A stretch of DNA of 64,000 nucleotides, taken from Felis catus (taxonomy: Eukaryota). Positions 1 to 64,000 of the stretch are shown here, one piece after another (position 1 is the stretch's first letter; every line of letters starts with the position of its first letter). Below the pieces are notes generated by a model. It saw nothing but the letters and a program-made list of their open reading frames with translations, made no database searches and was not told where the DNA came from. A program made the translations under genes and the position numbers. Where the stretch lies: contig NC_058368.1 of NCBI RefSeq assembly GCF_018350175.1, forward strand, positions 108,378,001 to 108,442,000, read 5' to 3'.

Positions 1-740
1 ATTCCACAGACCAGGAAGGTGAATTCTCAGTGACTCAAGGAACATCAACTTCCTGAAAAAAATCCACACACACTCAACTAAGAGAAGAACTGAAACGTGA
101 AGAAAAAGCTAAGACAACAATGAGGTAAATGAATGGTATCCATAAAAGGAAAACAAGTTATTAAACAAGGGTGGTTGTGAAAAATCATCAGTGGAGATTT
201 CATAAATGATTACTACAATTAGAAATTTAAAAGATGAAGAGCAGAACAGCAACTGGTCACAAGTGGAGAATCAGTGAGCTAGAAGATCAGACTGAAAATG
301 CATGGAGTGAAAATAAAGTATGAAACAAATGTTTAGAGATATTTTGGACAGATCCAGAGTTCTAACATCTGGAGCAATAAGACGAGAACTGCAGTTTTCA
401 AAAAATAAATTTCCCATAAATGAATACCCAGAGGAATCTTCAGCTTGAGAGAGACTTCCAGGTACCAAGAAAACAAAACAAAAATTACAACAATCCATAG
501 TAAAACTTCACGGCATAAAGGATAAAAATAAAATCCAAAGAAAAACACAACTAACCACAAACAACAAGAAAAACAGATTGCTTGACAAAGGAATAAGAAT
601 TAAAAGGAGTCCAGACTTCTCATCACTAACACTGGATGCCAAAAGACAAGGCATTAACTTTTTCAAAGTGCTAAAAAGAAAAGACTTTAGATTTATTATT
701 TTATATAATAAACAATTATTTTATAAATATAAAGTAAGGC
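1..740 (+). mobile_element. Old L1/HAL1 ORF1-like fragment
   Basis: A-rich decayed ORF1-like sequence, e.g. ...ccagacttctcatcactaacactggatgcc...ttcaaagtgctaaaaagaa... Confidence 0.55.
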
Positions 741-2516
741 ATTTTGAACATTTAAGTTCATCTACTCCCCTTTCTCCTTTCTCTTGCTGCTAGAACCACT
801 TATTCTGTTAAGAACATAAAAGAACTCAGAAGTAATGAAATCCAAGTAGTAGGGTGGGCAAAATACATGAATTAATAAATAAAAATCAGTAGGATGTACT
901 GGAAAATCAAAAGTACCAAGTATGAAAAATTAATCACAGGTTTAATGTGTTTAATCACAATCCAGAGTTAAAATTCCATCAGGAATAACATGAAAGATGG
1001 GGGAGGGGAAAAGGAGACATGTACTCTTTTATAAATACTTAATTTACATAGTCAAGTACTAATCACAGAATCCTGCTCAGATGGTATTTGCTGGCATCGA
1101 ATCAAACCTTAAAATCTGATTTTTTTTAAATCCCCTTTGGCTCTTCTACACTTGTTAAATCTTAAAAGTTGATTACCAGTACCACCAAGGTCTATTTTTT
1201 GTTGTTATTCTAAAAAAAACAACCCCTATATCTCATTCTTGATTTTCCTTAAAGCTTATTCATTTGGTCTCATCCATTTCCCTTCTGTATGTTTTAAACC
1301 TCAGTAGTGTCGCCATCAAGCATCCACAAAGCATGGACCCCACAGGTGGCATTTGTACTACAGAGGCCACCCTTGTCTTACCAGATAGTACAAATGAAGT
1401 GTATACCTATGTTTCTTTCCATCTCTTTACATTTCAATCAGTTGTTTGATAATGAATGTCAATGTCTTTCCAGAAACTGCATTTAAGAAAGATAGGCAGT
1501 GAGCCATCTTTCAGATAAAACTGTATACTACGACGACGCTATCCTAGTATTTCTCCCTTAGTCACCATCAGTAGGACAACCTTTAAACAAAGACATGATT
1601 TCATCCTAGGAAATGCCTCTATTGTGCCTGTCTCTATTCAACAAAACCATAAGGAAATCTTAACAGAGTCAATTAAAATGTTACTAACACATTTAGTTTT
1701 TATAAGACAAAACTAAAAATTCATACTACTCTGTTTTTGTTTTGAAATTTACATAACAGGAAAGAGAACTTGAGTGGCATCAGATTCCAGATCTATATAA
1801 ACAGCCAATATAAACAATGCAATTTATTAAATTACACTGTATATTTTCCTAAAACCTAGCATGTCCTTTTGTGTAGCATTCTGCTTTACTGTGAGTTAAT
1901 GTTTGCTTTAAAAAAAATGACAAATATAACAGATGCTATCTTAATGTCTCAAGCTACTAATAGTTCACTTACTACTATTTTTAAAATGCTTAAGAACACT
2001 ATAAAAAATTTTCATATAGTTCCTTTTAATAATAATTTTCTTCATATTCCACTGGTTAAGAATTACCCTGTCTTCCTAAAATTTCTGTGTGATAAAAATT
2101 TGTATAGCATAAGCTAGAGATTAGACTAACATAGCTATGTACCTCAACCACTTAAAATGAGGCAATACAATGCCACCAACTTAAAGAGTACACTCACAGA
2201 AAAGTACAGAAATAGCTATAACCAAATGATTCAGTCTGAAGACAGTACACCTCAAATGCATTACATTTTAAGTCTACAGATTATTAAGAAGGTTTTTTCA
2301 TATCCTCTTAGAGGTACATTAGGACACTTTAGAGATTCCTTTAAATTGGAAAACAAAATGGCCATGAGATTTAGCTTTTAAGACTGCTTTGTAATTCTTA
2401 TTTTTACAGTTTAGAAAATGTAACAGCACAATAAGGCTCATTTACAATTCAAAATAGAATTTAAATTTAATAACTAGATTATATCAATCTCTAAGAAAAT
2501 AATACACATTACTTAC

Positions 2517-2570
2517 TTTGGAGGCCCATGGCTGAAGACAATTGGCATAACAGCGAACAAGAAAAGCCAT
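2517..2570 (-). CDS. RAPGEF6: Putative alternative first coding exon (or cassette) of RAPGEF6: MAFLVRCYANCLQPWASK
   Basis: GAAATGG Kozak context, 18 open codons, then AAA|GTAAGT (2511-2516) in phase 0, the same phase as the end of exon 6. It resembles an alternative N-terminus I recall for the paralog RAPGEF2 (unverified). Confidence 0.75.
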
Positions 2571-5500
2571 TTCCTGGGCTGGAAAGGGTAGTTTCCTTTT
2601 CAAACCAGAGCCACACGGATGAGTATGATGACAAAATTCTGTTAAGTTTCTTTTTACAAATCATACGCCATTTGCAGTGTTATATAAAGGCAGATCCCAG
2701 ATCTCCAAATCCCTTTCACACTGAAATTAGGAGCTTTCAGTAGCTCAGAGTATTGTTCTAAATAACTGCAACAGTTTTCATCACAAGGTTCACTTTTAAC
2801 AAGCAAATCACAGCAAATTAAGATGTTTACATTTCTGGCTCAGTACATACAGACATACACATGCTTCCTCAGGCACCTGGCACAGACATGCACAGCGGTA
2901 ACACAACAGTTAATACGGTATCAATCAACGCAAATAAGGCAACATGCACCAAATCTGTGTTCCTGGATCCTGAGAAACCTTTCCTCTCTGTAACACAGCT
3001 TTGTCTCTTCTTCAACTTATTTCATTCTGTAGAGCAAGCACTGCAGTATTTCTTCTGCATCAGAAGCAAACCAGAACACTGTATCCTTAAAATGAAAGTT
3101 TCTTCTTGATATTCTTAATCACCAAAGGTTTAAAAAAAGAAAAATCAACCGTTGAGCAAGCAAATGGTACTTAAAAGATAGATATGCTCTAACAGGTTTG
3201 TCCTGGAGAATGCCTGAAAATCTCCAAAATTAAAATGTTCTCTTTTCACATGCACTATTTACAGCTCAGCAGTATTGCTTCTTGTTCTAATGCATCAGTA
3301 AGACAGTAATGTTGATCTAACTCTGGCTTTTCTGGTTGAAAATTTATATAGGATATGATACAAAAACCCTACATCTTCTGCTAAAACAAGACTATATGTT
3401 AGTGTTTTAATTCCTACTGTCCTTGCCTGTTTCACAGCAGCTCCCTAAGGAGAAGCTCCTATTGATTCCATGCTCTGCAGTAAGATGAAATATCTAATAA
3501 GAAGGAAAGAGAGTGGGAGGAGAATAGAGCTAAAAGGATGACATCACCTGTATAGAAAGCCTTCAGAAACTGCATTAGATCAATTGGCTACTGTATCTGC
3601 AGATGTAGCCCAAAAAGCAATTTACTGAGAACACACAGACACACACACACCCTTCCATGAGACACGTCAGCAAGCTAAATTCTATAAGAAAAAAAAAAAT
3701 TGGCAAGCAGCACCTCTCTATTTCAGTTTTAAAAAATCCATCTTGATTTTTAATTCTGTACATTGATACACAGCTTTATTTGGGAAGCAGATTTCCTAAT
3801 ATTATTATTCAAATTTAGCACAGGATTGTCCTCCCAAGGGAAAATAATTAGCTCTGGTAAGATACTTGCATTACAAATACATAAGGCAGCTCAGTTCTCA
3901 GATATCACACATGTATTTGTTACACTACTCATTCAGGGATTTCTGCCTGCAAAACTTCCCATTTATCAATTAACTGTTCTAAAACGTATAACCTTCAAGA
4001 TACTCTAAATTAACATCAAATATCAAAACTAGCACTAAGGTTTTCTGTAATTAGTACATTTAAGTGGAAACAATAGAATTGCATTTTGCAAAGGAAAGCT
4101 TTTACATCACAGGCACAACAGCCGACTTGCAGCATGTACCAACTCCTCTGAGGAAGAATAATCTATGCAATATGGTACTTTCCTGCAGCCCAATGCTCAA
4201 TTCCTAGAAAGACACAGGAAGCCAGTAAAACTCAGAAGCATAAGAGAAGAATGAAATTATAACTGCTTAAAAAATTGAGCTTGGACGGAAAATTAACCTC
4301 ATTTTGCTATAAAAATTACAGAAAAAAAATTTTTGCCACACCCTGTCCAATCTAAAAACACAATTCCTCTAGTACCCACCCTTACTCTTCACAGTTCTGC
4401 CACAAGGCATCTATTGCAGATACTCCTATGAGGAGCTTGCACTTAAGGTGGTAATGTTGCCTCCCAATGGCGAAAAAAAGACACAGTTTCCAACGGTAAA
4501 ATGCTTGGTACACCTTCAGACAATAAAATTCTGAGACTTACAACTGATGAACAAAGCAGAGGAGTACAATTATTTTGCTTTATTAACTTAACACTATTAT
4601 GAAGACAAGGGGTATGCAACGTAAGAGAAGAAATTATAACCTGAGAGATAGGTGTTACTACAAAGGACTCCACTGTCAAAGAAACATCTTGTCATTAGCA
4701 CACATCCCCCCATACCCCAAAAAAGAGGTCTTCAATACCTCTGGGCAAAGTATGAGTCACTTTCTCAACAATACAATGCTGCCAATCTGAATTATGCTGT
4801 TACTTACAAAACTACAATTAACTTTAGTAAAGCTAAATATTATTCTGAACAAAGACAACTCATGCTTTCAAAATATGTGATCACTTATGAATCAAGATTT
4901 CTATAAAACTTAAGAATTATGTTTTCTGCAAAAATTTCAAAGGAATACATGTAAAAATTTTGCGTTTAAATGTAAAATTAAATTTCAAAAGTACAAATGA
5001 GCATGAGTAGCTTTCTAAACATAAAACATGGAAAATATATAGAGGCTGATTTTCAAACACCAATGTATTTTTTTCAATTATTTTAAACAAACTACAATGA
5101 GTTGGGAGTTTCACCATAATGTTAAGCATTCAAGAATAAATTAGCTAAAATCTAATTTTAATCACTCATTTTTTAAAACAGAAAAATGACAGCAGTCACT
5201 GTATGTAAATGAAGCCCAACAATTCCTAAAGATAAATTTCTAAAAGACAAGCCTTTGTACATAAACATCTGTAACATGACTTAAAAGAGTATTTCAGTTT
5301 CAGTGGGAGATAATAATTACATTCATGTACAGTACCAACAGGATAAATTATTACCAAATCAAAAATAAAATCATAATGGTCACGTTTCCCCCTTTTTATA
5401 ATAAATCATGCTGATAGCACACAAAGAAGGACCTCAAGCTGAGCAAGGGAGAGCTATCTCTTAGCTGCTTAAAGAAACTGCTGCCCTGTGTGTGAAATGC

Positions 5501-7514
5501 AATCCACTAAAAGCCATATGTTAGAAACTACTATTGTAAACACCAATTCAATAAAGCAACAATTCTCTTTTCCTTCAGTGTGGCCTGGAAGTGAAGATGA
5601 CATCACCCTTTTCCTTGTTCTACACATCATCTCATACTATGTGCCCTTCTAGGGAACCCTATGGCGAATCGTGCGTGCAGACTCTCCCTGTGCAACAATA
5701 CCATGAAAGAAACAAATAGGCCAAGTCCTATATTCAGCTATGAATCCACCAGCACTCTGATGGTACACCAGACCACATTACTTCTTCAGAAAGAACAACA
5801 TGACCTCTTAATTAATGAAGGAAGAAATAAACATCTTTTGAAGAGAATAGTCAGTAATTTGTCAAATCACTAAAAATATGATCAGGTGAAAGAACATTTT
5901 TTTCACTTCCATCATTTTTAGAATTTTATTGTGATCTCATTCCATTATCTTACCATTTCAAATGAAGTAATTGCAGCAAGGAGAATGCCCTGATCTACAC
6001 ATTATCTAGGGATCATCACCACAGGATAGCCATTTAAGAATACATTTCCCCTGTACATCAAACGCCATAATGCTAAGCCACATAAGATGAAATCTTTAGC
6101 TTCAGGAGGATCCTCTGCACCACCATAAAATAAAGCAATCAACCTATATTGGCTTTGAAAGCTTCAAAGCATTACAAAGTTATTTTTATAAAAATCTAGA
6201 TGCTATACAGCTAAGATATAAAATGTATGTTAACTGTATAAACTATATCTAAACAAAAATACAAACCAAAACATCTGAACTCATATTGCATAGAAAGCCA
6301 AAATGAAGTTCTGATAGATGCTAAACTAGAAGTATACTTTGTACTTAATAAGCAACAACACTGAAAAGCAGGAGAAAAAAGGTCATTAGGGATAAAGGTA
6401 AGTTATCAGAGAATATACATTCCAGACATAAAAACAAAAAAACAACAATAAGAAAAACCAGGTCATAGTAATGTCAGGCAGTCATACCGTTTATTTCCCA
6501 TCTGCACATTGAAATACTGCAATCACAACTTAAGAGAAACCGATCTCAAAAGCATGTGAACAAAAGAAAAATTATGGAGTTTCACAAAATAAAATAAACA
6601 GGCCACTCATTTCTGTATTTCAGTTTTATGTATTTGGTCTTCAAAATATAAACTGCTAAATGTATGGATTTATATAGTAAAAACACTTTAACCCTTTTGG
6701 AAGATGAATGACCGTTTACCGTAATGGCAGAGGTAACATACAAGCCCCTTTAAAAGATCACAGCAAGCTTTCCCACCTCTTCCTCATCCCTTGCTTAACT
6801 TGAACATTTGAAATGAATCTTCATTAAGTTACCAGACATAGTTAACTCTGATTACTGGTGCCCCTCAGGAATTCCTGATTTCAAATTGCATTCTATCTAT
6901 TCGTCAGCCTTTCTGAAAATAGGGAAGCCAGAGTATCAACACTCTCCTCCTATTCTTTTGTAAGAAAAGTGTGCTTCAGCACACGATCATCTATGTCCAC
7001 TAAATGGTCAGCACCATGCTGTTGAAAACTCTGTTAAAGCTACCAGCAGGACACATAAGCACTATGAAATATGATCCTTCCTTAGGGAGTGATCAAGGAA
7101 GAAAAAGCAAAGGAGAGGGAAGCCTTCATCACCAACTAAGGTGATGTAAGCTTCTATAATTAGAATCAGTGAAACTGAAGGAACAATAAAAAGGCACACC
7201 ACACTTCCACTTTCCCCTACACTGTGCAGTTATATGAAGCATTTTTCACTCATTCAATCACCTACACACACATGCAAATAAATACATTCTATGTGTAAAC
7301 AGTCAAATGTGCTATACACTATATGCAAAGCTAATGTAAAGTTTTAAAATACTGTATTTTCTTTAAAAATGAGGTCTACCCATAATTAAAATAGAGCTAT
7401 ATATAAAGATAAGTGGAAAAATAAATCTCATTTAAAAGATTAAACTATTGAGAATATTCTCTCCATCTGAAGATTCGTGGATTATATTTGAGACCACCTT
7501 TAAATCACTTCTCT

Positions 7515-7702
7515 ATTTTTTTTTTTTTTTTTTTGAGAGTGAAAGAACAAGTGGTAGAGGGTCAGAGAGACAGAATCCCAAGCAGGCTCCGCACTGTCAG
7601 TGCAAAGCCCAATGTGGGAATCCAATTCCTGAACCATGAGATCATGACCTGAGACAAAATCAAGAGTTGGGTCACTTAACTGACTGAGCACCCAGGCGCC
7701 CC
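7515..7702 (-). mobile_element. CanSINE
   Basis: Poly-T, GA tract and ...cccaggcgcccc head; TSD tcacttctcta. Confidence 0.88.
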
Positions 7703-7922
7703 TCACTTCTCTAATTTTAAATAATGCATTTTCTAGTACTATAAAAGCCAAATGCTGAACAAAGCATAGTTTCTGAACAGATAACAAATCAAACTAAAAA
7801 GCAATAAAAATCAGCATTAATGTGTTTGCTATGTCTCAGTAGTTATAATTCTTCCAACCCAAATGTTCTTGAAAATCATTACCTTGGGCCTCTGGTATAT
7901 ATTAATATCAGAGTTGCTTCAA

Positions 7923-8132
7923 TTTTTTTTTTTTAACGTTTTATTTATTTTTGAGACAGAGAGAGACAGAGCATGAACTGGGGAGGGGCAGAGAAAGAGG
8001 GAGACACAGAATTGGAAGCAGGCTCCAGGCTCAGCCATCAGCCCAGAGCCCGACGCGGGGCTCGAACTCACCGCGAGATCGTGACTTGAGCTGAAGTCGG
8101 ACACTTAACCCACTGAGCCACCCAGGCGCCCC
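7923..8132 (-). mobile_element. Young CanSINE (SINEC_Fc-type)
   Basis: Near-consensus with CpGs retained; TSD tatcagagttgcttcaa on both sides. Confidence 0.92.
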
Positions 8133-8994
8133 GTATCAGAGTTGCTTCAAACAATCTTCAGAAGAGGTTTCATTAGCAGCTACTGCATAAAGTTTCAAGT
8201 AAGTTAACAACAATTTTCCAATTCTGGTTCCCTGAGCAGATCCATATGAATGAGTGTCACCTTAAAAGACAAAGGAGACCAAAAGAGCACACCCTGCACT
8301 CCTTGAGCTCCCAACATTCCTGAAGTTCATAAAAAAGTGACTGATCAAGACAATTTCTTAAAACGACCATTTAGAAGTTAGCAATACTTATGTAGAGCCT
8401 TAAAAATAATTTTTATATCCTTAATCCAGTAATTTAACTTCTACTAATCAACCCTAAGAAAAAAAAATCCAAGTCCAGTTAACTCATACACGTTGTTTGT
8501 AATAGGGAGAAAAAGTAGAAGCTGCATGGGAATCCTATGTTACACTCGTATGATATAATATTAATATTATATGTTTTGGGAAAAAATTGCATGTGTAGTA
8601 GAAAGGTAGGAGATATAAAAATTCAGCACTATCTAAATTAGAAGATCTGAATTAATCAAGATATATTTAAAAATCGTTAGCAACACTAGCTATCTCTGGT
8701 TTCAGGATTACAGCAAGTTTCTCTCTTAATGTTCTTGCATGTTTTTACATTTCTACAATGAGCATTTTTTCTTCAGAATTTTTTTTTAAACTGCTCCAGG
8801 CAGGCATCTGTCCTTAGTTCGATTACAGTATCACCCCTTTGCTTTTTCTCTGTCCATTGGTGGACTCATCACCCTCTAACTAGGTACAAGAACTTCCTGT
8901 CAAGAATTCCACATTATTTCTCAGGAGGCAAATGGGAAGAATTTTCCTACTTGGAGATGTTATACACTCATGAATTGAGAGGACAGTCCTCTTC

Positions 8995-9262
8995 TGTAAT
9001 GAAGGTGCAAAGCACCACCACTATAAAAGCACTCTGGAGCCTTTATAAAAGAGGCCTAACAAAGCTACCTAGCCCTTTCCATCATGTGAGCAGACAGTGA
9101 GAGGTCAGAGTCTGTAAGCTGAGAGGCTTTCACCAGAACCCAAACATGCCTGCACCCTCATCTTAAAATTTCGACCTCTAGACCTGTGAAAAATAAATTT
9201 GTGTTATTTATAAACCACTCAGTCTGTGGCATTTTGTTACAGCGGCCTGAATGGACTAAGAC
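8995..9262 (+). mobile_element. MaLR LTR (MLT1A-like), internally deleted
   Basis: Typical MLT1 3' end: aataaatttgtgttatttataaaccactcagtctgtggcattttgttacagc...gactaagaca. Near-TSD tcttc/tcctc. Confidence 0.75.
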
Positions 9263-10689
9263 ATCCTCCATAAGGAGATTTCAGGAATCATATGTGTGGA
9301 CCAAAGTCCTCTAATTTCTGATGAGCTTTCAGGGGGCAGGATCTCATTTCTTACCACAGGAATGGCTTGATAAATAAAACACTCACAGTCTCTACCAAAG
9401 CAGAACACATTTTGCTAAAAAACTTAAGATGTCACATTCATGGACCAGTACAAGAATAGAGCCATTATTCAGGATACCAACATAAAGGTGGTTACATGAT
9501 CTGATCCTAATAATCACCTCCTATTCAGGTGTACTGACAATTATGTCTTAATCTTGCTAAATATGCTCTGAATCCAAACTCAACAGTCTGCACCGCACCG
9601 CAGGAGAGCAGGAAATTTAAGATGAAATCAAAGAGGGTGCAGAAGAGGAAGAGCTGCATGCCTCATTATAATTTGTGCACCTAAAATCAGATTCTAGAGT
9701 ATCGTACCATACCTACCACCTGCATACGTTCCTAGAACAATGAACTGTAGAAAGAAAATCTATAAAGGTGACCAAAAGGAAGCCCTCTAAATTTAAAACC
9801 ATGACCCATGATGCTTCCATGGAAATCCCTCTTTCCATGTGTCTTTTTGCCAACAGTTTAATGGTTCCACTTAAATGCAGGTGCCATGATGGAGAAAGAG
9901 AAAAGCATGACCAGTGGCTTATCCTGTGCCTGAGAATGTAAAAAGCAACATAGGGGACAAGAAAGAAAAAAATGTAGTCTACTGAGGAACGTGGGACCTA
10001 GTTAAGAGAAGATAACAAGCACACCAAACAACCATACTGTTCCTTATTCAAAAATATAGCAGGAGCAAGGAGAAATCAATAAAAAGGGCTCTAATTTCAT
10101 AAATGAAGTACCAAAACACCAAGATTTTTTTAAACCTTTGAAGAATGTCCCTATTTACATTTCAGTTATTGATGTTTTCACAAAAATGAGCATGAATGTT
10201 CTCTGGTATTCTGGGAATTCATTTCAAGTTAACTAAAGGCATACTTGGTGCTTGACTTTGGTGAAACCAAGATACTTCCCCCTTACTGATCCTGCTTTAA
10301 TTTTACCATTTAACTTCACATATATACACCAGTATTAAAAATTCAACTCATTACATTTGAAAAATTTTCACCACTGATGGCAATTAAAACACAGCAATCA
10401 ACTTTACGTAAAAAAAATACAGACATGCAGGAAATTCTTAAATAAGTTGTTTACTCTGTTTTCTGGAAGGCACAGTAGGATACCATTCTGGACAAAAGGA
10501 GGAAATGTTAAAATTCAAACTGCTTCATCAAAGGACAGAATTACCTTAGGTAAAGAATGCTCTAAGAACAGGGAGAGAGAAAAACAGGACCAAAGGAAAG
10601 GACCTCCAACAAAATAATGATGCTAGAAAGCTAAAAAAATAAACTAGTGCCAAGTGAGGAAGACATTTAAAAACCAACTAATCTCAAAC

Positions 10690-10900
10690 TTTTTATTTTT
10701 TTTAAAGTTTATTCATTTTGAGAGAAACAGCACATGCAAGCAGGGAAGAGGTACAGAGACAGGGAGAGAGAGAATCCCAAGCACACTCCACGCTGTCAGC
10801 ACAGAGCCCCACGAGGGGCATGATCCCACAAACCACAAGATCATGATGCAATCAAAACCAAGAGTCAGATGCTTAACCATCTGAGCCACCCAGGCACCCC
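10690..10900 (-). mobile_element. CanSINE
   Basis: Ends ...gagccacccaggcacccc; the tail is at the left. Confidence 0.85.
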
Positions 10901-11435
10901 TCGAAAATATTTTGTGTTCATTATGAAATAGACACAAAACTTGCCAGAAATTTAAAAGGATAATACTACATATAAATAAAAACTATTTTCTTCCCATGTC
11001 CGAGGACTGTTTTGCAATTTACATTTTAAGACACTTGAACTAAACTACTGGCTTTGCTAACTACTATCACAAAGAAGCCCTTCAAATCAGTAATCCCAAA
11101 ACCAGTGATCAGTTTTTGGCAGACATCTCCTGTTGTCATTTAATTGGACTCTAGCTACTTACTGTATACAGAAAAGCACACTTTCAGTGACTTTCATATA
11201 CATTGAGTAACCACTTTACCCCTTAAGGTTGGACAAAGAAATTACCTTGTTTGAAGTGAGCTACTATGAATACACACTACAAAAATAATTTGGGTGCGGT
11301 GAGGACAGCGGCAGTTGGCTGACTATTGGTTGTCCTAACCTCAAGCCAGCTTGATTTTCTTTTTCCTTTCCCTTTGCTCTAATTCTTTAGCTTGTTTTTG
11401 ATTATATTAACATATTTAAATATCTTTTCAATAAC

Positions 11436-11637
11436 TTTTTTTTAAGTTTATTTATTTATTTTGAGAGTGAGCGAGTAGGTGAGAGACAGAGATAGGGAGA
11501 GAGAGAGAATCCTAAGCAAGCTTCACACTGTCAGCACCAGAGCTGGATGCAGGGCTCAACCTCATGAATTGTGAGATGGAGACCTGAGCTGAAACTGAGA
11601 GCCGAATGCTTAACTGACTGAGCCACCCAGGCTCCCC
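11436..11637 (-). mobile_element. CanSINE
   Basis: tttatttattttgagag...ctgagccacccaggctcccc. Confidence 0.85.
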
Positions 11638-14600
11638 AACATGCTTAAATATCTTGGATGTATTTCATACTCAGCTACATAATAAATAGGAAAATCATTT
11701 TGTAAGCAACAAAAACAAAGACTGAGTATTTACAATAACAAGAGGAACAGAAGTTGCTGACATAATGAAAGTTTTTCAGAGCACCAAACACTAGGCAGAA
11801 ACTTTTACATAAATTCTCTCATTTAATCCTTTCATAAATTTATAGATTATTTATGAAAACAGATGCAGGAAAGTTACAAAATGTGCCCAAAGTTACACAG
11901 GAATCTAAAGAAGCTGATGGGGGAAAAAAAGGCAATCTCATTTTGAAAGATAGTAAGTTCAGAGGACACAATGATGATGGTTCTGTTCACATTTTCAAGG
12001 CAAGTATCTGATGTGACAGGTGGACAACTGAACAAATGATTACAATACAGTCTCATGAAAGATCACAAATATATACATGGGATACAGAGATGTGTACCTA
12101 ACTCTTCCCCAAAATCACAGAGGCTTCCCATGAAATGATATGGAATTGAGTCTTGAGGACAATTAAGATTTTTGCCAAAAAGACAAAAAATAAAAGACCA
12201 TTCTAAGTAAAAGGAACAGTATATGTAAAAGATGATTATACCAACAGGTTTCTAAGCCTTCAACACATGCATATCCACACATATACAGTCATCATATTGC
12301 AATATAATATATATATCAAATATCATGCTGTATACTTTAAACTTACATAGTGTTTGTTATATGTGAATTATATCTCAGTAAAGCTGAAAATAGGGGCACC
12401 AGGGTGGCTCAGTCAGTTCAACGTGTGGCTCTTGATTTCAAGTCAGGCTGTGATCTCATGGCTCATGGACACAGTAATTAATTAGGTATCTTTTAATGAA
12501 GAGACTATGAAACACTTTCCAATTTAGAAAAAATTTTCCATATCTCTTAAAATGAAAAAAATATTCCTTTTACAGTGTAAGTGGGCTGGAGTAGTATGAG
12601 AGATGCTATTACAAGAGTTCTAGAAAGAATGGCAGTGAACACTAAGGCAATCACATGGAGAGACTGACAGGTGAGGAGGGTATACATCTTGAAACATTTG
12701 AAAGGAAGTGTCTAGAGATATTACTGACTGATTAGACTATGAGTGTACAAACATGTTCCCATGTACTTCAGCAACCACCCCGTAACACAGGCAGACAAAT
12801 ATTAACCTCAGTTTCTGAGCGAAAGCAACCAAAGCATGAAGGATTTAGATGAAATGCCCCAATCATACGGAAAGTAAGGAAGAAGTCAAGACAGATGTCT
12901 CCTGTAACTGCTTGACTATTTCCAGTTGGCATAATTACCCATCTTATTCACTTATTACTCCCAATCACCTTTTTGCTATTTCTAAATATGAAACACACCT
13001 TACTCAAAGATCCAAACCTTAAAATATTCTCACAGAGAGCATCTGAAAACATTTAAATTTGTTGAAAACTCTGAGAGGAATACCCAAAGAAGTTTCAAAA
13101 ACATAACTGTCAGGAATGCTCTTTTAACATTAAGAAAAACAACCTTTCCCTTTCCCATTATAGTTCTCATCTTTACATAAAGCAATATATGACAAAAATA
13201 TGAAAATAATTCATAAAAATAAACCATTCTTTTCAATCCTTCTAAGCGTTCAGTTACAGAATAAAACAGGCCAAGTCTTTAGTACTCACAAAACTTTGAT
13301 GTATAGGTTATATACTAATAATACTTATGACAAAGGATAGTAACAAATTATTCCGTACATCTTTAAGAATTTTTGACCTTCAGCAGTTTAGCAAGAAAAG
13401 GTTGATGATAGTTTGCAAATGAAAAGATAAACTCAGCTACTGTCTAAAAGAAAAAACGCTTCCTTTTGATCTCTCTGAATCGCTGACAGAAGAACAAAAG
13501 AAGTAAAGGGCCCCAGAGTAGCCATAAAACCAATTTTCTACTGGATGTTTTCACAAATACTAATTAACATTTTTGCTACACAGCAGCATCCTTATCTAGA
13601 CCAACTATCAATATATAGGTATTTGAACAGACGCATAGGTTTTACATACTGGTGACTTTAATGAAAAGTCAATGAAAAGCTCTTATAATCTTTTCCAAGT
13701 TGCCTGAAATATATCCCTTTTAGAATCAAAAGCAAACACACACTATTATTTCAAGAAACAGCAAATGCAAGTATCATGACCAAAAATCTAATCTCATAGT
13801 TATTAACTACCCTGAATCAACTTAGCTCTTCCCTCTGCCAAATCCCGGACAGTACTTAGTAGGCTGAGTACTTAAAACTAGCAATAGAAGCCTTTAAATG
13901 CAACAATGCCACACTTCACTTAGACTCATCAAATGGACTGAATCCCAAGCAGTGTGCCTGTTGCTCTTTCTGGTCCACTCAGGAACCCAGCATAACCCCA
14001 AGACGACAACTTTCAGCACACATGAGAGTTACAAGTAAATGACATGAGCATAAGCTATAGCTACCTAGAGGAAATATAGAATCTATTAGGCTTCATGACA
14101 TGACACTAAAATAATCTAAGAACACACTAGAGCTGAGACTGGAGTAAGTAATCCAAACACACATACAAACTATGCACTCTAGCTCATATAAGGAAAACCA
14201 AATAATGCAATTAAAGGTACTTTAATTTAGAAATTCTACTTCTTAGAACTTTTCTAAAGAAACCAATAACTGGACACATGTAACCACAAAGACAATTAGC
14301 GTTAAAAAAAAAAAAACCTAAAAATTCTGAATGACCAAATATTGGGGAGTAAATAAATTATGACAATTAATATAATGGAGTATTAGGACACTATAAAGAG
14401 ACACTAGTAAGGGTAATGTAAAAAAATTTTCTTTAAGAGCATTCAAAGATGTTCAGATTACACATGTAAGTTTTAAAAAGTTATAAAGCAAAACACATGT
14501 TTAAGTTTTACAAGTTGGCTAAAAAGCCTATATATTTATCTTTAGGTAGAAAGAACCTTTATCCAAGAATATACAAAATATCATCAACGGTTACATAACT

Positions 14601-15521
14601 AGGTGGTAATGACTAGTCAACTTTCAATTTTTCTAAAACAGGCATGTACTACTTGCATAATAATGCAAAACATGTTCATTTAAATTAATTCTTTATGGGG
14701 GAATTTATTACATAAAAAGAAATTATTTTTTTAAAGAAATGATTAAATAAAAAGAACAGGAAATGAACACTGTGTACCTCTGGATGTGGTGAAAAAAATA
14801 GGGGATCAATTCATGTAACTCTTTGTTGTTGGAAATAGAATGTATGGAATCAATGAAGTTAGGCAAACATGGCTAAATCCTTTGAGCTGTCTTAAATGTA
14901 ACACTTATTCCACTATACAAAACTCCCTAAATAATCCTCCTTACTCCTAACATGGAAGGAAGCATTTCTGTTTCTGACAACCAAATGAATTAAACATACT
15001 CTCGGGAATTTTGCTGCAATCAATCTCTAGACTGTTTTTATATTTATATTTTATTTTTTGCAATCAATCTTTAGACTGTTTTCTTTGAAAACTGATAAAA
15101 TACACCTGGATTTAGCCTTTCGTATATTATTCTTAATTCTTGATTCAAACACTTTTTAGTTTAAAATGAAGTTCTCTACAATTACAAAACTGAAGACTTC
15201 TGGAGAAACAGCTTATGTTTCTTGTGGTGTGACAAAAGCTAATTATTTCATCTGCTTCTCTTTTTTCAATATTTGCATGTGAAAACCTATCGCTAACACT
15301 TGCGCATGTTTCTGTACTAACACACAGTATTTGTATTTCTCTCATATCACAAGGGAAAAAGTGACATATTTTTCTTTCTTTACCTGTCTTACAGCTTATC
15401 AGGAAAAAAGCTCCCAACGAGTCTATTACCTGAGTTCTCAGCTAGAACTCTAATCTATATTCCATTCAGGCAATAAAAAGGCAAGAAAATCCACAAGTAA
15501 GTTCTAAAAAGATATGGTAAG

Positions 15522-15524
<3 letters not shown>

Positions 15525-15563
<39 letters not shown>
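15525..15563. repeat. T39 homopolymer (A39 on the gene strand)
   Basis: Seen directly; no flanking TSD. Confidence 0.9.
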
Positions 15564-15572
<9 letters not shown>

Positions 15573-15787
15573 AAACAAAACCAAAAGTAAAGCAAAACTT
15601 CCACTGGTACATACAAGCATTTCTACCAAACTCAAGTGAGAAGTATTTTAACAAATGAAATACATTTATTTGTCTCAAAATTTTATCCATTAAGCCCAAA
15701 GTGATGCTATTATCAAAAATATATGTAAATTAAAGATACTATATAAAAATTAAGGAAAATCCATGAACTATTCCTATATATACTCAC

Positions 15788-15931
15788 AGAAAGATAGCTG
15801 TTAATGTCCACGTCATCGGTAATGGTTTGGCGCTCTCCTTTATAATTAATTTTCCGAAACCTTCGTCGAGACTGTCTGGCAGGAATTTCTCTTTGTAGAA
15901 TACTATCTTCATTATCTTTGGAATTTTCTAC
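15788..15931 (-). CDS. RAPGEF6: RAPGEF6 coding exon (exon 6), 144 bp, phase 0-0: VENSKDNEDSILQREIPARQSRRRFRKINYKGERQTITDDVDINSYLS
   Basis: Lies within ORF 15713..16012. Boundaries are gtgtttcag|GTAGAA...TATCTTTCT|gtgagt. The peptide is recognisable as RAPGEF6 rather than RAPGEF2. Confidence 0.96.
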
Positions 15932-16720
15932 CTGAAACACATGTTCACATTCCTGATTAAATATCCAATTTTTCCATATTACTGACAGTCTATGGAGTCT
16001 TAACAGGCTCATAAGGAGGATTCATTTACTTCTTGCAAGAAACTGCCTCAAGAAAATAGTCTGTATAGGACAATGTTCATGAGTTAAAGATTAAAGATGA
16101 CATTATAATAAAGATCTGTAGACCACAGTTTCCTTCCAGGAAATAGTCTCACTCACATAAACATATAACCTCTAAGTAAAGTCACTTACCAGAAATGACA
16201 GCTGTTAACTACACCTACACATTCAATAATTACTACCTCTGAGTTAATCCAATTATAAGCTGCCTGATTATACATTTATTTAGGGAACAATCATGGTTAT
16301 GATTTCAGTGAAATACTAAACGGAAAAACAAAAATGTTATGAATTCTTCTTTGGTGTCCATCTTAATATATGACAACAGCCAAGAGTAAGGCTGGCATCT
16401 TTTTTTAAGATTTTATTTTTAAGTAATCTCTACCTCCAATGTGGTGCTCAAACTCACAACCTCAAGGTCAAGAGCTGCACACTCCACCGTCTGAGCCAGC
16501 CAGGCACCCCAAGTCTGGCATCTTTTAAGAAAGAAGTGAAAACTAATAATTACTGAGGCCTTAAAATGGGCCAGCATGCATAAACATACTACTGAGTTCA
16601 CACAGCAGTCCTGTAAGCAAGTATTACTATCTCTAGTTTACAGATGAACAAAGTAAAATCCAAAGAGACTGATAACTTTCCACTCTCACATTGAAATACT
16701 CATTATTAAAGGTGAGTTGG

Positions 16721-16925
16721 TGGGGTGCCTGGGTGGCTAAGTCAGTTAAGTGTCTGACTTTGGCTCAGGTTATGATCTTGTGGTTCGTGAGTTCGAGCCC
16801 TGCATCGGGCTATGTGCTAACAGTTCAGAACTTGGAGCCTGCTGCAGATTCTGTGTCTCCCTCTCTCTCTCTGCTCCTCCCCCACTCACGCTCGCTCTCT
16901 CTCAAAAACAAATAAAAAAAAATTT
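16721..16925 (+). mobile_element. CanSINE
   Basis: ggggtgcctgggtggct head; TSD ttaaaggtgagttgg. Confidence 0.9.
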
Positions 16926-17922
16926 AAAGGTGAGTTGGAATATAGGTCTGTCTCCAACACTTATGGTACTGATACAAGACCACATTGCCTGTCCAGTCAG
17001 ACTAAACCATACTTCTTGAAATTATTTTTAAAAAGGCATAATGATGTTCTAAAGTAAATCATGTAATTAACTTCACATCACATACATAATAATTTCAGTT
17101 TCCCCCACAAGTTTTCCTTCAAATGTTCTATCCTTTGCTATTATCAAAAATTTCTAGTTACCCAAGTGTGAAAATTTCATGAAAAATCCTAATTTCCCTG
17201 CTTGTCTTCCGAATCTTATCTTCAATCATTTCTCAGAACTTCTCAATTTTTGTTTTAAGAAATTCCTCTCACACTGCCCTTTCTTTCAATGCCATTACCA
17301 CCATTCATTTTTCAAGTCTTACTTCAGTCCTGAACTACAATATATAACAGTTGATCCTGATGCTTTAGTCCTGTTCCTCTCCAATTCCATCCTATATGGC
17401 CCAATAAATCCCCCAGATAAATCATCATGTCTCCTGTTCAATGGACCTCTAATAGTTACTAAATAAATTTTAAACTATTAAAACTGATATTCAAAAGCCA
17501 CATATACTCCATCTCCAAAATATTTTTATTACTTTATCTTACACAAGTAGGCCTGGGAAAACTGCTTCTTTATTCTTCTCTCCACACACACAAAAATCCC
17601 TCTCACATAAAAGCTCTAATGAGATATGCAAAATTTCCTGATGATTTCTCAGAAAGAGTTGATGTCTGTCTGCTTCAGTTCAAAAGTAGTGGCCAAGTCA
17701 ATGTGACTATTCACTGGTCCCTATTAGTAACTTATATTCAACTTCCTTAATTTGTGCTACCCTCCTCATTCTATCTTCACTTGCTGAAATACTACCAATC
17801 ATTTAAGACACATTTCAATTACCATCTCTTCCATAACCAGAAAAAACATTCCTCTCCTCCAGATCATAATTAGTTTATTCTGTGTACACAACCTAGATTT
17901 CTCATTAAAAGGGCATGCTCTT

Positions 17923-18370
17923 AGGGCACCTGGGTGGCTCAGTAGGTTGAGTACCTGACTTTAGCTCAGATCATGATCTCACCTTTCGTGAGTTTGAGCC
18001 CCACGTCAGGCTCAGAGCCTGGAGCCTGCTTCAGATTCTGTGCCTCCCCCCTCCTTCTCCCCCTCCTCCACTTGCACTCTGTGTGTCTCTCTCAAAAATA
18101 AACAAACATTGGGGCGCCTGGGTGGCGCAGTCGGTTAAGCGTCCGACTTCAGCCAGGTCATGATCTCGCGGTCCGGGAGTTCGAGCCCCGCGTCAGGCTC
18201 TGGGCTGATGGCTCAGAGCCTGGAGCCTGTTTCCGATTCTGTGTCTCCCTCTCTCTCTGCCCCTCCCCCGTTCATGCTCTGTCTCTCTCTGTCCCAAAAA
18301 TAAATAAATGTTGAAAAAAAAAATAAACAAACATTAAAAACAAATTATTTTTATAAAAAAAAAAAAAAAG
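17923..18370 (+). mobile_element. Nested CanSINEs: a young SINEC_Fc (18111 to about 18320) inserted in the tail of an older SINE
   Basis: Inner TSD aaaaataaacaaacatt; outer TSD aaaagg(g/a)catgctct. Confidence 0.9.
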
Positions 18371-19229
18371 GACATGCTCTCCAGCGCCTTCAGGCCTTTG
18401 CATATGCTGCTGTTCCTACTGCCACAAAGCCCATTACTCCTTTGCTAACATCTTGGCATCCTCCACATACTTCGTGACCCGGTTTAAACAGCCCTTCCTC
18501 TGCCCCAGAAAGCTGCTACCCTTTCTACAGCACTAAGCAGATTAACCATAATTATTACTAGATAAGCTCATCTAACAAGTTTCCTAAGACAGGAAATGTA
18601 TTATATATTTATCTTTGTTTACTTAGCATTCAAAAAGTTTGCCAAACTGGGCAATACGTTAGATTCTTTCTCATCAGACATGTTAGATCCTTGGAAATAC
18701 GTACTCAAGAAATATGAGGGTAGGCAGAATAAGTTACTATTCTGAACAGTAAAATCCAGAGACAGAGAAGAATAATAACCACCTCAACAACTAAAGAATT
18801 TTGAATAGGTAGCAATATATGCTACCTCCTTGAGATTCAATTTGCTCTTCTAAAAAATGATGGGAGAACTACCACAGAATCACTACACAATACTATGTAC
18901 CAGAAACTTTAAGTTATATCATTTAAAGTTCACATGGCCCTATTACACAGCTACTCTTTCTGTTTTGATACATGGTACAGAGTCTCGTGAAACTTAAGTA
19001 ATTCATACAGGTGGTTAAGGACTCAAAACCCATGTGTGACTACTAAAAAGTTCATCTCCTTCACACTGCCTTATCTCAAGGGATGAATTAGATCACCCAC
19101 TTTAGGTGAAATTTCAATATCATATAACCCTTAAATCTTCCAATATCTACCAATTATTGAGCAATAGCAGAGATACACAATAAAGGCTTTTCAAAATATA
19201 AATAGTAAATTAAATCTAGGAAAGGAGTT

Positions 19230-21470
19230 TCTAAGCCTCAAAATTTCAAGTACCAAATGAAAAGCCACACAATATATGAAGGATTAAGTACCCTTAACAA
19301 ATCTCCCTCCAAATACAACTGAAGTGTGAGATTAAAAAAAAATAAAAATAAAAAAATAAAAGCAAGCAAATGCATACCTCATGGCACAAAGGTAAGAAAT
19401 CTAAAGGCCAACAAAAAAGTGAAAGCAAATACCAGGAGACAGGCTACCAGATTTCTCAACTCTAGAGACTAGACCCTCCACTTTGATGGCTGTAGGAAGT
19501 GAGAAAGTCAAGAAATAGAAAATCCACCAAAAATGGGAAATCCAACAGGAGACTTACTTGTGAAGCTCAACCCACTTACTTGAACCCTCACTGTTAGGGG
19601 TCTGGAGGAAAGGGCCCACTCTGCAGAGGAAGACAGTAAGAAAACTTGCTTGGCACTGAGAGAAGGGGGGAGCGGGGTGCAGGTGGAAAGCAACCAAACA
19701 AACAAAAAACATTTTCCCTAAGAATCTAAAACGTAAGTCATCCCTCATGCAGGTCTGTACTTTAAATCTGTTAATACCTTAACCATGTAAGTAAATTTAA
19801 AGGCATTCAGGACTGGTAATGTACATATGCAATGGGTAAAAACAAATCTAAAACCTCTTTGCAAGAATGCAACTTTAACCTAAACCTCAAAAACTTTGCA
19901 CACCTAAAATTCAAGACATATGACCTCATGGACAAACATACTTTCTGCCTCAAAAAACAAGGGAAAAAAAACCCCAACTACAACAAAACCCCAACACGAG
20001 AACAAATAATAGACATGATGAACAATAACGGCCAGAAAAAGGACGACAGACTCATACTTGCAAAGACTCCCATGTATTTTAAGTATCAGAAAATATAAAG
20101 TTATAATAAAAAAAACCTTCAAACAGAAAGAAATTTGGAAATGAGCCAGAGATTATAAATAACAACTAAGAAGATAAGGCTTGACATGAACAAAGAAAAA
20201 AAAATTTCTCTCAAGTGCCCTTCCTCCCCAGTGCCAGGCTAGCAAACAATGAGGAATAAGCAAAAGCAGTGTTCATTTATGAAAAGGATCACAAAATGGA
20301 GAGCCTGTATGAAACATAAGAGCAGAAGAAAGGCCTAAACCTGGGGGGTGGAACAAGAACACTTAGAAAAATCTTCCAAGAAACCAATCCCAATGCTAAC
20401 CACAAAGTGAAACTAGAGGAATTTGAAAGCATTAGTGAATTAAAGGTAACTGTAATAATAAAAAAATCCAAACTTAGCTCAACTCTAGCAGAAGAAGAGG
20501 TGTGGCAGGCTTAAACACTATCTATCCTAAGTCTCTATTACCTTACACACAATGTGTATCATTAAATCCAAAATAATGAGTCATATAAAAATAAAAAGGG
20601 TAAAGAAACAAACAGCAAAAACAAACAAAAATCTAATACACTGCTACAAGACAAAGCAAACAATAGAGCAATCCATGAAAATCAGACATGACCCAGATAC
20701 GGAAACTATCAGAGAATTTAAAGCAACTATGAATGATATAATAAAGGTAGAAAGGTAGACAATATGAACAGATAAAAAATTTCAGCAGAAATAAAATCAT
20801 AGAGTAAAATTACAATGTGAGAAACAAAAAACATGGTACTAAAGAGGAAAAAGATGTTATGCAACTGAATTAAGAAGTAGTGAACTTAAAAGACAAAAAA
20901 AATTACCCAAACTGAAATACAGAAAAAAAAAAAAAGAGAGAGAGCAAAAAAAGAAAGATGAGGAAAGTAAACAGTGTACTGAAATGTAACTAAAAAAAGT
21001 ATTAGGAAACTGGGAAGATAAGGCCAAAAGAAATCATACAGGATGCAGTATAAAGTCAGGATGAGATTAAAAAAAAAAAAAATGGAAATCACAGAAGATA
21101 GATAGGCTGAAAAAATTTAACCTATACTTAAAGTTCAAGAAGGAGATGACAGAAGAACAAGATCATATCCAAAAAAAAAATGAAACTTTGATTAAAACAA
21201 AAACAAAACCCAAAGAGGTCTAACAAATCCCAAGCAGGATAACTGAAAAATACAAATACAAATTCATACAGCAATGATAAAAAGACTTTTAACACAGCCA
21301 GAAGGAAAATGATGATCCTCTATAAAGGAAGGTCAACTAGATTAGTAACTGACTTCTCAAAAAAAAAAAAAAAAAAGTGACTATAAAAAAAAATGGGACT
21401 ATATTGACTGCTGAGAAAAAAAAGGATTCTCCTCACCAAATTGCATTCATGGCACAACAATACTCATGAA
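19230..21470 (+). mobile_element. Old L1 5' region and ORF1 fragments
   Basis: A-rich with ORF1-like motifs (aacaaatcccaagcaggat, gtaactgacttctcaa); heavily decayed; boundaries approximate. Confidence 0.5.
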
Positions 21471-23222
21471 TGCAAACACAGTTTTGATGCTGACACTTCA
21501 TAGTCAAACTTTAGACTTCTTCTTAGTATCTATGATTTTGTACAACTCTTTCACACTGGAAAAAAACTGATTACTAATGACGTTTATTTATATGTATATT
21601 AGTAACTACACTATATTAACAATAAGCTACAAGTTTCAATTATGTCCAAATATATCTTAAAAAAAATTTTTTTTTAATGTTTATTTATTTTTGAGAGTCA
21701 GAGTGAGAGCAGGGGAGGGGCAGAAAGAGAGGGAGACACAGAATCTGAAGCAGGCTCCAGACTCTGAGCTGTCAGCAGAACCGGAAGCAGAGCTTGAATT
21801 CACAAACCACGAGATCATGACGAGACCTGAAGTTGGACACTTAACCGACTGAGCCACCCAGGCACCCCAAATAAATGTATCTTAAGGTGCAGAATTTCCT
21901 TTCATAATATACATATACATGTTACCTATCCATATATAACAGCTTTAACAATATCAATATTACCACCAACATCCTGGTACTACATAGTCTTGTTTCCTAA
22001 TGATTTATGCATATACGTAATAATAGTAATTACATGCTATCACATAAATGTAATACATGTTTATGTATGTCTAATAATGTATGTATCTATACACACACAC
22101 AAAATTTTTAACATTGCCATTACTACTGAAAATAAGACTACTGGCCCTTTCTGTCCTTATGACTTATCCCATTAGAAATGCAGACAAGGGGCACCTGGGT
22201 GGCTCAGTCATTTAAGCAATGACTCCTGATTTTGGCTCAGGTCATGATCTAGCAGTGGCGAGAGTGAGCTCTGTGTTGGATTCTGTGCTGGGTGTGGAGC
22301 CTACTTGAGATTCTCTCTCTCCCTCTTTCACTGACTCTCCCCGGCTTGCACTCCTGTGCTGCTTTCTCCAAAAAAAAACAAAACAAAACAAAAAAAAAAA
22401 CAAAAAAAAAACCACACAGACAAAATACTGCCTTTTAAAGCCACTAGAAACAATAAATCTTGGTAGAATTATACCAACAATTTTACATATATGAAATTCA
22501 CCTGTTTTGTTTTTGATTAAAGATTACATTTTTTCCCTCCTTTATGAATTATTTTAAGTATATAAAAATCTTTGTATGGCTGAACTAATGAGGTCAGTCT
22601 TCTTTCTCAGGTTTCTTCTAGCTCTTCTTTTTTATCCTTCCACATGTATTTTTGACAAAATCACCACCATACCTGATGTATTTTTCAGCGGGATCTCATC
22701 AAATTTGCAAGGTATCCAAAGGAAAATTAATAATTTTATGATAGGAACTCACTATTTAAGAACATGGTTATCTCATTTTTTTCAAATTTCTTAATTTATA
22801 GCAAAGTATTTTTAAATTTTTTTGAAGTTTTTATTTGTTTTTGAGAGAGACAGAGAGAGAGCAGCACAAGCTGGGGAGGGACTGAGTGAGAGGCAGACAC
22901 AGAATCAGAAGCAGGCTACAGGCTCCCAGCCGCCAGCACAGAGCCCAACACGGGGCTCGAACCCATGAACCATGAGATCATGAACCCGATTGAAGTCAGA
23001 TGCTTAACTGACTGAGCCACCTAGGCGACCCTAGAGCAAAGTATTTTTAAGTCAATGTATTCTTCTCTTATGTGATATGTATGTGTATGTGTGTATAAAA
23101 CAGGTCAACTGCTTCATCTCCCTAAAAAAATCTGCTGGGATTCTGATGGGGATTGAACTCAATTTTACAGGAATTTAGGCAATATTCCTTTCTCAAAAAT
23201 TCTCACTCTCTTGATTTAGATC

Positions 23223-23374
23223 TAAAGATTTCAAAATTATTTATGATTTATATATATGTTTCCTACAACTTTTTTTAGATCTATTCTAATGTATATGTAT
23301 ATAAAGATTTCAAAATTATTTATGGTTTATATACATGTTTCCTACAACTTTTTTTAGATCTATTCTAATGTATA
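23223..23374. repeat. Tandem duplication, period 79 bp
   Basis: taaagatttcaaaattatttatg...ctattctaatgtata at 23223 and 23302, with 2 mismatches. Confidence 0.9.
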
Positions 23375-23878
23375 AGGACTTCTTGATGTTTACAACTGGT
23401 ATGTTCACTAAATTACATTTTTCTAAATACCTGTTTCTCATAAATATAAATACAATTAATTTCTGTATATGAATAAGCATCCTGTGACTGTGCTAAAATC
23501 ACTTATTAATTCTAAAAGCTTATGTGTATATATTTTTTTATTTCCTACATACAAATCATTTCATCTGTTAAGGACAGTTCTATATTTTCTTTCCCAATCT
23601 ATCCTCCTTCCCTTCCCTAAATTCACCTAAGCACTTCTTAGCCAGGGATTTTAGTAATGCTGAGCTTTCCATATATTCCCAAATTCCAGGATAAAATTTT
23701 CAATATTTACTGTATTAACACAAATACCTTTAATAAGGTTATGAAAGTTTCCTTCTTTTCCTAATTTGCTAAAAGTTTCAAAAATCATAAATGGGTTTTG
23801 AGTACTACCAAATGCTTATTCTGTATCTAGACAGATGATCATATGACTCTTTAATTACATTACTCTAATTTTCAAATA

Positions 23879-24334
23879 TACACATACCTCAGAGATATTG
23901 CAGGTTTGGTACCAGGCTACTTTAATAAAGCAAATATTGCAATAAAGTCAAATAAAAAAATTCACTTCCCAATGCATAACTTCTGTTTATAAAACACTGT
24001 TGTTTAGTAAGTGTGCAACAGCATTATGTCTGAAAAACAAAGTACATTCCTTAATTAAAAAATACTTTGATAAAAAATGATAACCATCCTCTAAGCTTTC
24101 AGTGAGCTGTAACCACTGATCATAGATCACTGTAACAAATATAATAATGAAAAAGTCTGAAATACTGCAAAAAATTACCAAGCAGGGATAAAAAGACACA
24201 GAGGTGAGCAAATGCTGTTTTAAAATGGCATCAAAAGAATAGCTCACCAAGGGTTCCACAAACTTTTAATTTGTAAAAACACTGTATTTGAGAAGCACAA
24301 TAAAGCAAACTGCAATAAAACAAAGTACCACCTG
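23879..24334 (-). mobile_element. Tigger1-like (TcMar-Tigger) non-autonomous DNA transposon
   Basis: The ends resemble the Tigger1 termini: catacctcagagatattgcaggtttgg on the left and gcaataaaacaaagtaccacctg on the right. About 455 bp long, so internally deleted. Confidence 0.75.
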
Positions 24335-25059
24335 CTAATTCAATCAAGCTTGCAACTCTGGAAATAAATTCAACATAATCGTGATAGTTTATCCTATGTA
24401 CCACTGGGATTTGATTCTCTAATAGTTTAGAAATTTTAGATTTTTCATTAAAATAAACAAACAAGCTGAGGTGCCTGGATGGCTCAGTTGGTTAAATGTC
24501 CAACTCTTGATTTTGGATGAGGTCATGATCTCAGGGTTTGTGAGTCCAAGTCCTGTGTTGAGCTCTGAGCTGATAGCACAGAGCCTGCTTGGGATTCTCT
24601 CTCCCCCTCCCCTGCTCATAGGCTCGCTTGCTTGCTCACTAGCTCTCTCTCAAAATAAACATTAAAAAACAAAAAAAACCCCACTAACCTGTGATAGTGC
24701 CTTTCTGTGATATGATGTACTTGTCAGGTTTTGCTATCACAATCAAACTGGGCTCTCACACACTACTTATATGTCAATAAAAATAAAATTAAACTGGATG
24801 CATTAAAAAAAGGCAATTAGCCTTTCTCTTTCAAGACTTTTTGTATTCTTTCTTATTTCAATGTTGGAGAAACTTCACCAGTGAAACAATGTGGGTGGAT
24901 ATTTCCAAATGAAAAGGTCTGTTAATTACAGATTCACTTTCTTCCTATAATGGATCATGAAGCTTTTCTGTGTGTATGCATGCATGAGCTTGTTTTGGTA
25001 AGCTGTATTTTTCAAGGAATTTGATGATCTAAAATTTAAAATTTAAGTTTTAAACAATA

Positions 25060-25468
25060 CTTTTTATTTCTATCTTACAATGTGAGTGCATGAGCACGGG
25101 AAACAGGAGCAGAAGGAGGGAGGGGGGGAGGAGGGAGGGAGAGGGAGAGAGACAAAGAGAATCCCATGACCCTGGAAATGTGACCTGAAATGAAATCAAG
25201 AGTTGGATGCTCAGGGGCGCCTGGGTGGCTCAGTCGGTGAAGCGGCCGACTTCGGCTCAGGTCATGATCTCGCAGCCCGTGAGTTCAAGCCCCGCGTCGG
25301 GCTCTGTGCTGACAGCTCGGAGCCCGGAGCCTGTTTCAGATTCTGTGTCTCCCTCTCTCTGGCCCTCCCCCGTTCATGCTCTGTCTCTCTCTGTCTCAAA
25401 AATAAATAAACGTTAAAAAAAAAAAAAAAAGAGTTGGATGCTCAACCGATTGAGCCACCCAGGTGCCT
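25060..25468. mobile_element. Young + strand CanSINE (25214 to about 25428) inserted into an older - strand CanSINE
   Basis: TSD aagagttggatgctc on both sides of the inner element; the outer head resumes with aaccgattgagccacccaggtgcc. Confidence 0.88.
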
Positions 25469-28365
25469 GATATTAAGCTATGCAACATGTTTTGTTCTTG
25501 ACTACTTTTGACAAAGGTTTATCAAATTTATTACTCTGTTCTGAGAAACAACTTTTACTTGTATTGATTCTCTTTAAGTCTGATTTACATGTCACTGATT
25601 TTTTAATTTATCTTGTTTCTTGGCTTCTAATTTCTGTAGGTATAGTTTGCTGCTCTCTAATTTCTTGATGTGGATGCTTCATTGAGTCTCAGCCCTTCCT
25701 TACAGCATTAAGGCTTAAATTTCTCAGCTAAGATGCAAGACGAATTTCATACATTTTGATATATCATCTTCATTCAGCTCCAAATATTTTCTCATTTTCA
25801 TAGTGACTCTCTGACAAGTGATTTAAAGTATATTCCTGGGGGTGCCTGGGTAGCTCAGTTAGGCATCAGACTTCAGCTCAGGTCATGATATTGCGGTCCA
25901 TGGGTTCGAGCCCCAAGTTGGGTTCTGGGCTGACAGCTCAGAGCCTGGAGCCTGCTTTGGATTCTGTCTCTCTCTGTCTCTCTGCCTCCCCTCCTCACAC
26001 TCTGTCTCTCAAAAATAAATAAACGTTAAAAAAATAATAAAATAAAGTATACTCCTGAATTTCACAAGTTGCATTTTGTTCTAGTTGTTTTTGTAATTGG
26101 TTTTTAGATTAATTCCATGGTGGTCAAAAAACAAACTAAAAATTAAATTCTTTCCTGAGATTTATGTTCCAGAGGATAGCCACATTTAAAAATAATCCAT
26201 GTGCACTTGAAAAGTAGATGCATTCTGTTATTAATGTGTGTAATGTTCTCTATAGAACTATTGGGCAGAAGTTCAAATCCTCAAAATCCTTACTGATTCC
26301 TCATGCTTGCTTTATCACTTTTAGAGGGATGTTTAAATCTCTCACTATCCTTGTGGATTTGTCAAGTTTTCTTTTTACTGATGACCACTTTTTATATATC
26401 TTATAGCTGTGTAAATTAGGGATGTAAAAATCTAGGAGTGTTTAACCTTGATACATGTTTATCATTAGGAAATACTGTTTTTGCATTAAATAATGCTTCT
26501 TGCCTTAAAGTACACTTCGAGGATTGGAGACACACCAGCTCTTTCGGTTAATGCTTTTAAGACACAACTTCTTCCATATAATTGTTTAACCCTTGCTCTT
26601 TTTTTTTCCTCCTCCACTAATTCTCAGCCAGAAGACTGAGAAGTTCTGTTTCTTCTCAAACTTTATATTTACACTGCTATTTTTTTCAAGTGGCATATAA
26701 TTGTTTTAAAATTTTTAATCTGGGGCACCTGGGTGGCTTAGTTAGTTAAGGGTCTAACTCTTCATTCTGGCTCAGGTCATGAACTCACAGTTCCTGAGTT
26801 TGAGCCCTGCCTTGGGCTCTGCAATCACAGCATGGAGCCTACTTGGGATTCTCTATCTCCCACTCTCCGTCCTGCCCCCACTCACGTGCACGCACGCTCT
26901 CTCTCTCTCTCTCTCTCTCTCTAAATAAACTTAAAAAAATTAATCTGATAATTGCTTTTTTACTGGAATACTTATTTCATTTACATTTATTGTAATTTCT
27001 GATATACTTGAAGGGAAATCTAACATCTTATGTTCTTTGATCCTATTATGTTGTTTCTTCTCTCCTGTGTTTTATTTTCATTTATTATTCCATTTCTTTT
27101 TTTTTTTTTTTAAGTAGGTTTCATGCCTAACACAGAGCCCAATGTGGGGCCTGAACTCACAACCCTGAGATCAAGACCCAAGCTGAGATCAACAGCTGGA
27201 TGCATAAGCAAGTGGCCACCCAGGTGCCCTCCAATTCTCCTCCTATTAATTGTAAGCTGTATATTTAGATGACATATATGCTTGACTTATTAAAATCCAC
27301 TATTAGTATATTTACCACTTTCTAGAAAATGCAAACATCTTAGTATTCTTCACTCCATCCCTCCTTTTCTTATGTCGTGTGTTTAATGTGGAAAAGACAC
27401 TTAAAACTGGTTTCTGTAGTCAGTACACATATAAATTCTTTACACTGCCCTTATTTCTTTCTACCTATCTATGCTTCCATCTGTGATTCCCTCTTGCCTG
27501 AAAAACTCCCAGTTAGTAAACTGAGTGCCTGTCTACAGATGAAAATGTTCTTAGCTTTTGTTGGAAAATTGTTCAATCCTTAACAAACGTACCTTAAATT
27601 TTTGCTGTCAGTAGGTGTTTTACCAGTTGTGGTGGTTTAAAAGTAATGTATTTTCTTTTTATAACTCTGTTCTTGGTTTCCGGTTTTATTGTAATGTGCT
27701 TATGCCAAAGTTTCTTTGTATTTATCCTGCCTTGAGATTGTAGAGTTCTAAAATCTGTGAGTTGATTTCTTTTGATAGTTTTGGAAAATTCTCAGCCATT
27801 CTCTCTTCCATTACTTCTGTCATGTTTTCCTTCTATGAATCCAATTACTCATGTAAGACCTTTTCTATTGTCTCCTACACTCCATCATGTATTTTTAAAG
27901 TTTTTTCTTCAACTGTTCATTTTCTTCCTGCTTATAATTCAGTTCCCTAACCCACTACTCAGCCAAGTTTTATCTTCTGTAAAACTCACCTACTGAGTTA
28001 TTTTCATTTATAGATGTTTCTAGTTGTAGAAGTTGGAATTCATTCTTTCATTTTACAGTTTCTAACCTTCTAAAACTCTCCACTAAATCCTTGTAATACC
28101 CATCAGCTGTTTTAAAATCTGCATGTTACCTCTGATATTTGGATCTCCTGTGAATTTATTCCTTCTGCCCATTTTCCCTCTGGTTTCTCTATACTTTTTT
28201 GATGTACTCCACGGAGACTTTACCTATTTCATCAACTGTCAAATTGTTTCCCAAAGACAGTGCATCACTTTCTATTTCTACCAGCGATGTATGAGTGCTT
28301 GAATTTCTCTACACCCTTGCCAACTTATTATGGTCCACCTGTTCTCTTACTGTTCTTTTACTATC

Positions 28366-28824
28366 TGTGGGGAAACAAAGTCTTCCCTGAGCCTCTTGTG
28401 CTTCCACACATTTTGCTGCATTGGCCAAGAATGCAGAGTCCTAACCACTCATTAACTGGGCCATTTCTCAGAGCTGTGCTTGTAGTTAGCAATCCTGAAG
28501 GATGAGATAATGTTTCCTGCTGGGGGGAAAAAAAAAAAAAAAGCAGGCTGCTCACTATAAAAGCAGTCATCCCCCAAGCTCAGTGATTCTCAGTTGCGAT
28601 GCAAACCTACTATGTGTGTGGCATCAGTATAGGCCACCCAGCATTGCCTCTGTGGGACCTGGGAAGCTAGAGGAATCTAGAGAAATATGCTAATGATATG
28701 CTGCTTGCTAAACTACAAGTAAAAAAGTTCTCTGTTTCTGACCCACAAGTCTTAAGTCTTCTGCCAACATATATGAAATAAGTAAACTACCAGATTACAT
28801 AGTAATCAAATCCCACACGTGATA
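28366..28824 (+). mobile_element. Solo LTR (ERVL-type, subfamily uncertain)
   Basis: Starts TG. The 3' part aaagttctctgtttctgaccc...tcttctgcca..atgaaa resembles ERVL-type LTR ends. It is flanked by the direct repeat actatc (28360-28365 and 28825-28830). Confidence 0.6.
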
Positions 28825-29219
28825 ACTATCTAGTTTAGCATTTTTATTGCTATTTTAACACCCATTTTTATGCAATCAATAACATCAATAAAGCTTATTC
28901 TTTTTCCTATTTCACTCTCCCTTTTCCTTCATTTGTATTATTTCTATTCTATCACAACATATAAAACTGTAGTGTTTCCCTCACATCTCTACCTGTGTTT
29001 TAGTCTTACCAGTACATTTATATACTTTAAACATTCATCTTTGTTTCTTTTACTGAGGTTTTCCCAGTTATTTCTCAGGTGGATTAAATATCCTCTAGCA
29101 GATTCCTTAAAAACAGCTCATGGGTGTGTTCCCTAAGTTCTTCTATGTTGAAAACTGTTTTCCCCTAACCCTGATAAAGATAGTGTGGCTGATATAAAAT
29201 CATTAGTTCATACTTTCTT

Positions 29220-29420
29220 TTTAATTTTATTTACTTTTCTTATTAATGTCTGAATACTTCTATTTAGTTGTGTGTGTGTGTGTATGTGTGTGAGAGAGAC
29301 AGACAGACAGACAGAGAGAGAGAATCTGAAGCAGGCTCCAGGCTCCCTGCCCAAGAGAGAGAGATGAGAGAGACGAGAGAGAGAGAAAGAAAGAGAGACA
29401 GAATCCGAAGCAGGCTCCAG

Positions 29421-29488
<68 letters not shown>

Positions 29489-29625
29489 GAGACAGAGAGA
29501 GAGAGAGACAGAATCCGAAGCAGGCTGAAGGCTCCCTGCCCAATGCAGGGCTCAAACCCACGAACTATGAGATCATGACCTGAGCTGGAGTCGGATGCTA
29601 ACTGCCTGAGCCACCCAGGCACCCC
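29220..29625 (-). mobile_element. Composite CanSINE with a triplicated internal module and a long (GA)n
   Basis: agaatc(t/c)gaagcaggct occurs at about 29321, 29400 and 29510, separated by GA/GACA tracts. Confidence 0.8.
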
Positions 29626-30494
29626 TATACTTCCTTTTTTTTAAATGCTGCTGTACTGTCCCTTGTTTTGATTGTCCCAGTGGTATTTTAAATATTTGAA
29701 TCAGTTCAATTTGTTTGCCTTTGAAAGTTATGTGAGGTTTTTAACTGTAAGCTTCAAGGATTTTTTCTTTGAAATCAAATAGTTTTATCAGGAAATGTCC
29801 TGGAAATGGTAGTTATGGGCTCATTTCCCCAGTTCCCAGCAGACCCTTTACATGTATAGATCTGAATCTTTTTTAATTTCTAAAGAATTTTCATTAAGTA
29901 TTGTTTTAAATATAGTTGCTTTCCATGGATTTCTCTGTCTTGGAAGTGTTAAAATTATGAACATTATCCCTTCATTGCCTAACTTGAATTTTCACTATTT
30001 TCTCTGACACTTGTTCTATTCCAGCTTTGAGATACAATTCACATGTAAGATTGTTTAAATTCAGGGGTGCCTGGGTGGCATAGCTGGTTAAGCATCCGAC
30101 TCTCATCCTGGCTCAGATCATGATCCCACAGTCCGTGGGTTCAAGCCCCGCATCAGGCTCTTCGCTGATGGTGTGGAGCCTGCTTGGGATTCTCTCTCTT
30201 CTTCTCTCTGCCCCTCCCCTGCTTGTGCTCGCTCTCTCTCAAAATAAATATATAAGCTTAATAAAAAAAAAATTAAGATTGTGTAAATTTAAGGTATACA
30301 ATGTGCTGACTCAACACATTTATATGCGGAATGATTTATCATCATTGCCTTAGCTAACACCTCCATCACATAACTACCATTTCGTTTCTGGGGTGACAAA
30401 GTTTAAGATCTGCTCTCTCAGCAGCTTTCAAGTACATTAATACTTCTGACACCTTGTACTTCATTCTTTTTGTCATTTTCATTTAGTTTTTCCT

Positions 30495-31290
30495 TTTTTT
30501 TTTTTTTTAAGTATAGTTGACACACAAGGTTAGTTTCAGGTGCACAACACAGTCATTTGACAAGTTTATACATTATGCTATGCTCAGAGCTACCATCTGT
30601 CACCATACACATTATTACAATATCATTGACTACATTCCTTTCATTCCCATGACTTACTCATTTCATAACTGGAAGCCTCCATCTCACACTCCCCTCCTTC
30701 ACCCATTTTATCCACCTCCCACCCAGCTTCCCCTCTGGCAACCATCAGTCTGTTCTCCATATTAATAGGTCTGATTCTGCTTTTTCTTGTTTTTTTTTTT
30801 TTTTAACATTCCACATAGGTGAAATATGTTATTTGTCTTTTTCAGTCTGACTTATTTCCTTAAGCATAATATCCTCTAGGACCTTCCATGTTATCACAAA
30901 TGTCAAGATCTCATTCTTTTTATGGCTGAGTAATATTCCATTGCATATATACCATATCTTCCTTATCTATTTGCCTATAGACACTTAGGTTGCTTCCAAT
31001 TCTTGGGTACTGTAAATAGTGATGCAATAAACACAGGAGTGAATGTATCTTTTCAAACTAATGTTTTTGTTTTCTTTGCGGAAAAACCGACCAGTGGAGT
31101 TACTGGATCATATGGTACTACTTTTTAAAAATTTCTGAGGAACCTCCATGCTATTCTTCACACTGGCTGTAACAATTTACATTCCGACCAACAGTGTGTG
31201 AGGATTCCTTTTCTCTACATCCTCACTAACCTTTATTTCTTGCCTTTTTTGATAGGTATAACATGATATCTCACTGTAATTTTGATATGC
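30495..31290 (-). mobile_element. Carnivore-type L1 3' end with poly(A) tail
   Basis: Poly-T followed by aagtatagttgacac...gtttcaggtg, and classic L1 3' motifs (tttatggctgagtaatattccattg, aggaacctccatgct). Confidence 0.8.
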
Positions 31291-34200
31291 TCAATGTACC
31301 TTATTAAACTTTCATTTGAGTGTATTCTCCCTGAGGCATCCTTAATTTGTTTCTAAAATAATTTTTTCCTATATCTTCAATTCCTTTACTGATTTTATAC
31401 TCTTTGATTCTATTTTTCTTCTCATTTTCTTTTCTTGGTTTTTGAATTCCTGATTTTACGTTTTTAAAAAGTGTCCTCGAATGCTTGACTGAATATGTTT
31501 ATCTCTAAAGTATGGTCAATTTTCATCTGCATGGTTTTTTTCCTAGAATGGGGATAATTGGTATGTAATGAATCTGTTTCTCATTTTTTTGTAATAACTA
31601 TATGCATTTATTCACCTTCCCTTTTTATCTTTTTGTGATACTGGAATGTTTTACAAGATTCCTAGTTTAATACGAAATTATCAAACACTTTGAGGTCCAG
31701 GTATTTTAGGATACTTTTTCCTTTTGTTTTGCAGGGTGGGAGGTGGGGAAAGGCATCATAAGACTGTAATTTTGTGTTCCCTTTGTCTTGCAGAAACCTA
31801 AAATTTCCCAATGTGTTACTTTCTTCTTTAGCACTTAAATACCTTTGTCTTAACCCTGAAGATACACACTTAGAAGACGACTTTAGCAAATCATTTCATT
31901 TTAAATGACTTCCCTGTAATCCGTGTTCTGATCTATGACACACACACACACACACAATTTTACATTTTGTGTGGAGTTAGTCCTTCTGGCAGTGCAGGTT
32001 AACCTTAGTCCACTTGTTAGCTTCCATCTTGTGTGTTTTCTGCAAATCTGCTTGGTTGGCCTTTGCTCACCACAAAGCCTTGGATGGCTGAGGGTTGGGA
32101 AAAGACATAGAGTGGGAGAGATAACATGCTGAGAATTGGTGGGTTTTCTCCTTTTACTTACTATTACTTTTAAAATTTGTCATTCTCTGCTTCCAAGTTA
32201 TGCCATGAGCACGGTATATGTGTACAATTCTTTCACTCTTCTTGTAGTTCTGCATTGTATTTGGAGGAAATGTTGGGAGACACTTTGTTAACTGGTTATC
32301 ATTGTCTTCTGCTACCCAGAGGAGTGAGTTCTAAAACTTTTTAAAAAGGAACTAACAAATTCTAGAAAGCAATACAGGTTAAAAGTTAAATAATGTTCTC
32401 ATGGGGAAGGTCTTTCTAATAATAAGCATGACCCTAACCAGAAAGTTCTAGGAGGAAAAAACCTTTATAGATTAAAAAAAAAAAACCTGATGTAAAATTC
32501 ATTTTAACTTCAGTGAGAAAATGATATATTTACAACACTGTATAAGCAAAAGGGCTCATTCCTTAATAAAAAGCTCTTAATAAAAAATTTTTTTTAAATA
32601 AAAAGAAGAATCCAGGTAGGAAAATGGGCAAGACAGAATAACAGTAAGAAAAAAAAAATGCCCATAAATAGGTATATGAAAGTACGAACAAGTAAGCTGC
32701 AAGAGGGAGATTTCCTTATAATATGTCAGATTAAGAAGACTAACTTAACAGGTGATCAGGAAGATGTTCATTACCAGGCATTCCCAATCACTAGAGGAGT
32801 TACTCAAATTTGTACAAATATACAGTCAAACCATTTGAAAGAACTTATCAAAATAAGAAACATTTACTTCTATCATATTTGCAATTCTACCTTTAAGGAA
32901 TGCTAAATAATTTCATCTAAAAAATACAGAATACCAAAGATTTATACTGGTACAAAATAATTAATACATTTTTATATATCAAAAGATATAATATTGGGGC
33001 ACCAGGCTGGCTCAGTCAGTAGAGCATGCAACTTGATCTTGGGGTCGTGAGTTCAAGCCCCATGTTGGGCATGGTGCATACTTATAAAAAAAGATGTTGT
33101 CATGGTGATAAACCAAAAAAAAAAAAAATCAAGATTCATAGGACATTTTGATAAAATCCTTCAGAAATATCAGAAATAAAAATCTTAAAACTATTTTGTA
33201 TTATCTTCTCCTATAACTTATAAAGCATTTTTTTTTTTTATGCTGCTCATCAATGAAATGAGGTTTCGGAATTTAAAAATTACCAACCAATCAACAATCA
33301 ATAAATAAATATTTGATGTGATTTTTTGGTAATTTTTAAGATATTATATACACACAATTTTTTTTCTGAAACATCTTAGTATAAATTGACCCCAAAATAT
33401 GTCAATATATATTTCCTAAGAGCAAAGATTTTGTATCACACAACCCAAGTATATTTCTCAAAATCAGCAAATTCAGTATTATCTAATCCACAAGTCCATA
33501 TTCAATTTTCATCAATTGTGCCAAATGCATTTATAGCCACATTGCCCCTCTGTGTCCAAGATTTAATACAAGATCAGGCATTGTGTTTAGTAATGTGTCT
33601 TTTTTTGGTCTTTAATCTAGAATAATCCCTCAGTCTTTCTCTGTGTTTTTTGACACTGGAATGTTCAGAGTATAGGCCAGGCAATTGGTAGAATGTCTTC
33701 AATTTGTTTTGTCTGGTATTTTCTAATGACTACATTCAGGCATGCATTTCTGGCAGGAAATGCTCACAAATGTGATATTTTGTCCTTCTCAGTTCATCAT
33801 ATCAGGACTAGTATGTTATCAGCTTGTGCCCAGACTGATGGTGGTAGCAATGATATTCATTATAGGGGTATCCTCCATGTTACCCAATTAGAGATTTGGT
33901 AATTTTTCCCTTCATAAATGATTTGTGGAGAGATACGTTCAGATTATGTAAGTATTCTGGTTTCTCAAACATTAGCCCCAAGTCTTAGCATTCATTAGTG
34001 ATTTTCTAAAATCATTTTTTCTGTATTTATTAGTTCACATTACATTATCAGGGAGAACATCTCCCTCATTCATTCATCCATATCTGGAGAACTTATAAAT
34101 TCTTATGTTATATACAGGGGTATGATTAATTAATATGAATTTTTATGTAGATTCTCTAATTGTCCCAGATTTGGCAAACAGGAGTCCTTTTAATCTGGTT

Positions 34201-36068
34201 CCTCTGTCTTTTGCCAGGTTCCTATAATTCTCTGAGTATTTCCTTGCTTTTAGGATGGATGATTAAAATATTTTATACTTTGATATAGAGGTAAGTTATA
34301 AAGATTATACATGTGTAAAATCTCAACAACTTGTACACTTAAAATAGATGTATTTGTGCATATCACTCTAGCTAGCAGCACTGTGCACTGTCTCCAATGT
34401 TATGAGCAAGCAATCCTTAAACCACTCTGTGTAAATAAATATAATGATAATAGAAATCAAGTTTCTCACTGGTAGAAAAAGGAGGTACAAAAAAGCCAAG
34501 AGGAAAGGCCAGAATAAACTCTAGGTATCAAACACATATAGAAAGAAAGATATATGTACACGTAAGTGTGTGGGTATACATACACTCACAGATATATTTT
34601 CTAACTCTGTTTATTGAGAGGCCCTATAAGCAAAGAGGTGCTTGGAGCAATGAAAACAACTGGCAGCCACATCATGGCTTTAAATACTGTCCTCCAGTAA
34701 AAGCAAGCAGGTGTCCTTAGAGAAAAGGCTAACTTCAGATATGGGAAGAAAAAAGCTTTCCCTTTGACTTAAGGGAAAAATTAATTTAATAATATGAGTG
34801 ATTAATTTCTACGTTATTAGCTTAACATAGTGAACTAAATACTTAAAAATGGTTAAGATAGTAAATTTTGAGTATTTTACCACAATAGAACCAAACAACA
34901 ACAACAAAAAAATGCACATGAGAACACTGCAGTAAAAAGCACAATTCTTTCCTGATAAAGTAAAAGAAATACAAAATAGAGCAAATGACAAATCAGTGAG
35001 AAAACCAGTACTTCTTGAGCTAGTTTTCTTGCCATGTCCCTCAATACATTTATTTAAAAGGGAGAGTTCTGAGGCCTTACTAGATACACTATATATACCA
35101 ACACTTAAACATAAATACATAGTCCAAGCCTTGAGCAAACTTCAATGGACTTAACATTCACTGAATACTTACTATGCAAGCAGCACTCTGCAATCCTAAC
35201 AAAGACACAAACTAATTAAGACCTAATTTTTGTCTTTTAGGAGTTAAAATATGAAATTTAGGACAGTCAGTGCATGATAATGTAGGTGATGGAGTTTGTA
35301 GAAGACAAAACAGAAACTATTTGAAGATGTGCATGACAACAGCACCATGAAATGGTAAAATGGTTTAGTTTTGATGCCTGACAATAAAATCCTTCATTAA
35401 GAATGCAATCTCACTTATCAATAGTTTAAAATCAAATTAGATGACAGGATCATCTACATGAGATGCTAGGAGGACAATGAGTCGATCGAGGTCATCTCAG
35501 AACAGGTTAAAACAAAGCTGTGTTTTTGGTTCTTTTAATGCTTAGAAAACAAAATAAAGTTAGATTTTCTAACTTTACATCAACTACCTAGATTTCTTAG
35601 GAAAAAGGGTTATTCCTTAAATATACTCTAAGTAAAAATATTAAGATCTAAACCACTTACTTGGTTATAATTTTGTGTCTCTTTGTCTCTCTTTCCCTCA
35701 AGTCCAGCACACAGAGTGATGGATGTTAAAAGATTATTAACTAAATTGAATAGGAAAAGAGAAAACACTCGAAAAATCAGGGTGCCTTCATTTAAAATTT
35801 CTGGTAAAACTAGTAGAAGAAATCACCAAATTTGTAAATGTTGTATGTAACTGTATCATTTTCCAAATTTTCTCAAGGATCAGGAAAAACTTAAAGTAGA
35901 TAAAAACATATCAAATTTGGTATATAGGTCTGATGCTACTTAATATTTTAAATGTCACAGTAATGGAACCTCCTTCACTATTTAAAAGCTTACATTTAAA
36001 GTTGAAACTGAAGTATATAAAACAAAAAACAAAGAAAAAAACAATTCAGCATTCTTTAGAGTTCTTAC

Positions 36069-36138
36069 CACAATCATTTCTGAAGGCTCTAATACAAGAC
36101 AATCACATCCTCTTTTTCCTCCAAACTGCTTACCAAAA
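36069..36138 (-). CDS. RAPGEF6: RAPGEF6 coding exon (exon 5), 70 bp, phase 2-0: (S)FGKQFGGKRGCDCLVLEPSEMIV
   Basis: Lies within ORF 35982..36173. Boundaries are ttttttttatag|TTTTGGTAAG...ATGATTGTG|gtaaga. Confidence 0.96.
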
Positions 36139-37559
36139 CTATAAAAAAAAACAAAAAACAATTTCTTTAGCAAAGATTACAGATAAAATATATCATATAG
36201 GAAAAAAAAAACCCAAAATCCTAGATGTTAACCAAGAAATTGTAACCCTATCACATATGTGAATAAGATTTTCTTAAAAACAAAATCACCTTTCTTCTTG
36301 TTTACAGATATAAGTGATCTCAACAAAATTCTCTGTAAAAATTCTTTTAAAGTATCTGCCTTCAACTCGTCTCTAAAGCTAATCACAAAAGATACTTGCC
36401 TAATCTCAACTTTTGAATTTGGTATAATGTTGAATTAAAGTAAAAACACCTAATAAAAAATGAAGCCACCACTATAGAGTACTTTTATGAAAATAAATTA
36501 TTATAATATTTTGGGAGCAGTAATAAACAAAAGATACAAAGAACTTAGAAAATATAGCCACATTTAAATACACAAATAAATGTAGTAAGATAAAGAGGTG
36601 ATTTATTTTTCAAAAACAGTGTTGGGAGTCCATGGCTAGTTCTTTCATAAAAACTAAACTGATTTAGTTTTCAAAGAAAATACATTTCTACATTCTTTAC
36701 CTGGGAGAAAGATTTCTCAGCAAATCAAAAAAGCGAGCACTCATAAAGGAAAAACAATGTTTCCGTTTGAAAAGAGAAACTGATAATTTTAAAAAGTGGG
36801 GAGGAGGGAAGAGAATAAAATACTTGTTAATTATGTAAGAGACACAGTATTAACATACCTAATATGCAAACCACACTTAAAGAAAATTATAAAAGCAATC
36901 TAAAATATTACATCAATGAAAATTAAGTACCATGGCCAATTATAAATTATCTAAAATATTGCTCCAAAGTAACCAAATTAAAAAGTAACTCCACTAATCA
37001 TGCAAAATAGAAAATATCAAAAAGTAAACTTAATAAAGAAATACAGAAGTCCTTTATAAAACATTATGCAATTTTATAGACTGGAAACACAGATTGAATA
37101 AAGAAAGTGACCTATCATGTACTTTTATGAAAAATTCAGTATTATAAAATTTTTAATTCTCCACATAAAGTTATATACAAATAATGGTTCATAACAAAAT
37201 CCTAAGGTGCCTCCTTAGTGCACAGTAGGCATCACGTCAATCTTGCAACAAAATCTTAATATCTAATTACTTCTAAACATAAAGCTCACTTTTTTTTCTT
37301 AAGCAGAACAGTCTATTTTTTGTTTTTTTCCCCAAAACATCACCTAATCATCTTATGCATAAAATAATTAGAAGTAAATTTGTCAAAGTTTGCTTTTACT
37401 GAAGATAGAGAAACAGGGACTAGATTTATTCTCCCACCTGAAAAAAAAAAACTAAAACATCAGACAAAATATATAAAACATCAGTTTCAAGACACTGGAA
37501 AACAGAAAGAACAGGGCTGTGATCCCTAGAAGTGAAAATAAAAAAAACTTCATTTACGT

Positions 37560-40040
37560 ATGAGCACTAGATCAGAATTAGGAAATTTCCTTCTCTATGT
37601 CTAGTATGCTCAAAATTTTTATCATGAGGGGGAGCCTGAGTGGCTCAGTCGGCTGAGTGTCCGACTCTTGATTTTTGGCTCAGGTCACAAGCCCTGCATC
37701 GGACTCTGAGCTGATAGTGCAGAGCCTGCTTAGGATTCTCTCTCTCTCACTATGCCCCTCACCCGTTGGTACTCTCTTTCTCTCTCCAAATAAATAAATA
37801 AACTTAAAAAAAATTATCATGAACAGGTTTTTTTTCAAATTTTTTTTGTTTACTAAAAGGATATGGCTTTTGTCCTTTATTTTACTAACAGAGTATATTG
37901 TATTAATTGATTTATGGATAGTAAACCCTCTTGCATTCCCAAAATAAATCCACTTACTCAGTTTTTAATACTTTATTAATATATTCCTGGATTTGGTTTG
38001 CTGTTATCTTGTTAATGATTTCTGCATGTATGTTCATGAGAGATAACAATGTATAGTTTTCTTGTGATGTCTTTGTCTGGTGTGTCAGGATAATATTGGA
38101 CTCATAAAATAGGTTGTAAGCGCTCCCTCTTCCCCTATTTTCCAAAAGAGTTTGCATAGGATAATTAACAGTGCTTTCTTAAATACCTGAAAACATTTAG
38201 CACTAAAGCTCTTTGGGCCTAGGCTTTTCTATGTGGGCATAAGTGTAATGATCAATTTCTTTACTTTTTATAAGTATAATCAAAGTTTCTCTTACACTCT
38301 ATTTATGGCAATATATGTCTTTGTAAGATTTGCCCAATTTGTTATAAAGTGGCTCATAAAATTTTCTAATATTTTAATTTCTGTAGGATAATAATGTCTC
38401 TTCTTTCAAGCCTCATTTTGGTAATTTGTGTTTGAATGGTCAGTCTATCGCAAAGTTTATCAACTTTGTTGACCTTTTCAGTTCATTGATTTTCTCTATT
38501 GTTTTTATGGTTTTTATTCCAGTGATTGCTACTCAAGCTTTACCTCTTTTTCAAATTTACTTTGCTATTCTTATTCTTAAGATGGAAACTTAAGATGACT
38601 GAATTGAGACCATTTTTCTTTTCTCATGAAGGTGCTCCAAATTGAGTGCTGTGAATTTCCCTCCAGGAGGCTTTAAGTGAAACTCAGTATTTGACATGTG
38701 TTTGTTTTCATTCATTTCAAAACATTTTCTAATTTCCAATGTCAACTATTCTTTGACCTATGGGTCATTTATAAATATGTTGTTTAAATTCCCACATTTC
38801 TTTCTGGAATTGATTTATAATTTAATTCGAGGGGCACCTGGGTGGCTCAGTGGGTTAAGTGTTCGACTTCAGCTCAGGTCACGATCTCGCGGTCCGTGAG
38901 TTCGAGCCCCGCGTCAGGCTCTGGGCTGATGGCTCAGAGCCTGGAGCCTGCTTCCGATTCTGTGTCTCCCTCTCTCTCTGCCCCTCCCCCATTCATGCTC
39001 TGTCTCTCTCTGTCCCAAAAATAAATAAACATTAAAAAAAAAAAAATTTAATTCGAACATACTCAGAAAACAAACCCTGAATTATTTCACCCTTTTAAAA
39101 CTTACTGAGATTTGTTTGATAGCCTAGAATATGCTCTATCCTGGAGAATGATCTAGAAGTCTGGAAAAAAAAAAAAAAAACAATGTATCAAAGTGGTAAT
39201 TGTACCTCTCAAGCTAAATAGCTTTTCTAATTTTTCAATCTAGTGGTTCTACTGATTATAGACAGAGTTCTGAATCTCCAGCTGTAAGAGTTGAATTTCT
39301 AATGATCTTTTTAATTCTGTCAGTTTTTACTTCTTTTATTTTAGGGCTCCCATCAGAAAATATATAGATGGTAAAACCATTTTATGTTCCTAATATACTC
39401 ATCCTTTTAGCACTATGAAAATTTGCTCTTAGTCTCTAGTAATATTTTGGATTTTATAATTGATTTTGATTGATATTGATATGACCCCTCCAGTTCTCTT
39501 ATGAATATAATTTGCCTACTATATTCTTTTCCATCCTTTTACTACAAATGTATTTGTGCTTTGAACCTAAAGCATATAACTGTATCTTGGATTAGCAAAG
39601 AATCTGTTAATCTGTCCTTTAAGTGGAGTGCCTAGACCACAAGTATGAAATTACTGACATGGTTTTTCTACTTATTTTGTAAATGCCTCATCTTTTTTGT
39701 GCCTCTGCTTCTACATTATTGCCATCATTTCTATTAAACAAGTGTTTTCAGTGTACCATTTTAATTCCTGTGATGATTTTTAAATGCTTTTTTGTTGTTA
39801 AATTTTTTTTTTATTTTTCAAATGTCTATTTATTTTAGAGAGAGATAGAGCGCAAGCAGGGGAGGGGCAGAGAGAGAGGGAGATAGAATTGGAAGCAGGC
39901 TCCAGGCTCTGAAGTGTCAGCACAGAGCCCGACGTGGGGCTCGAACCCATGAACCATGAGATCATGACCTGAAATGAAGTCGGCCACTCAACCAACCCAG
40001 GTGCCCCTGCTGTTGTTAAATTCTTAATAGTTAATCTAGG
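37560..40040 (-). mobile_element. L1 ORF2 fragments (minus strand) with three SINE insertions
   Basis: ORF 37954..38157 contains FYESNIIL...ENY..SLMNI.AEIINK..ANQIQ, which is L1 ORF2-like. Confidence 0.75.
38831..39045 (+). mobile_element. Young CanSINE (SINEC_Fc-type)
   Basis: Near-consensus; TSD aatttaattcga. Confidence 0.9.
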
Positions 40041-41513
40041 GGTTACATTACGCATCGTCAACAAGGCAAAGCTGTCCATTCTCACCACTTCCAATCAACA
40101 ATGTACTGGAGATTAAAGCCAGGGTAGTAACACAAGGAAAAAAATTAAAGGCATAAACAATGGGTACAAAGAAATAAATGTCTTTACCAGAGACAACTCA
40201 TTCTGAGTGCAGCAAAACTCTAAGGACCTATAAACTTTCTTAGAAAACTTAGAGTGTATCAAGATCACAGGATAGAACATCCACATATAAAAACGAATTA
40301 GCAATGTTTTTATATACTAGCAATGAATAAAATAAACATGAAATGAAGCAAACAATGCCATCCAGAATAGGATCAAAAAGAAAAATACTTGTAAACAGTT
40401 TAACAAAAACATAAGACCTACACACTGAAAAATGTAAAATATAAGTGAGAGAAATGAAAGATGTAAATGTAAGTAGAAACAATTCATGTCCATGGATCGG
40501 ATAATGCTATGTTGTTAAGATTACAAATGTCCCTCAAGTAATCTAAAGATTCAAAATATTTCCAGACTTCCAGTTTCTGTTCTGGCATATAAGAATCTTA
40601 GAAACTGCTATCTGTCCTAATAACAAGTAAAAAAATGAACTAACTAGTAAGTCACCCACTTTTTCTTACCTCTGTGATAGAATTGAGATAACTGAGCAAA
40701 CTGTTGCCCCCAAATTGAAGGGAACAGACAAGTATAGATAATTACAACCCAGAATAGCAATTTCTGCAGGCACTAGCACCAGGATAAGAAAAACCAAACT
40801 ATAATTGATGAACTGCTGGAAGCTCAGTGTGGACAACTCTGAGAGTTAAAAACTTCAGAGACACAGTCAACTGAAGGGGCCTCGACACTTTGGAGTTTTA
40901 CCTCACTGATCTCTACCAGGATCTCAGAATATGTGAGAGAGACCCTTGTACTTCTGGCAGGGGCGGGGGCAGAGGACCATTTTGAAACATCCTACAGTAT
41001 TCTTGACTTCTTTTCAAGGTCTGCCCATCAGAGCCTAAGCGACCTTTAGAAAGGAAAATACTCAACCTTCCATAAGGAGAAAGGGAATGCCCAACTCCAG
41101 CCCACTCTAGCGATCATGACCCACTTCAAGGGGATGGTGGGCAGGCGGTAGAAACTGAGAAATACAAGTTCAAAATACAGAGGTAATGGCTCACCAAAAG
41201 ACTGAGATCTAATCACAGGACTATGAAATGCTTCCCCTCCTCTCACACCTTACCTGTATATTACGAAAGGCCCCCTCCTCTCACACCTTACCAGTATATT
41301 ACTAAAGGCCTATTTATAGCAATTCCTTTTACCCAGTACATCATGTCTGGCTTACCCAGTACATCTACATCATGAGAAGGCAATACTAGAAGACAAAAGA
41401 CACAGACGAAAAAGACAGATCAAGCATCAGAACCAGACTATGATATGGCTAGGATATATAGTAAAAATTATACACCACAACCAAGGAGGATTTAACTAAA
41501 ATATACGAGGACA

Positions 41514-41740
41514 GGGGCGCCTGGGTGGCTCAGTCGGTTAAGCGTCCGACTTCGGCTCAGGTCATGATCTCACAGTCCGTGAGTTCGAGCCCCGCGTCAG
41601 TCTCTGTGCTGACAGCTCAGAGCCTGGAGCCTGTTTCAGTCTGTGTCTCCCTCTCTCTCTGCCCCTCCCCCGTTCATGCTCTGTCTCTCCCTGTCTCAAA
41701 AATAAATTAAAATGTTAAAAAAAATTAAAAAAAAAATAAA
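41514..41740 (+). mobile_element. Young CanSINE
   Basis: ggggcgcctgggtggctcagtcggttaagcgtccgac head, CT tract and A tail. Confidence 0.9.
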
Positions 41741-44700
41741 GTATACAAGGATAGTTCAATATTCAAAAATCAATTAATGTAATCCATCACATTGACAGGC
41801 TAAAGAAAAACTACAGAATTATATCAACAGAAACAGATGCAAAAAAAAATTTGACAAAATCCAAAACCCATTCGAGATAAAAACCCAGTAAACCAGAAGT
41901 ACACGGGAACCCCCTCAACTTGTTAAAGACTATTTAAAAAAACTAATAGCTAATAACCACTAAGATCAGAAACTAAGCAAGGATGTCCCCCTCAACCACT
42001 GCTTTTCAAGTTCATAGTGGAAGACCTAGCTAACACACTAAGAAAAGGAAACAGAAGGTGGAAGATTGAGAAGGAAAAGATAAAACCATCCTGTTCAGAT
42101 AACATGTTTATCTATGTAGAAAATCTGGAGTAAGGGGGGAAACACCAAAAACACTTCTGGAATAAGCGATTACAACAAGGTCACAGGGTACAAGTTTAAT
42201 ATACAAAAGCCAATTACTTTCTTATACACTTTGAATGAAGTGGAATTTGATATTAAAAATACAATGCCATTTCCATTAGCTGCCCTCCAAAAAATGAAAT
42301 TCTATGGTAAAAATCTACCAGAATAATGTATGAGACCTATATGATGAAAATTACAAAACTCTGATCAGTGATATTGAAGAACTAAATAGGGCGCCTGGGT
42401 GGCTCATCAGTTTACTGCTTGACTCTTGACTTCGGCTCAAATCATGATCTCATGATTCATGAGTTTGAGCTCTACATCGGGCTCTGCACTGAAAGCACGG
42501 AGCCTGCTTGGGATTCTTTCTCTCTCTCACTCTCTGGCCCTCCCGTTTGTACTCTCTCTCAAAATAAATAAATAAACATTAATTTTAAAAAGTATAAAAA
42601 ATAACTAAATAAATGAAGAGTGATTCCATGTTCGTGGATAGGAAGACTCATTGTCAGAATGTCATTACTTCCCATCTTGAATTATATATTCAGTACAATT
42701 CCAATTAAAATCTCATCATGTTATTTGCAAATACTGTACTGAAAAACCAATTCTAAAGAATACATGGACAGGCAAAAGACCTAGAATAGCAAATGCAATA
42801 CTGAAGAAGAAGAACTAAGTCAGAAGAGTGACACTAACTCACTAACTGACTTTAAAATGTATCGTAAAGGTACAGGAAACAAGACACTGTGGTACTGGTT
42901 AAAAAATAAAGGTATCAACAAAACAGAACAGAGAGCCCAGAATTAGATTTCCATTAATATGCTCAACTGATTTTGACAAAAGAGCAAAAGCAATACAAGT
43001 GGAGCAAAGACAGTCTCTTCAACAAACTGGGCTGAAAACGTCAAAAAAATGAATCTAGACACACATCTTACTCCCCCTCTACACTGAAATTAAGTCAAAA
43101 TGAATCACAGATCTAGATGTAAAACATAAAACTCCTATAAAACATAGGAAAAAGCTAAATGATTCTAGGTATGGCAGTGACCGTTTAGTTCCAACATCAA
43201 AGGAATGATGCATGAAACTAATAAATGATACGCTCAACTTCATTAAGATTAAAACCTACTCTACAAAAGACAAAGTCAAGAGAATGAGAAAACAAGCCCC
43301 AGATTGGGAAAAATATGTGCAAAATCTCCATCTGAGTAAGGCTTGTTATCCAAAATACAAAGACACAAAGAACTCTAAAGTGAAGAAGAGAACTAAAAAT
43401 ACTTTTACCATATGACCCAGTAATCACACTCTATGGAATTTACCCAAAGGAGCTGAAAACTCATGTCCACACAAAAAGATGCACATGGATGTTTACATCA
43501 GCTGTTCAAGAATCAACTTTAAATTCTTACAATTGATATTAAGACAAACAATACAACTGAAAATAGAGAAAAGGGGTGAACGATTTTCAACAAAGTAGAA
43601 ATGCCTACTAAGCACAAGAAAAGATCCACAAAAGCACTGGTCACTACTGAAATGCAAATTAAAATCACATGGAGATGTCATTAAGTATACACTGAAACAG
43701 TAACAATCAAAGACTGCCAATACCAGGTGATGGAGAGGATATGGATAAACTAGATCTATTGTATGTTGCTGGTCAGAATGTGAAACAGTACAGTCATCTT
43801 TTAAACAATTTGGTGCTTTCCAAAAGTTAAATATATGCTTGTCATACAACAGAACAATCTACACAATAAATGAAAACACATGGCCCATATAAAGACTTGT
43901 AAGCAAATCTTGGTAACAGCATTATTTGTAAAAACTCCAAAACTTAAATAATAAAAAAATTTTTAATTTTTAAAAATTTCTATCTTCTGGTAAATGGCTA
44001 GACAAAATGGGGTATCTTTCTAGATTGAAGTACGATTCAGTAATTTAAAAAAATACGTGTGTTACAAGTGATACGTGCTCAATATGGGAGAATCTCAAAA
44101 ACATGGTGACAGAAGCCAAAAACAAAAGACTACTTCTAAATATCTACAGAAAGTATCTAATGACAGAAAGGAGATCAGATTAACCGCAAAAGAGCATGAG
44201 GGAACTTTTTCAGGCAATGCAAGTCAACTGTAAATGTCATGTACCAATGTACACATTTACCATAAATTATTCAACTGTGAACTTAAGATGGATGAATTTT
44301 ATGGTATGCAAATTATACTCCAATAAAGCTATTTCAAGAAAACGGTCTTAAAAAACAGAAATAAATTTTTACAAATTTGGAGTATGCCAAGATTAATTAG
44401 AACACATAAGTATTACAATAAAAGGGGAAAAAAATCATCCTTGAGGCTTTGTAACAATTAAAGAAGTTGCCACTGAAAACTGCAAAGGCATGAAATAGTC
44501 GAGGAAAAATATATTCAACAGATATATCTGTTAATTTTTATCCATCATAAGTAACTCATATAACTCAAAAACAAAAAGACAACCTCTAAAGAACTGAACC
44601 AACTTTTCACAAAAGAAGGTATGTGAATGGTTAATAACTACATGCAAAAATGCTAGTAGTTATCACAGAAATGCATATTAATACCACACAATCCATTACA

Positions 44701-47700
44701 TACATAGCACAAGAGCAAAAATTAAAGACTAACCATATCAAGCACTGAAAAGGATAAGTAATGGGAACTCAAACTGGTGGTGGCAATATAAATGGTACAA
44801 CAGTCAACAAAACATTTGGCAGTTCTTTTAACAAGTTAAACATGCCTACCATACAACTTAGCCACTGAAGTCTAGGTATTTACTCCAAGAAAAAAACACA
44901 TGTTCATAAAAAGACTTGTTCAGAAATGTTCATAGGTGCTTTATTCATTATAGCAAAAAACTGCAAACAACCTTAATGTCTTTCAACAGTAGAATGTATA
45001 AACACATAGTGGTACATCCATACAATGGAATACTAATGAACAATTTTATAAAATGAATTATCAATATACAGAGTAACATGAAGGAATCTCCAAAACATTA
45101 CGCTAAGTGAAATATTTTAAATACAAAATGCTAGACAACTTATTGTTCCATTTATAAAAAATAGTGGTAAATGTGGGGTGTCTGGGTGGCTCAGATGGTT
45201 AAGTGTCTGACTTCAGCTCAGGTCATTATCTCACAGTTTGTGACTCTGAGTCCTGAACTGGGCAGAAGGGACCCTGCTTCAGATCCTCTGTCCCCCTCTC
45301 TGTCCCTGCCCTACTCATTTGTGGACATACAGACTCTCTGTCTCTCAAAAATATAAATAAACATTTAAAAAAATAGTGGTAAATGTAATCTATTTACTAG
45401 AAAGCAGAACAGTGGTTGCCTGGTGATGAGGGTACAATATAGTATAGATTATAAACTGACAACCAGACAAATGGCATCTACAAAAAATTTATATCTAGGA
45501 ATACACTTGGTGAAAAATTGAATGCTTCTACCTTCTCATCCCTAATTCCCCTTCAATACAGAACAAGTAAATAGTGTCTGTTCTCAGCACATCTTTTTCT
45601 ATTTAATTTTTTAATGTTTATTTGTTTTTGAGAGAGAGAGAACATGAGCAACGGAGGAGCAGAGAAAGAGAGAAACAACTTGAAGGAGGTTCCAGGCTCT
45701 GAGCTGTCAGCACAGAGCCCAATACAGGGCTCGAACTCACGAACTGCGAAATCATGACCTGAGCTGAAGTCGGACGCTTAACCGACTGAGTCACCTGGGC
45801 GCCCCTATTCTCAGCCCATCTCTTCAACACTGTACTGTAATTTCTTCCCAGGGCAATATGACAGGAAAATGGGGAGAAGGCACATTTAAATTAGGGGAAA
45901 AAAAAGAAACTGTCAATTCATACATCAGTAGACAAGAGATCAGAAAAATCCTAAAGAATCTGTAAGACAGCTATTAGAATAAAGTGAAATTTATCAAGGC
46001 TACAAGATATAAAATCACACATACAACACCTCAACAGTGAAAATTACAAAACACTGCTGAGAGAAAACTACAAAACACTGTTGAAAACAAATTAAAGACC
46101 TAAACAAAAAGAGTGATGCACCTTGTTACTGGTTTAAAAGATAAACTGTTAAGATGTCAATACTACCCTGGGTGCCTGGATGGCTTAGTCAGTTGAGCAT
46201 CCAGCTTCGGCTCGGGTCATGACTTTGCAGCTTGTGGGTTTGAGCCCCATGTCAGGCTCTGTGCTGACAGCTCAGAGCCTGGAGCCTGGTTGAGATTCTG
46301 TGTCTCCCTCTCTCCCTGCCCCTCCCCTGCTAGCGCTCTGTCTCCTCTCTCTCTCTCAAAAATAAATAAACATTAAAAAATTAAAAAAAAAAAAAAAGAT
46401 GTCAATACTACCCCAAATGGTCTAACAGATTCAGTGCAGGTGCAATCAAACTCCCAGGCTTTGAGCAGCAGGCAAAGAATATAAGATTAGAAAGGAAAAA
46501 CAGTAGGAAAGTTCTCTTTACAGAGAGGGGGTACTTGAAAGTAAATGCCCCAGGTTTTTCTTTTTTTTTAATTAATAAACTTATTTTGAAATTCATGTGC
46601 AACTGCAAAGAACCTATAATGACCCAAACAATTTGGCAGAGTTGGGAGGACCCATACATTTTGTGATTTAAAGCTAGAGTCAGCAAGACAATGTAGCAAT
46701 GGTACCACACACACACAAAAAAATCAATCAATGAAACAAAGTAAACAACTGGGAAACAGATCCACATGGCCAATTAAATTTCAACCAAGATGCAAAGGTA
46801 ATTCAGAGAAAGGACAGTTTTGTCAACAAACGGTGCTAGAGCAATTGAGTATGTATAGGTATGAAATGAGATCCACATATCATACACTATGTAAAAAACT
46901 AGACACAAATAGATCACAGACAAATCTATCATAGCATAATCTGAAACTAAAGAACTTACAGAAAAAATTATTTTAAAATTATGTGTAATCAAAGATTTTC
47001 TACCTACAACAACGTAACTATAATCCATTAAAGAAAAAAACCTGATAAATTGAGTTTTATCAAAATTAAGTTCTTCTGCCCTCTGAAAAGCAATCCACAG
47101 AGTGAAGAAAATATGTGTATGGTACATATCTGTTAAAGGACTTGTGAAAAGCGTAAGGAACTTCTATAACTAAAAAATAAATTGTACAACTCTACCTGCC
47201 CCTCCCAAATGGGCAAACAATTCAAAAAGACACTTCACAAAAGATATATAACTGACAAGTAAGTACATGAAAAGATGCTCACAATCATTAGTCTTTAGGG
47301 AAATGTAAATTTAAACTACCATCAGATACTATCACATACCCACGAAGACATGTAACTTAAAAAGATTGACCTTAACAAGTGTTCGTGAGGAGGTGATACA
47401 GGCATTCTCATATATTGCTGGTGGGAATGTAAAATGGCACAACTTTAGAAGAATATGGCACTTTAAGAGGTTAAGTATCCCCTCTACCCCATAATCTAGC
47501 CGTTCCAAAATATACACTTATATGCCCCAAATAAATCAAAGTATGTGTACACATGACGGATTATAATCCATTCTCTTCCCATGTATTTACTCAAAAGATA
47601 AGACATCGTATGTTCACATAAAGACTTGTACACAAATGTTGATAGCACCACAAGTCAAAATAATCAAAAAGAGAAAACCACCCAAATGTCTACCAGTAGC

Positions 47701-48493
47701 TGAACTGCAAAGAGTGGTCCATACAAGAGAATACTGCAATAAAAAGGAATACAGATGAACACTAAGGGCACTATGTTGAATGAAATAAACCATACAGAGC
47801 ACAGAAAGACAAATACTATATGGTGTCACATGGAGAGTTCCAAAACTTTTTTTTAAAACCTGATTTCAAATAAAGACTAAAATGGTGGTTGCCAGATACT
47901 CAGGGGAGAAGAATTACAGTGATGAAGGTCAAAGCGAACAAATGTGCAGATACAACAGGAGTGACTTCTGGTGATCAAATGTATAGTATAGTGACTTAAA
48001 GAAAAAAGAAATGAAATATTGAAATAGTGATACATATCACAACATGGATAAATCTCAAAGTAATTTTAGTGTGAAAAGCTAGACAAGAGTATATATTTTA
48101 TGTTTCACTTCATATAAAATTGTAGAAAATGTAATCTAGAGTGACCAAAAAAATAATAATAGTAATTAATAATCCCTGGGGACCAAGGGAACAAGGACGG
48201 ATGAAAGAAAAAGTTTACAAAGGGACATGAGCAATCTGGGGTGGGGGGAGGGGGGGGGTGATGGATATGTTCATTAGCTTTATTACAGCACTGGTTTTAC
48301 AGGTGTATGCATACACCAAAACTTATCAAACTATTTTAAACATGCACAGTTTAGTCTACAATTATACCTTAATAAAGTTGCTTAAAAAATTAAGAAAATA
48401 AAAACGCAAGCGACCAAATGAGATAAAATGTGTGCAAAACCTGTCACCTTGCAGCATGAATGTATTAAAGATTCCTACAAAATAATAAAGACA

Positions 48494-48722
48494 GGGGCGC
48501 CTGGGTGGCGCAGTCGGTTAAGCGTCCGACTTCAGCCAGGTCACGATCTCGCGGTCCGTTGAGTTCGAGCCCCGCGTCAGGCTCTGGGCTGATGGCTCGG
48601 AGCCTGGACCTGTTTCCGATTCTGTGTCTCCCTCTCTCTCTGCCCCTCCCCCGTTCATGCTCTGTCTCTCTCTGTCCCAAAAATAAATAAAAAACGTAGA
48701 AAAAAAAATTAAAAAAAAAAAA
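48494..48722 (+). mobile_element. Young CanSINE (SINEC_Fc-type)
   Basis: CpG-rich and near-consensus; TSD aaaataataaagaca. Confidence 0.92.
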
Positions 48723-51614
48723 TAATAAAGACAAACAGCTCAGCTTTGAAACGGGAAAAAAAAAATTTAATAGGAAGTTCACAAAAGAATATAGAGGAAG
48801 CCACAACCAGTAAGCACAAGAAAAAGTGCTCAGTATCACCAAGCAGGAAAATTAAAATTAAAACCACTTCACAGTGACTAGAATAGCTAAACTATAAGAC
48901 TGACAATCACGTTTGTGACTATGTAGAAAGAGAAACAGAACTCTTATACACTGCCAGTGGGATTTTAAAATGGTACAACTGCTATGGAATGGAGTTTAGC
49001 AGTTTCTCATAAATAATTTCTCTATTAAACTTCAAGACACATTATAAAGCTATAGTAATTACAACAGTGTGGTATTCAAGCAGGTATGAACAAAATCGAA
49101 TGGAAGAGATTAGAAGCCCAGAAACAGGCACATCTGTGGATATGTTTATTTAAAAAAAAAAAAAATATGGCATTCAACAAGAATGGGAAAAGGATACATA
49201 GGAATCCATATGGAAAACCATGCAACATTATCATACTCAAAAATCCACTCTAAGCAGGGGACCTGGGTGGCTTAGTCAGTTAAGCACCCGACTCTTGATT
49301 TTGTTTCAGGTTATGATCTCACGGTTCCTGGGATCAAGCCAGCAATGGGCTCTGCACTGACAGTGTGGAGACTGCTTGGGATTCTCTCCCCCTCTCTCCG
49401 CCCCTTCTCTGGCCATGCTCTCTCAAAATAAATAAATAAACATTAAAAAAAAATCCATTTTAAGTAGATTATAGACGTAAATGTAGAAGGAAAACAAGAA
49501 AGTGCTAGAAAATAATAAAGGAAACTATCTTCATGACTGCAGGTATCATAAATATTTCTTAAGCAAAGAAGACAAAAAGAAAAAGACTGAACTGCTCTGT
49601 ATTAGAGTTAAGAACTTTCATTCATCCAAAGACACTGCTAAGAGAATGAACAATACAAGACACAAGGAAAATATTTTCCAACAAAAATAACCAAGCAAAG
49701 ATGCTTATTCAGGATATATAGAGAACTTCTACATCTCAGGAATAAAAAGACAATGCATTACAAAAATGGGCAATGGATTTGAAGATGCGCTTGAAAAACA
49801 AAAAGATTATTCAAATAAAAATGTACTCATTAGCAATCAGTAACATGCAAATCAAAACTATAATGAAGTATATAAATTCAACAGAGTAACTGAAATGTAT
49901 CAGGATAAAAAATAAATAAAAAGCTCGACAATACCAAATGTTGGTGAGGATGTGGAACAACAGAAATTCTCACACAATGCTGGTGAGAGTGTGTAAATTA
50001 GTACATTCGCTTTGGAATATAACTTGTAATCAACAGTATGTATATGTTGTTCATATGAACATAGGCACATCCTGTGAGCCATCAATTCTCTGTGAGGTGT
50101 ACCCTACATAAATTCATGCCCATGTGCATCTAATGTACAAGAATGTTCACAGCTGCTTTCCTAGTAACAGCCCTCAACTATAAAATGTAATGCTAATTAA
50201 GAAAAATGAATTAACTCTAACTACCTAGATGCATCCCATAAACAACATTGGCTCAAAGAAGCCATACACAAAAGAATATTGTATGATTACATTAACACCA
50301 AGTTCAAAAGTAAACAAAAACCAAACTACGGTGTTTAGGTATATGTATCGTCAGGCTAAAACTCTACAGATACCTAAGACTAATTAAAACCTCAAAAAAT
50401 AGTAACTTTGGGTGGTGGGGGGAGTAGCAAAGTTGATTTGAGGAAAGACTGCAGGCTGCTTCTAGGGTGCTGACAATGTTCAAATTCTTGTTCTGGGTAG
50501 TAAATAGGCAAATGTTCAAGAAATTCCAGTAACTCCCTGATATGCACATTAGGTTCCTATTAGGCCAGAAATAGAAAAAAAAAAAAAAAAAAAAAAAAAA
50601 GAATTTCTTACATATGTATTTAAAAAAAAACAACCCACAAAGATTTTAATAAATGTAGTTAGTTATCTATGTAAATGGGTTAAATGGTGTGGAGGACACT
50701 AAAAGTGGGAATAATAATATTTAAAATACCTCTTGTTCTACTGTTTTCACTTTTGAATGGTGTAAATTTACTTCAAAAAACTATCTTAAAAGTGTGTCTT
50801 TAAAAAAAGAACACTACTATTTACAATGCTATTTACAGGTGATAACTTTAACCAACCCAAGACTAGCAGTGTGCCTGACACATGTAGGCACTAAGTGTTT
50901 GCTATATGAATTAATGCCCTACTACTGGAGATATTCTCTGACTTCAATGTTGGTTCCCTTCTTCTAAGCCTAACTAATCCTGCTGATCTGTAGAATCCAT
51001 TGCCACAACTGTTTCCCCAAGAAAGTTTTCTTTACAGGCCAAACAGACCCTTTTCAAACAAAAGAGTCATCCCAAACCAAAGTAAATCAGTATTTTGTCT
51101 TAAGGGTAGAGTCTTATAGAGAGATGACAATACTTATTTGCACCATAAATTAATGTTTGAATGAATAAATACACGCATTAAATTTTATTTAAAAATCACA
51201 CATAATAAAGTCCTTGCTTTTTTTTTATTTAAAATTTTTTTAATGTTTATTTATATTTGAAAGAGGGAGAGACAGCGTGCACGCATGCGTGCACATGAGT
51301 GGGGGAGGGGCAAAGAGAGGGAGACACAGAAGCTGAAGCAGGCTCCAGGCTCTGAGCCTGATGCGAGGCTTGAACCTATGAACCATGAGATCATGACCTG
51401 AGCCGAAGTAGGACACCCAACCGACTAAGCCACTCAATTGCCCCAGTCCTGGCTTTCTTGAGCTTACAGATTTTACTGTAGCAACTATGAAGTGAACTCA
51501 ATTCCAGAAAGAGACTAAATTCATTTCAGAAGACATTTACATTTCAGACTTGATTTTTTACTTATATACTTAGTTCATAGTAAATTGTAAAAAAATACTG
51601 ATTTAAAATACATA

Positions 51615-51750
51615 TAAAATTTCGAATGTCCTGCCCTCAGTGAAGTTTCTGAGAATTCCATAATTTGGGACACAAAATTTCCCCTGCAAGGTAAAACACA
51701 ACTTGCTGTATCTCATGCCATCAACCAAACAAAAAAAAAAAAAAAAAAAA

Positions 51751-51783
<33 letters not shown>

Positions 51784-54094
51784 AGGCACAATGTTTGGTT
51801 GGTTTTTTGATTCTAGAGGTAACATATACTGAGTGTGCTACTTTGACCCATTTTCAGCGTCACCCACAAGGCTGTAAGCAAATTCAAAATAGAGGATAAG
51901 CCACTGAACCATTGCAGTCTTACGAACCTGCACATCTAATGGTACGTATAGGGTCCATGGCAAACACAGATGCTCTACAGAAACTCTCCCAAGCACTAAT
52001 ATGAGAATGATAGTGCAGATGTCTACAATTTCTGAAACACTTATGATCTCCTCTGCAAATAACTATTATCCTTTTGAGAAACAAGCTCTGGCTTGCTACT
52101 GGGCCTTAGCAGACGCTGAATGACTAACCACAGGACATCAGATGACAATGCTGCCTGAACTTCCTATAATGAACTGCATAGTTAACCACAAGTGCCAGGC
52201 AGGGCAGTAGCCATCTGTTATGGAAAATAAGAAACTGAATTTACCCAAGAGCTGGTAGGTAGATCAGACTCCAACATCAACTCCTATTGCAGTGCCTCCT
52301 CTACCTCAATCTATGCTTATGGCTACCTAGGGAATTCCTTATGACCAGCTGACAGAAGAAGAAAAACTGTGAGCCTGTTTTATCAATGGGTCTGCACCCA
52401 AAAGTGGACAGCCAAGAGGTCACTCAGACATAACCCCCAAGGAAGATGGTAAAGGAAAATTGACCCAGGGAATAGAATTACAAGCAATACATTTAGTTGT
52501 CCTTTTTTCTGGATTTAGAGATGGCCGGAATTATTGATGAAAAGAGATTCAAGGGAAATTACTAATGGTATGGCTGAAAGGTTAGGGACCAGGAACGAAT
52601 AGGATTGAAAGGAAGATTGGTAACAAAAAGTCTGGGAAGTGGTATGTAGAAGGACTTCTTTCAGAATGGGCATAGACTTTCAATATATCTGTATCTCATA
52701 TGAATGCCTGAAAGGCATCCATCGTGAACGAGGCTTTAATAATGAGGTGACTAAAATGCCACGCTCTGTGGAAGTCATCCAAACTCTTCCCTCAGCTACA
52801 CCAGTGCTTGTTCAATGGGCCCATGAATAAAGTGGCCATGGTGGCAGAGATGGAGAATATGCAGGGCTTAACTGTTAATGCTACTGCTAGGAACCTAATC
52901 TGCCAACATGAGAGATTAACAGAAAGTCTCCTTATGGGGACCAGCCAGCCACCTAGGGCCAGATTATTTACAGTGAACTTTTCCTGTCATGGAAGAGGCA
53001 GGTATTTGTCCTCATTGGAATAAACACATATTCTGGAAATGATCTACCTTCCACATCCATAATGCTTCTGCCAGCACCACTATCCATGGGCTCACAAAAT
53101 GCCTGCTCTACCATCCTGGCACTCTAGACAACACTATTTTTGATCAAGGCACTCATTTTGCAACAGCCTATGTACAGCAAGGGTTTCTGTCTCCCCCAAT
53201 AACCAGAACACACAGATCTGATATTCAAGGCATGGAAGTAAGAGCGGCTCTTCCCACTACTATAACTAGTAACGCATTCAGAATTTTTGCTGCCCATCCA
53301 AAAAACTTTGTTCTGGTTTTGAGTCCTAGTGCCCAAAAGAAGATTGCTTCTATGAGGAAACACAATGGTTCCACTGACTTAGATACTTTCACCTGGCCAA
53401 TGAACCAACAGGCAGGGGAAGGGGTTACTCTAAAGGCCTGAGTAATTGATCACAATCACAAGCACAAACTGAGTTGCTGCAAAAAATGGGGGGATTCCCT
53501 TAGGCTCCTTGTACTACCATGTCCACTATTCAAAGTTTATGGAAAACTACCACCACCAACACAACAGAGCAGGACATTTAAGGACCCATCAGAAATGAAG
53601 ATTTTGTTAACATCATCAGGTAAAGGATGCAGAACGGATGAACGTCTGGCTTACGGCAGAAATACTGAATGGGTAGCTAAAGAAGGAAGCCAGAGGTACC
53701 AATTACAGCCATGTGACCAATCACAGAAATAAGAAATATAGGATATTTTTTTCCTTTGTTTATTGCATTTATGTCTGTATTTATGTAAATGTTAACCATT
53801 TTCTTCTTCCCTCTGTTTCCCTTATTTATTTTAAGTATAGTTTGGTGGAAGCGAACTTTAGTCTTTGGTTAACAGAATTTTCAAAAGCACTGTGATGCAC
53901 TATATAATTAATATAACCAGTAATGATTGTTAGGACTGTGCAATTCCTTATTTTAGGGACAAGGTAAGAAATTCTTCACTGGTACAAAAGACAGCTGTAT
54001 CTTTTAAGGTGACAACAGAGTTGTTTTGTTGTTGGATGGGAGTTCAAATTTGTTTAGAAGCATCCATGTAGAAGCTAAGGGACTCAGAGTGGAC
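51615..54094 (+). mobile_element. Decayed ERV-L internal region (pol: RT thumb/connection, RNase H, integrase, dUTPase-like remnant)
   Basis: Hand translations: NYYPFEKQALACYWALADAE*LTTGHQMTMLPELPIMN (from 52061), QWAHE*SGHGGRDG (about 52813), FVLIGINTYSG (about 53005) and ASASTTIHGLTKCLLYHPG...DQGTHF (about 53064-53159). All match HERV-L/MERVL pol motifs. Stops and frameshifts occur throughout. Confidence 0.88.
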
Positions 54095-54664
54095 TGTGCC
54101 AGTTATCCACTGCCTTTCAATTGGAAATACATTCATGCTGTTTCAAATCTACTTTCCAATAAAGGATCTAGATTCAGTTAATGCTATCCTTCTGCCAGCT
54201 GAAAATGCTAAAACTTTGTCAGTAGAGGGTGCTAGCAGAAGAACAATGCAATAGAAAAATTGTCTTTCTCAAGGGGAAGGGAAGGGAGAAGTGCACCAGT
54301 GTGTGCGTGTGTCAAGGCAAAGGAGGTCCTGTCCCCAGCCTCAGGGCCCAACCACACCCTAGCAGGGGGAGGGGAAGTTCTCTGGTCAGCCCTGGTCAGC
54401 AGTTCCCTTCCTGCCAGCCCTGACCCTATGACTGAGGACGAGGTCTGGCACAGGCAACCCAGTGAAGTTCTCCACTACCTACTGGGGCTACAACTAACAT
54501 ACTTCCAACAAAATCTGAAATCATGAGGAGAGGGCCCCCCTGCCAAATTTGTTCTTTACTTGGGTACTCTCCCTTAGCTCCTTTACCCTTCTTAGTGCCT
54601 AATCTCTTAAATTAAACTTTCCATGTTCGAATTACTGTGTGGTTTCTGTCTCCTGACTAATGCA
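54095..54664 (+). mobile_element. 3' LTR of the ERV-L element (LTR33/LTR41-like)
   Basis: Follows the internal region, starts TG and ends ...gtggtttctgtctcctgactaatgCA, as ERVL LTR33-type 3' ends do. It contains gtcagtagagggtgc. Confidence 0.65.
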
Positions 54665-54921
54665 GGGAATATCAAATATTTTTAATAGAATAAGCTATAC
54701 TTTTATGAACTAAAATACTACTATCATTCTTCGTATACTAAGCAGTGTTCATATTCTGTTGGTATCATAATAACTATATCCCAATGTTACTATGCTATAA
54801 TAATATTGAGAAGCCAAAAATTACTTAATACTTCATATATGCTAAGCATGTTCTAAATTTATCTGCACTGATTATTAAGTCTAACAACCACCCTACAATG
54901 ACCTATTACAAATATGTGTCA

Positions 54922-56760
54922 GGGGCATCTGAGTGGCTCAGTAAGTTAAGCATCCAACTCTTCATTTAGGCTCAGGTCATGATTTCACAGTTCATGGGTT
55001 CAAACCCTACAATGGGCTCTGCACTGACAGTGTGGAGCCTGCTTGGGATCCTCTCCTCCCCCACCTCTCAAAATAAATAAAGCTTAAAAAAAAAAAAAAC
55101 CTAAAAAAAAAAAAAATATGTGTCAAATGAAAAATGTGCATCCCCTACTCAGAAATGTTTATTTTTTTAAATTTTATTTTTCTAAGTAATTTCTACACCT
55201 AATATGGGGCTCGAACTCATGACCCTGAGATCAAGAGCTGCATGCTCTATTAAATGAGCAAGCCAGGTGTCCCCAGAACTGTCCTTTAAATGATTAAAGA
55301 AACTTCTATAATGTTTATTGTGAAGTTCATGATGGTTAGATTAATGTACCATGAGTTTGTTGTTTAAATGTCACACATTTCTGTCACTTATTTTTTGTGT
55401 GTGTGTGTTTATTTTTGAGAGAGAGAGAGAGAGAGCGCAAGAGCAGGGAAGGGGCAGAGAGAGAGAGGGAGAGAGAGAGAATCCCAAGCAGGCTCCATAC
55501 TGCCAGTGCAGAACTCAAACTCATGAAACTTGAGATCGTGACCTGAGCCTAAACCAAGAGTTGGACACTTAACTGACTGAGCCACCCAGGCATCCCCATT
55601 TCTATTATTAAAAAATTAAGCTTTGTTGTCTTTTTTTAATGTTTATTTATTTGGTTTTTTTTTTTTTTTTTTTTTTTTTTGAGAAGGAAAGAGTACACGT
55701 TTGCTCAGGGAAGAGGCAGAGAAAGAGAAGTAGAGAAAGAATACTGATGTGGGGATTGATCTCACAAAACGAGACCATGACCTGAGCCAATATCAAAAGT
55801 TGAACGATTAACTGCTTAACCAACAGAGCCACCTAACCACCCCATACTTCCTTGTCTTGATATAAATAACGGTGAATTATTGTGGCTGATTAATGGCTAC
55901 AGAAAGTCTTAACAAATTCTTGACCATTCATCACAGCAGACAAAAGGGAGGAAATATTTAAAAGAATACTAATATTCCAAAAACTTAACTGTAATCTCTA
56001 TCATTCCAGCTTATTCTGTTTCAGTGGCTAACTCATTACAAATTCATTAATGTGAATCTCAGAAACACAGGGAAAAAGAAACAATAGCCAAAAGGCTTAA
56101 ATAACCAAGAACGACTCTGCATTTTATTTGTTAAAATAGCAGATGCTTTGTTTTATTCTATTGGTTCTACTGGTTCAAGAAACACAGACTTCATTAAATC
56201 AAAAGGCAACCATGTACAGTTTCAGGACTCCAAGATAGGAATTTAAAAGTGGCATCAAAAATCACTGGGGTGCCTAGGTGGCTCAGTTGGTTAAGCATCC
56301 GACTTCAGCTCAGGTCATGATCTCGCACTCCGTGAGTTTGAGCCCGCGTCAGGCTTTGTGCTGACAACTCAGAGCCTGGAGACTGTTTCAGATTCTGTGT
56401 CTCCCTCCCAATCTCTGTGCCCCTCCCCCACTCATGCTCTGTCTCTGTCTCAAAAATAAATAAATGTTAAAAAAAAAAAAATCAAATGATCCATAGCATC
56501 TATCAAATAGACTATACCTTGATATTTAAATTTAACAGTTTTGTAACTAACAGCTACAATTAAAAGTCTTACCTCAAAAGTCTAAAAATCTCTTCTAAAC
56601 ATTATTGGAAAAAAGTCACTAAAAAATTACATTTTTATGCCACCAATTATTTTAAGAGAGAGCGCATGAGCAGGAGAGAGAGGTAGAGAATCTCAAGCAG
56701 GCTCCACACTCAGAGCACAGCCCGACCTGGTGCTCGACACAAGAGCCACCCAGGTGCCCT
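54922..56760. mobile_element. Cluster of six CanSINEs in both orientations
   Basis: + strand copies at about 54922 and 56267; - strand copies ending at about 55273, 55597, 55843 and 56759. Confidence 0.8.
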
Positions 56761-56879
56761 AATGTCACCAAATTTTAATATGAAGCCCCCAAATCTTACG
56801 AAGTAACAGAACAAATTCTAGAAGAACACCCCATGTGACCATTTTTCCAACCACCTTTCTCTTCTTTTACCTATTAATT

Positions 56880-57270
56880 ATGATGATGATAATTAACAAT
56901 GATTTATAAAAGCCAGGCACTAGCCTAAGAGCTTTATATATATTAAGTCATTTATTCCTCAAAAGTAACCTACGAAATAGGTTCTAGTATTGTCCCCATT
57001 TTACAAATGGGGAGTGATCACATAATTTGCCCAAGAAATAGTAGAACACAGACATGAACTCAAGCAGTCTGGCTCTGGAGGTCAATGTTCACAGACTTCT
57101 GTTCAGAACTTTGAGTAGCAGAGCTTGCTAAAAACCTCAAAGAGACACTTAAAGTAGGTGCTATTATTATACTCACTTTACAGACAAGGAAACTAAAATA
57201 TGTACAAAATCATATAAATAGTAAATGATAAATCAGGACTTTAACCTAGTTTGCCTGACTCTAAAAACCA
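56880..57270 (-). mobile_element. MIR fragments
   Basis: MIR core motifs ccccattttacaaatggg and actttacagacaaggaaact. Similar pieces occur near 11800, 16620 and 63830. Confidence 0.6.
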
Positions 57271-57607
57271 TTTTCTTAGCTATTAACATGTATCACCCTC
57301 CCTGTAACCATTAATATTAGCAACAAATCCAAACCCATCAGATAAATCAAACAAATTCCATATAAAACTAAAGATCAAATCAAAGTGAAGATACGATGTC
57401 AAGACATAAAGAGTACACCCTCAGAAATAAGAAATACAGGTTGCTTGCTACTATTTTCTACAGAACCAGCAAGTAAACACATTTATAAGATACATCACCT
57501 ACTTAGAAAAATTACACATCCTACATAAAACAGTTTAACATGACAGATAAAAAGTTGTAATGTTAACGTTGCCTGCCATATATTCTAAGCAGCAAATGTA
57601 AACATAC

Positions 57608-57691
57608 CTGCAAGGAGGCAAGACCATGGAGTCTTTCATAAGCACAGATCCAGAAAGCAGGATATACCAACATCGGGCAACAGTTTCTGAA
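57608..57691 (-). CDS. RAPGEF6: RAPGEF6 coding exon (exon 4), 84 bp, phase 2-2: (C)SETVARCWYILLSGSVLMKDSMVLPPC(S)
   Basis: Minus strand reads ttgaacag|TTCAGAAACTGTT...CCTCCTTGCAG|gtatgt. It contains the WYILLSGSV motif of the N-terminal cNMP-binding-like region of RAPGEF2/6. Confidence 0.95.
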
Positions 57692-59699
57692 CTGTTCAAG
57701 TAAGTAAGTTAATGAGTAAGTAAACATACACATTTCACCTGTTACATGGATTCAATACAAAATACCTAACATGAAATATATTCTAATATCACAAATCATT
57801 AAAAATTAATGGAATTTTGGGACATAGTGCCTGTTACTAAAAAATGTACCAACTTATAAGACTATGTTCACGTGGGAAAAAGTGTAATCACTATCTTAAG
57901 ATACAGACTTCAGAAGAATATGTTTACTAGCTCAATCTTATAAATTTGATCATTAGCATCACATTTTCCAATTTGTGTAGTGGATAACATTTGATGAATA
58001 AGAAAACTTAAAATTCTGTACTACACATGCATATCATAAAATCCTATACTAATAACTTATGTATATTAAAGACAATATTTGGAATTGACCACTTCATCAA
58101 TATTGTATCTTCACTCAACTAAAAAGTGAACCATAATCTATTTATTTCTTTTAAATTTTATTCTGACATACACAAACAAAATACCTTTTATATGTGTTTC
58201 AGGGATAAAAGAATACCAGATGACTCAAGTCTCTTAACATTTTAGTTAAATCTCTAATGGAAACCCAGCATCTTGTTAGATCTTAGTGTATAAACTTATC
58301 CTTCTGTCCTCTCAAATATCTTTATTTACCATACCTAAGGTTTTAATTAATTCCAATCTGGAGGAAATTTTAGTATCTGTAAAACAAATCATTCCTCTGA
58401 CATGGAGAACTATTTATCTAGCTATCTACTTGACATGTAAACTTGAATGTCTAACAGAGAACTCCAACTCAACAAAATCTACCTATTATTTCCTTCAAGC
58501 TTCTATTTTTTGTAGTATTCTCTGTCCTCAGTGAACACTGCTCTTCTCCATCCAGAAACCTAGGCTTCCAAAACATTCCACACAGCACTCAGGGTAAGCT
58601 TTCTATGTCAATCCTAATGCTCACCATGAGAAGGGAAAACTCTCGTTAACTTTCCAGGAGACACTTCAAAATTCTTTTTAATTTCTTCAAATCTTCATTG
58701 AGGGAAAATGTAGATGGCTGCAAATTTCCTAGTTAAGGTTCCTTGCTTAAAATTCTACTTCCTTACTCTTGTGAAAGAGGACTTACAAAGTCAAGAAAGA
58801 ATAAAACCAAAAAACAATCTGCCCAAAATTAAGACAGAACTAAGTTATAACTGGATGCCACCACAAGCCTCCAATTTTTATCTCACTTAGCTGAAGTGGT
58901 CACAAAGTTATCAATTAATTCTATTATAAATGCAGAAAACCCTGAATTTCACTCCTACCACAACGAGAACCATGCCAACCCATGAATAAGAAACTGTTTA
59001 GACCTTACAAAAAATTTCACACTCAGAGCATGGTGTGGTAATGCATTTGGACAAGTAAACCCAAGCAAAGTAAAATACTTTAGTGTCGGCCATTCTATCT
59101 CCTTCCTCTGGGCAAACAAAGGAATCAAAGAATGAACCAGTCCAAGGAAAGAAGGCATACTTAATGTTGTCAGATCTTCTATCTTCAAAGGCTTCAGATG
59201 CTCCTAAGATAAAGACCAAAATACGCTTCAGATGGCCTCCACCTGATTCTCCAGAATCTTCTCTTGCTGTTTCCTCTTCTTTCATCAAGGTGCTTGCACA
59301 CACTGATTTACTTTCACTTTTTCTACCATGTTGCTTAAGATCAACTACACACTCTCTTCTCTGCCTTTACCAACCTCTGAATTTAAATTCTTCAGTTAAC
59401 TTCCACATTCTTTGCAAGTTATCTTATTATTAACCAGATACAGAGTTGTATAACTCTTCATATTTTTTAAATAGTGCTGTGGTGCCTGGGTGGCATGTGA
59501 CTTTTGATCTTGGCCTCAGGTCAAGACCTCACGGTTTGCCAGCTCAAGCCCAGAGTCGGCCTCTGGGCTGATAGCACAGAGGCTGCTTTGGATTCTACCT
59601 CTCCCTCTCTCTGCCCCTCCCCAACTCGGTCTCTGTCTCTCTCTCTCTCAAAATAAATAAACTTAAAAAATAAAAGTTCTACTAAGGCAAAATTTGAAT

Positions 59700-60630
59700 A
59701 CCATAAATTCGCCCATAAATTGAGTGCATGACTCAATTTGCAAGAAAACTAAAACAAATGTGCAAAGATCACCGCAATCCGGTTTTAGAACACTTCTGTT
59801 TCCTAACCAATAGTATGCTCTCTGCATAGATTTGCCTTTCCTGGACAGTTTATATAAATGGAATCATATAATATGTGGAGGTTCTGTCTTGCTTCTTCCA
59901 CTTAGCATGTTTTTGAGGTTTATCCATGCTGCATTATAAATCCATGTTGCCTTTATTCCTTTTTTACTGCCAAATAGTATTCCATTATACAGATACATGA
60001 CATTTTATTTATCCATTCATGATACATTTTGATTGTTTCCAGTTTTAAGCTGGAAATACAAATAGTACTACTAAGAACATCTGTGTACAGTCTTTGTATG
60101 CACGTGTTTTTATTTCTCTAGCATAAATAAGTAAAAGTAGAATTACTGGGACAAGTGGTAAAACTATATGACTTTCTGGGAAACTGTCAAACTATTTTCT
60201 GCAATGGCTATACCATTTAACATCCATACCACTAACATATGAGGATTCCAGGTGTTACTATATCAGTGCCAACACTTGGTACTGTCTACATTTTTTAATG
60301 TAGCTATTCAAATAGCTCTGTACGAGTGACATCTCATTAATTTTTTGTGTTAATTTTGTATAGTGTAAGGTAAGGGTCTAAATTTACTTTTTGCAAATAA
60401 ATACTCAACACAGCATTATTTCCTGAAAAAACTATGCTGACCTCCTTGAAATGCTTTAACATCTTCATCATAAATTGTACATTGGTGGTTGGTTCCTTTT
60501 TAATCCTCATATTATAGCCACAATATGCAAAGATCTTACCTGGAGGCCATTAAAAACAAACTGTTCATAATTACAAGGCTTTACTTCTGGCCTCTCAATT
60601 CTCTTCCATTGATCTATTTATCTATACTTT
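59700..60630 (-). mobile_element. Old L1 3' fragment (L1MB/ME-like)
   Basis: atataaatggaatcatataatatgtg...cttagcatgtttttgaggtttatccatg...tattccatt. Confidence 0.7.
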
Positions 60631-60949
60631 TCTTTTTTTGATAGCACTTAAATATGTGTAACTTTTAATTAATTTTCTCTACTTGACTAAACAATAAGCT
60701 CAATAAAAACACTGTATCTTCGCACCATTCTACACCAAGGTAAGCATAAAGCGTAGCAGAAAAACATTTAATATTAAATGGATCAACAGATGTATGAAAA
60801 TAGCTATTAAAATTCCTATGAATCCAGTTTAATGCTTTAAAAATGGTAAATGTAATGTGCTGGTAATGAAACATTAAAGTCAATACTGTCTCAAAATAGC
60901 TGGTGAATCTATATAATAAAAGAACTCACCACTGCCAAAATTTTTACAA

Positions 60950-61900
60950 GGAAAACAGATACAAATAGTTTCATCATCTTGAGAAGGGAAAGACTTTTTT
61001 AAATAGGACATGAAAAGCATTAATCACAAGAGAAAAACTAGCCAGAATTAGAAAAATTAGTCAGAAATTTCTACTCTTCAAAAGATGCCTTTAGCAAAGT
61101 GAAAAAGCAAGCCACAGAGTAGAAGATCCAAGAAATAGAAGTATCCCAACAAGGGACAAGGATATGGAATTTATAAACAATTTCTACTAATTGAAAGAAA
61201 AACTACAGAAAACCCAATTAAAAAATAGTTAAAAATTTAAATCAGGTTTCATAAAAGGGCTATCAAAATAGCCTACAAAAACATGAAAATCATTATTAAT
61301 AAGCATGGAAATGTAAAATAAAATCATAATGAGATAATAAAATGAAGTATGTGAGTCAGATTCTAATGTCAGATTCTCCTAAATTTGGTCACACATTTCC
61401 TATAATTCTATTCCTAAGAATATGCCCTCAAATGTTCAGGAATGAGTATATAAAAGCACAAAAAGACATGAACAAAATGCTCATACAAACCTTACTATCT
61501 ACAAAAGGAAAAAACTGGAAACAACCCTAATATCTATCAACAGTGGACAGGATAAAGGAATTGTGTTATTTTCACACAGGGTGCAAAGCAGTGCAAAAAG
61601 ACTAAAGTAAAAACATGGAAAAATCTTAGACATGTGTCAAGTAAAAAAAGCCTGACCCAAATATTTTTATCTAAGTGGACTTCAAAAAGAGGTAAAACTA
61701 ATTTATGCTGCTATAAGTCAGAAATGGATTACCTTTCTAAGAGAGCTGACTAGAGCCTCGAGAGAGCAGATATGTTCTCTATGTTCAGTTCCATATTAGT
61801 TATTAATACATAATATTATATGTATTTATTAAACTTCACTGCACTGTAAATATTTCATGCACCTTCTATTTCAGTGTATGAATATATTACAATCTGCTAT
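60950..61900 (+). mobile_element. Old L1 3' fragment
   Basis: aaagtgaaaaagcaagccacagag, aaactggaaacaaccctaatatctatcaacag. Confidence 0.6.
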
Positions 61901-61995
61901 AAATAAATTCCTTCCAAATCAAATGAATTTCAATGCTAAAAGTCAAAATTTAAACATTAAAGCTATTAGTTTAAGTTAGTTAATAAAATACTTAC

Positions 61996-62052
61996 CAAAA
62001 AAGAATTTGATTGCCACTGTATCTCTCATAGCGTGCTCTTGCAGACATTAAT
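61996..62052 (-). CDS. RAPGEF6: RAPGEF6 coding exon (exon 3), 57 bp, phase 2-2: (R)LMSARARYERYSGNQILF(C)
   Basis: Minus strand reads ttttttttaatatgttag|ATTAATGTCTGCAAGA...ATTCTTTTTTG|gtaagt. The translation matches the recalled RAPGEF6 N-terminus and is in frame with the next exon. Confidence 0.95.
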
Positions 62053-62382
62053 CTAACATATTAAAAAAAAAGTCAAAAATTTAAAATTATTTTATCTTCA
62101 ATTTTGTTTTAAAAATAGTGTTATAATTATATACTTCAGTAGACAATGATCGTATCTACCACTAACTTCTTCACTCAACTACAAGAATTTAGAAATAGGG
62201 ACATCAAATGCAGTATTTTCGAAAACATCCATTGGATAATATTAAGTGGCAACAAATAAAATCTCTTATGTATATTCTATAACCTGCCAATTCACACTGC
62301 ATAATTTTCCTTTTCTATTATGGAGAAATACACATTTGTCTGATTCACTACTGAATCATGTTAAGAAATTACTGGTAGAAGT

Positions 62383-62820
62383 GGGGCACCTGGGTGGCTC
62401 AGTCAGTTAAGCGTCCAACTACAGCTCGGGTCATGATCTCAGAGCTCGTGAGTTCGAGCCTCACGTTGGACTCTGTGCAGACAGTTCAGAGCCTGGAGCC
62501 ACCTTCAGATTCTGCGTCTCACTCTCTCTCTGTTCCTCCCACGCTCACACTCTGCCTCTCCCTCTCTCTCTCAAAAATAAACATTAAAAAAAATTTAAAA
62601 AAAAAAAAAAAGGAAAGAAAGAAATTACTGGTAGAGGGGCGCCTGGGTGGGTCAGTCGGTTGAGTGTCTCACTCTTAATTTTGGCTCAGGTCAGGGTCAT
62701 GGGATCAAACCCCCTGCACTGGGCTCCAAGCCTGAGATCCTCTCTTTCTATCTGCCCCCCTCTCACCCCTTCATGCTCTCTTTCTCTATCTTAAAAATAA
62801 AAATAAAAGAAATTACTGGC
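62383..62820 (+). mobile_element. Two tandem CanSINEs sharing one target site
   Basis: Three copies of aagaaattactgg(t/c)aga at about 62363, 62619 and 62807. Confidence 0.85.
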
Positions 62821-63175
62821 AGAAGCATACACACAAAGTCTGTTGAATACATAAACATTACAAAAATTCATTAAAAATGCTTTTAGTGTTACTAAATGCT
62901 CTAGTTTTCAGCACGTTTCTTCCATACATATGCTGACATCTGACTACATTATACATAAAATAGACAATAATAAACCCAGGGGCACCTGGGTGGCTCAGTT
63001 GGTTAAGCATCAGCTCAGGTCATGGTTGACTTCCACTCAGGTCATGATCTCACAGTCTGTGACATCTCAGGCTCTGCACTAACAGTGTAGAGGCTCCTTG
63101 GGATTCTCTCTCTGCTCCTTCCCCTCTCACACTCGGTCTCTCAATCTCTCTCAAAATAAACAAACAGTAAGGAGA

Positions 63176-63256
63176 AAGAAAGAGAAAGAAAGAGAAAGGA
63201 AGGAAGGAAGGAAGGAAGGAAGGAAGGAAGGAAGGAAGGAAGGAAGGAAGGAAGGA

Positions 63257-63350
<94 letters not shown>

Positions 63351-63352
63351 GA
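63176..63352. repeat. Compound microsatellite (GGAA)n(GA)n(GAAA)n at the tail of a CanSINE (62978 to about 63170)
   Basis: Seen directly in the sequence. Confidence 0.95.
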
Positions 63353-64000
63353 AATAAATTCTAACAATTATATTTTAGCAATCTAATCTGGCCCTTAAAC
63401 AGAAACTTAAAGAATGATCAGAAAAAGTAATGGATAAGCTGGTCATGGAAGGAAAACACACTCTAAATTTTGATATGCGAAGTTAAGTGCTTTGCAAAAC
63501 TCAAAAGTGTTTTTATAAATATAACGACAATGACATAAGGTAGCAGGACAGAAAATTTATTTTACAGAGTAGGAAAATAAGGTTCAGAACGTTTATGGGT
63601 CCTGTTCACAGGGGCTCATACCAAGTCGAGAGTCCTGATCCGTCCACTTTCATACACTACATCATACTTTGCCTATCCTAAACATATGACCTAATAAATA
63701 TCAAAAAGAACTACAGAAAGTAAACAGCTTTGTTTTCACTGGCTAGCAAATACTGAACACTATGCTCTGCTTCAGGTAGTTATTCTCATGTTACCCTCAA
63801 AACACTGTAACAAAGATAATCTTATCGTCCCTATTTTACAGAAGACAAAACTATAGCTTACATGTTAAGATTTGCTCAAGGTTCCATAGTTAAGAAAAAC
63901 TGTGATGAGAAAGCAGAAATTTCTATGCTTATCCTAAAAAAGCCCCCAAATCATGTGGCCCCTACAATGATCTATCCAAACTCATCTGAATAACTCCATA

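Follow-up and report, generated by a model that had tools for sequence, protein, structure and literature searches.

Intron 6 of the cat RAPGEF6 gene holds a short open frame that runs into a splice donor, which raises the question of whether the gene has an internal first coding exon and, if so, what the peptide encoded there would do. We addressed it in a window of 64,000 nucleotides (the whole stretch of DNA analyzed), the features of which are collected in Table 1. This is almost certainly a real alternative first coding exon of RAPGEF6. The best overall explanation, to which we give an even chance, is that a vertebrate-conserved alternative first exon yields a probably neuronal short RAPGEF6 with an acylated, membrane-tethering leader.

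Table 1 Features of the RAPGEF6 locus in the window
Feature	Position	Strand	Basis and remarks
18-codon coding segment of the RAPGEF6 alternative first exon (MAF leader)	2517..2570	-	Direct reading; codon pattern against the paralog; first 18 residues of database isoforms
Consensus splice donor, phase 0	2511..2516	-	Exon 7 (LPAD) lies beyond the window, after an intron of 11,162 nt; donor of the RAPGEF2 copy in the matching position
Likely proximal 5' UTR, similar in RAPGEF6 and RAPGEF2	2571..2604	-	Local alignment; blastn 2512-2604, 83% identity; AG scan
Two upstream ATGs: 2671, 5-codon frame; 2664, out of frame, overlaps leader exon	2654..2671	-	Relevant only to a transcript with its start upstream of both
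TATA-like word, candidate core promoter, 116 nt upstream of the ATG	2680..2686	-	Inferred from word scan
RAPGEF6 exon 6 (48 codons, both boundaries in phase 0), not in MAF isoform	15788..15931	-	tblastn and boundary check
RAPGEF6 exon 5, not in MAF isoform	36069..36138	-	tblastn and boundary check
RAPGEF6 exon 4, within degenerate cNMP-like region; contains Pro92	57608..57691	-	tblastn and boundary check
RAPGEF6 exon 3, within degenerate cNMP-like region	61996..62052	-	tblastn and boundary check

The leader exon and its RAPGEF2 twin

On the minus strand, an ATG at 2570 with G at both -3 and +4 opens 18 codons, MAFLVRCYANCLQPWASK, which run into a GTAAGT donor (2516-2511). Exon 6 ends in phase 0 at 15788, and exon 7, which starts LPADLTK in phase 0 after a pyrimidine-rich AG, was located at G000:C1:108369354, 11,162 nt (~11.2 kb) past the leader donor. 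The first-pass annotation had described this minus-strand reading, with its strong Kozak context and consensus phase-0 donor, and had expected an LPADLTK exon that accepts phase 0; all of it read as claimed, and the boundaries were confirmed on checking. A scan of the minus strand of window positions 1-15787 for a purine(-3)-ATG-G start whose frame stays open for 10-40 codons up to a phase-0 GTRAG donor returned the leader exon as its sole match. No Pfam family matched the open frame of 58 residues that surrounds the exon.

A DNA search of the 2.43-Gb genome with the leader exon gave two matches, the exon itself and one paralogous copy (E=5.8e-16), and a protein search of the genome with the leader gave the same two. 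The copy is a twin exon in RAPGEF2 that shares 17 of 18 residues, the donor phase and the place upstream of the LPAD exon; a near-identical alternative start in RAPGEF2 had indeed been suggested before the search. The one residue that differs between the paralogs falls in the tryptic peptide of residues 7-18. The leader codons of the two genes differ by eight changes, seven of them synonymous, at third positions, and one a replacement (pS 0.61, pN 0.024, Fisher p=3e-5). Codon-pattern conservation, proposed earlier as a check, was thus found between the paralogous copies, and at the sequence level this comparison shows that the leader coding sequence is under purifying selection. The sole match of the start, frame and donor pattern, the single paralogous genome copy and the pattern of synonymous change together argue that the exon is not a product of chance. 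In cat RAPGEF2, another first exon, MKP, lies 0.9 kb downstream of the MAF exon; blastn between the RAPGEF2 and RAPGEF6 introns found no MKP-like exon in RAPGEF6 intron 6, and the other inter-intron matches among those listed, long ones having been filtered out, were repeat-like.

Leader-bearing isoforms and the age of the exon

The leader was borne by 77 of the 151 proteins collected. It was joined to the LPAD exon in 58 of them, starting at residue 1 in 57, and the other 19 read through into the intron. In the spliced group are predicted RAPGEF6 isoforms of RefSeq/UniRef, with species ranging from mammals to teleosts, and the exact peptide joined to an LPAD-type exon was found in mole X7 (XP_054550419.1), pika X6 (XP_058533710.1), tortoise X8 (XP_074924233.1) and Xenopus tropicalis X5 (XP_017947625.1). 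These isoforms have the same start peptide as the cat exon and are models without functional data; most RAPGEF6 leader entries are XP_/Ensembl-type predictions. Among the entries listed, which comprised cluster representatives and some members, none with the leader was human or from the cat family. The Logan protein P0021 comes from a contig of 1,705 nt on which a single frame runs from the leader through four exons. In cat these exons are spread over 28 kb, which points to spliced RNA. A search for shorter proteins with the RAPGEF2 frame gave eight proteins, of which the seven new ones were unspliced read-throughs. Database isoforms of other species thereby bear out the proposal that intron 6 contains an alternative first coding exon and that this exon is spliced to the LPAD exon. 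The exon had been called hidden, with the reservation that predicted isoforms might already include it; the reservation was right and the epithet was not. The leader exon is already known, since it is present in database gene models and its mouse RAPGEF2 twin has been published.

Two hagfish proteins, retrieved by a search in which most of the score came from the downstream domain, keep 15 of the 18 leader residues, including both C7 and C11. In the tree, the leader occurs in the RAPGEF6 clade (support 98/99), in the RAPGEF2 clade (81/86) and in the two hagfish proteins. This distribution indicates that it predates the RAPGEF2/6 split, and the earlier suggestion of an exon older than the paralog duplication therefore holds. 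Among the best 150 of 832 representatives searched for an invertebrate leader, with one isoform per cluster, only the query and a hagfish protein carried it, and the insect isoforms checked had none. Across the 57 proteins that start with the leader and continue into the LPAD exon, invariant columns numbered 14 of 18 in the leader and 20 of 44 in exon 7, counts that are inflated because the proteins were collected by similarity to the leader.

Candidate promoter, short isoform and candidate functions of the leader

The TATA-like word is the only one of its kind in the 600 nt upstream of the leader ATG, and none was found at the RAPGEF2 copy. On the strength of this word, the leader exon would likely have its own internal promoter. 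A longer upstream reading frame was considered and rejected, as its similarity to the extension of a frog RAPGEF2 model crosses a frame change.

An isoform that lacks exons 1-6 had been predicted to lose an N-terminal cNMP-like region. That part stands for the degenerate region encoded by exons 1-6 (hhalign match to the cNMP region downstream of it, probability 85%, E=6e-6), whereas the main cNMP-binding domain is kept (Pfam PF00027, residues 156-234 of P0035). The short MAF isoform retains the cNMP, REM, PDZ, RA and GEF domains.

Mouse Rapgef2-MAF, which we equated with the cat twin exon by its three-residue name and position, is described by Jiang et al. 2017 (PMC5611689) as a first exon within the exon 1' cluster of NCS-Rapgef2, with an RT-PCR product in mouse brain only. 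Confinement of expression to neurons and endocrine cells, a trait of this class of first exons, has been shown for mouse Rapgef2-MAF. By analogy, the RAPGEF6 MAF isoform is probably brain-biased. The supplement of PMC6825209 gives gene-level read counts only.

We propose that an internal, probably neuronal promoter would drive transcription of the leader exon, which would be joined in frame to exon 7, as in the database isoforms of other species, to yield a short RAPGEF6. The 18-residue leader would form an amphipathic helix, and C7 and C11 would be S-acylated, tethering the Rap GEF to membranes. S-palmitoylation of the two cysteines, already suggested in the first-pass annotation, is a plausible guess. 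The anchor itself is proposed tentatively, at slightly under an even chance, on weak and mixed evidence drawn from pattern and analogy. The leader is short and isoform-specific, with conserved cysteines near the N-terminus, and C7 and C11 have i/i+4 spacing and lie on a face with L4, Y8 and W15, in favor of an anchor. The hydrophobic moment exceeded that of shuffles at p<0.05 in four of eight segment/scale tests (best 0.004) and was not significant in the other four. AlphaFold2 placed a helix at residues 2-18 of a lungfish protein, at pLDDT 42-47, followed by ~80 disordered residues. A palmitome of mouse synaptosomes obtained by Acyl-RAC includes RAPGEF2 at the protein level, without a site (PMC9004782).

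The leader peptide was absent from the palmitoylome tables searched (PMC12874130, PMC9004782 and two files of PMC5498535), the databases behind which probably do not include the MAF leader. PMC12874130 places its RAPGEF2 peptides at C377 and C1251, and its mouse entry numbering fits a 20-residue leader (372 versus 370), so that such searches were probably blind to the MAF leader. No match was found in five supplementary files of PMC5468251 or in the files of PMC11584674 that the search covered. The literature yielded no occurrence of the leader peptide string and no paper testing the 18 residues. No listed title pointed to a RAPGEF6 MAF isoform or to RAPGEF2 palmitoylation, in a search outside which most subscription papers fell.

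Against the anchor, the polar-face residues R6 and N10 are as invariant as C7 and C11, under a sampling by leader similarity that inflates invariance, and by this sequence measure polar-face invariance exceeds what a lipid anchor needs. It is conceivable, if rather unlikely, that the exon is real and the leader a protein-docking helix, with its cysteines in a binding surface or a redox switch instead of carrying lipid. That both faces of the helix are almost invariant between hagfish and mammals (with the same sampling bias) would fit docking, as would the single basic residue near the cysteines and the membrane-release table of PMC12874130, in which hydroxylamine treatment brought no release of RAPGEF2 from brain membranes (HA/control 0.78, not significant), a result that also counts against the anchor. 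However, the leader has no known partner, and nothing similar to it turned up among solved structures, the six matches to PDB sequences at E<=10 being chance-level (best 0.59). The spacing and face of the cysteines suit acylation, and both roles could coexist.

A less probable reading, to which we give little weight, is that the exon serves regulation. A promoter active in neurons, together with loss of the N-terminus, would give a stable, translated protein, and the leader sequence would be of little account. In the available text of PMC5611689, detectable RAPGEF2 protein accompanies only the exon 1' transcripts (MAF, MKP and MLP), and instability or a translational block of the long form is proposed. 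Yet the unrelated MKP and MLP leaders do the same in RAPGEF2, which leaves the low pN and the retention in hagfish unexplained, and the canonical RAPGEF6 transcript is the long form (PMC13260025).

It is very unlikely that the exon is an internal cassette, with exon 6 spliced to the acceptor-like AG that ends 3 nt before the leader ATG and 19 residues inserted into full-length RAPGEF6. This AG is in frame in both the RAPGEF6 and RAPGEF2 copies, with 71% pyrimidines upstream, and the phase of exon 6 would allow the junction, but exon 6 precedes the leader in none of the 58 spliced leader-bearing proteins. The upstream similarity to the frog model crosses the frame change as contiguous UTR would, and PMC5611689 presents the mouse twin as a first exon. 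A conserved non-coding element that mimics an exon and has spread through predicted annotations would fit the predominance of predicted entries and the 19 intronic read-throughs, but is extremely improbable given the synonymous paralog differences, the spliced contig P0021 and, in the available text of PMC5611689, the RT-PCR of the mouse twin.

Variants, knockouts and known systems

RAPGEF6 and RAPGEF2 are Rap GTPase activators in brain development and candidate genes in psychiatric disease (PMC4490285, PMC13260025). The leader exon itself is ordinary biology. An internal first exon alters the interpretation of RAPGEF6 variants and knockouts. The published frameshift p.Pro92Serfs*6, in exon 4, would spare the MAF isoform; neither the deletion of exons 2-11 nor the knockout at exon 21 (PMC4490285) would do so. 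A more speculative joint reading, which we consider unlikely as a whole, is that RAPGEF2 and RAPGEF6 both have membrane-tethered neuronal forms, made by a lipid-anchor leader that is over 500 million years old. Short MAF RAPGEF6 would then be a main species of the protein in neurons, truncations in exons 1-6 such as the frameshift would not be full loss of function there, and acylation of the leader may explain differences between RAPGEF2 in neurons and in recombinant assays.

The closest known system is mouse Rapgef2-MAF, a direct paralog whose cat copy shares the donor phase and the location upstream of the LPAD exon. It differs in that it belongs to RAPGEF2, which has further first exons, and was tested by RT-PCR; the available text of PMC5611689 mentions neither a RAPGEF6 twin nor a test of the leader.

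Palmitoylated alternative N-termini are found in GRIP1b, GRIP2b/pABP-L and PSD-95 alpha (PMC6365469) and in PDE10A2, at C11 (PMC6955301). Their acylation has been demonstrated, whereas that of the MAF leader is only predicted, and we assume that they share no sequence kinship with it. Like the MAF leader, they are short, isoform-specific and cysteine-bearing (18-19 residues in the GRIP proteins). They sit on synaptic PDZ or cyclic-nucleotide proteins, where they decide membrane location, and by analogy the MAF leader may work like them.

The MAF exon and its surroundings in RAPGEF6

The window covers C1:108378001-108442000. Four RAPGEF6 coding exons were identified in the window by tblastn with long RAPGEF6 proteins as queries, all of them on the minus strand. 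Exon 7, the LPAD exon, is preceded by 165 residues, or 495 nt of coding sequence, of which the four exons supply 355 nt. The other 140 nt lie beyond the window and would correspond to two exons, in agreement with the intron 6 numbering of the first-pass annotation. The annotation had also stated that exon 6 ends, and the next exon starts, in phase 0, and both boundaries were found to do so.

Within intron 6, a start codon (ATG) with strong context lies at 2570 and is followed by 18 open codons and a consensus splice donor, 11,162 nt before the LPAD exon. This alternative first coding exon, called MAF after its first three residues, is the sole start-frame-donor pattern of its kind on the minus strand between 1 and 15787 (1 match). 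A chance origin of the pattern is excluded.

Two further observations were made at this locus. Four database proteins are isoforms that skip exon 6, with 117 residues before the LPAD exon, and thus exon 5 is also able to join exon 7 in frame. A GC-richer plus-strand segment resembles a decayed processed pseudogene.

Features of the RAPGEF6 and RAPGEF2 loci (positions without a prefix are window coordinates; L002 is the cat RAPGEF2 locus sequence)
Feature	Position	Strand	Basis or remark
RAPGEF6 exon 3	62052-61996	-	tblastn + boundary definition
RAPGEF6 exon 4	57691-57608	-	tblastn + boundary definition
RAPGEF6 exon 5	36138-36069	-	tblastn + boundary definition
RAPGEF6 exon 6	15931-15788	-	tblastn + boundary definition; 3' end phase 0
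MAF exon, coding part	2570-2517	-	sequence reading
MAF splice donor	2516-2511	-	consensus
GC-richer segment	51900-54550	+	several broken open frames, longest 132 codons
RAPGEF6 LPAD exon, start	C1:108369354		phase 0
RAPGEF2 copy of MAF exon	C11:68527123-68527213		83% identity, E=5.8e-16
RAPGEF2 MKP first exon	L002:605-664	-	0.9 kb downstream of RAPGEF2 MAF exon
Similarity to frog sequence	L002:1560-1680	-	~120 nt, upstream of RAPGEF2 ATG, crossing a frame change

Leader-bearing isoforms, the RAPGEF2 twin and the age of the exon

When the open frame of 58 residues was used as a query, 68 candidates were obtained, and all of them carry the leader. A second protein search used the first 62 residues of the Logan protein P0021 as a query, and the best 120 of 1,479 matches were taken. 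The leader is present in 77 of the 151 stored proteins, joined to an LPAD-type exon in 58 and continuing into the intron by read-through in 19. It starts at residue 1 in 57 of the 58 joined proteins, the exception being a frog RAPGEF2 model with an upstream extension inside the same exon. The suspicion that predicted isoforms might already contain the exon was thus well founded, and the leader-bearing entries are almost all predicted models. Pika, deer mouse, voles, hamster, guinea pig, mole, tortoise, quail, frogs, lungfish and teleosts contribute the entries named RAPGEF6, and narwhal, snub-nosed monkey, frogs and salamanders those named RAPGEF2. Among the matches listed (one protein per cluster), the leader does not occur in any RAPGEF6 entry from human or the cat family. 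P0021 derives from a 1,705-nt contig whose frame links the leader to exons spanning 28 kb in cat, so its source was most likely spliced RNA.

Variation was noted among proteins P0081-P0087, with W15R in salamander RAPGEF2 leaders and differences at residues 16-17 in certain frog copies, residues 1-14 being otherwise near-fixed. In the JGI protein P0071, the PDZ-coding exon is followed by the LPAD exon; such a reversed order would be expected of circular RAPGEF6 RNA formed by back-splicing, or of an artefact of assembly.

A DNA search of the whole genome (2.43 Gb) gave two matches, the MAF site itself and a copy on C11, and a protein-level search returned the identical two sites. The C11 copy lies inside RAPGEF2, downstream of the exon 5 and 6 equivalents and 39 kb upstream of the LPAD exon of that gene; with 17/18 leader residues identical and the donor at the equivalent position, it is the near-identical RAPGEF2 start named in the first-pass annotation. 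Similarity between the paralogs ends at the donor on one side and ~34 nt before the ATG on the other. Seven of the eight base changes in the exon are synonymous, at third positions, and one is a replacement (A16/S16; pS 0.61, pN 0.024, Fisher p=3e-5). RAPGEF2 has another first exon encoding the MKP leader; intron 6 of RAPGEF6 yielded no equivalent of it.

When P0021 was compared with 1.84 billion representatives, 832 matches were obtained, and among the best 150 the leader was found only in the query and in P0161, from the hagfish Eptatretus burgeri. P0161 and its cluster mate from Myxine glutinosa both retain 15/18 leader residues, including both cysteines. A tree was built from 19 selected proteins (406 columns), and long branches were flagged in it; leader-bearing proteins fell in the RAPGEF6 clade (98/99), the RAPGEF2 clade (81/86) and the hagfish pair, whose position is unsettled. 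This distribution supports the proposal that the exon is older than the paralog duplication. Jawed and jawless vertebrates split more than 500 million years ago, and on the simplest reading of the sequences the leader would have a single origin predating that split.

Domain content and predicted role of the leader

The MAF form (P0035), in which the leader replaces exons 1-6, retains the cNMP-binding, RasGEF_N, PDZ, RA and RasGEF domains. No Pfam match was found in the 165 residues that it lacks. All 17 distinct versions of this region scored 11-18 bits against the profile of the downstream cNMP region, with reversed controls below 0, and hhalign matched the two regions over 77 columns with 85% probability. 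The lost part is thus a degenerate cNMP-like region, as previously proposed.

On a helical wheel, L4, C7, Y8, C11 and W15 occupy one face of the leader, and A2, R6, A9, N10 and Q13 the opposite one. The hydrophobic moment exceeded that of shuffles at p<0.05 in 4/8 segment/scale tests (range 0.004-0.17), and the hagfish substitutions V5M and Q13R are consistent with the two-face pattern. AlphaFold2 modeling of the lungfish protein P0037 with 35 sequences gave a helix at 2-18 (pLDDT 42-47), separated from the cNMP region by ~80 disordered residues. This low-confidence model fits, albeit weakly, a free anchor or a docking motif on a long tether.

The leader is predicted to be an S-acylated helix that would anchor the short form to the membrane, and we tentatively prefer an acylated anchor. 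A protein-docking helix is somewhat less likely; it is favored by the invariance of the polar-face residues, a measure inflated by how the matches were collected.

Published proteomic data on RAPGEF2, in the portions available, are mixed. RPGF2 figures in a 1,379-protein synaptosome Acyl-RAC list that does not give the site (PMC9004782). In PMC12874130, RAPGEF2 peptides were reported at C377 and C1251, the leader peptide being absent, and hydroxylamine did not release RAPGEF2 from membranes (ratio 0.78, not significant). A marker peptide is numbered 372 there and 370 in MAF isoforms. The difference suits the MKP leader, which has 20 residues, and the MAF peptide would therefore probably have been beyond that search. 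The supplementary files examined for PMC5498535 (part of its data) and PMC5468251 gave no match.

Candidate transcription start, published variants and known counterparts

According to the available text of PMC5611689, mouse Rapgef2 transcripts fall into two clusters, exon 1 and exon 1', both upstream of the LPAD exon. The Rapgef2-MAF transcript, for which RT-PCR gave a product in brain only, was equated with the MAF exon by its three-letter name and position. By analogy with this paralog, the RAPGEF6 MAF exon is probably biased toward brain. A TATA-like word lies 116 nt upstream of the RAPGEF6 MAF ATG, and two upstream ATGs are located at -101 and -94. Transcription starting ~30 nt past the candidate TATA word would exclude both. 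Five-codon upstream frames are found at -64 in RAPGEF2 and at -101 in RAPGEF6. An internal cassette exon, with exon 6 spliced to the acceptor-like AG that lies 3 nt before the ATG in both paralogs, in frame with exon 6, is disfavored by the 58 spliced proteins, none of which shows such a junction.

PMC13260025, the main text of which does not contain the word 'isoform', describes a de novo frameshift in RAPGEF6, c.272dup p.Pro92Serfs*6, and interprets it as a loss of function with reference to the canonical transcript. The long RAPGEF6 proteins that were checked have a proline at position 92, and the site is in exon 4, upstream of the MAF exon. If human neurons express the short form, this allele would still produce it. 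With the exon 2-11 deletion and the exon 21 knockout (PMC4490285, as available), long and short forms would both be lost. The accessible text of PMC8359155 and PMC4917737 does not mention a short RAPGEF6 isoform.

The MAF exon is real and already known, being present in database models and having a published RAPGEF2 twin. Judging by titles, we found no paper on the RAPGEF6 short form or the function of its leader in the open-access literature. There are precedents for the predicted acylated leader in other proteins, as far as the available text of their reports goes: the alternative N-termini of GRIP1b and GRIP2b, of 19 and 18 residues, are palmitoylated (PMC6365469), and palmitoylation of C11 serves as the anchor of PDE10A2 (PMC6955301).
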